Source of the DNA: an uncultured Candidatus Binatia bacterium
GTDB taxonomy: Bacteria; Desulfobacterota; Binatia; UBA9968; JAJDTQ01
DNA: 64,000 nucleotides
Direction of reading: 5' to 3'
NCBI GenBank assembly: GCA_965213675.1
Contig: OZ243916.1
Location: 736,001 to 800,000 of the forward strand
The position numbers and the translations under genes were made by a program. The notes under the pieces are model-generated. The model worked only from the letters and a program-made list of their open reading frames with translations, did no database searches and was not told the DNA's origin. How positions within the stretch are numbered: position 1 is the first letter of the stretch; every line of letters starts with the position of its first letter. Shown here in pieces: positions 1 to 64,000 of this stretch.

Positions 1-176
1 CGCTTGGTTTCGAGAATGAAGAAAGCCTCGGCTGACTCACGGTGAAGTCCTGCGGCGGAGAAGGGCTCGCCGAGGGAGAATTCCTCGGCGATATCCGCCA
101 GTTTTCTGGCGTTGGGCTGGGCGAATACGTCAGCGAGGATCTGCCGTTCCGACGGTTTCTCGTGCGTGGACAACAT
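1..176 (-). CDS. Hypothetical protein, N-terminal part only (runs off the window)
   Basis: ATG at 176-174 on the minus strand; frame open to the window edge (MLSTHEKPSERQILADVFAQPNARKLADIAEEF...); promoter-like TTGACA...TAGGAT upstream. Confidence 0.55.
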   Translation of the reverse strand, partial: MLSTHEKPSERQILADVFAQPNARKLADIAEEFSLGEPFSAAGLHRESAEAFFILETK

Positions 177-185
177 ATGGCGCCT

Positions 186-213
186 ATCCTATTCCGTTGA
201 GACAATATGTCAA
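186..213 (-). promoter_or_regulatory. Candidate sigma70 promoter for the leftward gene
   Basis: Minus strand TTGACA (213-208), 16-nt spacer, TAGGAT (191-186). Confidence 0.4.
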
Positions 214-543
214 GAAACTTGTCAACAACCTGTCAACAGCACTTCCCGGACCCGTCGCGCCTGATGGCGTTTCATGGCGCGGCCTGGGTATCGAACGGCT
301 CATGATGGAACATAGACGCACTTTCCGTGCCAACCTCAAGTAGGCGAAATTGCGGCATATTTTCCCGCCGGGCTCGACGATATTGTCGCGCCAGGCTGGC
401 AGTTTTCTGGAATCTCCTTATTTTTCAACAAGTTATGGATTTCGACTTTTCTGTCGACCCGTTGAGGCCATGCGCGACGCGTTTGTCGTCCGCATTGCGG
501 TCCGACTTCCATGAAGATAGGATGAAAGCAAGGAGGATCGGCC

Positions 544-864
544 ATGGGCGAAGATGATGCCAGCGACGGCCTCGATGGCTCAGGTGTCGAAGGTGCGACC
601 GACGAGGAATCGCCGGATCTCTACTATCACGGGATCATCCGGCGCCTCTCGCACCGCAAGAACAACGGCGTGGTCCGCACCGCCAGCGGCCGGGACGTGC
701 GATTTTCCTATCAGATGGTGCGCATGTTCGGCCCGGTGAACTCCCCCAAGGGTCTCAAGGAAGGCATGGTGGTGGGTTACGATCTCGGTTGGACCGGACA
801 CGGGCTGCGAGTCACCGCGATACGGACCTATCCGCGACCAGAATACCAGCCGCGGGAGGAATGA
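544..864 (+). CDS. Small hypothetical protein, possibly cold-shock/OB-fold-like
   Basis: AGGAGG RBS upstream; YYHGIIRRL..NNGVVRT..GRDVRF..LKEGMVVGYDL resembles the cold-shock domain strand pattern. Confidence 0.6.
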   Translation: MGEDDASDGLDGSGVEGATDEESPDLYYHGIIRRLSHRKNNGVVRTASGRDVRFSYQMVRMFGPVNSPKGLKEGMVVGYDLGWTGHGLRVTAIRTYPRPEYQPREE

Positions 865-1052
865 CGGTCCACGTAAACGAAGCCCCGGCGTCCCGGCTTC
901 AGGGTGACACTGAAGTGGACGGGACGCCAGCGGGATTCCGTGCGATGGCCGCCGCGTTGTTCACCCTGAACCGTTCGACATGCTCGGGACGAGTGCCGCC
1001 CGGCGCGGTGGAAGGGCGCTGGCCCAGGAGTTGGCGGACGTCGATCAGAGTT

Positions 1053-1880
1053 TCACCAGGGTACCGTTCCACCCGCAAGGGCGAGGATGTGGCTCGACAG
1101 CAGTTCTCCCACGAATACCCCGAGCAGAGCGATGTAGAACAGCCCCGTGGCGGCCATGGTGTTCTTGTAGTCCTTCAGGGTCTTCCAGATCATCCAGGAC
1201 AGTGCCAGCGGCGCGGCCTGGGCCACCACGAAGCGTGAAGACAGCAGCATCAGGTGGTGGCTGAAAAGCCGTTCCACGTTGGCCTCCGTGGCGGCGGTTC
1301 CGAACAGGTAAAGCAGGGCCGCCCCGATGATCTCCAGACCGGTCTGAATGATCAGCATGGCGACAAAGAAGCGAAAGACGCGAAAGAACGGTTCGAGGCT
1401 CTGACCCGTTTCGATCAGGTACCAGTGACCGATCAACATGCCCACCGTGACGGCGCCCAACAGCAAGGCCGACACGACGAAGCTCAACGGCAGGAATACC
1501 GCTTCCACCGGACCCAGGGTCGGGCCGGAGAAGCCGTAGGAAGCCACCATCAGGCCGGCGAGCCCGGTCAGTATGGCGGTGGAGAAGAAGCGCGCGCGCA
1601 GAAAGCCGCGTTCTCCCCAGAGTGAGACGAAGTACAGAACCAGAAAGAGCGTGAAAACCGCCAGCAGAATCACGCCCAGCACACCGCGAACCCCGCTTTG
1701 TGCAGGGAGAATATCGATCTGCCCCCACAGCGCCAGCACCGCGGCCACCACGAGCACGCCCGCGGTGGACTTGTAGAACCCCCGCTCCAGATCGTTGAAC
1801 GGCGTCGCCGAAAGACCCACCAGCCCGCCCACCGCGACCTGGTAGAGAAACATCACGAACGCCGCGCCGTAAGGGTTCAT
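1053..1880 (-). CDS. Uncharacterised polytopic membrane protein (about 8 TM, MLIGHWYL motif)
   Basis: Hydrophobic C-terminal 275 aa of ORF 1053..2519; ATG at 1880 overlaps the ubiE stop (ATGA). Confidence 0.8.
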   Translation of the reverse strand: MNPYGAAFVMFLYQVAVGGLVGLSATPFNDLERGFYKSTAGVLVVAAVLALWGQIDILPAQSGVRGVLGVILLAVFTLFLVLYFVSLWGERGFLRARFFSTAILTGLAGLMVASYGFSGPTLGPVEAVFLPLSFVVSALLLGAVTVGMLIGHWYLIETGQSLEPFFRVFRFFVAMLIIQTGLEIIGAALLYLFGTAATEANVERLFSHHLMLLSSRFVVAQAAPLALSWMIWKTLKDYKNTMAATGLFYIALLGVFVGELLSSHILALAGGTVPW

Positions 1881-2635
1881 GGCTCCCATGTCTTCTGCCC
1901 CGGCCTTCCCCCGGGCTTGGCCGCGACGTGAAGACAGACCGCGCCGCGCAGGTACCGGTGGATGCGGGTTTCCGCGAAACCGGCCGCGGCCAGCGTCTGC
2001 GCCACGGTGTCCGGCGCTACGAAGGACCGCACGGAGTCCGACAGATAACGGTAGGCGGAGGGGTCGCCGCTTACCACGCCGCCGATGCGCGGCATGAGTC
2101 GCCCGAAATAGAGCCAGTACAGATGGGAGAAAAGCCCGCGGGGCGGCGGAAACATATCCAGCGACGCCACCTGTCCGCCGGGTCGGAGCACGCGGTACGA
2201 CTCGCGAAAAAACGCTTCCAGGTCCCCCACGTTGCGCAGCACGAAGGCGCTCATGACCGCGTCGAAGGTCCCGCTCTTCACCGGTGCGGCCAGCGCGTGC
2301 GCCAGGACGTAGTCGGCCCGGGACGCCTCCCCCTTGCGCCTGGCCTGCTCCCGGGCGCGCTGGAGCATGGCGTGGGAGAAATCGACGCCCACCACCCGGG
2401 CGCCGGGCGCGAGTTCGCGGCAGGCGTCCAGCGCCAGCGCTCCCGTGCCGGTGCCCATGTCCAGAACCCATGCCGGCCGGCCAGCCAGGCCCAGGGCACG
2501 GATGAGCTTGCGGCGCCACAGCGCGTCGAGCCGGAAGCTGATGATCCGGTTGAGCAGGTCGTAGCGTCCGGCGATGCGATCAAAGATGTTCCGGACCTGG
2601 GTATCGCGGGAGGCAAGCCGGTTGGGCGCGGGCAT
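1877..2635 (-). CDS. ubiE: UbiE/MenG family quinone C-methyltransferase
   Basis: FDRIAGRYDLLN, LDMGTGTG SAM motif, LRNV, AYRYLSDS. Confidence 0.9.
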   Translation of the reverse strand: MPAPNRLASRDTQVRNIFDRIAGRYDLLNRIISFRLDALWRRKLIRALGLAGRPAWVLDMGTGTGALALDACRELAPGARVVGVDFSHAMLQRAREQARRKGEASRADYVLAHALAAPVKSGTFDAVMSAFVLRNVGDLEAFFRESYRVLRPGGQVASLDMFPPPRGLFSHLYWLYFGRLMPRIGGVVSGDPSAYRYLSDSVRSFVAPDTVAQTLAAAGFAETRIHRYLRGAVCLHVAAKPGGRPGQKTWEP

Positions 2636-3711
2636 TAACGATCACGGTCCGTGAGCCGTTGCGCCAGACCCTTGAGGGCGTCTCGCGCAACCGCGTCCGG
2701 CAACTGGTCGATCTCGCGGCACGCCTTGAGAGCGTACTTGCGCGCGAAGCCCCGCGCGCGCTCGATGACGGTGCCGTTGCCCATGGCGTTGAGGGCGCGC
2801 TGGATGTCGTCTTCCGTGGGCTCGGCCGACTGGAACACCTGGGTCACCGCCCCGTGTCCGTCGAGAAGGGAAAGCACGATGGGCAAGGACGGGTTGCCGT
2901 CGCGCAGGTCCATGCCCGTGGATTTGCCCAACAGGTCGCGCCGTCCCACCACATCGAGGACGTCGTCCATCATCTGGAAGGCGATGCCCAGATTGAGACC
3001 GAAGTTCGCCGCCACTTCCACCTGCGAGCACGGCGCGCCGGCGATGTGGGCCCCCAGCCTGGCGCCCGTCTGAAAAAGCGAGGCGGTCTTGCGCTCCACG
3101 ATCTGGAGATAGTCGCGCGCGGTGACCGTGCGATTGCGGTTGAAGGAGCCTTGCAGTATCTCTCCCTCGGTGAGGCTCGTGCACGCGTCCGCGGTCCACT
3201 GCACCACCTGCTCATCGAACTTGCCGGCGAACTCGAACGCCTTGATGAAGAGGAAATCCCCGGTCACGAGGGTACGCGTAAGGCCGTAGCGCTTGTAGGC
3301 GGATTCCTTTCCGCGCCTGAACTCCGCGCCGTCGATGATGTCGTCGTGCAGCAGGGTCGCGGCGTGGATCAACTCCATGGCCGCGGCGATTTCGACGATG
3401 TCCTGTACCCGCTGGCCGTGGAACGCCTTGAAGGCAAGGAGGGTGATGACGGGCCGGATGCGTTTGCCGCCTCCCCGTATCAGATGGGAGGCGATCCGGG
3501 TCAACTCCGGCTCCTTCGAACGGGTGCACTCCGCCAGCTTTTGCTCCACGAGCGCCAACTGGTCGGCGACATAGCCGTAGGGGTCCATCGAGTCGCGGGA
3601 TTCCAGGTGTTCTTCGGCGACGTCCGTCAGAGAAACCTGAAGGTCACTCTCATGGTCTTGCTGTGGCAGAAGGGACTCCGTTTCAGGCTGGTATGATTTT
3701 ACAGATGGCAC
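2635..3711 (-). CDS. Polyprenyl diphosphate synthase (IspB/HepT-like); start may be the ATG at 3588
   Basis: GGKRIRP, LLHDDIID, KTASLF, FQMMDDVLD motifs. Confidence 0.9.
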   Translation of the reverse strand: MPSVKSYQPETESLLPQQDHESDLQVSLTDVAEEHLESRDSMDPYGYVADQLALVEQKLAECTRSKEPELTRIASHLIRGGGKRIRPVITLLAFKAFHGQRVQDIVEIAAAMELIHAATLLHDDIIDGAEFRRGKESAYKRYGLTRTLVTGDFLFIKAFEFAGKFDEQVVQWTADACTSLTEGEILQGSFNRNRTVTARDYLQIVERKTASLFQTGARLGAHIAGAPCSQVEVAANFGLNLGIAFQMMDDVLDVVGRRDLLGKSTGMDLRDGNPSLPIVLSLLDGHGAVTQVFQSAEPTEDDIQRALNAMGNGTVIERARGFARKYALKACREIDQLPDAVARDALKGLAQRLTDRDR

Positions 3712-3804
3712 AAATCGAAAACGAGGTCAACGATGGAGGCGAACGGCGTCGGGCGGACGGGCCGGCCCGTGCGAGCCGGCGGGCGAAACTCTGGAAGCAA
3801 GTGA

Positions 3805-3892
3805 TGGTGCGAAAGGGGGGAATTGAACCCCCACGGGATTGCTCCCACAGGATCCTGAATCCTGCGCGTCTACCAAATTCCGCCACTTTCGC
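3805..3892 (-). tRNA. tRNA-Leu (anticodon CAG)
   Basis: GCGAAAG acceptor stem, CAGGA-TTCAGGA-TCCTG anticodon arm, long variable arm, GGTTCAATTCC T-loop, encoded CCA. Confidence 0.97.
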
Positions 3893-3910
3893 ACGAACGG
3901 GAAACCCCTT

Positions 3911-3970
3911 ATATCTAGCAGCGGACGCGCCCTTGTCAAGTTCACAGGACGCAATCATGTCTGCTACCAT
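3911..3970. promoter_or_regulatory. Candidate back-to-back divergent promoters for tRNA-Leu and valS
   Basis: Minus strand TTGACA at 3939-3934 with TGC-TAGATA; plus strand TTCACA (3941) - 18 nt - TACCAT (3965) preceded by TG. Confidence 0.4.
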
Positions 3971-4015
3971 GCGCTGAACACCGGAATCGGACCCCCAGAC
4001 CGAAAGCACAATTCC

Positions 4016-6772
4016 ATGCCCCGAGAAATCGCCAAGTCCTACAGTCACCAGGAGGTGGAAAGCCGCTGGTACCAGCGCTGGGCCGAAGCCGGGCACTTCG
4101 CCCCCGGTGGCGCGGACGCGCCGTCCTACTCCATGGTGATTCCGCCGCCCAACGTCACCGGTTCGCTGCACATGGGCCATGCCCTGAACAACACCCTCCA
4201 GGACGTGCTGTGCCGCTTCCACCGAATGGACGGACACAACGTGCTGTGGGTCCCTGGCACCGATCACGCGGGCATCGCCACGCAGAACGTGGTGGAGCGA
4301 CAGATCGCCAGCGAGGGACTGAGCCGCGCCGACCTCGGCCGGGAAGCGTTCATCGAGCGTGTGTGGAGCTGGCGCGAGGAGACCGGCGGCACCATCCTGC
4401 GCCAGTTGCGCGCCCTGGGCGTGTCCTGCGACTGGAGCCGCGAACGCTTCACCATGGACGAGGGGCTTTCCCGGGCGGTGCGCGAGGCCTTCGTGCGCCT
4501 GTGGGAGGAGGGTCTGCTCTATCGCGCGGAACGGCTGATCAACTGGTGTCCACGCTGCAAGACGGCGCTGGCCGACATCGAGGTGGTGCACGAGGAGGTG
4601 GACGGGCACCTGTGGCAGGTGCGCTATCCATTGGTGGGGGAAGGTGAGCTGGTGGTGGCCACCACCCGCCCGGAGACCCTGTTGGGCGACACGGGCGTGG
4701 CGGTCCATCCCGAGGACGAACGCCACGCCGGCAGCGTGGGCCGGCGCGCGCGCCTTCCGGTGGTGGGCCGGGAGATTCCGGTGGTGGCGGACGCTTTCGT
4801 GGATCCCGAATTCGGCACGGGCGCCGTGAAGATCACCCCCGGGCACGACTTCAACGACTTCGAGATCGGTTTGAGGAATGATCTCGACGTCCTCAATATC
4901 CTTGACGATGATGCGGCGGTGCGCGGCGAGGCGTTTGTCCAGGGGGACGGTCTGTCGCCGGCGTGGGTCGAGCGTTACGCCGGCCTCGACCGCTACGCCG
5001 CGCGTGAGCGCATCGTGCGGGAGCTGGAGGACACGGGCCTCCTGGCGGGAGTCCAGCCCTACCGCCACGCCGTGGGCCACTGCTACCGCTGCCACACGGC
5101 CATCGAGCCCTACCTCACGCCCCAGTGGTTCGTGAAGATTCAGCCCTTGGCGGACCCGGCCATGGACGCGGTGCGACAGGGCCGTACGCGCATCATTCCC
5201 GAAGGGTGGAAGAATTCGTACTTCGCGTGGATGGAGAACATCAAGGACTGGTGCGTGTCGCGCCAGATCTGGTGGGGCCATCAGATTCCCGCGTGGTACT
5301 GCGCCGATTGCAATCCGTCGCTGGCCGCGGACGGCGCGGGCCGGATCGCGCCGGAATGCGTCCCGGTCGTGGCCCGCGCCGCGCCCGCGCGCTGCGCGAC
5401 GTGCGGCGGCAGCCGCTTCGTGCAGGACCCCGACGTGCTGGACACCTGGTTCTCCTCGGCCCTCTGGCCTTTCTCGACCCTGGGATGGCCGGACAAGACC
5501 GCGGAGCTCGCCGCCTTCTATCCCACGGCCGCGCTCGTGACGGGCTTCGATATCCTGTTCTTCTGGGTCGCGCGCATGATGATGATGGGTCTCAGGTTCA
5601 TGGACGAAGTGCCCTTCCGGGATGTCTACATCCACGCCCTGGTGCGCGACCAGGAAGGCCAGAAGATGTCCAAGTCCAAGGGCAACGTCATCGACCCGCT
5701 GATCATGGTGAACCGCTACGGCGCCGATCCGTTCCGCTTCACGCTGGTGGCCATGACCGCCATGGGCCGGGACGTGAAGCTCGCCGAGGACCGCATCGCG
5801 GGCTACCAGCACTTCGTCAACAAGCTGTGGAACGCCGCGCGCTTTGCGCTCATGAACCTCGACGACGACGTGCTCGCGGAACCCCGCCGCGCGCCCGCGG
5901 ACCTCGCCGGAGCGGACCTGGACCTGGCCGACCGCTGGATCCTGTCGCGCCTCGGGACCACGGTGGAGCGCGCCCGGGAAGCCATCCACGCGTATCGCTT
6001 CAACGACTTCGCGCACCATCTCTACCAGTTCACCTGGCACGAGTTCTGTGACTGGTACATCGAAATGAGCAAGCTGCGCCTCAACAGTGAGGACGGCTCC
6101 CGGACGACCCAGAGGGTGCTGCACACCGTGCTTCGGAGCATCCTGCTGTTGCTCCACCCGTTGATGCCGTTCGTGACCGAGGAGCTTTGGAGCGCGGTCA
6201 CCGCCAGGGATGCGTCGGCGCCGCGCAGCGACGACATCATGGTGCAGGCCTGGCCTGCGGCCACGGACTTCCCCGCGGATGCGGAGGCGGAGGAACAGAT
6301 CGCCTTCCTGAGCGGCATCATCCGCGCGGTGCGGAACCTTCGCACCGAAATGAACGTGCCGCCGTCCAGGAAGGTCCGGGTGGTGCTGTCGGATTCCCAA
6401 GAGCGTCTGGCCCTCGTGCGCGCTCATGAGCCGCTCCTGTGCGCGTTGGCGCGGACGGAGCCGCCGGAGTACGTTGCACAAGGGCGCCGCCCCGAGCGCG
6501 TGGCCACCGCCATCGTCGAAACCACCCACGTCTTTGTTCCCCTGGACGGGGCTGTGAACCTCGAAGAGGAGAGCGCGCGCCTGCACCGCTCCCTTGAGAA
6601 ACTCGAAACCGAGATGGGACGTGCGCGCAACAAGCTTGCCAACGAGAACTTCACCGCCAGGGCGCGGCCGGACGTGGTGGAACGGGAACGCGACAAGGCG
6701 CGGGAGATGGGAGAGAAGATCGAAGCCCTGAACCGCAGCCTGGAGAGGATCCGGGAACTGCAGGCGCAGTGA
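4016..6772 (+). CDS. valS: Valine--tRNA ligase
   Basis: PPPNVTGSLHMGH, DWCVSRQIWWGH, KMSKS, C-terminal coiled coil; ATG at 4016. Confidence 0.98.
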   Translation: MPREIAKSYSHQEVESRWYQRWAEAGHFAPGGADAPSYSMVIPPPNVTGSLHMGHALNNTLQDVLCRFHRMDGHNVLWVPGTDHAGIATQNVVERQIASEGLSRADLGREAFIERVWSWREETGGTILRQLRALGVSCDWSRERFTMDEGLSRAVREAFVRLWEEGLLYRAERLINWCPRCKTALADIEVVHEEVDGHLWQVRYPLVGEGELVVATTRPETLLGDTGVAVHPEDERHAGSVGRRARLPVVGREIPVVADAFVDPEFGTGAVKITPGHDFNDFEIGLRNDLDVLNILDDDAAVRGEAFVQGDGLSPAWVERYAGLDRYAARERIVRELEDTGLLAGVQPYRHAVGHCYRCHTAIEPYLTPQWFVKIQPLADPAMDAVRQGRTRIIPEGWKNSYFAWMENIKDWCVSRQIWWGHQIPAWYCADCNPSLAADGAGRIAPECVPVVARAAPARCATCGGSRFVQDPDVLDTWFSSALWPFSTLGWPDKTAELAAFYPTAALVTGFDILFFWVARMMMMGLRFMDEVPFRDVYIHALVRDQEGQKMSKSKGNVIDPLIMVNRYGADPFRFTLVAMTAMGRDVKLAEDRIAGYQHFVNKLWNAARFALMNLDDDVLAEPRRAPADLAGADLDLADRWILSRLGTTVERAREAIHAYRFNDFAHHLYQFTWHEFCDWYIEMSKLRLNSEDGSRTTQRVLHTVLRSILLLLHPLMPFVTEELWSAVTARDASAPRSDDIMVQAWPAATDFPADAEAEEQIAFLSGIIRAVRNLRTEMNVPPSRKVRVVLSDSQERLALVRAHEPLLCALARTEPPEYVAQGRRPERVATAIVETTHVFVPLDGAVNLEEESARLHRSLEKLETEMGRARNKLANENFTARARPDVVERERDKAREMGEKIEALNRSLERIRELQAQ

Positions 6773-6851
6773 TGCCGGGTACGGCCGCGCCGAAGCCGGC
6801 GCGGGGCCACGTACTCCGGTGAACCCCTCGATTCCGGTGAACCCTTCAATC

Positions 6852-7691
6852 ATGGATTCGGCACAGGGAAAACCCGGCGCGATTTCGGGCGAGGCGTTGA
6901 GCGCCGCGGCGCTCCTGCGCGGCCTGGGCGCCCGGCGCCTCGGGCGCCGGGTGGACGTATACCCGGAGCTGGATTCCACCAACCGCGCCGCCCGTGCGCT
7001 GGCGCAGGCCGGAGAGCCCGAGGGCGCCGTTGTCATTGCCGAGACACAAAGCCGGGGGCGAGGAAGGATGGGGCGGCACTGGGTTTCGCCGCCAAACTGC
7101 AACCTCTACATCTCGTTTCTCCTGCGTCCCGCGCTGGCGCCGGCCGAGTCGGCCAAGATGACGTTGCTCACCGCCGTGGCCTTGGTGGACACCCTGACGG
7201 AACACGTGGCTGCGCCCCGGATCAAGTGGCCCAACGACATCCTGCTGGGGGGGCGCAAGGTGGCGGGCGTGCTGAGCGAGCTGGCGTGCGAAGGCGACCG
7301 GACCCTGTTCGTGATCGTCGGCATCGGCGTCAACCTGAACTACCCGCGCGCGCTCATGCCGCCCGAAATTCGCGAGCGCGCCACCTCGGTCCTGGAAGAG
7401 TCCGGCGCCGCGGTGGACCGCGTGCGCGTGACCCGCTCCCTGATGCGTCACATGGACAAGCGTTACATCGAGTTCCAGGAGCACGGGTTTGCGCCCATCG
7501 CCCGGGGCTGGAACCGGTACGCGCGCATGAAAGGATGCCGCGTGCGGGCGCATACGCCGGACGGCGAGCGGGCCGGACGGGTGCGCGAGCTGGACGGAAG
7601 CGGCTTTCTGGTGCTCGAATGCGAGGGTGGCCGGACCGAGCGCGTGGTGAGCGGGGACGTCTTCCTGCTGGACGGGGCGGAAGGAGCCTAG
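6852..7691 (+). CDS. birA: Biotin--[acetyl-CoA-carboxylase] ligase (no HTH domain)
   Basis: DSTN, QSRGRGRMGRHW, KWPND, KVAGVL motifs. Confidence 0.93.
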   Translation: MDSAQGKPGAISGEALSAAALLRGLGARRLGRRVDVYPELDSTNRAARALAQAGEPEGAVVIAETQSRGRGRMGRHWVSPPNCNLYISFLLRPALAPAESAKMTLLTAVALVDTLTEHVAAPRIKWPNDILLGGRKVAGVLSELACEGDRTLFVIVGIGVNLNYPRALMPPEIRERATSVLEESGAAVDRVRVTRSLMRHMDKRYIEFQEHGFAPIARGWNRYARMKGCRVRAHTPDGERAGRVRELDGSGFLVLECEGGRTERVVSGDVFLLDGAEGA

Positions 7692-8501
7692 ATGTTGCTG
7701 GCCGTGGACATAGGAAACAGCAACATGGTGCTGGGCGTGTACCGGGACCGGGACCTCGTGACCCACTGGCGCCTGCTGACGGAGCCGCAGCGCACGGTGG
7801 ATGAGTACGGCGCGCTCATCGCGCCTCTGGCGGCGGCCCAGGGCATCCGCGGCGACGACATCGACGCCATCATCGTCTCGTGCGTGGTGCCGCCCATGGT
7901 GGGCATGATCGACGAACTGGGCCGGAAGTTCTTCGGCGTCCGGCCGCTGCTCGTGGGGCCGGGTCTCAAGACAGGCATGCCGATTCTCTACGACAGTCCG
8001 CAGGATGTCGGCGCGGACCGCATCGCCAATGGCGTGGCCGCCTATGATCGCTTCGGCGCCGCCTGCGTGGTCATCGATTTCGGCACCGCCACCACCTTCG
8101 ACTGCGTCTCCGACAAGGGCGAGTATCTCGGAGGCCTCATTGCGCCGGGTCTGGTCATCGCCCTGGAGGCGCTGTTCCAGCGCGCGTCGAAACTGCCCCG
8201 GGTGGAGGTGGTGTGCCCGAGCAGCGTCATCGGCAAGTCCACGGTGCACTCCATCCAGTCGGGCATCTACTACGGCTACGTCGGCCTGGTGGACGGCATC
8301 GTGCAGCGCATCGAGCGGGAGAACCGCATCAAGGCGCGCGTCGTGGCCACCGGCGGGGTCGCCTCCCTCATCGCCCACGAATCGACGGTGATCGAGGACG
8401 TGGACGAATTCTTGACCTTGGAAGGGTTACGTCTTATTTACGACAAGAACGCGACTCCGTCACAGCGCAAGCGCAAGACACCGCAAGTTCAAGGAGGTTG
8501 A
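7692..8501 (+). CDS. coaX: Type III pantothenate kinase
   Basis: DIGNSN, GADR, DFGTATT, GGLIAPG, ATGG. Confidence 0.95.
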   Translation: MLLAVDIGNSNMVLGVYRDRDLVTHWRLLTEPQRTVDEYGALIAPLAAAQGIRGDDIDAIIVSCVVPPMVGMIDELGRKFFGVRPLLVGPGLKTGMPILYDSPQDVGADRIANGVAAYDRFGAACVVIDFGTATTFDCVSDKGEYLGGLIAPGLVIALEALFQRASKLPRVEVVCPSSVIGKSTVHSIQSGIYYGYVGLVDGIVQRIERENRIKARVVATGGVASLIAHESTVIEDVDEFLTLEGLRLIYDKNATPSQRKRKTPQVQGG

Positions 8502-8504
8502 TAC

Positions 8505-10583
8505 ATGACAATTGAAGCTGGCCGGCTACGCAACGTTGGATTGCTGGGACACCGGGGGGTGGGCAAGACCTCGCTGGGCGAGGCGTTGCTGTTCGTTGCC
8601 GGCAGCACGAACCGGTTGGGACGGGTGGAGGACGGCAGCTCCGCATTCGACTACGAGCCCGAGGAAGTCCAGAGGCAGGTCTCCATTTCCACCGCCTTTC
8701 ATTCCCTGGAATGGCGCAAGACCACCTGTATTCTGGTGGACACCCCGGGTTTCGCCACGTTTCTTCCGGAGACCGTCCATTCGCTGCCGGCGTGCGGCAG
8801 CGCGGTGTTCGTTCTCCATGCCGGGGCCGGCTTGCGGGTGGAGGCGGAGCGGCTCTGGGGCCACGCCGCGGAACGCGAGCTTCCGCGCATGTTCTTCGTC
8901 AACCGCATGGACCGTGAGGAGTCCGATCCGGTGGAGGCGGTGGACGCCATTGCCGGCGGACTGGGGGCCAAGGCGGTCCATATACAGGTTCCCATCGGCC
9001 ATGGAGAGAACTTCCGCGGCGTCGTGGACCTGATCCGCATGAAGGCGGTGTGCAAGGAGGGGGAGGGCGAGGAAAGCGAGGGGGACATCCCCGCGGAGCT
9101 TCAGGAACGCGCCGAGGAGATGCGCGTCAAACTAATGGAGAACGTGGCGGAGACCCAGGACGAGCTGCTGGAGAAGTACCTGGAGGGCCAGGAGCTGACC
9201 GCGGACGAGATCTCCGACGGGCTGCGCGCCGGCGTCGATGCCGGGGTGTTGTGCCCGGTGTTGTACGGCTCGGCGACCCGGGGCATGGGCGTCGCGGCGT
9301 TGCTGGACGGCATGGTCGCATGGCTCCCGTCCCCGTTGGAAGAGGGCGCCGCCCAGGGCACGAATCCGGTGACGGGTGAGGAAGAGGCGCGCGACAAGAG
9401 CGCGGACGCCCCGTTCTCAGCATTTGTCTTCAAGACCATCGTGGACCCCTTCGCGGGTCGTCTTTCCATCATGCGGGTGCTCTCGGGGACGCTCACGGCC
9501 GACAGTACCGTCTACAACCCGGCCAAGGAATCCAGGGAGCGGATCGCCCATGTCTTCCGTCCGCAGGGGTCCAGGCAAGAGGAAGTCCCGGAGGCGGGTG
9601 TCGGCGAGATCGTCGCCGCCGCCAAACTCAAGGACGTGGCCTCTGGCGACACGCTGTGCGAGGAGTCCGCCCCCATCGCCTATCCCGGACTGGCGCCGTT
9701 CAACCCGTCCATCTCCTTCGCGCTGTCGCCCAAGTCCCGGGCCGATGAGGACAAGGTGCCGCAGGGGCTCCAGCGCATGATGGAAGAAGATCCGTCCATC
9801 ACCATGCACCGCGACGAGCAGACGCGCGAGTTCATCCTGTCGGGGACGGGTCAGCTCCACATCGAGGTAGTGGTGGACAAGCTCAAGCGGAAGTACGGCG
9901 CGGAGGTGGAATTGAAGGCGCCCAAGGTGCCCTACCGGGAAACCATCCGCGCCAGCGCCAACGCTCAGGGGAGGTACAAGAAACAGTCCGGCGGGCGCGG
10001 CCAGTACGGCGACACGTGGCTCAAGCTCGAGCCCTTGCCGCGCGGCAAGGGATTCGAGTTCGTCGACAAGATCGTGGGCGGCGCCATCCCGCGCAATTAC
10101 ATCCCCGCGGTGGAGAAGGGCATCGTCGAGACCATGTCCGGCGGTTACGTGGCGGGATTCCCCATCATGGACGTGCGCGCGACCCTCTACGATGGCTCGT
10201 TCCATTCGGTGGACTCGTCCGACATGGCCTTCAAGATCGCCGCTTCCATGGGCTTCAAGAACGCCATGGAGAGCGCCAAGCCGGTGATTCTCGAACCGGT
10301 CATGTCCATGGAGGTGTCGGTGCCCGACGAGTGCATGGGGGACGTCATCGGCGACCTCAACAGCCGCCGCGGCAAGGTCCTCGGCGTGGACGCCAAGGGG
10401 CACAGCCAGATCATCAAGGCGCAGGTGCCCATGGCCGAGGTGTTGCGCTACGCCTCGGACCTGCGCTCCATGACCAGCGGACGCGGCGAGTTTCAGTCGG
10501 AGTTCTCGCACTACGACGAACTGCCGGCGCATCTCATGGAAAAGGTCCAGGCCGACGCCAAGGCCGCGTCGGACGGGGACTAG
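8505..10583 (+). CDS. fusA: Elongation factor G paralog (EF-G2-like)
   Basis: Full EF-G architecture (DTPG, GQLH, KQSGGRGQYG, DGSFHSVDSS) but divergent G1/G2/G4 motifs (GHRGVGKT, RQVSI, NRMD); not in the str operon. Confidence 0.9.
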   Translation: MTIEAGRLRNVGLLGHRGVGKTSLGEALLFVAGSTNRLGRVEDGSSAFDYEPEEVQRQVSISTAFHSLEWRKTTCILVDTPGFATFLPETVHSLPACGSAVFVLHAGAGLRVEAERLWGHAAERELPRMFFVNRMDREESDPVEAVDAIAGGLGAKAVHIQVPIGHGENFRGVVDLIRMKAVCKEGEGEESEGDIPAELQERAEEMRVKLMENVAETQDELLEKYLEGQELTADEISDGLRAGVDAGVLCPVLYGSATRGMGVAALLDGMVAWLPSPLEEGAAQGTNPVTGEEEARDKSADAPFSAFVFKTIVDPFAGRLSIMRVLSGTLTADSTVYNPAKESRERIAHVFRPQGSRQEEVPEAGVGEIVAAAKLKDVASGDTLCEESAPIAYPGLAPFNPSISFALSPKSRADEDKVPQGLQRMMEEDPSITMHRDEQTREFILSGTGQLHIEVVVDKLKRKYGAEVELKAPKVPYRETIRASANAQGRYKKQSGGRGQYGDTWLKLEPLPRGKGFEFVDKIVGGAIPRNYIPAVEKGIVETMSGGYVAGFPIMDVRATLYDGSFHSVDSSDMAFKIAASMGFKNAMESAKPVILEPVMSMEVSVPDECMGDVIGDLNSRRGKVLGVDAKGHSQIIKAQVPMAEVLRYASDLRSMTSGRGEFQSEFSHYDELPAHLMEKVQADAKAASDGD

Positions 10584-10668
10584 CCGTCCTCGCGGCACGT
10601 TCCCGATAACGCGGAAAGCGACCGGCGGCCCACGCGCTTTCCCCTCGACGGCAAAGTCCCAGGGAGAC

Positions 10669-10884
10669 ATGGACAAGAGCTTCGAACAGTTGTCGGCGTC
10701 GTTGCTTTACTGCAACAAGTGCGGTCAGGCCATGCCGGTGCGCGAGCGCCTGCTGCTGGTGCTGCCTGACGGGGACCTCTACGACTACAGTTGCCAGCGT
10801 TGCGGCAACTCGGTGGGCTCCAGGACCGTCAAGTCCGAGCCCCGGTTGCCCGAGGGCGGGCCGCGCCTCGTGCGGGGACTCTGA
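10669..10884 (+). CDS. Small zinc-ribbon protein
   Basis: AGGGAG RBS; CNKC...CQRC pairs. Confidence 0.75.
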   Translation: MDKSFEQLSASLLYCNKCGQAMPVRERLLLVLPDGDLYDYSCQRCGNSVGSRTVKSEPRLPEGGPRLVRGL

Positions 10885-10906
10885 CGCAGGGCACTGGACG
10901 CGCGCC

Positions 10907-11923
10907 ATGATCATCGATTTTCAAAGCCACATCTTCCCTGAACGCTACATGGCGGCCATGGACCGGCGCGACGGCGCCGTGGTGCTGGAGGAGCCGGACC
11001 CCCACAGCGGCATGGCCTATCTCTACGACAAGACTCTCAAGTGCCGCATCAACACCGCCATCTTCAAGGGCCGCAACGTGGAGGAACGGCTGGAGCACAT
11101 GGACCGCCAGGGGGTGGACGTGCAGGTGGTGAGCATCCCCGCGCCCGGCGCCGACCGTTACGATCCGGAGGACGCCGTGGCGCTGGCGCGCGTGGCCAAC
11201 GACGAACTGGCGGCAATGTGCCGGCGCCATCCCGACCGCTTCGTCGGCCTGGCGACGCTGCCCTCCGCCTCCATCGAGGCTTCGTTGCAGGAACTGGAGC
11301 GGGCGGTGCAGGAATTGGGGTTGCGCGGGTTCGGCTGCTTCACCAATCTCAACGGCCGGCCCCTGGACGATGAAATATTCTTCCCCATTTACGAGAAGCT
11401 CGCGGACTACGAGTTGCCGGTCTACCTTCATCCCACCGCGCCGCTGGCCACCGAGGCGGTGGACCTCGACATCGTGCCCATCCTCATCTACGGTTGGGCC
11501 TTCGACAGCACCGTGGCCATGACCCGGCTGGTGTACGGCCGGGTGTTGGAACGCTTCCCGACCCTGCCCTTCGTGGTGGCGGACGTGGGCGGGGTGCTGG
11601 CCTTCTTCGGGCAGCGCGCCATCAACATCTACACCGGCCGCACCGACGAGATGCGCCAGCGTTACGGGCTCAAGGAGAATCCCCTGGACTCGTTCCGGCG
11701 CTTCTTCGTGGACACTGCGGATCATCCGGCCAACACGCTCCAATGCGTGCTGGACTTTTTCGGCCCCGAGCAGATGGTTTTCGGCACCAACTATCCCTAC
11801 GGGCCAGACGATGGCTGCGGCTTCATCCGCAACAGCCTCAAGGCCCTCGACGATCTGGGACTTGCGCCGGAAGCCAGGGAACGGATACTCGGCGGCAACG
11901 CTGCCCGGATTCTGCGCATCTGA
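10907..11923 (+). CDS. Amidohydrolase_2 family protein (ACMSD/decarboxylase-like)
   Basis: IDFQSH, NDELA, YLHP, FGTNYPY, GGNAARIL. Confidence 0.88.
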   Translation: MIIDFQSHIFPERYMAAMDRRDGAVVLEEPDPHSGMAYLYDKTLKCRINTAIFKGRNVEERLEHMDRQGVDVQVVSIPAPGADRYDPEDAVALARVANDELAAMCRRHPDRFVGLATLPSASIEASLQELERAVQELGLRGFGCFTNLNGRPLDDEIFFPIYEKLADYELPVYLHPTAPLATEAVDLDIVPILIYGWAFDSTVAMTRLVYGRVLERFPTLPFVVADVGGVLAFFGQRAINIYTGRTDEMRQRYGLKENPLDSFRRFFVDTADHPANTLQCVLDFFGPEQMVFGTNYPYGPDDGCGFIRNSLKALDDLGLAPEARERILGGNAARILRI

Positions 11924-12033
11924 CGCGCAAGCTCCGAGAGCGACCATGACTCGCGCGGACTCTTCTCCGTACCAGCAGGGCGGGACGGGAGATTTCCGCA
12001 TGGCGGGATCCGGAACACGGGAGAGCTTCGGTC

Positions 12034-13650
12034 ATGTCTCAAGACACCCATGAGATACATTACGGCAAGGCCGCGCGCGCGCTGGTCATGGGATCCCACG
12101 GCGTGGTGGCGGCGGGTCACCCGCTGGCGTCCGTCGCCGGACTCAGGATGATGCAGCAGGGCGGCAACGCCGTGGATGCCGCGGTGGCCGCGGGGTTCGT
12201 CCTGGCGGTGGTCAAGCACGAGGCCTGCGGCCTCGGCGGCGACCTGTTCTCGCTGGTCTACATGAAGGACGAGGGCACGGTCCGGGCGCTCAACGCCAGC
12301 GGCCCGGCCCCGGGCAACGCCACCATCGACGCCTTCAAGAGCCGCGGTCTTGACGCCATACCCACTTCGGGTCCCCTGAGCATTGCGGTGCCCGGAGCCG
12401 TGGACGGCTGGCTGGAGCTGCATCGCCGCTACGGCGCGGTGGACCTGGCCGACGTCTGCGCCGACGCCCTGACCCTCGCCCGCGACGGCTTCCCCCTGTA
12501 CCTTTCTCTGGCCGGCTCCATCGCGGACTGGGCGCCCTCGTGCCCCGACATCCATCGCGGTTTCCGCGCGCCGCTGCCAGACCTGACGCCCGGCAGGCTA
12601 CTGCGCCAGCCCGAACTGGCGGCCGTGCTGGAAGCCATTGTGCGCGACGGCCGGGACGGGTTCTACCGCGGCGGCGTGGCCGCGCGGATGTGCGCGGGCA
12701 TTCGCGCCCAGGGCGGCCTGTTGGAGGAGCGGGATCTGGACGGCCCGTTCGCCGAGTGGCTGGAACCCCTGAGCACCGACTACCGCGGCTATCAGATTCT
12801 GGAGCAGCCGCCGGTGTCCCAGGGGTTCGTGATTCTCACCATGATGAATCTCCTTGAGGGCTACGACTGCTCCAGCATGAGCCCCACCGAGCTGGCCCAC
12901 GTCATGGTAGAAGCCAAGAAGATCGCCTTCGAGGATCGCATCCGCCACCTGGACGATCCCCGCTTCGGCGACCCCGAGGTCGAGCGCCTCATCAGCAAGG
13001 AATACGCGGACGCGCGCCGCGCCGGCATCGGCGACAGCGCGGGACCGCTATCGTCCTCCAGCGCCATGACCGGGAGCGACACCACCTACCTGTGCGCGGC
13101 CGACGGCCAAGGCAACGTGGTTTCGCTCATCCAGAGCGTCTTCTCGGTCTTCGGCTCACGCGTGGTGGCGGGGGACACCGGCCTGGTCATGAACAACCGC
13201 CTGTGCAGCGCCCGGCTCGACCCCAGCGCCGCCAATGCGCTCCAGCCGGGCAAACGTCCCGCGCACACGCTCAACTCCTACATGGTGTTCCACAACGGCG
13301 GGTTCCTGGCCGTGGGCGGCACTCCCGGCGCCGACGACCAGCCCCAGACCAACGTTCAGGTGCTGCACAACTTCCTCGACCTGAAGATGGATCCCCAGTG
13401 CGCTCTGGAAGCGCCGCGCTGGAGTCATGTGCCGGGCACGCCGCCCAACGTCGGTTATCCCCAGAGCCTCCGACTGGAACAGGGATTTCCCGCGGAAGTG
13501 ATCGAAGGCCTGGCGGCCAAGGGACACCCCGTCACGGTGGTGGACCCGTGGTCCTTCGGCGGCGCCGCGCTCATTGCCCGGGACCCGCGCAACGGTGCCC
13601 TCATGGCGGCCGCGGACCCGCGCCGGGACGGCTACGCCGTGGGGTGGTAG
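12034..13650 (+). CDS. Gamma-glutamyltransferase-family Ntn hydrolase (no signal peptide)
   Basis: GGNAVDAA, VPGAVDGW, DTTY autoprocessing Thr, PGKRPAHTL, ADPRRDG. Confidence 0.92.
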   Translation: MSQDTHEIHYGKAARALVMGSHGVVAAGHPLASVAGLRMMQQGGNAVDAAVAAGFVLAVVKHEACGLGGDLFSLVYMKDEGTVRALNASGPAPGNATIDAFKSRGLDAIPTSGPLSIAVPGAVDGWLELHRRYGAVDLADVCADALTLARDGFPLYLSLAGSIADWAPSCPDIHRGFRAPLPDLTPGRLLRQPELAAVLEAIVRDGRDGFYRGGVAARMCAGIRAQGGLLEERDLDGPFAEWLEPLSTDYRGYQILEQPPVSQGFVILTMMNLLEGYDCSSMSPTELAHVMVEAKKIAFEDRIRHLDDPRFGDPEVERLISKEYADARRAGIGDSAGPLSSSSAMTGSDTTYLCAADGQGNVVSLIQSVFSVFGSRVVAGDTGLVMNNRLCSARLDPSAANALQPGKRPAHTLNSYMVFHNGGFLAVGGTPGADDQPQTNVQVLHNFLDLKMDPQCALEAPRWSHVPGTPPNVGYPQSLRLEQGFPAEVIEGLAAKGHPVTVVDPWSFGGAALIARDPRNGALMAAADPRRDGYAVGW

Positions 13651-13656
13651 GACATC

Positions 13657-14481
13657 ATGAACGACACGATTCATCATCGGACGCTTCGAGTCGGCGGCAT
13701 CGAGACCCATTACCTGGAAGCCGGGGAGGGGCCCGAGCTGGTGCTGCTCCACGGCGGCGAGTACGGCGCGTCGGCCGAGGCCACCTGGGGCACGGCCATG
13801 GCGAAACTGGCGCGAAACTTCCACGTGCTTGCCCCGGACATGCTGGGCTACGGCGGCACCGCCAAGATATACAGCTTTTCCGATCCCTCGGGGTTCCGCA
13901 TGGCGCACCTCGCCCAGTGGCTGGATGTGGTGGGCGCCGGCGAGGCCTTCTTCGCGGGCAACTCCGCCGGCGGCGGCACGCTGCTGCGAAGCGTGGTGCG
14001 GCAGCCGGCACCGCTGAAGATCAAGAAGATGGTGACCATCTGCGGCAACGCCGGGGTGTTCAAGAGCGACTTCCAGGCCGACCTGGAGGACTACACGCCG
14101 AGCCTGGAAAACATGCGCAAGCTCCTCAAGCTGCTGTTTCACGACGAAAAGTGGCTCACGCCCGAGTGCGTCGAGTCCCGCTACAACGACTCCATCGCGC
14201 CGGGGGCCTGGGAGGCCCTGTCCGCGGCCCGTTTGAAGCGTCCGGGCTACCAGCGCGGCTCCACCATCGACGCCTTCGTCAAGCAACTTTCCACGGTGAC
14301 CGTGCCGCTGCTCATCATGGCCTGCGACCACGACCCTCTCAACCAGCCCGACTGGGACGAACGGCTGCAGCGCATCGTGCCCGGCTCCACCGCGTTCCGG
14401 TTCCACCACTCCGCGCATGAGCCGCAGATCGAGGAACAGGACACGTTCGTCAAGATCGTGACGGATTTTCTGCTGGCTTGA
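13657..14481 (+). CDS. Alpha/beta fold hydrolase
   Basis: LLHGG, PDMLGYG, GNSAG nucleophile elbow, D...AHEPQIE. Confidence 0.9.
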   Translation: MNDTIHHRTLRVGGIETHYLEAGEGPELVLLHGGEYGASAEATWGTAMAKLARNFHVLAPDMLGYGGTAKIYSFSDPSGFRMAHLAQWLDVVGAGEAFFAGNSAGGGTLLRSVVRQPAPLKIKKMVTICGNAGVFKSDFQADLEDYTPSLENMRKLLKLLFHDEKWLTPECVESRYNDSIAPGAWEALSAARLKRPGYQRGSTIDAFVKQLSTVTVPLLIMACDHDPLNQPDWDERLQRIVPGSTAFRFHHSAHEPQIEEQDTFVKIVTDFLLA

Positions 14482-14692
14482 CACGGCCTCGGAGCTTGCG
14501 CCGCAAGAACTCGCGAAAGCGAAAATTCTTCCAAATCCTCCGCCTCCTCCATCGTTCGGGAGGAAACGCCGGATCGACCGCGATACGGTGGAACAGCAGG
14601 CGGACAGCATCGGACGCTGTCAACCCCATGGCGGCCAGCGACTGGGAGTGCGGATTGACAACGCGCGGCTCCGTCTGTTAACCCCGTGCAGC

Positions 14693-15169
14693 ATGGATTC
14701 CCGCGAAATCCGGCACGTGATGGGACACTTCGCCACCGGAGTCACCATCGTGACCACCAAGGACAAGGCCGGAGTTCCCACGGGGATTACCGCGAACGCT
14801 TTTTCCTCCCTCTCGCTGAACCCGCCACTGGTGCTGGTGTGCATCGACAAGAAGGCCAACTGTTACGAGTGTTTCGAAGACTCGAAGGTGTTCGCCGTCA
14901 ACCTGCTGGGCGAGCACCAGGAACAACTGGCCAACCGCTTCGCCACCAAGGGCATCGAGAAGTTCCAGGACACCGCCTGGCACATGAGCGCCAACGGTAT
15001 CCCGCTCCTCGACCACACCATCGGTTTCATTGAGTGCCGCGTCACCCAGGGCTACGACGGCGGCGATCACACCATCTACCTGGGCCATGTTCTCCACGCC
15101 GAAGCCGCGGGCGACCGCCCGCTACTCTTCTACAAGGGCAAGTACCAGAGACTTCCCGAAGAGGGGTGA
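14693..15169 (+). CDS. Flavin reductase-like protein (HpaC/DIM6 family)
   Basis: FATGVTIVTT, SLSLNPPLV, GGDH. Confidence 0.92.
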   Translation: MDSREIRHVMGHFATGVTIVTTKDKAGVPTGITANAFSSLSLNPPLVLVCIDKKANCYECFEDSKVFAVNLLGEHQEQLANRFATKGIEKFQDTAWHMSANGIPLLDHTIGFIECRVTQGYDGGDHTIYLGHVLHAEAAGDRPLLFYKGKYQRLPEEG

Positions 15170-15238
15170 ATGCCGCGGCGCGCCTGAAGGGACGCCTGAG
15201 CCGGCGCTTCGGGGGATCACGGCTTGCAGCCGTGTCCG

Positions 15239-16873
15239 TCAGCGCAGCTTCACCACGACATCGCGGGCGCCGGGGGAGACGGGGTTTCCTTCGTAGGCGC
15301 CGGCGGGTTCGCCGGGTTCCCGGGTGAGGGGGTCGCCGTCGCGGTCCAGGCGCGCGGTCACATTCACGGGGCCTTCGAAAGCCTTTCCCTGAAGCATCAC
15401 GTCCCGGGGACCCAGCGAGAACGACACGGGAAACGACGGCGCGGCGATGCGCTTGACCGCCAGGGGCGGGCCGCCCTGGGCGCCCGCCGGGCGGGCGATG
15501 ACGTACAGGACGGCGTTGGTTCCGGCGCCGGCGGACTGTCCGGCGGCCAGTTCCACAGCGCCTTCGATGCGCGCGCCCGCGGGCGCGCCTGCCGCGTCCG
15601 GCGCGGGCTCGCCCATCTGCGCGATGATGTCGCGGACGCCCTGGCGTTGTTCTCCATCCGGCAGAAGGCCTTCCAACCGCGTCAGAAGCTGGCGCGCGCC
15701 CGCAAGATCGCGCCCTTCCTGAAACAGCACCATGCCCTTGGCCCAAAGCGCCAGGGGGAAGTCCGGGGCGCGCGCCAGCGCCCGGTCCAGCGCCTCCAGC
15801 GCGGCGTCGGCATGGCCGGCCTGGGCCAGAATCATGCCCATGTAGGCGTTGGCTGTGGGGTGGCCGGGGTCCTGGCGCAACACGGCGCGGAAGGCCGGGA
15901 TGGCGGCCTTGAAGTCCTTGCGCTGGAACGCTTCCTGCCCCTGGCGCAGCGCCGCCGCCGGATCACTGGCGCCGGCCGGCGCGATGCCCCCCGGACCGGT
16001 GCCCGTGAGGAAGTCTCCGGTGATGCTGTCCTCCGGCGACGTGCGCTGGCGCAGCGACTGGCCCAGCAGGAGCCCCAGGGTCACGCCGCCCGCCAGCAGC
16101 AGGACGGCCCCGCCGGCCATCGTCCACGACCGCTTGTTCCACCGGGAGGGAGTGGCCCCGGTCATGTCCGGCTCCGGCGCGTCCGGCGGCGAAGGCGGCG
16201 CGGCGTCCTTCCGTTGCTCACGCAACCCTTCCACGGCCTGTCGTTCATAATGCAACCTCAGCGACGCGTAATCGTCGTCAGACAGCTTGCCCGCCTGATG
16301 GTCGAACTCCAGTTCCCGAAGGTCCCGGTAGACGGGCAGGCTCGCGGGCTCCAACGCGCTGGGCGCGTCCGCGCCGGCAGCCACGGCCGCCCGCACCTCT
16401 GCCAGAAGCTCCGGATCCGGGGTTCCCTGGGGCGCGCCGGCGCGCCGGCGGCTCCAGCGCCGCAGATACCAGCCGGCGCAGGCAAGACCGGCAATAAGCA
16501 CCACAAAGGGGAGTATCCAGACGGTGAGATTGAAGCCGTGGGCGGGAGGGGCGAGCAACACCCATTCGCCGTACTTGGAGACGAAATAGGCGCGCACCTC
16601 GTCCGGCGTCTTGCCGGCCTGAAGCTGCTCGCGCACGATGCCGCGCATCTGCACCGCCATCTCCGCCGGAGAGTCGGCCACGGAAAGGTTCTGGCACACC
16701 ACGCAGCGCAGTTCCGAAGCGATGACGCGCACCCGCTCCTCCAGCGCCTGATCGGCGTGGGTGTGCAGCACGAGCCCCAACAGCAGCGCGCCGGTGAACG
16801 CGGCCGCGCGTGGGGCGCGCCGGCGCGCAGGTTTTCGCACCGCCCTCCCGTTGTCTCCTGTAACCCGACTCAT
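15239..16873 (-). CDS. ccmH: Cytochrome c biogenesis CcmH-CcmI (TPR) fusion protein
   Basis: LRCVVCQN and YGEWVLLAP, then the LRELEFD..GKLS CcmI segment, TPRs and a C-terminal domain; ATG overlaps the ccmG stop. Confidence 0.88.
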   Translation of the reverse strand: MSRVTGDNGRAVRKPARRRAPRAAAFTGALLLGLVLHTHADQALEERVRVIASELRCVVCQNLSVADSPAEMAVQMRGIVREQLQAGKTPDEVRAYFVSKYGEWVLLAPPAHGFNLTVWILPFVVLIAGLACAGWYLRRWSRRRAGAPQGTPDPELLAEVRAAVAAGADAPSALEPASLPVYRDLRELEFDHQAGKLSDDDYASLRLHYERQAVEGLREQRKDAAPPSPPDAPEPDMTGATPSRWNKRSWTMAGGAVLLLAGGVTLGLLLGQSLRQRTSPEDSITGDFLTGTGPGGIAPAGASDPAAALRQGQEAFQRKDFKAAIPAFRAVLRQDPGHPTANAYMGMILAQAGHADAALEALDRALARAPDFPLALWAKGMVLFQEGRDLAGARQLLTRLEGLLPDGEQRQGVRDIIAQMGEPAPDAAGAPAGARIEGAVELAAGQSAGAGTNAVLYVIARPAGAQGGPPLAVKRIAAPSFPVSFSLGPRDVMLQGKAFEGPVNVTARLDRDGDPLTREPGEPAGAYEGNPVSPGARDVVVKLR

Positions 16874-17439
16874 CGTATGGTCTGATGCTCGCCGCGGCCG
16901 CTCTCGGCGCTGGCGCGGTCCTGGCGCGCTTCGGCGAGCTTGGCCGCCAGCACCGCCGGCGGAATGGCGCCCACATGCTTGTAGGTGATCCGTCCCGCGG
17001 GGCTCACGAAAAAGGCTTCGGGAATGCCCCAGACGCCGTAGTCCACCGCAATCTTGCCGTCCCGGTCCTGGCCGTTGGCGAAGGTGATGCCGAACTCTTC
17101 GATGAACTTGCGCGCGTCCGCCTCCTGGTCCTGGATGTTGATGCCGAGGAACACCACGTCCTCTCCCTGCCGCTTCCAGGCCGCCTCCAGATCCCGCGCC
17201 TCGGCCCGGCAGGGCAGGCACCAGGACGCCCAGAAGTCCAGCATCACGGTCTTGCCGCGCAGCTCGGACAGGCGCACTTCGTTGCCGTCGAACAGGGTCA
17301 GGGAGAAGTCCGGAGCCATGCCCCCCACCAACGGCGACGGGATGTAGCGCGGGTCGCGGTAGAAGCCGTAACCCAGCAGGATCACCAGGGCGCCCACGGC
17401 CATGAGCGTGAGCAGCACGCGCCGCGCCGCCGGGTTCAC
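16870..17439 (-). CDS. ccmG: CcmG/DsbE-type thiol:disulfide oxidoreductase
   Basis: FWASWCLPC, GIPE; GTG overlaps the ccmF stop. Confidence 0.9.
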   Translation of the reverse strand: MNPAARRVLLTLMAVGALVILLGYGFYRDPRYIPSPLVGGMAPDFSLTLFDGNEVRLSELRGKTVMLDFWASWCLPCRAEARDLEAAWKRQGEDVVFLGINIQDQEADARKFIEEFGITFANGQDRDGKIAVDYGVWGIPEAFFVSPAGRITYKHVGAIPPAVLAAKLAEARQDRASAESGRGEHQTIR

Positions 17440-19397
17440 GCCCGCTCCCGCCGGGCCGGACCCAAGGGCAGGATGGCCATGAGCGTGCCCAGCGCCATGA
17501 CAACGCCGCCGAGCCAGATCCACAGCACCAGCGGACGGATCAGCACCTTGAGGGTGGCCCGGTTCTGCCCTACCTCGCTGAACCCGGAGAGGATCAGGTA
17601 AACGTCCTCCTTGAGGGTGCTGCGGAACACGGCCCGGCCGATGGGCGAGTCCTGGATCGGATAGAACTTGAGCGCGGGCGACAGGCGTCCCAGGGCGTCG
17701 CCGTTGCGCGACACCTCGAACGTTCCTTCCACCCGATAATGGGTGGGCTCCTGCGATCCTTGCAGTCCCTTGAAGGAGACGTGGTAGGGTCCCGCCGTGA
17801 GGCTCTCGCCCACGCTCAAGGTCGCTTCCCGTTCGACGCTGTAGGCCATGGAACCGGCAATGCCCAGCACCACCAGCACGACTCCCAGGTGCACCACGAA
17901 ACCGCCGTAACGCCGCTGGTTGCGCCGCACCAGCGTGGCGAGGCCGCGCAGCGGCCCCTCGCCGGCCTGCCGCCGGCGCGCGCGCAGGGAGAGCCAGGTG
18001 TCGCACACCATGGTCCAGACGGTGAAGGCGCACAGCGTGAAGCCCAGAAGCGCCAGGAACGAGCGGATGCCGCCGGCGAACAGACCCGCGGCCACGGCCA
18101 GGGATGCGGCCACCGGCCAGGTGAAGTTGCGCTTGAGGTTGTCCCACGACGCCCGGCGCCACGCGATGAGCGGTCCCACGCCCATGAGAAAAACCAGCAG
18201 CAGGAACAGCGGCGCGGTGACGGCGTTGAAGTAAGGCGCGCCCACGCTCACCTGAACGCCGGCCACCGCCTCGGACAGGAGCGGGAAAACCGTGCCCAGG
18301 AAGATGGTGAACAGCGCGGACACGAACACCACGTTGTTGAGAACGAAGGCCGATTCGCGGCTCACCGCCGAGTCCAGTTCGGGCTGCCCGCGCAGTTGTT
18401 CGCTGCGCCAGGCCAGCAGCCCCAGCGACGCCACCAGAACGAAGGCGAGAAACGCCAGGAAATAATACCCCACCGGACCGGACGAGAACGCATGGATGGA
18501 GGAGAGGATGCCCGAGCGCGTCAGGAAGGTGCCGAAGATGGTCAGACTGAACGCCATGATGATGAGCAGCAGGTTCCAGGTCTTGAGCATGCCGCGCCGT
18601 TCCTGCACCTGCACCGAGTGCAGGAACGCCGTCGCCGGCAGCCAGGGCATGAAGGCGGCGTTCTCCACCGGGTCCCAGGCCCAGTAACCGCCCCAGCCGA
18701 GCACGTGGTACGACCACCACGCGCCCACCAGGTTGCCCAGTGTCAGGAAGAACCATGCGGTGATGGTCCAGCGCCGGGTGGCCACGATCCAGGAATGATC
18801 GAGCCGGCCGCGGATGAGCGCCGCCATGGCGAACGCGAACGGCACCGTGAGCCCGACGAATCCCGTGTACAGGAGCGGCGGATGGCTCAGCATGTTGGCG
18901 TCTTCCAGCAGCGGGTTGAGACCGCGGCCGTCGGCGGGCACGGGCGAGAGGGGATCGAAGGGATTGGAGGCAAAGGCGATGACCGCCAGAAAAAACGCCG
19001 AGACGATGGAGAAGACCATCAGCACCCAGGGCATGAACTCGCGCATGCGCGCGCGGTAGCACCACGCCACCAGCGCCGAGAAGATGATCAGGATCCACTC
19101 CCAAAGGAGCAGCGAGCCTTCCAGGGCGCCCCAGAGCCCGGTGACGCGGTAGTACACCGGCGTGGCCCGGGTGGTGTTGAAGGCGACGTAGCGGATGGAA
19201 AAATCGGTGGCCACCAGGGCGAAGATCAGAGCACCGGCGGCGGCGGTGACGAAAAGGAACTGTCCGGCGATGGCGTAACGGGCGGAGGCGTGAAAGCGTT
19301 CGTTGCCGGTGCGCGCATGCAGCACCGGAGCGGCAATACCCCAGAGCGCCAGCGCAAACGCCAGCAGGACGCAGATATGTCCCAGCGTTCCGGTCAC
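17436..19397 (-). CDS. ccmF: Cytochrome c heme lyase CcmF
   Basis: EGSLLLW, HPPLLY, WGGYWAWDPVEN, RSG..SIHAF. Confidence 0.97.
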   Translation of the reverse strand: MTGTLGHICVLLAFALALWGIAAPVLHARTGNERFHASARYAIAGQFLFVTAAAGALIFALVATDFSIRYVAFNTTRATPVYYRVTGLWGALEGSLLLWEWILIIFSALVAWCYRARMREFMPWVLMVFSIVSAFFLAVIAFASNPFDPLSPVPADGRGLNPLLEDANMLSHPPLLYTGFVGLTVPFAFAMAALIRGRLDHSWIVATRRWTITAWFFLTLGNLVGAWWSYHVLGWGGYWAWDPVENAAFMPWLPATAFLHSVQVQERRGMLKTWNLLLIIMAFSLTIFGTFLTRSGILSSIHAFSSGPVGYYFLAFLAFVLVASLGLLAWRSEQLRGQPELDSAVSRESAFVLNNVVFVSALFTIFLGTVFPLLSEAVAGVQVSVGAPYFNAVTAPLFLLLVFLMGVGPLIAWRRASWDNLKRNFTWPVAASLAVAAGLFAGGIRSFLALLGFTLCAFTVWTMVCDTWLSLRARRRQAGEGPLRGLATLVRRNQRRYGGFVVHLGVVLVVLGIAGSMAYSVEREATLSVGESLTAGPYHVSFKGLQGSQEPTHYRVEGTFEVSRNGDALGRLSPALKFYPIQDSPIGRAVFRSTLKEDVYLILSGFSEVGQNRATLKVLIRPLVLWIWLGGVVMALGTLMAILPLGPARRERA

Positions 19398-19837
19398 GAA
19401 CCGCCCGTGGCCCGTGCGGGCACGAAGCTGCGCGCCTTGGAGGGATCTTCGCCTTCCTTGTGCGGGCTGTACTCCTCGGCGTGCTTGGCCATGACGGTGG
19501 AGGCCTGGAAGACGCCGTCCTTGCCCAGGCGTCCTTCCACCACGGCGCCCTTGCCCTCCGAAAAGAGATCCGGCGGCACGCCCTGGAAGTAGACGGCGAT
19601 GGACTCCTGGCCATCGGTGATCCTGAAGCGGAACCGGCGCTGCCGCAGGTCCTTCTCCAGCGATCCGGGCAACACCATGCCGCCCACCCGCAGGAAGCGG
19701 TCGGCCGCCCCGGTGCCGGCGTGGAGTTCGCTGGGCGTGACGAAGTACACCACCGCGTTCTGCATGGCGCCGTATATGAGATAGGCCAGAGCGCCGGCGA
19801 TGACGAGGCCTCCGATGAGAAAACGCCTACGCTTCAT
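19394..19837 (-). CDS. ccmE: Heme chaperone CcmE
   Basis: YFVTPSE, RVGGMV, PDLFSEG, AKHAEEY (HxxxY). Confidence 0.95.
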   Translation of the reverse strand: MKRRRFLIGGLVIAGALAYLIYGAMQNAVVYFVTPSELHAGTGAADRFLRVGGMVLPGSLEKDLRQRRFRFRITDGQESIAVYFQGVPPDLFSEGKGAVVEGRLGKDGVFQASTVMAKHAEEYSPHKEGEDPSKARSFVPARATGGS

Positions 19838-19976
19838 GGCCGTGGGCCTCCCCTCCGGCATGCCGGGTGTCCAGGGCCGCGGCCTTGCGGATGCGCCGCT
19901 TCAACAGCCACACGTAGAGCAGGATGGCGCTCCACACGATGCCGTACGCCAGAAAAACGAATCCCCATTGTCCCAT
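19827..19976 (-). CDS. ccmD: Heme exporter protein CcmD
   Basis: 49-aa MGQWGFVFLAYGIVW... single TM with AY motif and basic tail, lying between ccmC and ccmE. Confidence 0.85.
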   Translation of the reverse strand: MGQWGFVFLAYGIVWSAILLYVWLLKRRIRKAAALDTRHAGGEAHGHEA

Positions 19977-20002
19977 GGTCACGAACCCCCGCGCCGCGCC
20001 GC

Positions 20003-20683
20003 TCAACCGGCCCCGTAGAGCCGGCTCCGGCGCGCCCGGTCTTCCATTTCGCCCAGATGGATGCGCAGCGACAGCAGATAGAAGAACAGCACCAGAAACG
20101 CCAGAAAATTGATGCCCAAGGGCCACAGCATGGCCGGGTCGATGTTGTCCCAGGGCGCCTTGTCCGGCCGCATGATGGACGGCGGCTGATGCAGGGTGCG
20201 CCACCAATACACCGACATGTGAATGAGCGGGATGTCGAGGAAACCGATGATTCCCAGGATGGCGCCGGACACCGCGGCGCGGCGCGGCTCCTCGATGAGC
20301 GAGCGCAGCAGCAGGTAGGCGGAAAAGATCAGCAGCAGGATGGCGGTGAGGGTAAGGCGCGCGTCCCAGGTCCACCACACGCCCCAGGTGGGCTTGCCCC
20401 AGATGGAGCCCTCCACGATGGTCAGGGCGGTGAACAGGACGCCGATCTCCGCGGCCGAGTGGGCCAGGTTGTCGTCCCGGCGCTCGCCCTTCCACAGGTA
20501 CAGGCAACTTCCCACGAACACGATGAAGAAGGCCAGGTACGCCACCAGAATGCTGGGAATGTGCAGGTACATGATGCGCTGGGTCTCGCCCTGGCGCGCA
20601 TCCGGCGGCGCCTCCACCAACCCCCAGTACAGGCCCGTGAGGATGAGCAGAAACGCCAGCGTGCCTAGTATTCGTCGAGCCAT
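20003..20683 (-). CDS. ccmC: Heme exporter protein CcmC
   Basis: YLHIP, GSIWGKPTWGVWWTWDARLT, WWRTLHQ. Confidence 0.96.
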   Translation of the reverse strand: MARRILGTLAFLLILTGLYWGLVEAPPDARQGETQRIMYLHIPSILVAYLAFFIVFVGSCLYLWKGERRDDNLAHSAAEIGVLFTALTIVEGSIWGKPTWGVWWTWDARLTLTAILLLIFSAYLLLRSLIEEPRRAAVSGAILGIIGFLDIPLIHMSVYWWRTLHQPPSIMRPDKAPWDNIDPAMLWPLGINFLAFLVLFFYLLSLRIHLGEMEDRARRSRLYGAG

Positions 20684-20779
20684 GGATCATCAGCGCACAG
20701 GATGAAAGTGACAAGGCAATGCATCCGGGTTCATGATAGCACCCGCTCCCGGCACTTCCCAATCCATCCGCCACCGGCC

Positions 20780-21460
20780 TCAACCGTCCAGCACCCATTC
20801 CAGCAGCAGAAAACCGGCGGTGATGAAGATCAGGTCGAAGCCCACCAGGAGGCGGAACCAGGGCGTCAGTTCTGCGGCCGCGCCGGCGCCCAGAATGATC
20901 TGCAGCGTGCGCACGGTGGCGAGAATCACCGGAATCATCAGCGGGAAGAGCAGCACCGGCAGCAGCAGCGCCCGCGCCCGCGCCCGCAAGGTCACGGCGG
21001 CGAACAAGACCCCGACGACGGAAAATCCCAGGGTCCCCAGCAGGGTGTAGAGCAGCACGCCGGGCAGGAGATGCCAGAAGTCCAAGCGGAACAGAATGCC
21101 GAAAAGCGGCAGGATGCACAGTTCCAGCAGGACCATGAGGGAAAAGTTGAAGAAAACCTTGGCCAGGTAGTAGGCGCCCCGATCCAGCGGGGCGAGCAGC
21201 AGCGCGTCGAGGCAGTCGTTCTCGCGGTCCCCCTGAAAGAGCTGATTCAACGCCAGTGTGCCGCTGAACATGAACGCAAGCCACAAAAGGCCGGGGGCCA
21301 TGCGCGACACGTTCTCGCTGGAGATCTCGAAGGCGAAGGAAAAGAGGAAGAGCAGAGAAAGGCCGAAGAAGAACATCGACAGCAGGTTGTCGCGGCGGCG
21401 CGACTCCAGCAGAAGGTCCTTCCAGAGGAGCCAGTAGATCTGTCCGAGGGCGCCGGTCAC
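20780..21460 (-). CDS. ccmB: Heme exporter permease CcmB
   Basis: KDLLLE, FQGDRENDCLD, LLPVLLFP; operon context. Confidence 0.92.
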   Translation of the reverse strand: MTGALGQIYWLLWKDLLLESRRRDNLLSMFFFGLSLLFLFSFAFEISSENVSRMAPGLLWLAFMFSGTLALNQLFQGDRENDCLDALLLAPLDRGAYYLAKVFFNFSLMVLLELCILPLFGILFRLDFWHLLPGVLLYTLLGTLGFSVVGVLFAAVTLRARARALLLPVLLFPLMIPVILATVRTLQIILGAGAAAELTPWFRLLVGFDLIFITAGFLLLEWVLDG

Positions 21461-22251
21461 CGGGAACCGCCGTGGTCCTGCGACGCCAGCGCGTCGAAAG
21501 CGCGATGGAAACTGTCCCAGGGTTCGCGCCGCAGCTCGTCGAAGACGACCCTTCCCCGGTCCAGCATGACTGCGCGGGTGCAGCGTTCGAGAAGGCGCGG
21601 CACGTCATGGGTGGCCAGGATGACGATGCCTCCGGCCGCGCAGGTGGATTCCAGGAAACGGTTCAGCAGCGCCACCCCCGAGGGGTCCAGCGAGCCGTAC
21701 GGCTCGTCCACCAGTAGCAGCCGGGGCCGCACCAGGCGCCACTTGGCGATGGCAAGGCGGCAGCGCATGCCCAGAGACAAGGCCGAGACCCATTCGTCCC
21801 GCTTCGCGCGCAGGCCGACCTCGTCGAGCGCCGCGTCGCGCTCGTCCGCGCCCACGTCGTTGCGGTAAAGCGAAACAAAAAAGCGCAGGTTCTCGTGGAC
21901 GGTCAGACTGTCGTACAGATGCGCGCCGGCGGCGAGAAACCCGATGGAGCGGCGCAGCGGCGTGTTTCCACAAGACAGGGGCTGACCGAACAGTTCCACG
22001 GAGCCGGCGCTGGGGTAGGCGAGGGCCGCCAGCAGTTTCAGAAGCGTGCTCTTGCCGGCCCCGTTGGGTCCGAGCAACCCGACCCATTCGCCGGCCTCCA
22101 CCTCCAGACACACGTTCCGGAGCGCCCAGAGAAACCCGTACTCCTTCGACACGCTGTCCATCCGAACGCTCAGAGCCACCTCCACGACCGATTCGACGAC
22201 GGGCCGGATCGATGCGCCGCGCCAGCCGGCAACGCGGCGTTCACGCTTCAT
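21457..22251 (-). CDS. ccmA: Heme exporter ATP-binding protein CcmA (start uncertain, may be about 25-30 codons downstream)
   Basis: GPNGAGKS, LSLGM, LLVDEP, ATH. Confidence 0.9.
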   Translation of the reverse strand: MKRERRVAGWRGASIRPVVESVVEVALSVRMDSVSKEYGFLWALRNVCLEVEAGEWVGLLGPNGAGKSTLLKLLAALAYPSAGSVELFGQPLSCGNTPLRRSIGFLAAGAHLYDSLTVHENLRFFVSLYRNDVGADERDAALDEVGLRAKRDEWVSALSLGMRCRLAIAKWRLVRPRLLLVDEPYGSLDPSGVALLNRFLESTCAAGGIVILATHDVPRLLERCTRAVMLDRGRVVFDELRREPWDSFHRAFDALASQDHGGSR

Positions 22252-22445
22252 CTTCCTTGAATATAGCCGGTCGCCGGCGAAATCGCATATCTTTGGCCCA
22301 GGAGATTGCGCCGCAGGAATTCACGGCTGCAAATCCGCCCTCATCCGCCCGGTCCTTCGGGGCGCCTGCCGCTGCCTGCATCCACCCCACCGCTCCCTGG
22401 GCCGCCTCCTTGACGCGCCCGGATAGATTCGCTAATGACTAGCTA

Positions 22446-22616
22446 GTGTCGTGTCCCGTAAATTCCTGCGACAAGGTGCGCAGGAATTTCTGTTGTCGGC
22501 AAGGCGCGATGAAGAGCAGTGGCGGTTGCCACGCGAGGAAGAGCCACGCAGCCGGCGGCGAAAAGACCAGCAAACAAGACCACCAGATTATCGCAGACAT
22601 TTACGGGACACGGCAC
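22446..22616. repeat. Intergenic hairpin repeat, family A, copy 1 (MITE/REP-like)
   Basis: 18-bp terminal inverted repeat with 1 mismatch (22446-22463 / 22599-22616); core shared with 42091-42251. Confidence 0.8.
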
Positions 22617-22790
22617 GAGTCAACGCGCTGGGACTCGTTCCCGCGCTCAGCCCCTCCATCACCTGACCCGGACGGGTGGAACGGTGGAGTCCAAGGCCAC
22701 CGCCCGGTTTCAGGAATCCGAGACCGGAATCCACGTTCAAGGAAGCCAACGTCAGGGACAACGTCAGGAATAATCGACCAGAGGAGAGCC

Positions 22791-24053
22791 ATGGCAGAAT
22801 ATCTTCATGTGAAAGTGCCGGAACAGGGCGAAAAGGTTACGCTTTCGGACGGCAAGGTTCAGGTTCCCGACAATCCCATCATTCCCTTCATCGAGGGCGA
22901 CGGCATTGGAGTGGACATCTGGGCGGCGGCGGTGCGGGTGCTCGACGGCGCCGTGGCCAAGGCCTACGGGGGCAGGAAGAAGATCTCCTGGATGGAAGTG
23001 TACGCCGGCGAGAAGGCTGAGGCGGTGTACGGCGACGACTGTCCGCCGAGCCTGCTGCCGCAGGAAACGGTGGACGTCATCCGGGAATACCTGGTGGCCA
23101 TCAAGGGTCCGCTGACCACGCCGGTGGGCGAGGGCTTCCGCAGCCTCAACGTCACCCTGCGCCAGGTGCTGGACCTGTATGTCTGCCTCCGTCCCGTGCG
23201 CTACTTCAAGGGCGTGCCCTCGCCGGTGGTGCGGCCCCATTTGGTGGACATGGTGATCTTCCGCGAGAACACCGAGGACATCTACGCCGGCATCGAGTGG
23301 GAGACGGGAACCCCCGAGGCCGAGAAAGTCGTGAAGTTCCTGCGCGAGGAGATGGGGGTCAAGAGCATCCGTTTCCCCGACACCGCCAGCATCGGCATCA
23401 AGCCCATCTCCATTGAGGGTTCCGAACGCCTGATCCGAGCGGCCATTCGCTACGCCGTAGAGCACGACCGGCGCAACGTGACCTTGGTGCACAAGGGCAA
23501 CATCCAGAAGTACACCGAGGGCGCCTTCATGCGCTGGGGCTACGCCCTGGCCAAGCGCGAGTTCGGCGACAAGGTGGTGTCCTGGGAAGACTGCGGCGGG
23601 CGGCCGGACGAAGGGCAGATCCTCATCAAGGACGCCATCACCGACGCCTTCCTTCAGCAGATCCTCACCCGGCCCGACGAGTTCGACGTGATTCCCACCA
23701 TGAATCTCACCGGCGACCTCATCTCCGACGCGCTGGCGGCCCAGGTGGGCGGCATCGGCATCGCGCCGGGCGGCAACATCAACTACGACAGCGGCCACGC
23801 CCTGTTCGAGGCCACCCACGGCACCGCCCCCAAGTACGCCGGCCAGGACAAGGTCAACCCGGGTTCGGTGATTCTGTCCGGCGAAATGATGCTGCGGCAT
23901 CTGGGGTGGGACGAGGCCGCGGACCTGGTGATCCAGGGCCTGGAGGAAACCATCGCCCAGAAGACCGTGACCTACGATTTCGAGCGCCTCATGACCGGCG
24001 CCAAGCTGCTCAAGTGCTCGGAATTCGGCGACGCCATCGTGGCCAACATGTAA
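22791..24053 (+). CDS. icd: NADP-dependent isocitrate dehydrogenase
   Basis: [42 protein letters not shown]; GAGGAG RBS. Confidence 0.97.
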
Positions 24054-24065
24054 CGCAACGGGACC

Positions 24066-25019
24066 ATGAGCATTTCAAGACGCAAGATCGCACTCATCGG
24101 GGGCGGCAACATTGGCGGCACCATGGCGCACCTGTGCGCCCTCAAGAAGCTGGGCGACGTGGTGCTCTTCGACGTGGTGGACGGGCTGCCCCAGGGCAAG
24201 GCGCTGGACCTGCTTCAATCCGCGCCGGTGGAAAGCTTTGACGCCAGCATCGTCGGCACCACCAGCTACGAGGATATCGTCGGCGCCGACGTCTGCATCA
24301 TTACCGCGGGCATCGCGCGCAAGCCGGGCATGAGCCGGGACGACCTTCTGGGCACCAACGCGAAGATCATGTCGCAGGTGTCCGAGAACATCAGGAAATA
24401 CGCGCCCGACGCCTTCGTCATCGTCATCACCAATCCTCTGGACGCCATGGTGACCCTGTGCCAGCGGGTCACGGGCTTTCCCAAGCACCAGGTGGTGGGG
24501 CAGTCGGGAATCCTGGATTCGTCGCGCTACCGCACCTTCATCGCCCAGGAGCTGAACCGCTCGGTGGACAGCGTCTCGGCCATGGTCCTGGGCGGTCACG
24601 GCGATGACATGGTACCGGTGCGCAGCGCCTGTCAGGTGGGCGGCGTGCCGGTGGACCGTCTCATTCCATCGCAACGGCTGGACGCCATCGAACAGCGCGT
24701 GCGCGTGGCCGGGGGCGAGATCGTGGCGCTGTTGAAGACCGGCTCGGCGTTTTATGCGCCCGCGTCCGCCGCGGTGCGCATGGCCGAAGCCTACCTGCTG
24801 GACAAGAAGGAAGTGTTGCCCTGCGCGGCTCTGCTCGAAGGCGAGTACGGCGTCCAGGGCTACTACTTCTGCGTGCCTGTGCTCATCGGCGCCGGCGGCG
24901 TGGAGCAGGTCATCGAGATCGACCTGGCAGCAAACGAAAAGGCACAGTTCGACGAGTCCCTGTCCCACGTGCAGGAGATCGTCGGCGCCATGGACCGGGT
25001 GCTGGCGCAGGCCTCGTAG
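24066..25019 (+). CDS. mdh: Malate dehydrogenase (LDH-like)
   Basis: [27 protein letters not shown]. Confidence 0.96.
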
Positions 25020-25238
25020 GGGCGCCCGCGGTCGCTGTGGCGGTCACCGCACGGCTTGCTGGGGCGGCCACGTACCGATCTGCGGGCCTGAGGGGCGGCC
25101 CGCGAGGAGCCACAACCCAACCGCCGGCAACCCATCAATGACCGCGGAAACTTGCCGGACGCCACAGCGGTACCGGGCATCCTCCACGATGGATGCTCGG
25201 CGGCTTCAAACGTTCCGGCGTCCGATTCCAGTCTCTCC

Positions 25239-26410
<1,172 letters not shown>

Positions 26411-26414
<4 letters not shown>

Positions 26415-27280
26415 GCATCCTGGTCAACGCCGAGACGCGCGTCCTCACCCAGGGCATTACCGGCGCCACCGGCCAGTTCCACACCCGCGCGTGCAAGGAA
26501 TACGGCACCCGGATGGTGGCCGGCGTCACTCCGGGGAAGGGCGGCACGGACTTCGAGGGCATTCCCATCTTCGACAGCGTGGAGCAGGCGGTGCGGGAGA
26601 CCGGCGCCAATGCCAGCGTCATCTACGTGCCGCCGCCCTTTGCGGCGGACGCCATGATGGAATCGGCCGCCGCCGGCGTACCGCTGGTGATCTGCATCAC
26701 CGAGGGCGTCCCGGTGCAGGACATGATGCGCGTCAAGCGTTACCTCGCGGAGCGCCACACCGTGCTCGTGGGCCCCAACTGTCCGGGGGTCATCACTCCC
26801 GGCGCGTGCAAGATCGGCATCATGCCCGGCCACATCCACAGGCCCGGGCGCATCGGCGTCATTTCGCGCAGCGGCACGCTGACCTACGAGGCCGTGGATC
26901 AGCTCACCCGTCTGGGCATGGGACAGTCCACCTGCGTCGGCATCGGCGGCGATCCCATCCGCGGGCTCAACTTCGTGGACGTGCTCGCCCGGTTCAACGA
27001 GGACGACGAAACCGAAGCCGTGGTGCTCATCGGCGAAATCGGCGGCAGCGCCGAGCAGGAAGCCGCGGCATGGATCCGGGCGCACATGAAGAAACCCGTG
27101 GTGGGCTTCATCGTGGGCCAGACGGCTCCGCCGGGCAAGCGCATGGGCCATGCCGGCGCCATCATTTCCGGCGGCAAGGGCACCGCCGCGGAGAAGGTCG
27201 AGGCATTGCGCGACGCGGGCGTGCGCATGGCGCCGACCCCGGCAGACATTGGAATCAGCATGAAAGAGGCATTGGGATAA
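26411..27280 (+). CDS. sucD: Succinyl-CoA ligase alpha subunit
   Basis: QGITG, GPNCPG, SRSGTL, MGHAGA. Confidence 0.97.
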
Positions 27281-27285
27281 CACGT

Positions 27286-27702
27286 ATGGAGCGCACACTG
27301 TCGATCGTCAAGCCGGAAGCCGTGGCCCAGGGCCATATCGGGGACATCCTGAGCCGGTTCGAGGGGGCCGGCCTCAAGGTTGTGGCCGCGAAGCTCACAC
27401 GCCTGGACAAACAGCGGGCGGAGTCCTTCTACGCCGTGCACCAGGAGCGCCCGTTCTTCAACACCCTGACCGATTACATGTCCACCGGCCCCATCTTCGT
27501 ATCGGTGCTGGAGGGCGACGGGGCCATCGCGCGCAACCGTGAGATCATGGGCGCCACCGACCCGGCCAAGGCGGCGCCGGGAACCATTCGCAAGGATTGG
27601 GGCACCAACGTGGAGGCCAACGCGGTGCACGGCTCCGACGCCCCCGAGACCGCAGCCGCGGAGATCGCCTTCTTCTTCACCGCCGGCGAGATCCACTCCT
27701 GA
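27286..27702 (+). CDS. ndk: Nucleoside diphosphate kinase
   Basis: [22 protein letters not shown]. Confidence 0.97.
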
Positions 27703-27790
27703 GGATCGTGGGCGGCCGCCGATGGGGCGTCCTTCGACGTCACTTGGCGAAGCTTCTCCCGAGCCTTGTCCAAGGACGCCGCGCGAAACC

Positions 27791-28894
27791 ATGGAACAGC
27801 TTCCCACGGGGGACCCCCGGCGGCCCATCGAGGGCCTCGGCCACGCCGAGTTGAGCGCGTGGCTCGACGCGCGTGGGGTTCCGGCCTATCGCGCCCATCA
27901 GATACGGCGCTGGCTGTTCCAGAAGCGCGTCACCGCGTTCGAGAGCATGACCGACCTCGCCAGGGAGTTGCGGCAGGCACTGGCGCGGGAATTCGTCATC
28001 GGCTGCGCGGCGGTGCAGCAACGGAGCCGTTCCCGCGACGGCACCGTCAAGTATCTGCTGCGCCTGCGCGACGGCAACGTCGTGGAGACGGTTTACATAC
28101 CGGAGGCGGATCGGGTGACGCTGTGCGTGTCCACGCAGGCGGGATGCGGGCTGGGGTGCGCATTCTGCGCCACCGCGCGCATGGGGCTCCAACGCAACCT
28201 CACCGCGGCGGAGATCGTGGGCCAGGTTCTTGAGGTCCAGCGCGAGTGTGCGGAGGAGCGGCGCATCTCCAATCTGGTGTTCATGGGCATGGGCGAGCCC
28301 CTGGCCAACTACCAGGCCACGCGCGCCGCGCTGGAAGCGATGACCGACGCCCACAGCGGCATGGCCATTTCGCCGCGCAAGATCACCGTCTCTACCGTGG
28401 GGTTGCTCCCGCAAATGCGCCGGCTCATGGAGGAGACTCGCGTGAACCTCGCCATCTCGCTCCATTCCGTGCGTGACGACGTGCGCTCGGAGCTGATGCC
28501 GGTGAACCGCAAGTACCCGGTGGCGCGGTTGCTGGAATGCTGCCGGGAGCTACCGGTGCCGCGGCGCAAGCGCATCACCTTCGAGTACCTGCTGCTGGGG
28601 GGCGTCAACGACCTCGCCGCGGACGCGACGGAGCTGGCGCAACGGCTGCGCGGCATTCGCTGCAAGGTGAACCTGATACCGTTCAATCCCCACGAGGGGA
28701 GCGGTTTCCAGCGGCCGCCGGACGCGGCAGTGGAGCGTTTCGGCGAGACGCTGCGGGCTTGCGGCATCCAGACCCACGTGCGCCGTCCCCGGGGGGAAGA
28801 CATCCAGGCGGCCTGCGGACAATTGTATCACGCGGCGGCCACCGCGGGCGCTGCCGAGACACCGGGACTGTCGCCGACAACCGGCTGCACATGA
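27791..28894 (+). CDS. rlmN: 23S rRNA/tRNA m2A methyltransferase RlmN
   Basis: CxxxCxxC (CGLGCAFC), MGMGEP, ISLH, AACGQL. Confidence 0.95.
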   Translation: MEQLPTGDPRRPIEGLGHAELSAWLDARGVPAYRAHQIRRWLFQKRVTAFESMTDLARELRQALAREFVIGCAAVQQRSRSRDGTVKYLLRLRDGNVVETVYIPEADRVTLCVSTQAGCGLGCAFCATARMGLQRNLTAAEIVGQVLEVQRECAEERRISNLVFMGMGEPLANYQATRAALEAMTDAHSGMAISPRKITVSTVGLLPQMRRLMEETRVNLAISLHSVRDDVRSELMPVNRKYPVARLLECCRELPVPRRKRITFEYLLLGGVNDLAADATELAQRLRGIRCKVNLIPFNPHEGSGFQRPPDAAVERFGETLRACGIQTHVRRPRGEDIQAACGQLYHAAATAGAAETPGLSPTTGCT

Positions 28895-28921
28895 GGTCGC
28901 TTCAAGGCGCACACGTCTCGA

Positions 28922-29803
28922 ATGGACACGAAAATGCAAGAGAACACGACTCTGGGCGTCATCGGCGGTACCGGCCTGTACGACATGGAGGGGCTGAGCG
29001 ATGTGCGCGAGGTGGCGGTGGAGACGCCCTTCGGCGAACCCTCCGCTGCCTTCGTGACGGGTACCCTCGCCGGCGTCGACATGGTCTTTCTGCCGCGTCA
29101 CGGCAAGGGGCACCGGCTCCTGCCCACCGAAGTGAACAACCGCGCCAACATCTTCGGCATGAAGAAGCTCGGCGTCGGGCGGATTCTCTCGGTGAGCGCC
29201 GTGGGGAGCCTCAAGGAGGAGATCGAGCCAGGCCACATGGTGCTGCCGGATCAGTTCATCGATCGCACCTGGCGCCGCACGAGCACGTTCTTCGGCGACG
29301 GCATCGTCGCCCACGTGCAGTTCGCCGATCCGTTCTGCAACGATCTGCGCGCCGCCGTGGCGGCGGCGGCCGGGGGCGAGGCCATCACGGTGCACGGCCG
29401 CGGCACTTACGTGTGCATGGAAGGGCCGCAGTTTTCCACCCGGGCGGAGTCGGCGCTGCACCGGAGCTGGGGCGCGGATGTCATCGGCATGACCAACCTT
29501 CAGGAGGCCAAGCTCGCTCGGGAAGCCGAGATCTGCTTCGCCACCATCGCCATGGCCACCGACTACGACTGCTGGAACGAGGCCGCCGGCGACGTGGACA
29601 TCGAGGAGATCATCGCCGTGCTGCAGAAGAACGCGGAGGTGGCCAGGCGCATCGTCCGGGGCACCGCCGGGCGCCTGACCGCCGAACGCGCCTGCCCCTG
29701 CGCCACGGCGCTGGCCATGGCCATCGTCACCGATCGGTCGGTGATTCCGGAAGAGACCCGCAAGAAGCTGGGGCCGTTGGTGGACAAGTATCTGCAGTTG
29801 TAG
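28922..29803 (+). CDS. mtnP: S-methyl-5'-thioadenosine phosphorylase
   Basis: GGTG, PRHG, AVGSL, EGPQFSTRAES, TDYDCW. Confidence 0.94.
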   Translation: MDTKMQENTTLGVIGGTGLYDMEGLSDVREVAVETPFGEPSAAFVTGTLAGVDMVFLPRHGKGHRLLPTEVNNRANIFGMKKLGVGRILSVSAVGSLKEEIEPGHMVLPDQFIDRTWRRTSTFFGDGIVAHVQFADPFCNDLRAAVAAAAGGEAITVHGRGTYVCMEGPQFSTRAESALHRSWGADVIGMTNLQEAKLAREAEICFATIAMATDYDCWNEAAGDVDIEEIIAVLQKNAEVARRIVRGTAGRLTAERACPCATALAMAIVTDRSVIPEETRKKLGPLVDKYLQL

Positions 29804-29884
29804 CCGCCAAGTATCAAGGGGAGGGGGTGCGGGAATGACGGAAGGGCGAGTGAGCAGCGTTCGGGACTCAGGAGGTTTGTCAAC

Positions 29885-30790
29885 ATGAACGTACTGGTGG
29901 TGGGTTCGGTGGCGTTTGATTCCATCGAGACCCCGCACGGCCGCGCCGACCGAATCCTGGGGGGATCCGCGGCCTATTTCTCTCTGGCGGCGGCTTTTTT
30001 CGCCCCCGTGCGCATCGTCGGCGTGGTGGGCGAGGACTTTCCGGACGAACATGTGCGTGCGCTGTCGCGCAGCGGCGTGGACCTGGAGGGCTTGCAGCGC
30101 GCCCCGGGCAAGACCTTCTACTGGCACGGACGCTACCACGAGGACCTCAACGTCCGCGACACCCTGGAAGTCCAGCTCAACGTGCTGGAAGACTTTGTTC
30201 CCCGTCTCCCGCCGGGATACGAGGATACGGAGTACGCCTTTCTCGGCAACATGCACCCGGCGGCGCAGTTGGAAGTGCTGTCGCGCTTGAAGCAGCCGCG
30301 GCTGGTGGCCCTCGATACCATGGATCACTGGATTCACGAGACGCCGGAAGAGTTGCGCAAGGTTCTGGGACGGGTGGAGACCGTGGTGATCAACGACTCC
30401 GAGGCGCGCATGCTGAGCGGACAGCACAACATTGTGCGCGCCGCCCGCGCCATTCTCGAAATGGGGCCGCGGGTGGTGCTCATCAAGCGCGGCGAGTACG
30501 GGGTCTTCCAGTTCTCCGATACCGCCGCCTTCGTGGTGCCGGCCTATCCGCTGGAAGAGGTGCTGGATCCCACCGGCGCGGGCGATTCCTTTGCCGGCGG
30601 CTTCATGGGATGCCTGGCCGCGGCCGGCGCCGGGGAAGCGAACGCGTTGCGCCGGGCCATCGTGTACGGCAACGTGACCGCGTCCTTCACAGTGGAGGAT
30701 TTCGGTCCGCGACGGCTGATGGCGCTGGACCGCGCCGGGATCGACGAGCGTTTCGAGCGCTTCGTGGATTTGACCCGTTTTCGCGACTGA
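29885..30790 (+). CDS. PfkB-family carbohydrate/nucleoside kinase
   Basis: GSVAFD, LGGSA, DPTGAGDSFAGG. Confidence 0.92.
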   Translation: MNVLVVGSVAFDSIETPHGRADRILGGSAAYFSLAAAFFAPVRIVGVVGEDFPDEHVRALSRSGVDLEGLQRAPGKTFYWHGRYHEDLNVRDTLEVQLNVLEDFVPRLPPGYEDTEYAFLGNMHPAAQLEVLSRLKQPRLVALDTMDHWIHETPEELRKVLGRVETVVINDSEARMLSGQHNIVRAARAILEMGPRVVLIKRGEYGVFQFSDTAAFVVPAYPLEEVLDPTGAGDSFAGGFMGCLAAAGAGEANALRRAIVYGNVTASFTVEDFGPRRLMALDRAGIDERFERFVDLTRFRD

Positions 30791-30809
30791 AGGCGTCGAA
30801 TCAAGTCGC

Positions 30810-32114
30810 ATGAACATCGCAATGATCGGCGTGGGCTACGTCGGCCTGGTCACGGGAAGCTGCTTCGCCGAGACCGGGAACGATGTGGTCTGCGTGGACA
30901 TCGATCAGGTCAAGGTCGCGCAACTCCGGCAGGGGCGGGTGCCCTTCTACGAGCTGGGCTTGGAAGAGTTGATCCAGCGCAACACGCGGGAGGGCCGGCT
31001 GTCCTTTTCCACGGATCTGCCCGAAGCCGTAAGGGGCGCGGAATCCATCTTCATCGCGGTGGGCACGCCCCAGGTCTCCGCGGGGGATGCGGACCTGACT
31101 CAGGTGTTCGCGGTGGCCGATAGCATCGCCCGGGCCATGAACGGCGCCAAGATCGTGGTGACCAAGAGCACGGTTCCCGTGGGTACGGCGGCGCGCGTTC
31201 GCGAGATCATCGAGGCGCGCACGGAGTATCCGGTGGCGGTGGTGTCCAACCCGGAGTTCCTCAAGGAGGGCGCCGCGGTAGAGGATTTCATGAAGCCCGA
31301 CCGGGTGGTGCTGGGCGGGGAGGACGCCGCCTCCCTGGAGTTGCTCAGTGGCCTCTACGAGCCCTTCGTGCGCACCGGCAAGCCCATCATCCGCACGGAT
31401 TCGCGCAGCGCGGAGATGAGCAAGTACGCCGCCAACGCCATCCTCGCCACCAAGATCTCCTTCATCAACGAGACCGCGCGCCTGTGCGAGAAGGAGGGGG
31501 CGGACATCGAACAGGTACGGCGCATCGTCGGCCTCGACCATCGCGTCGGGCCGCACTCCATCTATCCCGGCATCGGTTTCGGCGGCTCCTGTCTGCCCAA
31601 GGACATCCGCGCGATGATCGCCATGGCCGGGGACGAGCTCGATATGCCGCTGCTGCGGGCGGTGGACCGGGTCAACGAGACCCAGAAGGGAATCCTGCTG
31701 GAGAAGCTGCGCAAGCATTTCGACGGGGCGCTGGCGGGCCGCATGCTGGCGGTGTGGGGCCTGGCGTTCAAGGCGCGCACCGACGACATGCGCGAATCCC
31801 CGGCGATCCGGGTCATCGACGAGTTGCTGGCGGCGGGCGCACGCGTGCGCGCCTTCGATCCCGAAGCCATGAACGAGGCGCGCAAGCGCTATGGCGACCG
31901 CATCGCCTACGGCGAAAGCAATTACGAGGTGGCGGACAACGCCGACGCCGTGCTCGTGCTGACGGAATGGAACGAATTCCGCAGCCCCGACTTCCCGCGC
32001 CTGAAGACGCTGCTGCGCCAGCCCGTGCTGTTCGACGGGCGCAACCTCTACGACCCGGCCGTGATGCGGCGCCACGGTTTCACCTACTACTCCATGGGAC
32101 GGGGCCGTGGATAG
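30810..32114 (+). CDS. ugd: UDP-glucose 6-dehydrogenase
   Basis: [31 protein letters not shown]. Confidence 0.93.
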
Positions 32115-33900
32115 CAGCCGCATCCGCAACTTCTGCATCATCGCTCACATCGACCACGGCAAATCCACGCTTGCCGATCGGTTGCTGGAGCACACCGGCG
32201 CCTTGAGCGAACGCGAGAAGACCGACCAGTTCCTCGACAAGATGGAGCTGGAGCGCGAGCGCGGCATCACCATCAAGGCCAGCCCGGTGCGCCTCGAATA
32301 CCGTTCCCGGAACGGCGAGGACTACATCCTCAACCTCATCGACACTCCCGGCCACGTGGACTTCACCTATGAGGTGTCGCGCAGCCTGGCGGCCTGCGAG
32401 GGAGCCATCCTGGTGGTGGACGCGGCCCAGGGAGTCGAGGCCCAGACCGTGGCCAACGTCTACCTGGCCCTGGACCACGACCTCCAGGTGTTTCCAGTCA
32501 TCAACAAGATCGACCTTCCGAGCGCGGATCCGGAGCGGGTCAAGGGTGAAATCGAGGATATCATCGGGCTGGACAGCTCCCACGCCATCCTTGCCAGCGC
32601 CAAACAGGGCGTGGGCACGGAAGAGGTGCTGGAAGGCATCGTCGCCAACTTCCCGCCGCCCCTGGGCGAGGAGCAGGCGCCGCTGCGCGGGTTGATCTTT
32701 GATAGTTGGTTCGACCCGTACCACGGCGCGGTGATCCTGCTGCGCGTGTTCGAGGGAACGGTGCGGACCGGCGACGCCATCCGCCTCATGTCCACCGGCG
32801 GGGTGTTCGAGGTGAACCGCTTGGGCGTCTTCGCGCCCGGCCCGGTGGTGGTGGAGAGCCTCGGTCCGGGCGAGGTGGGTTTCCTCATGGCCTCCATCAA
32901 GAACATCCGCGAGGCGCGCATGGGCGACACCGTCACCAGCTACAAACGCCCCACCCTCGAACCCATGGAGGGGTTCCGTCCGCTCAAGCCAATGGTGTTC
33001 AGCGGCCTCTACCCCACCGACTCCGGGCAGTACCAGGCCTTGCGGACCGCGCTGGAGAAGCTGAGCCTCAACGATTCCTCTTTCACCTACGAACCGGAGT
33101 CATCCCAGGCGCTGGGTTTCGGTTTTCGCTGCGGCTTCCTCGGTCTGTTGCATCTCGACATCGTGCACGAGCGGGTGGAGCGGGAGTTCGACCTTTCCCT
33201 CATCACCACCGCGCCCACCGTGGTCTACCAGGTGACCACGCGCAGCGGCGACGTGTTGGCCATCGACAACCCCGTGGCCTTTCCCAACGAGGCCGACATC
33301 GAGATGATCGAGGAACCCTTCATCCGCGCCACCATCCACCTGCCGCAGGACTACCTCGGAGCCGTCCTCAAGCTCTGTGAGGAAAAGCGCGGCGCGCAGC
33401 AGGAATTGCGCTACGCGGGCCTCAACCGCGCCATGGTCACCTACGAACTGCCGCTCAACGAAATCGTTTACGACTTCTACGACCGCCTCAAATCCCTGAG
33501 CCGGGGCTACGCCTCCATGGACTACGAGATGGCGGGCATGCGCGCGTCCAAGCTGGTGAAGCTGGACGTGCGCATCAACGGCGACCTGGTGGACGCCATG
33601 TCGTTGATCGTGCACCGGGACAAGGCTTACGCGCGCGGCCGCGACATGGTCCAGCGCATGCGCGAACTGATCCCGCGGCAGCTCTTCGAGGTCGTCATCC
33701 AGGCGGCCATCGGCAGCCGCGTCATCGCCCGGGAGTCGGTGAAGGCGCTGCGCAAGAACGTCACCGCCAAGTGCTACGGCGGCGACATCACGCGCAAGCG
33801 CAAGCTCCTGGAACGGCAGAAGGAAGGCAAGAAGCGCATGAAATCCGTGGGGCGGGTGGAGATTCCCCAGGAAGCCTTCCTCGCCGCCCTCAAGAGCTAG
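32107..33900 (+). CDS. lepA: Elongation factor 4
   Basis: [41 protein letters not shown]. Confidence 0.98.
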
Positions 33901-33985
33901 GAGCTGCTAGGAGCTTGCGCCACCTCCGGGCAACGGCGCCGCTTGCGGCGTCAACGACGGATGGGCTACATTATCCAGGTCTGCA

Positions 33986-34200
33986 ATGAAGACCGCAGCA
34001 GATGGGGCTCGACCCTGCCCGCGCATTCCCTACGGCGAAGCCGACATCAGGCGCATCCGTCTGAGAGGTTGGCTGTACGTGGTCAAGACCCGCTTTATAC
34101 GCGAGTTGGAACAGGAGAGGCATGCTTTCCTGATCCGTCCCCGCCGCTTCGCAAGAGTCTGTGGGCGCCGGTGCTGGAAAACGACCATGATCGGGGCTGT
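33986..34200 (+). pseudogene. Frameshifted N-terminal fragment of an AAA-ATPase-like (PD-(D/E)XK-associated) protein
   Basis: RIPYGEAD..IR..YVVKTRFI..RPRRF, then a 1-nt deletion; KSLW..LEN..DR continues in another frame. Intact family motif is RPRRFGKS. Confidence 0.75.
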
Positions 34201-34413
34201 GAGCTTGCGCCGTTCGTGCGCTTCGCTTGGCCATCGTGTTCCATGGCTGGGCAACCGCCGCCTGCGAGACGGTGGGGCACGGCATGGAGTGAGTGGGCCG
34301 GTCCCCAGGTCGATGGCGCCGGGAAGCATCAATGGGCTGGTGTCCGGATGAAGGACGTGACGGGCGGAGCCACGTAAACGAAGTATCGGGTTTGGGGAAA
34401 CAGGACTCCGCAC

Positions 34414-35091
34414 GTGGCCATATTCTCAAAGGCTCGGAAGTCCGTGTTCCGGGAATACACGGAAGCCATCGTCATCGCCTTGTTGGCGGCGCTGTTCCTG
34501 CGCACGTTCGTGGTGCAGGCGTTCAAGATCCCTTCCGGCTCCATGATCCCCACGTTGGTCATCGGCGATCATATCCTGGTCAACAAGCTGTCCTACGGAG
34601 TCCGGCTGCCGGACCTGAACTGGGTGCCCTTCGCCGGATGCGTCGATCTGGCGCGAGGTTCCCATGTCGTGAACTGGGACGCCCCGGAACGCGGCGACGT
34701 GATCGTCTTCATCTATCCGCAGGACCGATGCAAGGACTTCATCAAACGGGTGGTGGCGGTGCCCGGCGACGAGGTGCGGATCCGGGACAAGAAGGTGTTC
34801 ATCAACGGGGAGCCCGTGGAGGACGCGCACGCCGACTTCGAGGACAAGGGCATGATTCTGGGCGAAGGCCATCCGCGCGACAACCTCGCTCCCATTCAGG
34901 TGCCGGAAGGCCACTTGTTCGTCATGGGCGACAACCGGGACCGAAGCTTCGACAGCCGCTTCTGGGGCTTCGTGCCCATCGATGACGTGCGCGGCCGGGC
35001 CTTCGTCAAGTACTGGTCCTGGGACTCCGAAAGGGAGCAGGGCTCGTGGGAACGGCTGCGCTGGTGGCGCATCGGCGGACTCATTCACTGA
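34414..35091 (+). CDS. lepB: Signal peptidase I
   Basis: [25 protein letters not shown]. Confidence 0.96.
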
Positions 35092-35116
35092 CCTTTCAAC
35101 CGATGACGTACACGAC

Positions 35117-36235
35117 ATGAAAGCCACGCTCACCCTGGCCGACGGGACCTCGTTTGCCGGCCGCTCTTTCGGCAGTGAAGGAGAGACCGCGGGCGAGGTC
35201 GTCTTCAACACCAGCATGACGGGATATCAGGAGATCCTCACCGATCCATCCTACGAGGGTCAGCTCGTCGCCATGACCTATCCCCAGATCGGCAATGTCG
35301 GCGTCAATCCGGAGGACGACGAATCTTCCCGGGCGTTCGTCAGGGGGTTCATCGTCAAGGAATACTGCCCGGCGCCCAGCAACTGGCGCAGCACCCAGGC
35401 GTTGCACGACTACATGCGGGAGCGCGGCATCATCGGCATCGAGGGGGTGGATACGCGCGCGCTGGTGACCCGCATCCGTGAGCGCGGGGCGCAGGAGGGC
35501 ATCATCTCCACGACGGGCCACGACGCGGAGGAACTGTCGGCAAAAGCGCAACGGCTCGGCGGACTTGAGGGCAGGGATCTGGTGAAGCACGTGAGCTGCC
35601 GTGAACCCTACACGTGGGATCAGGGAGGCTGGCGCATGGGCAGCGGCTTTGTCCGCGCCGGCGAGCCGGAATTTCGCGTGGTGGCCTACGATTACGGCAT
35701 CAAGTTCAACATCCTCAGAGGTTTGGTGGGAGCGCGTTGCGCGGTAACGGTGGTGCCGGCCTGGACCCCGGCGGATGAGGTGCTGGCGCTGGATCCCGAC
35801 GGCATCTTCCTCTCCAACGGTCCGGGAGACCCGGCGGCGGTGGCGTACGCCGCGGACAACGTGCGCCAACTGGTGGGCCAGCGCCCGGTCTTCGGAATCT
35901 GCCTCGGCCACCAGATCCTGGGGTTGGCCCTGGGCGGGCGCACCTTCAAGCTCAAGTTCGGCCACCACGGCGGCAACCAGCCGGTCATGGACCTCACCAC
36001 AGGGAAAGTGGAGATCACAACCCAGAATCATGGTTTTGCGGTGGACCCCGATTCCCTCAAGGGCGCGGTGGAAGTGACCCACGTGAATCTCAACGACCGC
36101 ACCGTGGAAGGGCTGCGGCACCGCGAATACCCGATCTTCTCCGTCCAGTACCATCCCGAGGCGTCCCCAGGACCGCACGACGCGGACTATCTGTTCGAAC
36201 GCTTCCGCCGCCTCATGGCCGGCGCCGGAACCTGA
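35117..36235 (+). CDS. carA: Carbamoyl-phosphate synthase small subunit
   Basis: [33 protein letters not shown]. Confidence 0.97.
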
Positions 36236-36236
36236 G

Positions 36237-39554
<3,318 letters not shown>

Positions 39555-39711
39555 CGCCCCGGGAAAGGCGGCTGTGTGACCGCCTGAATTACGGAGCCGA
39601 TTCCTTTTCAACTCCTGTCATTGACGATCCGAGGCGCTGGCGCCGTTTACAGGATGCTTGACCCGCTTTCTCATTCGTTGCGGCGAGTCCCGAATCCCAT
39701 AGCCTGTTGTC

Positions 39712-42054
39712 GTGGCCCACTCCTATCGCGCCAACGCCGTCGATCCCGCCGCCTGCCGTGAGGCGTTGCAGCTTCCTCTGAGCGTGCTGAAGGGCATCGG
39801 TCCGGTACGCGCCGCGCAACTGGCCGCGCGCGGTCTCGCCACCATCGAGGACCTGCTCTACCATCTGCCTTTCCGCTATCAGGACCGCCGCGCCGCCGCG
39901 CCCATCGCCGACGCCGCGGCCGGGGGAACCGCGACCTTCGCGGGCCAACTGACAAGTCTCGGAAGCGGCCGGACGCGTGGTCGGCGCCGCATCCTCACGG
40001 GCACGTTGACCGACGACAGCGCCAGTCTGGAGTTGCTGTGGTTCAATCCAGCCCGTTATCTCACGGACACCCTTCGCGTGGGGCAGCGCCTGGTAGTGTA
40101 CGGGCGGGTTGCGCGCCAACGCGGCGCGCGCCTCGGCCTCGCTCACCCGGAGTTCGAGGTGCTCGAAAGCGACACCGGACGCGCGCCGGAAATCCGCCCG
40201 ATCTACGCGAAGCCCGGCAACGTGCCGCAGTCGACGCTACGCGGCTGGATCGTTCAGGCGCTGGAGGGTTACGGTGCTTTCCTCCCCAGCTTTTTGCCGC
40301 CTGACGTCGCGTTGCGGCAGGGGCTCATGGACCTGGAACAGGCTCTGGAGACCCTCCACCGGCCATCCTTGCAGAACCCCGATATCCCGCGCGATGCGGT
40401 CCGACGACTTCCGCGCGGCAGCGGCGCTCCAGAACCCGCGCCGCTGAAGAGCGCGGCGGTTGCGGCCGTCACGGAGGACGCCCGCGGCTGCGCTGTCTCC
40501 GGGTCCTTTCCGGCGCCGGAGGCGTCCCGGGAACCGGACTTGGCCAGCGAAGCCTGCGTTGCGGCCCGACGCTCCCTGGCGTTCGACGAGTTCTTCTATT
40601 TCCAACTGGCCCTGGCCCTGCGGCAACGGCAGCGCCTGGACACTCCGGGCCTCGCTCTGCCCGCTCTTCCCGCGCGAGTTTCCTCTCTCACCGGCCGGAT
40701 GCGGCAGCTTCTGCCCTACCGTCTGACGGGCGGACAGGAGCGGGTGCTGCGAGAGATCCACTTGGACATGGCGTCGCCCAACCCCATGCGCCGGCTGCTG
40801 CGAGGCGACGTGGGCTCGGGCAAGACCGTCATCGCCTGGCTCGCGGCCTTGCGCGCCATCGAGAACGGCCGTCAGGCGCTGCTGCTGGCGCCCACGGAGT
40901 TGCTCGCGGAACAGCACTACGAGCGCCTCGCTCCCCATGCCGAGAGGCTCGGCGTACGCGCCGCGCTGCTTTCCGCGTCGCTCTCGGCGGCTTCCCGGAA
41001 GGACGTCGTCGGGCGCATCCGCGACGGCGCGGTGGATTTTGTGGCCGGCACCCATGCGCTGTTCCAGGAAGGAATCTCGGCGCCGCGCATGGGATTGGGC
41101 ATCGTCGACGAGCAGCACCGGTTCGGGGTGGGCCAGCGCGCCGCCTTTGCGCGGCTCGCCGCGCGGACCGCGGCGGAGGAAGGAGCGCCCGAAGGCGCGC
41201 CCGAGCCGGATCTGCTTCTGATGAGCGCCACGCCCATTCCCCGCAGCCTCGCCATGGTCCTGTCCGGCGACCTGGACGTGTCGGTCCTGGACGAAGCGCC
41301 GCCGGGCCGGACGCCGGTGCGCACGGTGGTGGTGCAGGAGGACCGAAGGCAGCGGGTGTACGAGCGCGTCCGCGCCGCGGTGGCGGATGGACGGCAAGCC
41401 TATCTCGTCTGTCCGCTGGTGGACGACTCCGACAAGATGCCGCTGGCCGCCGCCAAACACATGGCGCGGGAGCTGTCTCGCACCGTGATGCAGGGTCTGC
41501 GCCTGGACCTGGTTCACGGTCAAATGCCCGCCGCCGATCGGGACCGGGTGATGCGGCGGTTCCGGCGGGGGGATATCCAGGTGCTGGTGGCCACCACCGT
41601 CATCGAGGTCGGCATCGACGTTCCCCGCGCCACCCTCATGGTGGTGGAGCACGCCGAGCGGTTCGGGCTCGCGCAGTTGCACCAGCTCCGGGGCAGGGTG
41701 GGGCGTGGCCGGGACGAGTCCCATTGCGTCCTCATCCACCACGGCTCACGGGACGAGGACTCGCGCCGCCGGCTCGAAGTGCTGGCGCGGACCTCCGACG
41801 GCTTCGAGGTGGCCGAGGCCGATCTGAGGTTCCGCGGCGCCGGAGAGATCCTCGGGACCCGACAGGCCGGTGACCAGGGCTTCCGGGTCGCGCACCTGGT
41901 GCGGGACAACGAGGTGTTGCAGGCGGCGCGGCAAGAGGCGCGTGACTGGCTCGCTGGGAACGCCCGCCGGGCGAACGATGTCTCGCGGCGTATGCGAATG
42001 GAGCTTCGACGCCGTTGGGGGGATGACTCGGCACTGGCGGCCTGGATCGACTGA
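39712..42054 (+). CDS. recG: ATP-dependent DNA helicase RecG
   Basis: Wedge domain, GDVGSGKT, DEQHRFG, SATPIPR, QLRGRVGRG, DLRFRG. Confidence 0.95.
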   Translation: MAHSYRANAVDPAACREALQLPLSVLKGIGPVRAAQLAARGLATIEDLLYHLPFRYQDRRAAAPIADAAAGGTATFAGQLTSLGSGRTRGRRRILTGTLTDDSASLELLWFNPARYLTDTLRVGQRLVVYGRVARQRGARLGLAHPEFEVLESDTGRAPEIRPIYAKPGNVPQSTLRGWIVQALEGYGAFLPSFLPPDVALRQGLMDLEQALETLHRPSLQNPDIPRDAVRRLPRGSGAPEPAPLKSAAVAAVTEDARGCAVSGSFPAPEASREPDLASEACVAARRSLAFDEFFYFQLALALRQRQRLDTPGLALPALPARVSSLTGRMRQLLPYRLTGGQERVLREIHLDMASPNPMRRLLRGDVGSGKTVIAWLAALRAIENGRQALLLAPTELLAEQHYERLAPHAERLGVRAALLSASLSAASRKDVVGRIRDGAVDFVAGTHALFQEGISAPRMGLGIVDEQHRFGVGQRAAFARLAARTAAEEGAPEGAPEPDLLLMSATPIPRSLAMVLSGDLDVSVLDEAPPGRTPVRTVVVQEDRRQRVYERVRAAVADGRQAYLVCPLVDDSDKMPLAAAKHMARELSRTVMQGLRLDLVHGQMPAADRDRVMRRFRRGDIQVLVATTVIEVGIDVPRATLMVVEHAERFGLAQLHQLRGRVGRGRDESHCVLIHHGSRDEDSRRRLEVLARTSDGFEVAEADLRFRGAGEILGTRQAGDQGFRVAHLVRDNEVLQAARQEARDWLAGNARRANDVSRRMRMELRRRWGDDSALAAWID

Positions 42055-42090
42055 GGAAAGGCGGAACCGTGCGCTTCACGCTGGCTGCCT

Positions 42091-42251
42091 AGTGTGGTGT
42101 CTGGTTAATTCGCGTCATAATCTGCGGGTCTTTTTCGCCGTCGGCTGCGTTGCTCTTCCTCGCGTGGTACACGCCACTGCTCGTCATCGCGCCTTGCCGA
42201 CAACTAAAAATCCTCCGCACATTATGACGCGAATTAACCAGACACCACACT
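42091..42251. repeat. Intergenic hairpin repeat, family A, copy 2 (opposite orientation to copy 1)
   Basis: Perfect 31-bp terminal inverted repeat (42091-42121 / 42221-42251); core shared with 22446-22616. Confidence 0.85.
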
Positions 42252-42289
42252 TGCGGCCCACGACAGCGGGCGATGCCGGCCCTTCGCCT

Positions 42290-42361
42290 GGGAGCTTGCG
42301 CCGCAGCGATTCACGAATGCGGATTCGCAGCCGTGAATTCCAGCGACACGAGCCTCTCCCG
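42290..42361. repeat. Palindromic repeat, family B (GGAGCTTGCGCCGC core), most complete copy
   Basis: Imperfect hairpin; partial copies at 11925 (reverse), 14491, 22301, 33910 and 34201. Confidence 0.65.
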
Positions 42362-42695
42362 GGTGGACCGTGAGGGCGCTTGGAAGGGTTCCGGGCATTC
42401 CCGGCGCGTTGCGCCCGCATGGCGATTGCCTTATATAACAAGGTTATCCTGCCTTTTTGTTCGCCGACATGGGCTTGGGGCACGCGCTGTTCGAGGAGAT
42501 GATCTATGAGGGCAGCCAACTGAAGAGCCGTGCAGCCAGCCTGCGACAGGACACGGGTACCGCGTTTCGCAAAGAGGTTGACCATGGAGCGCGGAGTCTG
42601 GTCGGCGGCAAGGCGTCCTTCAGCTTCCACAAGCGCGGTGGAATGACGCCTTGCAGCATGTTGCCGCGCGGGAAGAGTCGAGAGGGATCGCGATA

Positions 42696-43874
42696 GTGGA
42701 GTTCAACCGCATCAAGAGGCTGCCGCCCTACGTCTTCAACACCATCAACGACCTCAAGCAGGAGGCCCGGAGGAGGGGAGAGGACATCGTCGACTTCAGC
42801 ATGGGCAATCCGGACATGGCGACGCCGGCGCCCATTGTCGACAAGCTGGTGGAAGCGGTGCAGAAGCCTCAGAACCACCGTTATTCCGTGTCCCGCGGCA
42901 TCTACAAGCTGCGGCTCGCCATTGCCGACTGGTACCGGCGGCGCTACGGGGTCGCCATCGATGCGGACGACGAGGCCATCGTCACCATCGGCTCCAAGGA
43001 AGGGCTGGCGCACATGGTGCTGGCCATGATCGATCCGGGGGACGTGGTGCTGTGTCCGAGTCCCACGTATCCCATTCACCAGTACTCGGTGGTCATCGCC
43101 GGCGGCGACCTGCGCAGCATCCCGCTGGTTTCCAGCGAGGGGTTCATGGACCAACTCGAGGAGGCCCTCAAGCAGACGTGGCCACGGCCCAAGCTGCTGA
43201 TCCTGAACTTCCCGCACAATCCCACCACCGAGGTCGTGGATCTGGAATTCTTTGAGCGCATCGTGAGCTTCGCCAGGGAGAACGAAATCCTCGTGATCCA
43301 CGACCTCGCCTACGCGGACCTCACCTTCGACGGGTACGAACCTCCCAGTTTCCTCCAGGCCGCGGGCGCCAAGGACGTGGGCGTCGAGTTCTTCACCATG
43401 TCCAAGAGTTACAACATGCCGGGTTGGCGCGTGGGGTTCGCGGTGGGCAACGCCACCATGATTCATGCCTTGGCGCGGATCAAGAGTTACCTGGATTACG
43501 GCATATTCCAGCCGGTTCAGATCGCTTCCATCCATGCGTTGAACCATCAGGACGAAGACGTGGGGGAGATCTCCGAAAAGTACCGGAGCCGGCGCGACGT
43601 GCTGGTGGACGGCCTGGCGCGGCTCAACTGGATGATCCGCAAGCCCAAGGCCACCATGTTCGTGTGGGCCGAGATCCCGGCGCCCTACCGCTCCATGGGT
43701 TCGGTGGAGTTCTCAAAGTTCCTGCTCAACGAAGCCAAGGTGGCGGTCTCTCCCGGCATCGGCTTCGGCCAGTACGGCGATCAGCACGTGCGCTTCGCGC
43801 TGATCGAGAACGAGCACCGCACCCGGCAGGCCATCCGCACCATCCGCAACGCCATGGGCATCCTGCCCGAATAG
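42696..43874 (+). CDS. alaC: Class I/II PLP aminotransferase, AlaC-like
   Basis: [41 protein letters not shown]; located before hom. Confidence 0.85.
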
Positions 43875-43877
43875 CGC

Positions 43878-45254
43878 ATGGGATCACGGGTTCGCATCGG
43901 CATTCTCGGCGCCGGCACCGTGGGCGGCGCGGTCCACAATCTGGTGGTCCAGGGGCATCTGGCTCGTTTCGGGGTGGACGCCAGCGTGGTCAAGGTGTTC
44001 ACGCGCCGGCCCGAGGGAAAGCCACGTTACGCGGCGTCGCCGGAACTCTTCACCACCGATCCGGCTGAGGTCACCGGCCACCCGGATGTCGATGTCGTGG
44101 TGGAGGTGCTCGGCGCCGGGAGTCCCGAGGATCTACGCGCCCAGAAGGAATGGCTGGTGGACGCGCTGCGTCACGGCAAGCCGGTGGCCACGGCCAACAA
44201 GGCGTTGCTCGTGGCCCATGGCAGGGAAATCTGGAGTGCGGCCCGGGAAAACGGCAGGGCGGTGCGTTTCGAGGCCTGCGTGGGCGGCGGCATCCCCATC
44301 ATCGCACCCCTCACCCAGAGCCTCGCTGCCGAGCAGCCCGCGGCGGTCTACGGCCTGTTGAACGGCACCAGCAACTACATGCTGACGGAAATGGCCCAAC
44401 GGGGCCGGTCGTACGAGGAGGCCCTGGCTTCCGCCCAGGCTCTGGGCTACGCCGAGGCTGATCCGGACGCCGACGTGAGCGGCCGCGACGCCGAGGCCAA
44501 GCTGCTGCTGCTCGCCTCCATCACCTTCGGCGCGCGCCTGGAGGCCGGCGCCATCCACCGGAAGGGCGTCGAGCGCATCCACGCCATCGACTTTCTCTAT
44601 GCGGCGCGCAAGGGCCGCGCCACCATCAAGTCCGTGGCCCTGGCGCGCAACGCCGGCGGCGCGCTGGAGGCCATGGTGAGCCCCATGGTGGTGCCGGAAC
44701 GCCATCCCATCGCAAGCATCGACGGCGTCACCAACGCGTTGTTCTTCAAGGGCAGCGTCAGCGACGGCGGGGCGCCGGACGCGGGTGACTGGGACTACGT
44801 TTTCGCGGGGCCCGGGGCCGGCGGCGGCGCCACGGCGGTGGCGATTCTCGGCGATGTCCAGGAATTGGTGTTGGGTCCACGCGATGCGCCGTTTCTGCCG
44901 GTGGAGAGCCTCGTTTCGAAGGTGACATCGGTGCGCCCGCAAAAGGACCTCAGGGCATCCTTCTACGTCCGCTTCGTGGTGCGGGACCAGAGCGGCATCG
45001 TCGGCGAGCTTTGTCAGATATTCGGCGCTCAAGGGATCCATGTTTCCGAGATCTGGCAGCTCCAGCACACGGAAGACGAGCTGGAGTCCCTCGTGGGAAC
45101 AGGGCAGGGCGGAGTTGCGGCCCACGACATCCTACCGTTCGTCATCACGCTGGAAGAGACCAGCGTGGGCCAGTTGCGCCAGGCCCTGGAACGCATCGCG
45201 CACAAGGACTACGTACTGGTGGAGCCGTTGTGGCTGCCCATCTGGAAGGCTTGA
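43878..45254 (+). CDS. hom: Homoserine dehydrogenase with C-terminal ACT domain
   Basis: GAGTVG, TANKA, FEACVGGGIP, NGTSNY, GYAEADP..DVSG.D..K, GPGAG. Confidence 0.93.
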   Translation: MGSRVRIGILGAGTVGGAVHNLVVQGHLARFGVDASVVKVFTRRPEGKPRYAASPELFTTDPAEVTGHPDVDVVVEVLGAGSPEDLRAQKEWLVDALRHGKPVATANKALLVAHGREIWSAARENGRAVRFEACVGGGIPIIAPLTQSLAAEQPAAVYGLLNGTSNYMLTEMAQRGRSYEEALASAQALGYAEADPDADVSGRDAEAKLLLLASITFGARLEAGAIHRKGVERIHAIDFLYAARKGRATIKSVALARNAGGALEAMVSPMVVPERHPIASIDGVTNALFFKGSVSDGGAPDAGDWDYVFAGPGAGGGATAVAILGDVQELVLGPRDAPFLPVESLVSKVTSVRPQKDLRASFYVRFVVRDQSGIVGELCQIFGAQGIHVSEIWQLQHTEDELESLVGTGQGGVAAHDILPFVITLEETSVGQLRQALERIAHKDYVLVEPLWLPIWKA

Positions 45255-45304
45255 ACGGGCGCCGCGCGCGCGAACACCGGAGCGGACAGGCCCCGCGGCC
45301 GGAC

Positions 45305-45973
45305 ATGGATGACGGGAGCGGCCGGGTGGGACTGGTGGCCGTGCGGGACAGCCGCCGCTCCGGTCTTCAGGTGCTGTGGCCGAAAGCTTCTGCGGCGGCC
45401 GCACACGGCGGCAGCGGGAGCCTGTCGTTTCCCGCGGGTGAGTGCGACAGGGGCGATCGCGCACCGGCGACTTTGCTGCGGTGCCACGGGGTGACCGCGG
45501 CCAAGGCGCGCCGGTTGCTGGGCGCGGAGATGAGTCCGGACTACGCCATGGGCTGGTGGGTCGCCGCCGCGAGGGTTCTCCTCAGTGCTACAGGGCTTGT
45601 ATTCGCGGTGGAAGGCGAACACCGTACTCCGGTGCAACGAAGGGTCCCGCCCCGTGAACGGCATGCCTTGAGCGACAGGGGAGTGGACTTCAGCGATTTC
45701 CTGGTCCGTGAGCAACTGCATTGCGATCTGGGCCGCCTGTGCTTCTTCAGCCGGTGGGTGGCGCCGGATTCGGGTAACGCCACAAGATTTTTCCTGGTCA
45801 AGGTCCCCGACGACCTGCGCATCGCGGGCTGCGTGTGGCATGCCCCGGACAAGGCTTTGTTGCTGTGGCGCGCCGGTGCGTGGACCCTGGACTTCCCCAC
45901 TTTCGCGTGTCTGCGCATCCTGACGGACTTCGCCTCGTGTGATAGTCTTCTGTCCGAGTACCGGGACCCTTGA
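45305..45973 (+). CDS. Divergent NUDIX-fold (NUDT19-like) protein
   Basis: FP.G..D..D, FSRWV.P....TRFF, W..P..AL, FPT..CL are retained; Nudix-box glutamates are absent (ARVLLSATG). Confidence 0.55.
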   Translation: MDDGSGRVGLVAVRDSRRSGLQVLWPKASAAAAHGGSGSLSFPAGECDRGDRAPATLLRCHGVTAAKARRLLGAEMSPDYAMGWWVAAARVLLSATGLVFAVEGEHRTPVQRRVPPRERHALSDRGVDFSDFLVREQLHCDLGRLCFFSRWVAPDSGNATRFFLVKVPDDLRIAGCVWHAPDKALLLWRAGAWTLDFPTFACLRILTDFASCDSLLSEYRDP

Positions 45974-46050
45974 GTGTGCGGCCGGCGTGATTCATGGCCC
46001 GATGCGATGCGAGGGCCCGCATCGCGGTCCAACAAGCAGGAGAACCCGAT

Positions 46051-47031
46051 ATGGCAACGGCATTGACCCTGGCGCTGGAGCGATACGACCGCCACGTACC
46101 GTTTTTCATGGGCATGGTCCCGCCGCCGGACGGCATCGATCTGAAGGTGCTTGAGGTCGGCATGGCGCCGCCGCGGCGCGACGGCATCGACCGCCACCGG
46201 CGCTTCATGCTGGGCAACGAATTCGATATCTGCGAAATGTCGGTGTCGTCCTATCTGACGGCCAAGAGCCGCGGCCTCGACTACACCGCGACACCGGTGT
46301 TCCCGCGGCGCCTTTTCAGTCAGAACCACATGTTCGTCAGCACCGCCGCCGGCATCGACAAGCCCACCGACCTGATCGGCCGGAAGGTGTGCTGCCGAAG
46401 CTTCCAGACCACCATGTCGGTTCTGGCCAAGGGCGATCTCGCGTTCGAGTACGGCGTTCCCTGGCAGGAGCTCGACTGGCACACCATGACCACGGAACTC
46501 GTGGACTGGCCGGGCCGCGAGGCTGCCAGGTTGACCACCATCGACGAGCCCAGCGCGCCCGACGCGCTGATCGCGGGCGAGTTGGCCATGATGATCCACC
46601 CGCATCCGCCGGAGCGCCTGCTGGAGGGCTTGCGTGCAGGTTCGGTGCGGCGGCTTTTCCCTGATACCAAGCAGGAGTGCGCCCGTTATTTCAGGAAGTA
46701 TGGCGATTACCCCATCATGCATGTGCTGGTCTACAAGCAGGAAATCGCCGAGCGGCATCCCGGCCTCCCGCGCGCGCTGATGGACATGTGGGAAGACTCC
46801 AAGACCCAGGCGGCGGGATTCTATGACGACCCCGGCTATTCCGAACTGGCGTTTGCGCGCAATGAATTCGAGGAGGAACGGACCCTGTTCGGCACGGACA
46901 TCTGGCCGTCGGGCCTGGCCGCCAATCGCGCCAGCATCGAACGTTTCATGAAGTACCTGACCGACCAGACGCTCATCCAGGCGCCGTACCCGGTGGAGGA
47001 GCTTTTTCATCCGAGCGTCCTGGATACTTGA
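46051..47031 (+). CDS. 4,5-dihydroxyphthalate decarboxylase-like / type 2 periplasmic-binding-fold protein
   Basis: YDR, FDICEMSVSSY, PVFPRR.F, YPIMH, WPSGL..NR; no signal peptide; AGGAG RBS. Confidence 0.8.
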   Translation: MATALTLALERYDRHVPFFMGMVPPPDGIDLKVLEVGMAPPRRDGIDRHRRFMLGNEFDICEMSVSSYLTAKSRGLDYTATPVFPRRLFSQNHMFVSTAAGIDKPTDLIGRKVCCRSFQTTMSVLAKGDLAFEYGVPWQELDWHTMTTELVDWPGREAARLTTIDEPSAPDALIAGELAMMIHPHPPERLLEGLRAGSVRRLFPDTKQECARYFRKYGDYPIMHVLVYKQEIAERHPGLPRALMDMWEDSKTQAAGFYDDPGYSELAFARNEFEEERTLFGTDIWPSGLAANRASIERFMKYLTDQTLIQAPYPVEELFHPSVLDT

Positions 47032-47235
47032 ACCCGCCTGGACCGGCTTGAACCGGCATTCCGCGGACCGCCCAGGCCATTCCCATTCGTGGGCGATGTC
47101 CATCCGTCCTTTCGCACCACGCCGGTGCCGCCCCTCGGTGATGGCGAAATCCCCCCATATGTGGAATACTGCTTGCGGGTCGCCGGGATGCTGAAACACG
47201 CCGCAGAAGCACCGTTCCACGGACTCGCCAAAGCC

Positions 47236-48582
47236 ATGAAGCTCTACGTCCAAACCTGGGGCTGCCAGATGAATCAGCTCGACTCGGCGAGGATCGTCCA
47301 GCTCATGAAGTCCGCGGACTATGAGCCCACGGATCGTGTCGAGGAGGCGGATCTCATCATCCTGAACACCTGTAGCGTGCGCGACAAGGCGGAGCAGAAG
47401 GTATACAGCGCACTGGGACGGTGGCGGAAGCTGAAGGAAGAGAACGGCGCGGTGCTGGGTGTGGGTGGGTGCGTCGCGCAGCAGGAGGGTGAAACGCTGC
47501 TGCGCCGGGTGCCACACCTGGACCTGGTGTTCGGCACTCACAACATGCACAAGTTGCCGCAGATGGTGGAGGAGGCCCGGGAGGCGGCGCGACGTTCCGT
47601 GGAGACGGCCTTCTACCGCGACCCGTTCTATCTGGAGGATCCCTCGGGGCCGCCGGAGGTTGACGGCGCCAAGGCGTACCTCACCATCATGCAGGGATGC
47701 AACAAGGTGTGCAGCTTCTGCATTGTTCCGCGCACCCGTGGACGCGAGGTGAGCCGCGCCAGCGAAAACATCGTCCGGGACGTGGAGGAATTGGTACGGC
47801 GCGGCGTCAAGGAGGTCATGCTGTTGGGCCAGAACGTCAACTCCTACGGCCGTACGGCGGCAGGGGAGAGGTCGTTCGCGGAGTTGCTGGAGCGGGTCAA
47901 CGACATTCCCGGCATCCGGAGGATCCGCTTTACCACCTCCCATCCCCACGACCTCTCGCCTGAGCTGGTGGATGCCTTCGCCCGGCTGGAGAACCTCTGC
48001 GAGCACCTTCATCTGCCCCTTCAGTCCGGTTCCGATTCGGTGTTGGAGCGCATGCGTCGCGGCTACCGGCTCGACGAATACATGGAGCGCGTCCACTCGC
48101 TGCGCAAGCGGCGGCCGGACGTTGCCATAAGCACGGATATGATCGTAGGCTTTCCCGGCGAGACGGAGGCGGAGTTTGAGGAGACGCTGGCCGTGGTCCG
48201 CGACATCGAGTACGACGACATGTTCATCTTCACCTATTCGCCGCGTCCGCGCACGGTGGCGGCCAAGGTCTACCGCGACGACGTTCCCGAGGAGGTGAAG
48301 GGGAATCGCTGCCAGAGGCTGCAGGAGCTGCAGAAGAGCATCTCGCTCAGGAAGAACCGCAGCCTCATCGGCACGGATCAGGAGATTCTGGTGGAAGGGC
48401 CGTCCAGGCTGGGCAGAGATCAACTCATGGGCCGTACCAGGACCAACCGGATCGTCAACTTCACGTCCGGCGACGCCATGCCGGCCGAGATGGCGCGGGT
48501 CCGCGTGGTTGGCGCAACGCCCAATTCACTGGTCGGCGAGGAGCAAGGGAGGTCAAGCAATGAGTGGTCCTCAAGCAATTGA
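47236..48582 (+). CDS. miaB: tRNA-2-methylthio-N6-dimethylallyladenosine synthase
   Basis: TWGCQMN..DS, NTCSVR, GCVAQ, CNKVCSFC, TRAM domain. Confidence 0.96.
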   Translation: MKLYVQTWGCQMNQLDSARIVQLMKSADYEPTDRVEEADLIILNTCSVRDKAEQKVYSALGRWRKLKEENGAVLGVGGCVAQQEGETLLRRVPHLDLVFGTHNMHKLPQMVEEAREAARRSVETAFYRDPFYLEDPSGPPEVDGAKAYLTIMQGCNKVCSFCIVPRTRGREVSRASENIVRDVEELVRRGVKEVMLLGQNVNSYGRTAAGERSFAELLERVNDIPGIRRIRFTTSHPHDLSPELVDAFARLENLCEHLHLPLQSGSDSVLERMRRGYRLDEYMERVHSLRKRRPDVAISTDMIVGFPGETEAEFEETLAVVRDIEYDDMFIFTYSPRPRTVAAKVYRDDVPEEVKGNRCQRLQELQKSISLRKNRSLIGTDQEILVEGPSRLGRDQLMGRTRTNRIVNFTSGDAMPAEMARVRVVGATPNSLVGEEQGRSSNEWSSSN

Positions 48583-49075
48583 AATGACCGTGGCGGGCTT
48601 GACGCTCGATCAGGTGACCCGGACGCCCATCGTGGTCCTCAAGGACTCCGAGAACAAGCTGCAGTTGCCCATCTGGATCGGGCTGCTGGAGGCCACGGCC
48701 ATGGCGACGGAGATCGAAGGCATCAAGATGGCCCGCCCCATGACCCATGACCTTTTCAAGAACGTGCTCTCCGAGCTCGGCGGTACGGTCAAGAGGGTGG
48801 CCATCACCGAGCTCAAGGAGAATACCTACTACGCGGTCATCACGCTGCTGGTGGGAGACCGTGAGGTGGCCATGGACTCGCGGCCGAGCGACGCCATTGC
48901 CATGGCGCTCCGGAGCAAGACCCCCATCTACGTCGCCAAGGAAGTGCTGGAGCAGTCGAGCGTCCTGCAGCAGACCGAAGAGGGGGGAGACCCGGATTTC
49001 GCCAACGTCTCGAAGGAGAAGTGGGGCGAGATCCTGGACAAGATGTCCCCCGACGACTTCAAGTACAAGATGTAA
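48560..49075 (+). CDS. Bifunctional nuclease (DUF151) family protein
   Basis: LPIWIG..EA, RPMTHDL, DSRPSDAIA. Confidence 0.92.
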   Translation: MSGPQAIEMTVAGLTLDQVTRTPIVVLKDSENKLQLPIWIGLLEATAMATEIEGIKMARPMTHDLFKNVLSELGGTVKRVAITELKENTYYAVITLLVGDREVAMDSRPSDAIAMALRSKTPIYVAKEVLEQSSVLQQTEEGGDPDFANVSKEKWGEILDKMSPDDFKYKM

Positions 49076-49099
49076 GCCAGACCTGGAGAAACAGCCGGA

Positions 49100-49801
49100 A
49101 TGGTCGCGCCGAGAAAACGCATTCTGAGAAAGGAAATACGCCAGCCGGACCGGTTCATGGTATGGACGGGTCTGGTCCTGGACTGGATCAAGGCGTACAC
49201 GCGCCCGTTGATCGGTGCGGGAGCGGCCATCGTGTTGGTGGTGGCCGCGGTGCTCGGATGGCAGTACTACCGCGGCTACCGGCAGGATCTGGCGGCGCAG
49301 GATTACAACAAGGCTCTCATCGAGTATCAGGAAGGCCGTTACGAGGCCGCTCTGGAAGCCTTTCGGAACCTCCGGGCGCAAGGGGAGGCGCCATACGATC
49401 AGCTCGCGGACCTTTATGTGGCCAATAGCCATGTGGCGCTGAAACAACCGGCCAAGGCCGTGGAAGTGCTGGAGAGCGTTGCCGGCGCGGAACCCGATGG
49501 TATCGTGGGCCAGGTTATGCTGGTGACTCTGGGTCTTGCCCAGGAAATGAACGGCGCCTGCGATGAAGCCATCGTCACGCTGAGCCGCGCTCTGGATCGA
49601 CAGGGCCCGTCACGCCAGGAAGCCATGCTGGGAAAAGCGCGTTGCAGCGCCCACCTCGGCAAGACCCAGGACGCGGCGGAGACTTACAAAGCCTATCTCA
49701 AGGAATTCCCCGAAGGAGAAACCGTGGAGATCGCTCTACGGCTACAGCAGTTGGAAGGCAGTTCCACCAAACCCGCCAGCGCCACCAAACCCACCCAATA
49801 G
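49100..49801 (+). CDS. YfgM-like membrane-anchored TPR protein
   Basis: RKEIRQPDRF N-terminus, one TM helix, TPR repeats. Confidence 0.8.
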   Translation: MVAPRKRILRKEIRQPDRFMVWTGLVLDWIKAYTRPLIGAGAAIVLVVAAVLGWQYYRGYRQDLAAQDYNKALIEYQEGRYEAALEAFRNLRAQGEAPYDQLADLYVANSHVALKQPAKAVEVLESVAGAEPDGIVGQVMLVTLGLAQEMNGACDEAIVTLSRALDRQGPSRQEAMLGKARCSAHLGKTQDAAETYKAYLKEFPEGETVEIALRLQQLEGSSTKPASATKPTQ

Positions 49802-50080
49802 CCACGCATCACCGGAATTCCGCAGTGAACCCAGAGAACTTGCTGCCGTCAGGACTATCCCAAGCTGCCGATATGCTCGGAAGTGGGAGGTTCGGACGGG
49901 TTCCTTCCGACGAAACGACGCCTCGCAGGGACTGGAACGAACCCCATCTAGCCGTCCACGCGGATGCACGGTCAGCGTAGGATCATCCTGGCGCGCCGTG
50001 TTCCGGTCAATCGCGGACCGACGATGCCCCGCGACGGTAGTCCTTCGCCAACCGAAGCCCACTTCATACAAACAAACAAA

Positions 50081-50108
50081 ACGTCTGATAATGTATATTA
50101 TGTCAACT
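50081..50108 (+). other. dif-like XerC/XerD chromosome dimer resolution site
   Basis: ACGTCTGATAA TGTATA TTATGTCAACT versus E. coli dif GGTGCGCATAA TGTATA TTATGTTAAAT; AT-rich intergenic region at the gene-orientation switch. Confidence 0.85.
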
Positions 50109-50289
50109 TTCATATCGGCGCGGGCGCGCCGATATGAAAGCCGACATAATATGCCCAAGGTTGTAGAAGGCCGACATAGTGTGGCCAAGGTTGTAAACAG
50201 TTTGTGAGTGCGATTCGAGACAGGGCCTACGAAGCGTCAGGCCCGCGAGAATAGTTTGTGGGGATAGATTCGAGACACGGCCTCAAGAT

Positions 50290-50340
50290 GTCATTCCCGC
50301 GAAAGCTTGCCCTCGACCCCGATCGGGGGCGGGAATCCAG
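50290..50340. repeat. GTCATTCCCGC...GCGGGAATCCA-type palindromic repeat with an internal inserted hairpin
   Basis: ATTCCCGC / GCGGGAAT arms flank TTGCCCTCGACCCCGATCGGGG. Confidence 0.65.
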
Positions 50341-50392
50341 GCGGGGCGTGGGTGGGGAGACCGCCGTAGTTCCCTCTTCCCGGATTGCCGCT

Positions 50393-50418
50393 GTAGGGGT
50401 GACCGCCGGTCGCCCTAC
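50393..50418. repeat. GTAG-type REP-like palindrome
   Basis: GTAGGGGTGACCGCCGGTCGCCCTAC; a degenerate relative at about 25016 overlaps the mdh stop. Confidence 0.6.
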
Positions 50419-50463
50419 GGTCATCGCGGGTTGTGCGCCAGCTTCGGTCCAACGGACGAAGGG

Positions 50464-50805
50464 TCAGGTCATCCGCTTCTTGGCGGGAGGTTGTTTCTCG
50501 ATTTCGTCAGGGGTTGGCTTGGCTCGTCCCCCCTGGAGGAGGAACAGGCGTGTTCTGACGTGCTGGCGCCGGTGGTGGTAACTCCAGACGCCGTAGGCGT
50601 TGTCGCTGAGGGTGTGGATTCCCTCGGCTAGGGGTTGGGCGCTCATGTCGCTGCACGTGGTGAACCGGGAGCGTGGGATCCATTGCCGATGGTACGCGCA
50701 GTTGCCGGAGCCTGCGCTCCCGGGCGTGGGCTGCAGGTAGAGACAGTAGTCGCAGGTATTTTCCCAGTCGGGATAACGGCGGCGGCGCTTGGACTGTTTT
50801 GGCAT
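50464..50805 (-). CDS. Small Cys/His-containing hypothetical protein
   Basis: CDYC...CAYH...TTC pattern; follows the PDO gene on the same strand. Confidence 0.6.
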   Translation of the reverse strand: MPKQSKRRRRYPDWENTCDYCLYLQPTPGSAGSGNCAYHRQWIPRSRFTTCSDMSAQPLAEGIHTLSDNAYGVWSYHHRRQHVRTRLFLLQGGRAKPTPDEIEKQPPAKKRMT

Positions 50806-50864
50806 GATCGGCAGGCTTGGCTGAGGAGTTGGAGGGTGGAGTTTCGATCATGCGGGACGGCCGG

Positions 50865-51902
50865 CTAACGTTCCACGGGCAGGCCCGCCTCATTCCAGGC
50901 GACAAGGCCGCCGGCCAGGTTGGAGACGTCCGCAAAGCCCGACCTGCCGAGGATGGCCGCGGCCGTGGCGCTTCGCATTCCGGCCCGACAGACGGTGACC
51001 ACCGGGACTTGCTTGTGTCGCTGAATCTCTTCCAGGCGGTTCATGAGTTCACGCAGCGGCACCAGGACGCTGCCGGGCAAGTGGCCCAAGTCCCCGGAAT
51101 ACTCCGTGGGTTCGCGGACATCCACCAATACTGGCGGCTTGCCAGAGGCCAGCATCGCCTGGAGGCCTTCGACGTCCACCACCTGGACCTTCTTGAGCTC
51201 GCCCCAGTCGGGGAAGCTGATCTCGTCGCATCCGAGGGCGGACTGGTTGGGTTGCAGCACATCCTGGATGTTCTGGGGCGGTGAGAGATTGAGGTTGTTC
51301 ATCAGGTCGATAAAGTCCGGACGCGCGCGGTTGGCGAGACGTGGATTGGTGCGCTTCTCCGCTTCGATGGTGGAGGTGGTGTGGCCGCGGTAATCGTGGC
51401 CTGGATGGATCACGGTTTCCCCGGGTAGTGTGAAGAGCTTCTGCGTGACGGAATCGTATTGAGCGCCCGCATCGCCGCCGGCGAAGTCGGTTCGCCCACA
51501 GCCGCCGATGAACAGCGTGTCGCCGGTGAGGACGTGCCCTTCCACCAACAGGCTCATACCGTCAGGGGTGTGTCCGGGTGTGTGCAGGACTCGCACGGCG
51601 AGATCACCCACCGAGAACATCTCGCCGTCTTCCAGGTGGACGTCGACGGCCGGACTGGGCGCCCATTTGTGCATGGCTATGGGTGAACCCACCAGGAAAC
51701 GCAACTGCGGACAACCGCTCAGATGGTCGGCGTGGGTGTGCGTGTCGATGACCAGATCGAGTTCCAGGCGGTGGTAGGCGAGCACGGCCAGGTAACGTTC
51801 GACGTGGGGGTAAAGAGGGTCCACCAGAACGGCTCGTCCCCTGCCCTCGTCGGCTATAAGGTAGGTCTTGCTGCTCTCTCCGTTCAGTTCCCGCAGGATC
51901 AT
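50865..51902 (-). CDS. Persulfide dioxygenase (ETHE1-like MBL fold)-rhodanese fusion
   Basis: DTHTHADH, TPGHT, GDTLF..GCGRTDF, PGHDY, EKRTNPRL; C-terminal DVREP.EY..GH.PG and CRAGMRS. Confidence 0.9.
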   Translation of the reverse strand: MILRELNGESSKTYLIADEGRGRAVLVDPLYPHVERYLAVLAYHRLELDLVIDTHTHADHLSGCPQLRFLVGSPIAMHKWAPSPAVDVHLEDGEMFSVGDLAVRVLHTPGHTPDGMSLLVEGHVLTGDTLFIGGCGRTDFAGGDAGAQYDSVTQKLFTLPGETVIHPGHDYRGHTTSTIEAEKRTNPRLANRARPDFIDLMNNLNLSPPQNIQDVLQPNQSALGCDEISFPDWGELKKVQVVDVEGLQAMLASGKPPVLVDVREPTEYSGDLGHLPGSVLVPLRELMNRLEEIQRHKQVPVVTVCRAGMRSATAAAILGRSGFADVSNLAGGLVAWNEAGLPVER

Positions 51903-51980
51903 GGCTGCCTTCTCCGCTTTGCCATAACTTCTCCGAGCCCGCCGAAGTGCCTTGCCGCTGGGCTCAGGCCGAAGGGCGGC

Positions 51981-53138
51981 TTAGAAGTAGCGCCATAGCC
52001 ACCATTTTTCGAACAGGACCTTGCTCCAGTAGATCATCCGGGAGGGTCCCCAGGACCGTGAATCGGTGGCGCCGAAGGGCGGCCATCCCTGAGGGTACGT
52101 GGTGCGGTTGGCGGCGGCGCGTCCCGCGCCGCAGGAAAGCAGTCATATGGTGTGCAAATGAAGGGTGGACAACTCCCCTTCCCCGGTGATCTCCGCCACC
52201 AGGTTGTCCGCCACCACGTCCGCTTCCTGATGCGCCACTCCGCCCGCCTTGGACGCGGGCATGTTGGCGCAGTCGCCGATGGCGTAAACGTTCTCCCACT
52301 TGGTTTCCAGGGTGTCGTAATCCACCTGGATGCCGGCTTCGTTGTCCACCAGTCCACAGTCGTAAAGCACCCTGGAGGGCCGGTGCGGCGGCACCATGAA
52401 GAGCAGGTCGTAGGACAGCTCATAGCCGTACAGGCCGTGGACGCGCTTCTTCTCCGGGTCGATGGACTGGATGACGAAGTCGTAGTGGATGGTGACGTTG
52501 CGTTTCTTGCTCTGGGCGTCCATCCACACCGACGGCATGTGTTCCTCGCCCGCGGGCTCAGGCTCGCGGGTAAAATACTGGATGTCCACCAAGTCGCGGA
52601 TGTTGCGTTCCTTGAAGTAGCTGTCCAGCATCCACTGGGCCTCGTACGGCGCCGGCGGACAGCGGTAGGGGCCCAGCGGCACGCCCACCATCACGCGCCC
52701 TTCGCGGAAGCTCTCGAGGCTGGTCTTGAGCCGCAACGCGGCGTCCATTTCCCAGGGATGATGCGCCCCTTCGGCGAAGCCGGGAAGCAGGTCGGGTCTC
52801 ACTTCCAGGCCCAGCGAAACCACAAGGTAGTCGTAGGGGATGGCCGTGCCATCCAGAATCACCTGCTGGCGGCCGGGGTCGATTCCCAGGATCTCCGCCT
52901 GAAGGACCCGGATGTTGCGCTTCTCCAGGCGCTTGAGTTTGCGGGATATGTCCTCGGGCCGGCGCTGCCCGACCATGAGGAACAGGAAGGCGGGCATGAA
53001 GACGTGATCCGTCCGGCGGTCGATGAGGGTGATGTCGTGGTCCGCGCCGAGAGCGCGGCCCAGCTTGGTGGCCGCGACCACCCCGCCGCTCCCGCCTCCG
53101 AGGACGACGATCTGTTTCCTTCCGTTATGGTAATGCAT
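51981..53138 (-). CDS. Probable selenocysteine-containing sulfide:quinone oxidoreductase-like flavoprotein (385 aa, Sec332)
   Basis: GGGSGG, YDYLV, CPPAPYE (Cys160), AIGD; in-frame TGA at 52145-52143 followed by 53 codons ending PSRMIYWSKVLFEKWWLWRYF-TAA. Confidence 0.85.
52114..52145 (-). promoter_or_regulatory. UGA codon plus bacterial SECIS-like hairpin
   Basis: UGA CUGCUUUCCU GCGGCGCG GGA CGCGCCGC: perfect 8-bp GC stem, G-initiated loop 18 nt after the UGA. Confidence 0.75.
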
Positions 53139-53159
53139 CCCTGTGTGGTCCCGTCGCCG

Positions 53160-53369
53160 TCAGGAAGCGTCTCGCTGCCGCCGCCTGGCGCGCAGAGCGA
53201 GCCCCTTGAGATTACGCATCCGCCGGTCGCGCCACAAGCGCTGTTCCTGCCGGCCCTCGTCGGTCAGCTCGGATTCAAATCGTGAAGTGCCGCGGATCAG
53301 GAGCAGCACCAAAAGGTCGGAACACGCCTTGAGGCGCTCCGCAAACCATGTGAGGAGTCCGCCGGACAT
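53160..53369 (-). CDS. Small hypothetical protein (69 aa)
   Basis: Fills the gap between the DapA-like gene and the SQR-like gene with 7-nt and 21-nt spacers. Confidence 0.5.
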   Translation of the reverse strand: MSGGLLTWFAERLKACSDLLVLLLIRGTSRFESELTDEGRQEQRLWRDRRMRNLKGLALRARRRQRDAS

Positions 53370-53376
53370 GGCCGCG

Positions 53377-54342
53377 TCAACGGAGGAACGTGTCTTCCTG
53401 GGCAAGCTGGACCGCGGCCTGATCAAAGGCGACCTCGTCCGGTTCGCCATCCCCCAGGATGCCGATCTGGCTCAGGAACTGGCCGATCTGCGCGTGATCC
53501 CGCGGGCTCACCGGCGAGTACGGCCGCGCCGGATCCCCGATGTCCACGCCGAAATGCTTGAGGGCCGACTTCATGATCGGGGGCAACCCGTAGGCGCCCC
53601 ACTTGCCTGGGAAGAGCGTGAAGCAACGTTGCCAGTAGCGCGCCTTGTCCACATCGCCATCCCGGAAAGCCCGCACCACCCGCGCGCCGATGCGTGTTCC
53701 CGGCGGCGGCATGGTGGCGCCGGCGCCTCCCATCATGAGCGTGGTCAACAGCGGCTGCATGGTGGTGAAGTAGTTGGCTTTGCCGGCAAGCTGAATCTGC
53801 TCGATGAGTCGGGTGATTTTGGTAATGTCCCTCGAGCTTTCCTTGAAGTAGTCCACCTTGTTCAGCTCGCTCAGCCGCACGAATGCGTCGAGGGGCGGGT
53901 CGGCGCCCGGACCGGGGTTGTGATAGGCGACGATGGGCAACGGACTCGCCGATGCCACCTCGGTGAAGAACTGCACCAGATCCGAGATGGTCGGTTGTCC
54001 GCCCCAGGGACGAATGGGCATCAGCACCTGAATCAGGTCGCCGCCCACGGCTGCGGCGTGCTCGGCCAGATCCAGGATGGTGTCGATGGAGTGACTGGAG
54101 GCCCCGAGGATGACGGGCACGCGCTTGTTGACGATTTCCGTGGCGCGCCGCATCACTTCCTTGCGATCAGCAAGCGAGAGGACCGTGTATTCCGACGCTT
54201 CCACCGCGGCGATGGAGACCGCGTCGCAATCGGCCACGAGAAACTCGATCTCGCGCGCCAGGCCGTCGTAGTCCACCTGCCCGTCGTCCGTGAACGGGGT
54301 CAGGGCCGCGCCGATGATTCCTCTGATGGGGCTAGCCAGCAT
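53377..54342 (-). CDS. Dihydrodipicolinate synthase (DapA)-family class I aldolase-like protein
   Basis: TPFTDDGQVD, E...LS..DR, LPIVAYHNP, YFKESS Schiff-base Lys; lacks the canonical GTTGE. Confidence 0.85.
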   Translation of the reverse strand: MLASPIRGIIGAALTPFTDDGQVDYDGLAREIEFLVADCDAVSIAAVEASEYTVLSLADRKEVMRRATEIVNKRVPVILGASSHSIDTILDLAEHAAAVGGDLIQVLMPIRPWGGQPTISDLVQFFTEVASASPLPIVAYHNPGPGADPPLDAFVRLSELNKVDYFKESSRDITKITRLIEQIQLAGKANYFTTMQPLLTTLMMGGAGATMPPPGTRIGARVVRAFRDGDVDKARYWQRCFTLFPGKWGAYGLPPIMKSALKHFGVDIGDPARPYSPVSPRDHAQIGQFLSQIGILGDGEPDEVAFDQAAVQLAQEDTFLR

Positions 54343-54359
54343 CCGTCACTCCAGATTTC

Positions 54360-55013
54360 TCACTGCAACTCGGCGACGATCCTCGCGTGCGCCGCGTCGC
54401 TGCCCTGAACCTTGAGGGGCAGCGCCATGATGCGGCAGTTCCGACCTGCGATGGCGCCGAGATTGGTGACGTTCTCGGCGATCAGCACGTCGTTCCCCAG
54501 CAAGGTTCGATGCACCGGAAAGTCGAAGCCTTTGGGCCGAAGCGGGGTGGGCAAGTCCACTGTAATGCAGTCGATGCCGAAGAGTTTCACCCCGCGCTGG
54601 ACGATCCATTCTGCCGCATCTACGGACAGATAGGGGTGCATATTGTATTCATCACTTTCAAATTTCTCGTCCCAACCGGTGTGCAGCATGAGGATGTCGC
54701 CGCGGTTGACGGGCACCCCGGATCCTTCCAGATCCCTGGCCGTGACCTCCTTGCCGCCGTCCGTCTGCACGGAGATGACCGCGCCCGGGCCCATGAACGC
54801 CTCGAGGGGCAGTTCCTCGATGGATTTGCCGTCGGGCACGATGTGCACGGGAGCGTCCACGTGGGTGCCTGCGTGAACAGGCAGGTTGATCTCGGTGACG
54901 TTGAGCGGATGGCCTTTGCCGAGGTCGAAAAACCGCTGCACATGCACGTCCGGCAGCGCCGGGATCTTGGGCATGCCGTCGTAGATGAGGCGCGAGAGAT
55001 CGATGATGGACAT
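54360..55013 (-). CDS. Cyclase family (kynurenine formamidase-like) metal hydrolase
   Basis: HAGTHVDAP.H, GID, AEN..NL, PLK..GSD. Confidence 0.9.
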   Translation of the reverse strand: MSIIDLSRLIYDGMPKIPALPDVHVQRFFDLGKGHPLNVTEINLPVHAGTHVDAPVHIVPDGKSIEELPLEAFMGPGAVISVQTDGGKEVTARDLEGSGVPVNRGDILMLHTGWDEKFESDEYNMHPYLSVDAAEWIVQRGVKLFGIDCITVDLPTPLRPKGFDFPVHRTLLGNDVLIAENVTNLGAIAGRNCRIMALPLKVQGSDAAHARIVAELQ

Positions 55014-55031
55014 GGTGGTGTTCCTGACGGA

Positions 55032-55781
55032 TCAGGCCGAAGCGCCGTTGCGCCACGCGGCGTAGATGGGATCCTTGTCGACGAAGGCGCGTTTGATGCC
55101 GTCAAACGCCAGCCAGAACTGGTCCAGGGTCTTTCGCACGGACTGGCGCACCACATCCTGCTGTGGGTCCGTGACGGCGTAACGGCTCACCGCCAACGGT
55201 CCTACCTTCATGTGTTCCTCGTCCACGCCCATGTGCAGGGTCCAGTAACGGATGTCGTCGCTTTCCCGGTCGAAGCCGTAGTGGGTGGTCAGTCCGGTGA
55301 CGATGCGGCTCATGCGCTCGCTGGCCGTGCCTTCCAGGCAGAAACCCTGGCAGGCGTAAAGCTCGAGCCACGAGCGCTGGTACATGAGCAGGTCGCGCCA
55401 GTCGAGAAACGCCGAGGTTTCGGGCAACGGCTGCACCGCATCGAGCTCTGCCTTGGACGCGTAGCCGCAATTCATCGCGAAACGGATGAAAAGGCCGCGG
55501 TGGCTGTCCGTGCCGGAGATCTCGCCTGTGCCCTCTTCCACCACGTTCTCGATCCACATCCGTTCCAGCTCGGGGTCCTCGGGGCAGCGCCCGAGCATGG
55601 CCGCGATGGGCTTGGGGAAGGGCTTGGGGAAAAAAAGGTAGAACTGGCCCACGAACCCCTTGAGCGCTTCGCGGTCCAGTTCTCCCCGTTCGATCATCCC
55701 GATCAGCGGGTTGTCCTTGGAATGTTTGGCGCGCACCGCTTCGTGTATCTCGTTGACGAACTCTTCGCCGGAAAGTGCCAT
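55032..55781 (-). CDS. Heme-oxygenase-like diiron protein (TenA/PqqC/CADD superfamily)
   Basis: ENVVEE..G....H, LE and HMGVDEEH ligand pattern; GAGGGAG RBS. Confidence 0.8.
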   Translation of the reverse strand: MALSGEEFVNEIHEAVRAKHSKDNPLIGMIERGELDREALKGFVGQFYLFFPKPFPKPIAAMLGRCPEDPELERMWIENVVEEGTGEISGTDSHRGLFIRFAMNCGYASKAELDAVQPLPETSAFLDWRDLLMYQRSWLELYACQGFCLEGTASERMSRIVTGLTTHYGFDRESDDIRYWTLHMGVDEEHMKVGPLAVSRYAVTDPQQDVVRQSVRKTLDQFWLAFDGIKRAFVDKDPIYAAWRNGASA

Positions 55782-55938
55782 CGACTCTGCTCTCCCTCGT
55801 TGGATTGACTTGTTGTGGGATGCGGCCGGTCCCGATGTCGCGTCCGTCGACATCGGGACCGGCGGGGCATTACAACGAAACCGGAGTGTTACTGGAAAGC
55901 CTCCGCCATCGCAACCGTTGTGGCCGCCAAGCCGTGCC

Positions 55939-56964
55939 TCACCGGTCGAGGCTGTAGAAGCGCCGGGCGTTGTTGCCCAAAATGTTCTCCTTGGCTTCCC
56001 GCGTCAGGTCGGCCCGCCCCCAGATCAGCGAGCCGGACTCCGGCCAACTCATGTCCCAATGGGGATAGTCCGACGCGTACATGATGGTTTCGGAGCCGAT
56101 CTCCCCCACCACGTAGCCGATGGTCTTTTCGTCGGGTTCGCACCCGTAGAAAACGTTCTTGCTGGTGATGTAATGACTGGGCTCGCGCTTGCACTCCGGG
56201 GCCTCCACCGAGCCGCGCTTCTCCCACTCCTCGTCCATCCGGTCCGACCAGTAAGGGATCCAGCCGCAACCGATCTCCAGAAACCCGAGCTTCAGGTTCG
56301 AAAACTGCTCGGGAACGCCCGCGAAGATCATGGCCGTGAGCTGCCGCAGCACCGGGAACGGATGGCCGGTGGTGTGGATGGAGATGAACTGGTCGAAGAT
56401 TTCGCTGCCCGGCTCGTCGCCGCCAAAGGCATGAATGGCCAGCGGCGTGTCGAGCCTCTGCGCTTCCTCGTAAAGCGGGAAGAACTCGGTCGAGCCGAAG
56501 TTCTTGCTGTGGCCTTGGGCCGCCATCATGCCGCCCACCAGCCCGAGATCCTGAACCGCATGACGCAGCTCCTCAACCGCCGCCGCCGGAGCGTTGACCG
56601 GCAGGTTCGCCACCGCCTTCAAACGCGGCGAGGCCTTGCAGTAGTCGGAGATGAACTCGTTGTAGGCACGGCACAACTGCGTCTGGTAGTTGGGCTCGCG
56701 GATGTGACCGATGCCCAGACCACTGGTGGGGTACATGACCGCGGTGTCGATCTCCTGGGTGTCCATGGCCGCCAGCCGTTCCTCGTGCTTGATGCCCGAG
56801 TGCCCGAGCGTCCCGCCGAGGTTCCGGTCGTAGGGTTCCCGCGGGATGAACGGCGGACGCCGGTTCTGGAAGGCATCTCCCAGAAACGGCTTGACGAGAT
56901 CGTCGTTGTCGCGCGCATGTGCGTCGGCGTCGATCACCTTGAAGGACGGATCGATCTTACCCAT
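55939..56964 (-). CDS. Amidohydrolase_2 family protein
   Basis: IDADAH, YPT, AIH, FLE.G..W, ASDYPH.D, NARRFY; GGGAG RBS. Confidence 0.9.
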   Translation of the reverse strand: MGKIDPSFKVIDADAHARDNDDLVKPFLGDAFQNRRPPFIPREPYDRNLGGTLGHSGIKHEERLAAMDTQEIDTAVMYPTSGLGIGHIREPNYQTQLCRAYNEFISDYCKASPRLKAVANLPVNAPAAAVEELRHAVQDLGLVGGMMAAQGHSKNFGSTEFFPLYEEAQRLDTPLAIHAFGGDEPGSEIFDQFISIHTTGHPFPVLRQLTAMIFAGVPEQFSNLKLGFLEIGCGWIPYWSDRMDEEWEKRGSVEAPECKREPSHYITSKNVFYGCEPDEKTIGYVVGEIGSETIMYASDYPHWDMSWPESGSLIWGRADLTREAKENILGNNARRFYSLDR

Positions 56965-57092
56965 GTTCTTCTCCCTCCCTGAGCGTCCACGATCATATGA
57001 AGCAGACCGCCGGACCTACAGGCGCGCCTTGGCGCCAAGTCATGCAACAGGGCCAAGCTACCACCTTCGGCCCGGAATGCCAATTCTTCCAT

Positions 57093-57285
57093 ATGAAACG
57101 GCAACACGCCGCAAAACTCGTCACCAAAGTCAAGCTCACGCTGACCAAGAAAACCGTAGACGCCCTTGAGCCCGAGGACAAGCCCTGGATCGCCGGGATG
57201 ACAAGCTCACCGGATTCGGTGTGCGCGTCCACCCCTCCGGAGCCAAGTTCGTCGTCGTCAACTACCGTGCCGGCAACGGCGTCTC
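57093..57285 (+). pseudogene. Frameshifted remnant of a tyrosine integrase N-terminal arm-DNA-binding domain
   Basis: LTKKTVDALEPEDKPWIA-(W)DDKLTGFGVRVHPSGAK...NYRAG, with a 1-nt deletion at about 57195; no catalytic domain follows. Confidence 0.75.
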
Positions 57286-57303
57286 GCCAAGCCTTTTTGG
57301 AGG

Positions 57304-60300
57304 TCACCAGTTGAGGGCGACCTTGAAGCGGAGGATGTGTTCGGGTTTTGAGTGAGCGGCGTCCCTTCGGGTGGCGTTTAGGCCGAGTTGGAGATCGTGG
57401 GCGTTGTTGCGGGCCAGGGGGTTGAAGCGCCAGCCCAGGCTGTAGTCGCGGGCGCCGGCGGCGAAGCCGAAGCCTAGATGGGGGCTGGCGGCGAAGCGGC
57501 GGTCGAGGACCGGGAAGCCGTAGGCGGCTTCGGCCAGCCAGCGGCTCTCGGCGGTACCGCCCGCGCCGCCGCGGGTGTCCAGGGGGTCGGGGGCGAACAG
57601 GGCGTCGATGCCGCCTTTGGCCTGTCCGCCCCAGTCCTGACGAAGAGTCAGGGAGGGGCCGAGAGTGGTTGCCGGGTCGGGGTTGTAGGCGAGGGAGGCG
57701 GCAAAGCCCCGGTCCTCCAGATCATCGGACCCGTGGGCCAGCAGGGTGCGGCCCTCGACATCGAGGCGGAGGCCCAGGGCGGGGTCGCTCCAGGCAATGC
57801 CGCCGCCGAGTTCGATGCCCGTGCCGGTCTCGGCATCGCCGCCGTCATGGCGCGCGCCCACTTCGAGCCTGGGCGTCAGATGGCCGTTTTGGTCCAGGGC
57901 GATCTTCCAGCTTCCCTCCAGACCGAGCCTGAGCCGGGTCACATCGGAGTCCGAGGCCGCGAGGTCCCGGGTCTTCTCCGAAGAGGTCCGCGCCCAGAGC
58001 GCGTCCGACTCAAGCGCCAGCGCCGGCCCGGAGCGTTGCTTCTGCGGGGACCACAGGTTCCCACGGAAGCCCAACGCCGCCATGGTCCAGGAAACGTCCG
58101 ACTTGAACACGCCGCCGACCTCCGGCTTGAGGGTCACCGCGCCGGCGCCGTAGCCTGCCGCGCCCCAGAGCTTCAGCCGCTCGGTGGCCTGGAAAGAGGC
58201 GTAGGGTATGGCCGCGGTCAGCGATGCGTCGAGGCTGCCGTCGCCCTCGCGCACGGCGCCTTCGCACAGAACCTTCCTGGCATCGTCGCTCATGTGGTCC
58301 GCGCCGGCTTCGGCGCAGGGTTCAGGGGCCGTGTCCGTGTCCGCATAGGCGCCCTCCCCCTCGCTGTGGGTGAGGGCGAGGCCGGCCATCCAGCGGTTCC
58401 GGGCGTAGTCCGCCCCGAGCATGCCGGTGGTGGTGTCGCCGTCAAGGGAGAAGGTCCCTTCCCTGCCGTCGAAGTGCGCCTGCGCGGCCTGGCCCCAGAA
58501 GGTCAGGCTGCCGCCTTTGGCGTCCTTGCCGCCGGTGGCGGTGAAGCGGCTCTGGAGCATGAGTTCCCGCAAGCTCAGGGCTCTCCATGCCGAAGCGGTC
58601 CCTGGCTCGGCGCCGTCCTGGACGCCACCCGTAAGGCCCTTGGCCCGGGCTCCGGGCGCGGCGTGGTCATGGGCCGCGGTCTGCCATCCCGGGCCGGACC
58701 CGGTTTCCTGGGAAGCGGTGCTGCCGTCCGGCAGCGCCTGTCCCGCCAGGGTGCCCTGCACGCCCGCCTCCCGCGGCGCCCTCATCCGGCTCGCGATGCC
58801 GTCCAGCGCCTGCTGGGCCACCGTGCGGCCGAACCGGCTCAGCCACGCCTTGGGCATCGGGTCGTTGTTGACGATGGTGCCCACCGCAACCCCGTCGCCG
58901 ATGGCCGTGCCCCCCGTCGGGTTCGACAGCGCCACCTCGAAGGTCTCCGGGTCCTCGTCGTGATTGTCGTTGTAGACGTAGACCCACATCCGCTTCTCGG
59001 TCTGGCCCGGATGGAAGGTGAGCGCGATGCCGTTCGGCCACCACCAGAACCAGTCCTCGCCCTGCCGGGCCGAGACCGGGCTCGCCTCGCGCGCCGTGAA
59101 GGTCACCTTCACCGTCTGCTGCACGGCCCGGTCGAGCCGCACCGTGAAATACATCAGCCCGACATCCTCGTTGGCGGTCTCGTCGCCCACCGAGAAGGTC
59201 GGAGCCGTCGCCGCCGCATCGTCGTCGGTCACCTTCACCGAGGCCGCATTGTCCGGCGCCGCCGCCACCGTGTAGCGCAGCCCCTTCTCGCCGTCCCCGG
59301 CAAGGGTCGCGGTCACCGTCCCGCCGGGCTCGTCCGCCGTGTCGTTCACCGTCGGCACCGTAAAGGTGGCCTCTGTCTCGCCCTTCGGCATGGTCGCCGT
59401 GGCGGTCCCCTCATGCTCGGCCGCCACGAAGTCGCTGCCGTCGGCCTCCGAGACCGTGAGCCTGACCGTCAGGTCCGCGCCGGGCGCCCGGCTCGCCGTC
59501 AGGGTGAAGCTGGCGTCCGCGCCCTCCGCCACGGTCCCGGTCTTCGCCGCGATGGCGATCTCCGGCGGCGGCTCCAGGATGGCGAAGCCGGCCGCGCCCG
59601 AGGCCGCCGCCCCGCCGCCGAGGCCGGTGGCGACCGGCGTGCCCGGCTTTACCGTCACCGTCTCCCGCTCGCCCTCGGCCACGCTGTCCGCCACCGTCGC
59701 CAGCACCAGCGTCGCCGCTGTCGCCGACTTGCGCCCCGCGGCGCCGGCGAAGGTCACCGCCGGCGGGTTCTTCGGATCGGTACCGCCAAGGTGGGTATAG
59801 GTCACGCCCGCGGGCGCCGTCTCCGGCGCGGCCAGCGTGTAGTCGGTGCCGAGCGTGGCCGTGCCGGCAAACGCCAGCGGCACCGACAGGCTCTCGCCCT
59901 CCACCAGCGCCCGCCCGAGCGTCAGCGTCAGCGTCTTGGAGCCCGACGCCTCGGGCAGGTCGCCATCCGGCGCCGTCAGCACTACCGCGGTGGCATCGTC
60001 GTCCTCCACCGCCACGCTTGCGCTCTTGCCCTGGTCGTCCACCGTATAGCCGGGGCCGTCGCTCACCGTCGCCGTGACGGCGCCTGCCGGCTCGTCGGTC
60101 TCGTCGGCCAGCGTCGCCACCGTGAAGGCCGTCTCGGCCTGCCCGGCCGGGATCGTCACAATGCGTTCGCCCAGCGCCGAAGCGTCGGCAATGGCGCCGG
60201 TCTGCGCCACCGCCACCGTCACCGCGAGCTCTTCCGCCGGCGCCGGATCGGCCTTGAGCGTGAAGCCCGCCGCCGTGCCTTCCGTCACCCCCGCTCCCGC

Positions 60301-63300
60301 GGTTACGGTGATCGCGGGAACCGCCTGTTGCGCCTCTGCCTGTACCTCCGCCTGCGCCGGCTCCTTCTCCAGGCATTCCAGCGCCGGCGCCACCGGCGCC
60401 CAGCGCTGAAGGCCGCGGTCCGCCTGCGCCTGCGCCTCGGCGATGGTCATCGGGTTGTTGCTCCAGGCGTTGCTCTCCCCGAAGGCGGCCAGCACCCGGC
60501 TCCAGCGCTCGACATGGCCCGGCGAAGTCCGCCAGGTCTCGCCCGCAGCCTTCCGGGCGTCGGCCAGCAGGGCGTCGGAGACGCAGGCCGGCGCCTGGCT
60601 GTCGGTGCTCTGCGCGCTGGCGCTCAGCGCGTCGCTGCCCGGCCCTACCGCCAGGGTTGCCGTGCCGGCGAGGCTGTCCAATTGCTGCGTGTCGCCGTTC
60701 TTGTCGACATATTCCGGCGTGACCGTGACCGTCAGCGTCATCGGCACCGAGGCGCCGTGGTCGATGGTGGTCGTGGTGCCTGTCACGCCGGGCAAGTCAC
60801 CGGCGGAAGCATTCAGCGAGTCGCCGCTCTCGGCACTCCACGACACGTCATAGGAGGTGGCATGCTCCACCGCGTCCCAGGTGACGCTGGCGCTGGCGTC
60901 GTCCACCGCCGTCACCTGCAGGTTGGCCACCGCCTCGGTGGGCGCCGGGGCGGCCGTCGCGGGTGCCGCTTGCGTGTTGCCGGTCAGGTTGCGGCATTGG
61001 GTGTTGTAACCGCTTGACCCCCGTCTGTTGCGCGACGGGTTCCTTACATGGGCGCGGATCGTATCGACCGTGACCTTGCGCACGCCGCCGCCTGTGGCGG
61101 TGTGGGTGATGTCGGCGCAGGTGTCGTCGATGTTCCGCGAGGCGTCCTTGCGGACCACATAAATCATGCGCCAGCACTCCCAGGGCGTGTCCGCCGTGCC
61201 GTCGTAGCTCTCGCTCGGCTGCCGGCCCGACACTGTCCGCGTGTTGCCGTGGCTGTCGAAGTATTGATGCGCTTGATGGCCGAACCAGTTGCTGCAGCCC
61301 GTGCCTGCGCCGGGACTGCGGTCCTTGAACTCCACCGTCACCGTGTCTTGCGCCGTGCCGCCCTCGGTCAGCGACAGGCCGACGAGGTTCCGCTTGTCCG
61401 AAGGCACCGTCGCCATCACGGTCACCGTGCCGCCCGGCTCCGGGCGGTTCGACAGGCGCACGGCATAATTAATTCTGTCGCCGGGCGCCGCGTTCTGCCA
61501 CGGCGTCAGCCCGGGCGTTGACGTTATCGTATGCGGTCGCCGGATCCGCGCGCCGCCCGCGCCGCCCTTGATGTACCAAAACGCCTCGACCTCGGGCGCG
61601 TCGTCCACCGCTACCCGGACATTGCCCAGGTTCTGGCTGGAATAGCCGCCGCCGTTGGCCGTGTGCGTCAGCCTCATATCTGGCCGGTTGCGATGCGTAT
61701 TGAGCTCGTCCACGCCGGTCACCGTCACCGGCTGGGGCGTCTGATAGTTCGATGACGTGAATGTGAGCGTTCCCGGGCTGAAGTTCGCCGCCCATCTGTT
61801 CCCGCCGTCCCTGCCGATGGTGACGGTGGTGTTGCCGCCGGAGGGGGCGGTCGTCAGTCGTACGCAATAGGTCGTTTCGCCGGTCTCGAGGATGCGAAGG
61901 CTGGTTTCGCTGAAGACGGTGTTCTGGGCAGGGCATGCCGGCGTCGCGGCCTCGTCGTCCGCCAGCGTCAGGGTCGCCATGTAATCTGACGCATGCCGCT
62001 GCGCGCCGCCGCTCACCGTCGTGCCGATGCCGGTGGCGCCGAGCACGCTGTTGGTCGCCAGTGTCGCGGTGATGGTCTCGTGGGCCATGTTCCCGTCGTC
62101 GCGGCTCGCTACCGGGGTCAGTGTCACCGTCGCCGTCTGCACGGTGCGTTCGTCGTCGCCGGTGAAGGTCAGCCGCGGGTTGGCCGTCTCTTCGTTCGCG
62201 CTTGTCACGCCGCTTTGCCCGGACGCAGCCGCGGCCGCGACCGTGAAGTCGTGGTTGGCGGTGCCGCTGTTCGTGCTCCCCGGCAGCCGCGCCCCGGTGC
62301 TCGACGCCAGCGTCAACGGCACGACGATGACCTCGCCGGCATACAACTGGCGAGACAGCGAAACCGTCAGCACCGCCGTGTCCGAGGCGTCGCCCTCGGT
62401 CATGGTCATGTCAGAACTCGTGAGCGAGACCGTGGTCGCCTCGTCATCCTGTATGAGCAGCTTGTCGGAGGCGTCGCTGGACGAGACCGTGTAGCTGTCA
62501 CTGGCCTCAGAGCAGCCCACGGTGTTCGGCGCCACCGCCTCGACGGTGACGCTGCTGTCCAGATCGTCGGTGGCGGTGTTGGTCCAGGTGAGGGTATGGA
62601 TGCCCGAGCCGTTGGTGACGCTGCTCGGCATGGTCACCGTATGGATGCCCTCGTTGCCCGAGGCCACCCGGTCGCCGCCGCTCTCGGTCACCCGCACGCA
62701 CACCGTCAGGTCGCTCGTCAGCGGCCGGTCGGCGGCAAGGCTGAACCCGATGCCGACCCCGCCATCGCTCTCCGCGACCTTCTTCTCGCCCGCATCCGAG
62801 CGGTTCTCGCCCTCGCTGATCGGCAGCGACACCGAGATCACCGGGGCGTTGGCATTTGCCGGTGTTGCCGACATCTCGTCCGAGAACGCGCCTCCCAGAC
62901 TGCCTTGGGCGTTGATCGCCAGCGTATGCACCTGGAAGGTGTAGGTGGTGCCGTTGGTGAGGCCGGTGACCGTGTGGCTGGTGGTGCTGCGGTCGGCGCC
63001 GCTGATTGTCATGAAGGAGCCGTAGCTGCCCGACCCCGCCTTCTGCCGATACTGCAACCGGGTGAAAGATGAGCTGAAAGCGTTCCATGACAGGATGACC
63101 TCACCGTCACCCGCCGTGGCTGTGAAACCCGTGGTCGCCGACGGGGCGGGGGGAGGATTGGTGGCGTCGTCATCCTGGATCGTATAGGTCACCACAGAGG
63201 TGCCGAGGGTCACGCCGGCGGGCGGGGTGCCATTGAAGGACAGCGTTACGACCACTGTCTCATGGAATTCGATGGTGGTGTCGCCCCGTATGCGCATGCC

Positions 63301-64000
63301 GATGTTACTGTTTGTAGTGATCTCCGGCTGTCACGCCGATGTTTTGGCAAGCGTTGGTGGAGGTTAAGGCGCCATTAAGCCTCACGTAGTCGTCGGATGT
63401 GCCCAGGGTCGCGGTTCCTGAATAGCAGACCCGCAACGGGACAGCCGCCGAAGCGGCCGACGACAGGGTTATCGTGAAGTACTTGTCGGTCGTGGAGGCA
63501 TTGCCCTCGTTGGCATCGGCGGGGGCGCTGATGGATACCAGCACCGACACCACCTCGATGTCGAAGGTATCGCTGACCGTGCCGCTTCTGCCGTCATCCG
63601 CCTGCACCTTCACCGAGAGTGTGCCGATATTGCCCGAGGCGGGCGTGCCCGAGAAGGTGCGGGTGTTCGCATCAAAGGCCAGCCAGCCCGGCAGGGCGGT
63701 GTCGTCGGATTTGGTCGCGGTGTAGGTCAGGCTGTCGCCATCGGGATCGCTGAACGTGCCCGCCGGGAAGGTGTAGCTGAAGGCGGCGCCCGCCCCCGCC
63801 GCCTGGTCGGGGATGGCGTTGTCCAGCATGGGGGCGTTGTTTTCCAGGCAACTAAGCGCGGTGTAGACCGGGTTCCAGCCGGTCCAGGTGTCGCCCCGAC
63901 CGCTGAGAAAGGAGCGCAGTTCAGCCTCTGTAATCGGAGTCGTTGGCGCGTTGCCCGAGAGGTTGTTGCCGCTCCACGCCGGAAGGGTGCCGCCTAGCGC
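57304..64000 (-). CDS. Giant autotransporter-like surface adhesin (He_PIG/Ig, FN3 and Calx-beta-like repeats, C-terminal beta-barrel); 5' end outside the window; frameshift at about 63305-63333
   Basis: FSDPDGD.L.Y..LP.WL.FD..TRTFSGTP Ig domain, GLTNGTTYTFQV FN3, repeated I.DDD motifs, WLSRFGRTVA linker, terminal Trp; ORFs 63305..63829 and 57304..63297 abut out of frame. Confidence 0.82.

What the first reader, a model, noticed from the sequence alone, without database searches (positions are those of the whole stretch)
51981..53138. Hidden selenoprotein: SQR-like flavoprotein with UGA at the second catalytic cysteine position and a SECIS-like hairpin
Seen: the ORF track stops at ...LHLHTI-TGA (331 aa). 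The same frame continues LLSCGAGRAAANRTTYPQGWPPFGATDSRSWGPSRMIYWSKVLFEKWWLWRYF-TAA (stop at 51983-51981). Ten nt after the UGA there is a perfect 8-bp GC stem with a GGA loop. Known: SQR/FCSD flavoproteins use two redox cysteines, one in CPxAP (here Cys160) and one about 50-70 residues from the C-terminus in a C-h-h-x-x-G strand, followed by an amphipathic K..FEK.W membrane helix. Bacterial SECIS elements sit just 3' of the UGA with a G at the start of the apical loop. Inference: the TGA encodes Sec332, giving a Cys/Sec redox pair and a UxxxC motif. Standard annotation would call this gene truncated. I cannot tell from sequence alone whether this family is already catalogued as a selenoprotein.
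Basis: partly seen in the sequence, partly recalled or inferred. Interest (0 to 1): 0.92.

Follow-up and report, generated by a model that had tools for sequence, protein, structure and literature searches.

The report
Selenocysteine sulfide:quinone reductase, mis-called truncated
The "331-residue" gene is really a 385-residue sulfide-oxidising flavoenzyme whose internal TGA almost certainly encodes selenocysteine at a catalytic cysteine position. A selenium form of this enzyme family was first catalogued in 2025, but in a different branch, and databases routinely cut this one short.

Summary
The ORF at 52143..53138(-) ends at TGA, and the same frame runs on to TAA at 51981-51983, giving 385 residues.

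Evidence that the TGA encodes selenocysteine:
- It aligns with the second redox cysteine of SQR (human SQOR Cys379). That column is Cys in 126 of 167 aligned rows.
- It is conserved in 53 of 53 related genomes that carry the gene, and in 153 of 153 further loci.
- The 53 codons after it are under strong purifying selection (dN/dS about 0.03) and fold confidently into the SQR core.
- A hairpin 12 nt downstream (6 bp, loop NGGNC) holds the three most synonymously constrained of 125 testable codons in the gene.
- selA, selB, selD and tRNA-Sec are present on the same contig.

Only 6 of the 8 stem pairs are conserved, and the UxxxC motif is not conserved.

The kind is already known. A selenoprotein subtype of type III SQR (NCBIfam NF049943, from the 2025 deep-Sep study) has Sec at the same column. 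This Binatia-centred clade scores 260 bits against a cut-off of 525. It sits in a different branch of the tree and has a different SECIS. It is therefore a new, probably independently evolved, member that databases systematically annotate as truncated.

The parts
51981..53138 (-). Full selenoprotein gene: 385 codons including Sec332, plus the TAA stop at 51983-51981. SQR-family FAD flavoprotein.
   Evidence: Read-through translation. Pfam Pyr_redox_2 at 83.8 bits and FCSD_central at 36.3 bits, both over their cut-offs. AF2 model with mean pLDDT 94.2 over the whole length. Foldseek TM 0.85-0.87 to solved SQRs.
52143..52145 (-). In-frame TGA, read as Sec332 within the motif H-T-I-U.
   Evidence: Aligns with the Cys of human SQOR 'YTSCPLVTG'. 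TGA in 53 of 53 genomes carrying the gene and in 153 of 153 further loci. The column is Cys in 126 of 167 aligned rows.
52115..52131 (-). Conserved SECIS-like hairpin. The 5' arm CGGCGC is at 52131-52126, the loop NGGNC (GGGAC here) at 52125-52121, and the 3' arm GCGCCG at 52120-52115. The stem starts 12 nt after the UGA and the loop 18 nt after it (17 nt lie between UGA and loop).
   Evidence: RNAalifold predicts exactly this hairpin on 45 distinct sequences. 269 of 270 cells are paired. 117 of 120 further distinct fragments keep 6 of 6 pairs, and the loop GG is present in 120 of 120. Stem codons 337, 340 and 341 are the three lowest-entropy codons of the 125 conserved degenerate codons.
52114..52132 (-). 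It is a genus-specific extension of the conserved core by one outer and one inner pair.
   Evidence: Columns 14/32 and 21/25 pair in the genus but not in most other lineages.
52659..52661 (-). Cys160 codon (TGT) in RCPPAPYE. This is the first redox cysteine, equivalent to human SQOR Cys201.
   Evidence: phmmer alignment to 8dhk 'VKCAGAP'. Invariant in the 60-sequence alignment.
53082..53099 (-). Glycine-rich dinucleotide (FAD) binding motif, residues 14-19 (GGGSGG).
   Evidence: G14 and G19 are invariant and G16 and G18 nearly so. Pyr_redox_2 matches residues 9-139. That this motif binds FAD is established knowledge of the fold, not tested here.
51987..52040 (-). C-terminal helix, residues 367-384 (..IYWSKVLFEKWWLWRY). 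A likely amphipathic membrane anchor, encoded entirely after the TGA.
   Evidence: DSSP helix 367-384 with block pLDDT 96-97. K373 is nearly invariant. Membrane binding is inferred from what is known of SQRs.
50865..51902 (-). Downstream gene, 345 aa: a fusion of a metallo-beta-lactamase fold (persulfide-dioxygenase-like) with a rhodanese domain. It starts 78 nt after the SQR stop and is the probable operon partner.
   Evidence: Pfam Lactamase_B and Rhodanese. NCBIfam partial match to the bifunctional sulfur transferase/dioxygenase Blh, 97 bits, below its cut-off. Found downstream in all 26 genus loci; in L014 it lies about 1.3 kb further off. No terminator-like site between the two genes.

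Best explanation
The gene encodes a 385-residue membrane-associated FAD flavoprotein of the sulfide:quinone oxidoreductase (SQR) family. UGA332 is decoded as selenocysteine by SelB and tRNA-Sec. A small SECIS hairpin inside the coding sequence directs this: a 6-bp G/C stem whose NGGNC loop begins 18 nt after the UGA.

Sec332 takes the place of the second redox cysteine (human SQOR Cys379) and works with Cys160 (human Cys201) next to the flavin. By analogy with the published human mechanism, the Cys379-position residue has three roles:
- it carries the outgoing sulfane sulfur;
- it is the leaving group when an acceptor removes that sulfur;
- it then attacks the Cys201-flavin adduct to reset the enzyme.

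A selenol is more acidic, a better nucleophile and a better leaving group than a thiol, so it should speed up these steps.

The product, a persulfide or sulfane sulfur, is probably passed to the persulfide-dioxygenase/rhodanese fusion encoded just downstream, while the electrons go to quinone.

[quoted passage not shown] What is inferred: actual selenium insertion, sulfide and quinone as substrates, and the kinetic benefit of Sec.
For: 1. Position. U332 aligns with the Cys379-equivalent and C160 with the Cys201-equivalent of human SQOR. The column is Cys in 126 of 167 aligned rows.

2. Conservation of the TGA. All 53 of the 61 related genomes that have the gene (14 of 14 genera, 3 families) carry exactly one TGA, and homology continues to residue 385. 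All 50 extracted order-level sequences have it at the same column. So do 73 of 73 genome loci and 80 of 80 metagenome loci that cover the column.

3. The region after the TGA is translated.
- Within-genus dN/dS is 0.026 for codons 333-385, with no indels in 50 sequences.
- The AF2 model places U332 in the middle of strand 329-337, followed by strands 340-347 and 359-366 and helix 367-384 (mean pLDDT 94.2).

4. TGA is still a stop codon in these organisms. It terminates this same gene in 22 of the 50 orthologues.

5. The SECIS.
- RNAalifold finds the same 6-bp stem and 5-nt loop.
- 269 of 270 cells are paired, and all 5 stem changes are G-C to G-U or C-G to U-G.
- The three most synonymously constrained codons of the 125 testable are stem codons G337 (GGC 50/50), R340 (CGC 49/50) and A341 (GCC 47/50). 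Loop third positions vary freely.
- The Cys-form (P0006) and the Asn-form (P0019) of the same clade have a different peptide at this spot (EPGK, GPGH), which cannot encode the stem.

6. Same SECIS geometry as other selenoprotein genes in the genome. Seven of the ten top candidates from a hairpin-plus-coding-signal scan match families that NCBIfam names as selenoproteins or '(seleno)proteins'. An eighth is a rhodanese/3-MST-type protein with TGA at the active-site loop. In all eight the loop starts 17-20 nt after the UGA (16-19 nt intervening) and has G at its first or second position. The SQR loop starts 18 nt after the UGA, with 17 nt intervening.

7. Sec machinery. selA, selB, selD (itself containing a TGA) and tRNA-Sec lie on the same 3.97-Mb contig. 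SelA is found in 52 of the 53 related genomes with the TGA gene.

8. Function. Pfam Pyr_redox_2 and FCSD_central. Best solved matches are SQRs, TM 0.85-0.87. Persulfide-dioxygenase/rhodanese fusion as neighbour. The mechanism of the Cys379 position is taken from passages of PMC11039317.
Against: - There is no experimental evidence of selenium in the protein.
- The stem shows no compensatory double substitution: 0 of 6 pairs. The structural evidence rests on invariance and wobble-only changes.
- The local fold is no more stable than shuffled sequence, z = -0.02.
- The hairpin is short compared with the E. coli fdhF SECIS (recalled), and Rfam gives no hit.
- The protein fails the curated cut-off of the only selenoprotein-SQR model: 259.9 bits against 525.
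- One related genome, G054 (96% complete, 210 contigs), has the TGA gene but no SelA was found.
- A Cys form and an Asn form exist within the clade, so Sec is not indispensable to the fold.
- Substrates (sulfide, quinone) are inferred from homology and the neighbouring gene only.
Confidence: 0.88

Rival explanations
1. The full-length protein is made, but the UGA is read by a near-cognate tRNA (Trp, Cys or Arg) or by another read-through mechanism, not as selenocysteine.
For: Sequence alone cannot show which residue is inserted. The hairpin is small and shows no compensatory covariation. Rfam gives no match.
Against: The column is a catalytic Cys in homologues, which is the classic Sec/Cys pairing. 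A complete Sec machinery lies on the same contig. SelA co-occurs in 52 of 53 genomes with the TGA gene. The hairpin has the same spacing and loop G as other selenoprotein genes of the genome. Selection keeping a leaky stop at an active-site residue across three families would be hard to explain, since TGC/TGT is one substitution away.
Confidence: 0.04
2. The TGA is a genuine stop. The gene is a truncated 331-aa protein or pseudogene, the result of a sequencing error, or a gene split into two polypeptides.
For: Gene callers and databases annotate it this way: 113 of the best 120 hits are 328-336 aa.
Against: The TGA is present in 53 of 53 genomes and 153 of 153 further independent assemblies. 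dN/dS is 0.026 downstream, with no indels. A stop at 332 would cut a beta-strand and remove three strands, the C-terminal helix and the second catalytic residue. In the window there is no ATG, GTG or TTG between the TGA and codon 368, and 41 of 50 orthologues have none in codons 333-360.
Confidence: 0.02
3. It is a selenoprotein, but its physiological reaction is not sulfide:quinone oxidation. Alternatives include polysulfide or persulfide handling, a different sulfur or selenium substrate, or a different electron acceptor.
For: No assay exists for any member of this clade or for NF049943. The closest characterised proteins are only 21-26% identical in structural alignment. The clade sits on a long stem branch of 0.7. 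The PDO-rhodanese neighbour is not seen within the 1.5-kb flanks of three loci from another family, L033-L035. The conserved upstream neighbour is an unrelated DHDPS-family gene.
Against: Both redox positions, the FAD motif, the FCSD_central domain and the C-terminal helix typical of SQRs are present. All top structural matches are SQRs or flavocytochrome c sulfide dehydrogenases. In the window's genus the gene is followed by a persulfide-dioxygenase/rhodanese fusion, the usual partner in sulfide oxidation.
Confidence: 0.15

Closest known systems
[quoted passage not shown] It is listed with motif HxxU in the 2026 review PMC13188914.
   Same: Same superfamily and domain order. Sec is at the same alignment column, with the same HxxU spacing (H-T-I-U here, H-A-T-U there). 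Cys-containing relatives exist in both. Both are computational predictions only.
   Different: - Identity is 32-36%.
- This protein scores 259.9 bits against the 525 cut-off, whereas clade f17 members score 643-669.
- The two Sec groups lie in opposite halves of the tree. Forcing them into one clade costs 631 log-likelihood units, p-AU 6e-37.
- The SECIS differs: there a 7-bp stem GAGAAGG/CCUUCUC with a GGUC loop starting 26 nt after the UGA; here a 6-bp stem CGGCGC/GCGCCG with an NGGNC loop starting 18 nt after it.
- This protein is about 40 residues shorter at the C-terminus.
Human mitochondrial SQOR (PDB 8dhk, 6oi5, 6oib) and bacterial SQRs of known structure (A. ferrooxidans 3sxi/3t2z, A. 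aeolicus 3hyv)
   Same: Same fold, TM 0.85-0.87. Best sequence match in the PDB, E = 2e-32. Cys160 and U332 align with the Cys201/Cys379 pair that forms the active-site trisulfide.
   Different: All solved SQRs use cysteine at this position. Identity is 21-26%. This protein is shorter (385 aa against 405-430).
[quoted passage not shown]
   Same: Another bacterial selenoprotein of the pyridine-nucleotide-disulfide oxidoreductase superfamily.
   Different: Different family and a different Sec position. TIGR03385 scores only 33.4 bits here against a cut-off of 578.8.
Mammalian thioredoxin reductase (recalled from general knowledge, not examined here)
   Same: A flavoprotein of the same broad superfamily that uses a Sec/Cys redox pair.
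   Different: There Sec lies in a flexible C-terminal GCUG tail remote from the flavin and is inserted through a eukaryotic 3'-UTR SECIS. Here Sec replaces a core active-site Cys in a beta-strand next to the flavin and uses an in-frame bacterial SECIS.

Membership tests
Bacterial selenoprotein gene (SelB/SECIS-dependent UGA decoding) | In-frame UGA aligned with Cys in homologues | tested here: met
   Column 332 is Cys in 126 of 167 rows. A Cys orthologue, P0006, is 68% identical.
Bacterial selenoprotein gene (SelB/SECIS-dependent UGA decoding) | UGA conserved among orthologues, with coding conservation continuing downstream | tested here: met
   53 of 53 genomes, 50 of 50 extracted sequences and 153 of 153 further loci have it. 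Downstream dN/dS is 0.026.
Bacterial selenoprotein gene (SelB/SECIS-dependent UGA decoding) | Stem-loop immediately 3' of the UGA with a small apical loop containing G (feature as described in passages of PMC1088965) | tested here: met
   A 6-bp stem with loop NGGNC, GG in 120 of 120 distinct fragments. Synonymous sites of the stem are uniquely constrained. There is no compensatory covariation.
Bacterial selenoprotein gene (SelB/SECIS-dependent UGA decoding) | selA, selB, selC (tRNA-Sec) and selD in the genome | tested here: met
   SelA 517.7 bits, SelB wing domain 75.5 bits, SelD 377.3 bits (with its own TGA), and tRNA-Sec (tca) on C1 and C4.
Bacterial selenoprotein gene (SelB/SECIS-dependent UGA decoding) | Selenium actually incorporated at the UGA | not testable with these tools
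   Needs 75Se labelling or mass spectrometry.
NCBIfam NF049943 (type III SQR, selenoprotein subtype) | HMM score at or above the curated cut-off of 525 bits | tested here: not met
   259.9 bits and 253.8 bits on the genome. Positive controls L064, L082 and L073 score 664-667 bits.
NCBIfam NF049943 (type III SQR, selenoprotein subtype) | Sec in an HxxU motif at the second redox Cys | tested here: met
   H-T-I-U here aligns column for column with H-A-T-U of NF049943-scoring sequences. The motif is listed in the review table.
NCBIfam NF049943 (type III SQR, selenoprotein subtype) | Forms one clade with the family's Sec members | tested here: not met
   The two groups are in opposite halves of a 69-row tree, each nested among Cys rows. 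The AU test rejects a single Sec clade, p = 6e-37. Caveat: the group was named after the tree had been seen.
SQR/FCSD flavoprotein family | Pyr_redox_2 and FCSD_central domains over Pfam cut-offs, and the SQR fold | tested here: met
   83.8 bits (cut-off 26.1) and 36.3 bits (cut-off 27). TM 0.85-0.87 to 8dhk, 3sxi and 3hyv.
SQR/FCSD flavoprotein family | Two redox-active residues flanking the flavin (CPxAP Cys and the C-terminal Cys) | tested here: met
   C160 is invariant, and position 332 is Sec here and Cys in homologues.
SQR/FCSD flavoprotein family | Sulfide-dependent quinone reduction and membrane association through C-terminal helices | not testable with these tools
   Only a predicted C-terminal helix, residues 367-384, and the PDO-rhodanese neighbour bear on this.
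'Type III' SQR in the structure-based classification (recalled: Marcia et al. 2010) | Type-specific sequence fingerprints or grouping with characterised type III enzymes | not tested
   No reference type III sequence was in hand. The label comes only from NCBIfam's name for the nearest model.

The most novel reading that the evidence does not exclude
Two SQR lineages replaced the same catalytic cysteine (the human Cys379 position) with selenocysteine independently. Each invented its own SECIS inside the coding sequence. In the Binatia-centred lineage the Sec form has become essentially fixed across a whole order of widespread soil and groundwater bacteria: all 53 genomes with the gene and all 153 further loci. 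This would point to a strong, recurrent selective advantage of a selenenyl-sulfide (or Se-S-S) centre next to the flavin for sulfide oxidation. It would also mean that a large share of environmental 'SQR' genes are selenoenzymes that annotation pipelines currently truncate.
Probability: 0.6. Interest if true: 0.55.

Novelty: new member of a known kind. Interest (0 to 1): 0.45.

Why it matters
- Annotation. At least the 113 of 120 nearest database proteins are called as 328-336-residue fragments, and the names the sources give them are generic ('NAD(P)/FAD-dependent oxidoreductase', 'sulfide:quinone oxidoreductase'). They lack a catalytic residue, three strands and the membrane helix. NCBI's selenoprotein-SQR model does not rescue them because its cut-off excludes this clade. 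A second model or a lower cut-off would correct the annotation of these genes (206 loci examined here).
- Biochemistry. No selenocysteine SQR has been characterised. The enzyme offers a natural Sec/Cys pair (P0006 is the Cys form at 68% identity) for testing what selenium does at the persulfide-carrying position of the SQR mechanism.
- Evolution and ecology. A probable second, independent Cys-to-Sec switch at one site, fixed in Binatia-like bacteria, links selenium availability to sulfide detoxification or oxidation in soils and aquifers.

Tried and rejected
- Rfam scan of 51900-52300 at E up to 10. It returned only chance hits (miRNA and lncRNA models) and no SECIS model.
- Single-sequence fold statistics. 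z = -0.02, uninformative in GC-rich DNA.
- Search for compensatory covariation in the stem. None found: 0 of 6 pairs. A longer lower stem was considered and rejected, because columns 14/32 pair only where residue 336 is Cys.
- The UxxxC redox motif. Rejected as a family feature.
- Genetic-code reassignment of TGA. Rejected, because TGA terminates the same gene in 22 of 50 orthologues.
- FdhA as a comparator SECIS. The formate-dehydrogenase homologues of this genome contain no TGA. Other selenoprotein genes were used instead.
  - A hairpin-only genome scan was too unspecific: 1035 candidates, or 90 with loop filters. A codon-position GC filter was added.
  - Two of the ten top candidates (L251, L252) matched no NCBIfam family and are left open.
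- L072 (G352). It has a TGA inside the match, but my extraction broke there (35-aa product). It was left out of the alignment and not followed up.
- Recovering the DNA of the Cys form P0006 from metagenomes. The 80 best loci were all TGA forms at 70-76% identity to P0006, so the relaxation of the hairpin in Cys forms rests on the protein sequences of P0006 and P0019 only.
- Literature. Searches for 'Binatia' with 'selenocysteine' and 'Binatota' with 'selenoprotein' returned no papers. 'Sulfide quinone reductase' with 'selenocysteine' returned 4 papers, of which only the 2026 review is relevant. The listings led to that review and to deep-Sep.
  - For PMC13188914, PMC12013277, PMC13326102, PMC1088965 and PMC11039317 I saw passages through 'find', not whole texts.
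  - Supplements are closed. deep-Sep Table S2 and the BSepDB family tables might already list Binatia members, and I could not see them.
- Not used: sequencing-run and read tools, complex prediction, the ESM Atlas, and the look-up of encoding contigs (closed).
Full report
OBSERVATION

On the minus strand an ORF of 331 codons (53138 to 52146) ends at a TGA at 52145-52143. The same frame stays open for 53 more codons, to TAA at 51983-51981. Ten nucleotides after the TGA the window has a perfect 8-bp G/C stem with a GGA loop. Taken alone, the hairpin is not remarkable in this GC-rich DNA: MFE is -19.9 kcal/mol against -19.86 for shuffles, z = -0.02.

WHAT THE PROTEIN IS

The 385-residue read-through product matches Pfam Pyr_redox_2 and FCSD_central above their cut-offs. 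Its best relatives among solved structures are sulfide:quinone oxidoreductases: human SQOR at E = 2e-32, followed by flavocytochrome c sulfide dehydrogenases and bacterial SQRs.

In the printed alignment Cys160 (RCPPAP) pairs with the Cys of 'VKCAGAP', and the TGA pairs with the Cys of 'YTSCPLVTG'. These are chain residues 161 and 339. They correspond to Cys201 and Cys379 of the precursor if the crystallised chain starts 40 residues in. According to passages of PMC11039317, these two residues form the active-site trisulfide.

An AlphaFold2 model built on 60 sequences is confident over the whole length (mean pLDDT 94.2, pTM 0.93). It places residue 332 in the middle of strand 329-337, followed by strands 340-347 and 359-366 and a terminal helix 367-384. 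Foldseek gives TM 0.85-0.87 to human, A. ferrooxidans and A. aeolicus SQRs. A stop at 332 would therefore remove a catalytic residue, part of the core sheet and the likely membrane helix.

IS THE TGA DECODED?

Conservation of the TGA:
- In 61 related genomes, 53 have the gene (14 of 14 genera, three families of one order). Every match that covers the column contains exactly one TGA, with homology running on to residue 385.
- I extracted 50 of these sequences (67-100% identical). All have the TGA at the same column, in the motif LHTI-U-LL..GAGRAA.
- A scan of named genome records gave 73 of 73 loci with TGA. A metagenome scan seeded with the Cys form gave 80 of 80 with TGA.

Evidence that the downstream region is translated:
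- The downstream codons evolve like coding sequence. Within-genus dN is 0.012 and dS 0.465, so dN/dS is 0.026, with no indels in 50 sequences.
- In the window there is no ATG, GTG or TTG between the TGA and codon 368. 41 of the 50 orthologues have none in codons 333-360. Independent initiation of the tail is therefore implausible.
- TGA is not reassigned, because it terminates this same gene in 22 of the 50 orthologues.

In a 167-row alignment with distant homologues the column is Cys in 126 rows, U in the 7 rows I read through, and another residue in 15. The remaining 19 rows do not reach the column (17) or have a gap there (2).

THE SECIS

Across 45 distinct sequences RNAalifold predicts a 6-bp stem (CGGCGC/GCGCCG) closing a 5-nt loop NGGNC. 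The stem starts 12 nt and the loop 18 nt after the UGA. Of 270 cells, 269 pair. The five changes seen are all G-C to G-U or C-G to U-G, and there is no double compensatory change. Among 120 further distinct fragments, 117 keep 6 of 6 pairs, and the loop GG is invariant.

The strongest evidence is synonymous constraint. Of 125 conserved degenerate codons in the gene, the three with the lowest codon entropy are exactly the stem codons:
- Gly337: GGC in 50 of 50;
- Arg340: CGC in 49 of 50;
- Ala341: GCC in 47 of 50.

The third positions that fall in the loop (Ala338, Gly339) vary freely.

The two non-Sec members of the clade carry different peptides here (EPGK in P0006, which has Cys; GPGH in P0019, which has Asn), and these cannot encode the stem.

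THE SEC MACHINERY

The window's contig (C1, 3.97 Mb) carries selA, selB and selD as a cluster at about 2.714-2.718 Mb. selD itself contains a TGA. It also carries a tRNA-Sec.

A scan of the genome for TGA plus hairpin plus a coding signal on both sides gave ten top candidates. Seven of them match families that NCBIfam names as selenoproteins or '(seleno)proteins':
- UGSC;
- two GrdB-type selenoprotein B;
- OsmC-related;
- PrdB-like;
- deiodinase-family;
- SelL-related (weak match).

An eighth is a rhodanese/3-MST-type protein with TGA at the active-site loop. The hairpin loops of these eight start 17-20 nt after the UGA (16-19 nt intervening) and have G at the first or second position. The SQR loop starts 18 nt after the UGA, with 17 nt intervening.

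SelA is found in 58 of the 61 relatives, and in 52 of the 53 that have the TGA gene. The exception is G054, a 210-contig MAG. Two genomes without a SelA match over the cut-off, G029 and G041, also lack the gene.

CONTEXT

A fusion of a persulfide-dioxygenase-like metallo-beta-lactamase domain with a rhodanese domain starts 78 nt downstream, with no terminator-like site in between. It follows the SQR gene in all 26 genus loci; in L014 it lies about 1.3 kb further off. It is adjacent but convergent in L036, and it is not seen within the 1.5-kb flanks of L033-L035. A DHDPS-family gene lies upstream in 30 of 30 loci and is followed by a terminator-like hairpin in the window.

MECHANISM (INFERRED)

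In the published human mechanism:
- HS- opens the Cys379-S-S-S-Cys201 trisulfide.
- The Cys201 persulfide engages FAD.
- The Cys379 persulfide hands its sulfane sulfur to an acceptor.
- The freed Cys379 thiolate then attacks the flavin adduct, regenerating the trisulfide and giving FADH2, which reduces quinone.

Sec at this position would act as carrier, leaving group and resolving nucleophile. These are steps that a selenol should accelerate.

COMPARISON WITH WHAT IS KNOWN

[quoted passage not shown] It cites deep-Sep (2025), which predicted an NAD(P)/FAD-dependent oxidoreductase selenoprotein in two Desulfosediminicola species.

I tested membership directly. This protein scores 259.9 bits against a cut-off of 525. 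Sequences from family code f17 of the same phylum score 664-667 bits; they have TGA at the same column (H-A-T-U), and their Cys relatives score 643-669 bits.

The two Sec groups are 32-36% identical. They use unrelated SECIS hairpins: in the f17 group a 7-bp stem with a GGUC loop starting 26 nt after the UGA. They fall in opposite halves of a 69-row tree, each nested among Cys-bearing rows. Forcing all Sec rows into one clade costs 631 log-likelihood units, p-AU 6e-37, and at least four Sec/non-Sec changes are needed on the tree. Two caveats apply: the group was named after the tree had been seen, and the tree is unrooted.

The nearest full-length representatives outside the clade are only 36-39% identical and carry Cys.

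VERDICT

The idea of a Sec-SQR is no longer new, since it was catalogued in 2025-26. This Binatia-centred clade is a separate, probably independently evolved member that the existing model misses and that databases truncate (113 of the best 120 hits are 328-336 aa). Whether BSepDB or the deep-Sep supplements already list it could not be checked, because supplements are closed.

Noticed in passing
G000:C1, outside the window: 1241293-1241904, 11728-13080, 3018349-3020769, 437016-437645, 181965-182813, 1598047-1600410, 3533454-3534350, 1471006-1471683 (loci L253-L260): The genome has a sizeable selenoproteome. In-frame TGA plus a hairpin occurs in genes matching the UGSC family, two GrdB-type selenoprotein B, an OsmC-related (seleno)protein, a PrdB-like protein, a rhodanese/3-MST (TGA at the active-site loop), the deiodinase family, and a weak SelL-related redox protein.
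   Followed up: partly
G000:C1:3746336-3747886 (L251) and 3604947-3605774 (L252): Two further TGA-plus-hairpin candidates show a coding-like GC3 signal on both sides but match no NCBIfam family. L251 looks like a multi-pass membrane protein. They could be unknown selenoproteins or false positives.
   Followed up: no
L003 (G000:C1:2717463-2718389): selD itself carries an in-frame TGA (..KAAG-U-AAKLG..) and so is a selenoprotein. It sits directly after selA and selB.
   Followed up: partly
G000:C1:1670229-1672280 and other FdhA-like loci (L241-L250): The formate dehydrogenase alpha homologues contain no TGA. In this organism the Sec machinery therefore serves other enzymes than the usual FdhA.
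   Followed up: partly
G000:C1 c323213-323307 and G000:C4:3174-3268: There are two tRNA-Sec genes. Each lies next to an Fdh-like match (C1:324118-325035 and C4:1446-2366), so contig C4 looks like a second copy of that C1 region. This fits the 8% contamination or strain heterogeneity reported for the bin.
   Followed up: no
P0019 (383 aa, NCBI source) and P0006 (385 aa, JGI source): These are rare non-Sec members of the clade. P0006 has Cys at the Sec column and nests inside the Sec clade, so it is probably a reversion. P0019 has Asn there while keeping the first Cys, and is the sister of the clade. It may be catalytically different or inactive.
   Followed up: partly
Their NCBI labels look wrong. 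Eight Acidobacteriota-labelled records, including a 3.59-Mb chromosome (L147), carry the TGA form at 65-68% identity. This could be real spread beyond Binatia.
   Followed up: partly
L072 (G352:C13:810361-811515): This NF049943-like homologue in family code f48 has one TGA inside the match. It does not seem to lie at the Sec column, because my extraction stopped after 35 residues.
   Followed up: no
window 53377-54342(-), 54360-55013(-), 55032-55853(-), 55939-56964(-): Upstream on the same strand lie a DHDPS-family gene (conserved next to the SQR in 30 of 30 loci), a putative cyclase, a Haem_oxygenas_2/TenA-like iron enzyme and an Amidohydro_2 gene. This is an unrelated-looking catabolic cluster.
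   Followed up: no
window 57304-63297(-): A very long ORF of 1997 aa. It was not examined.
   Followed up: no
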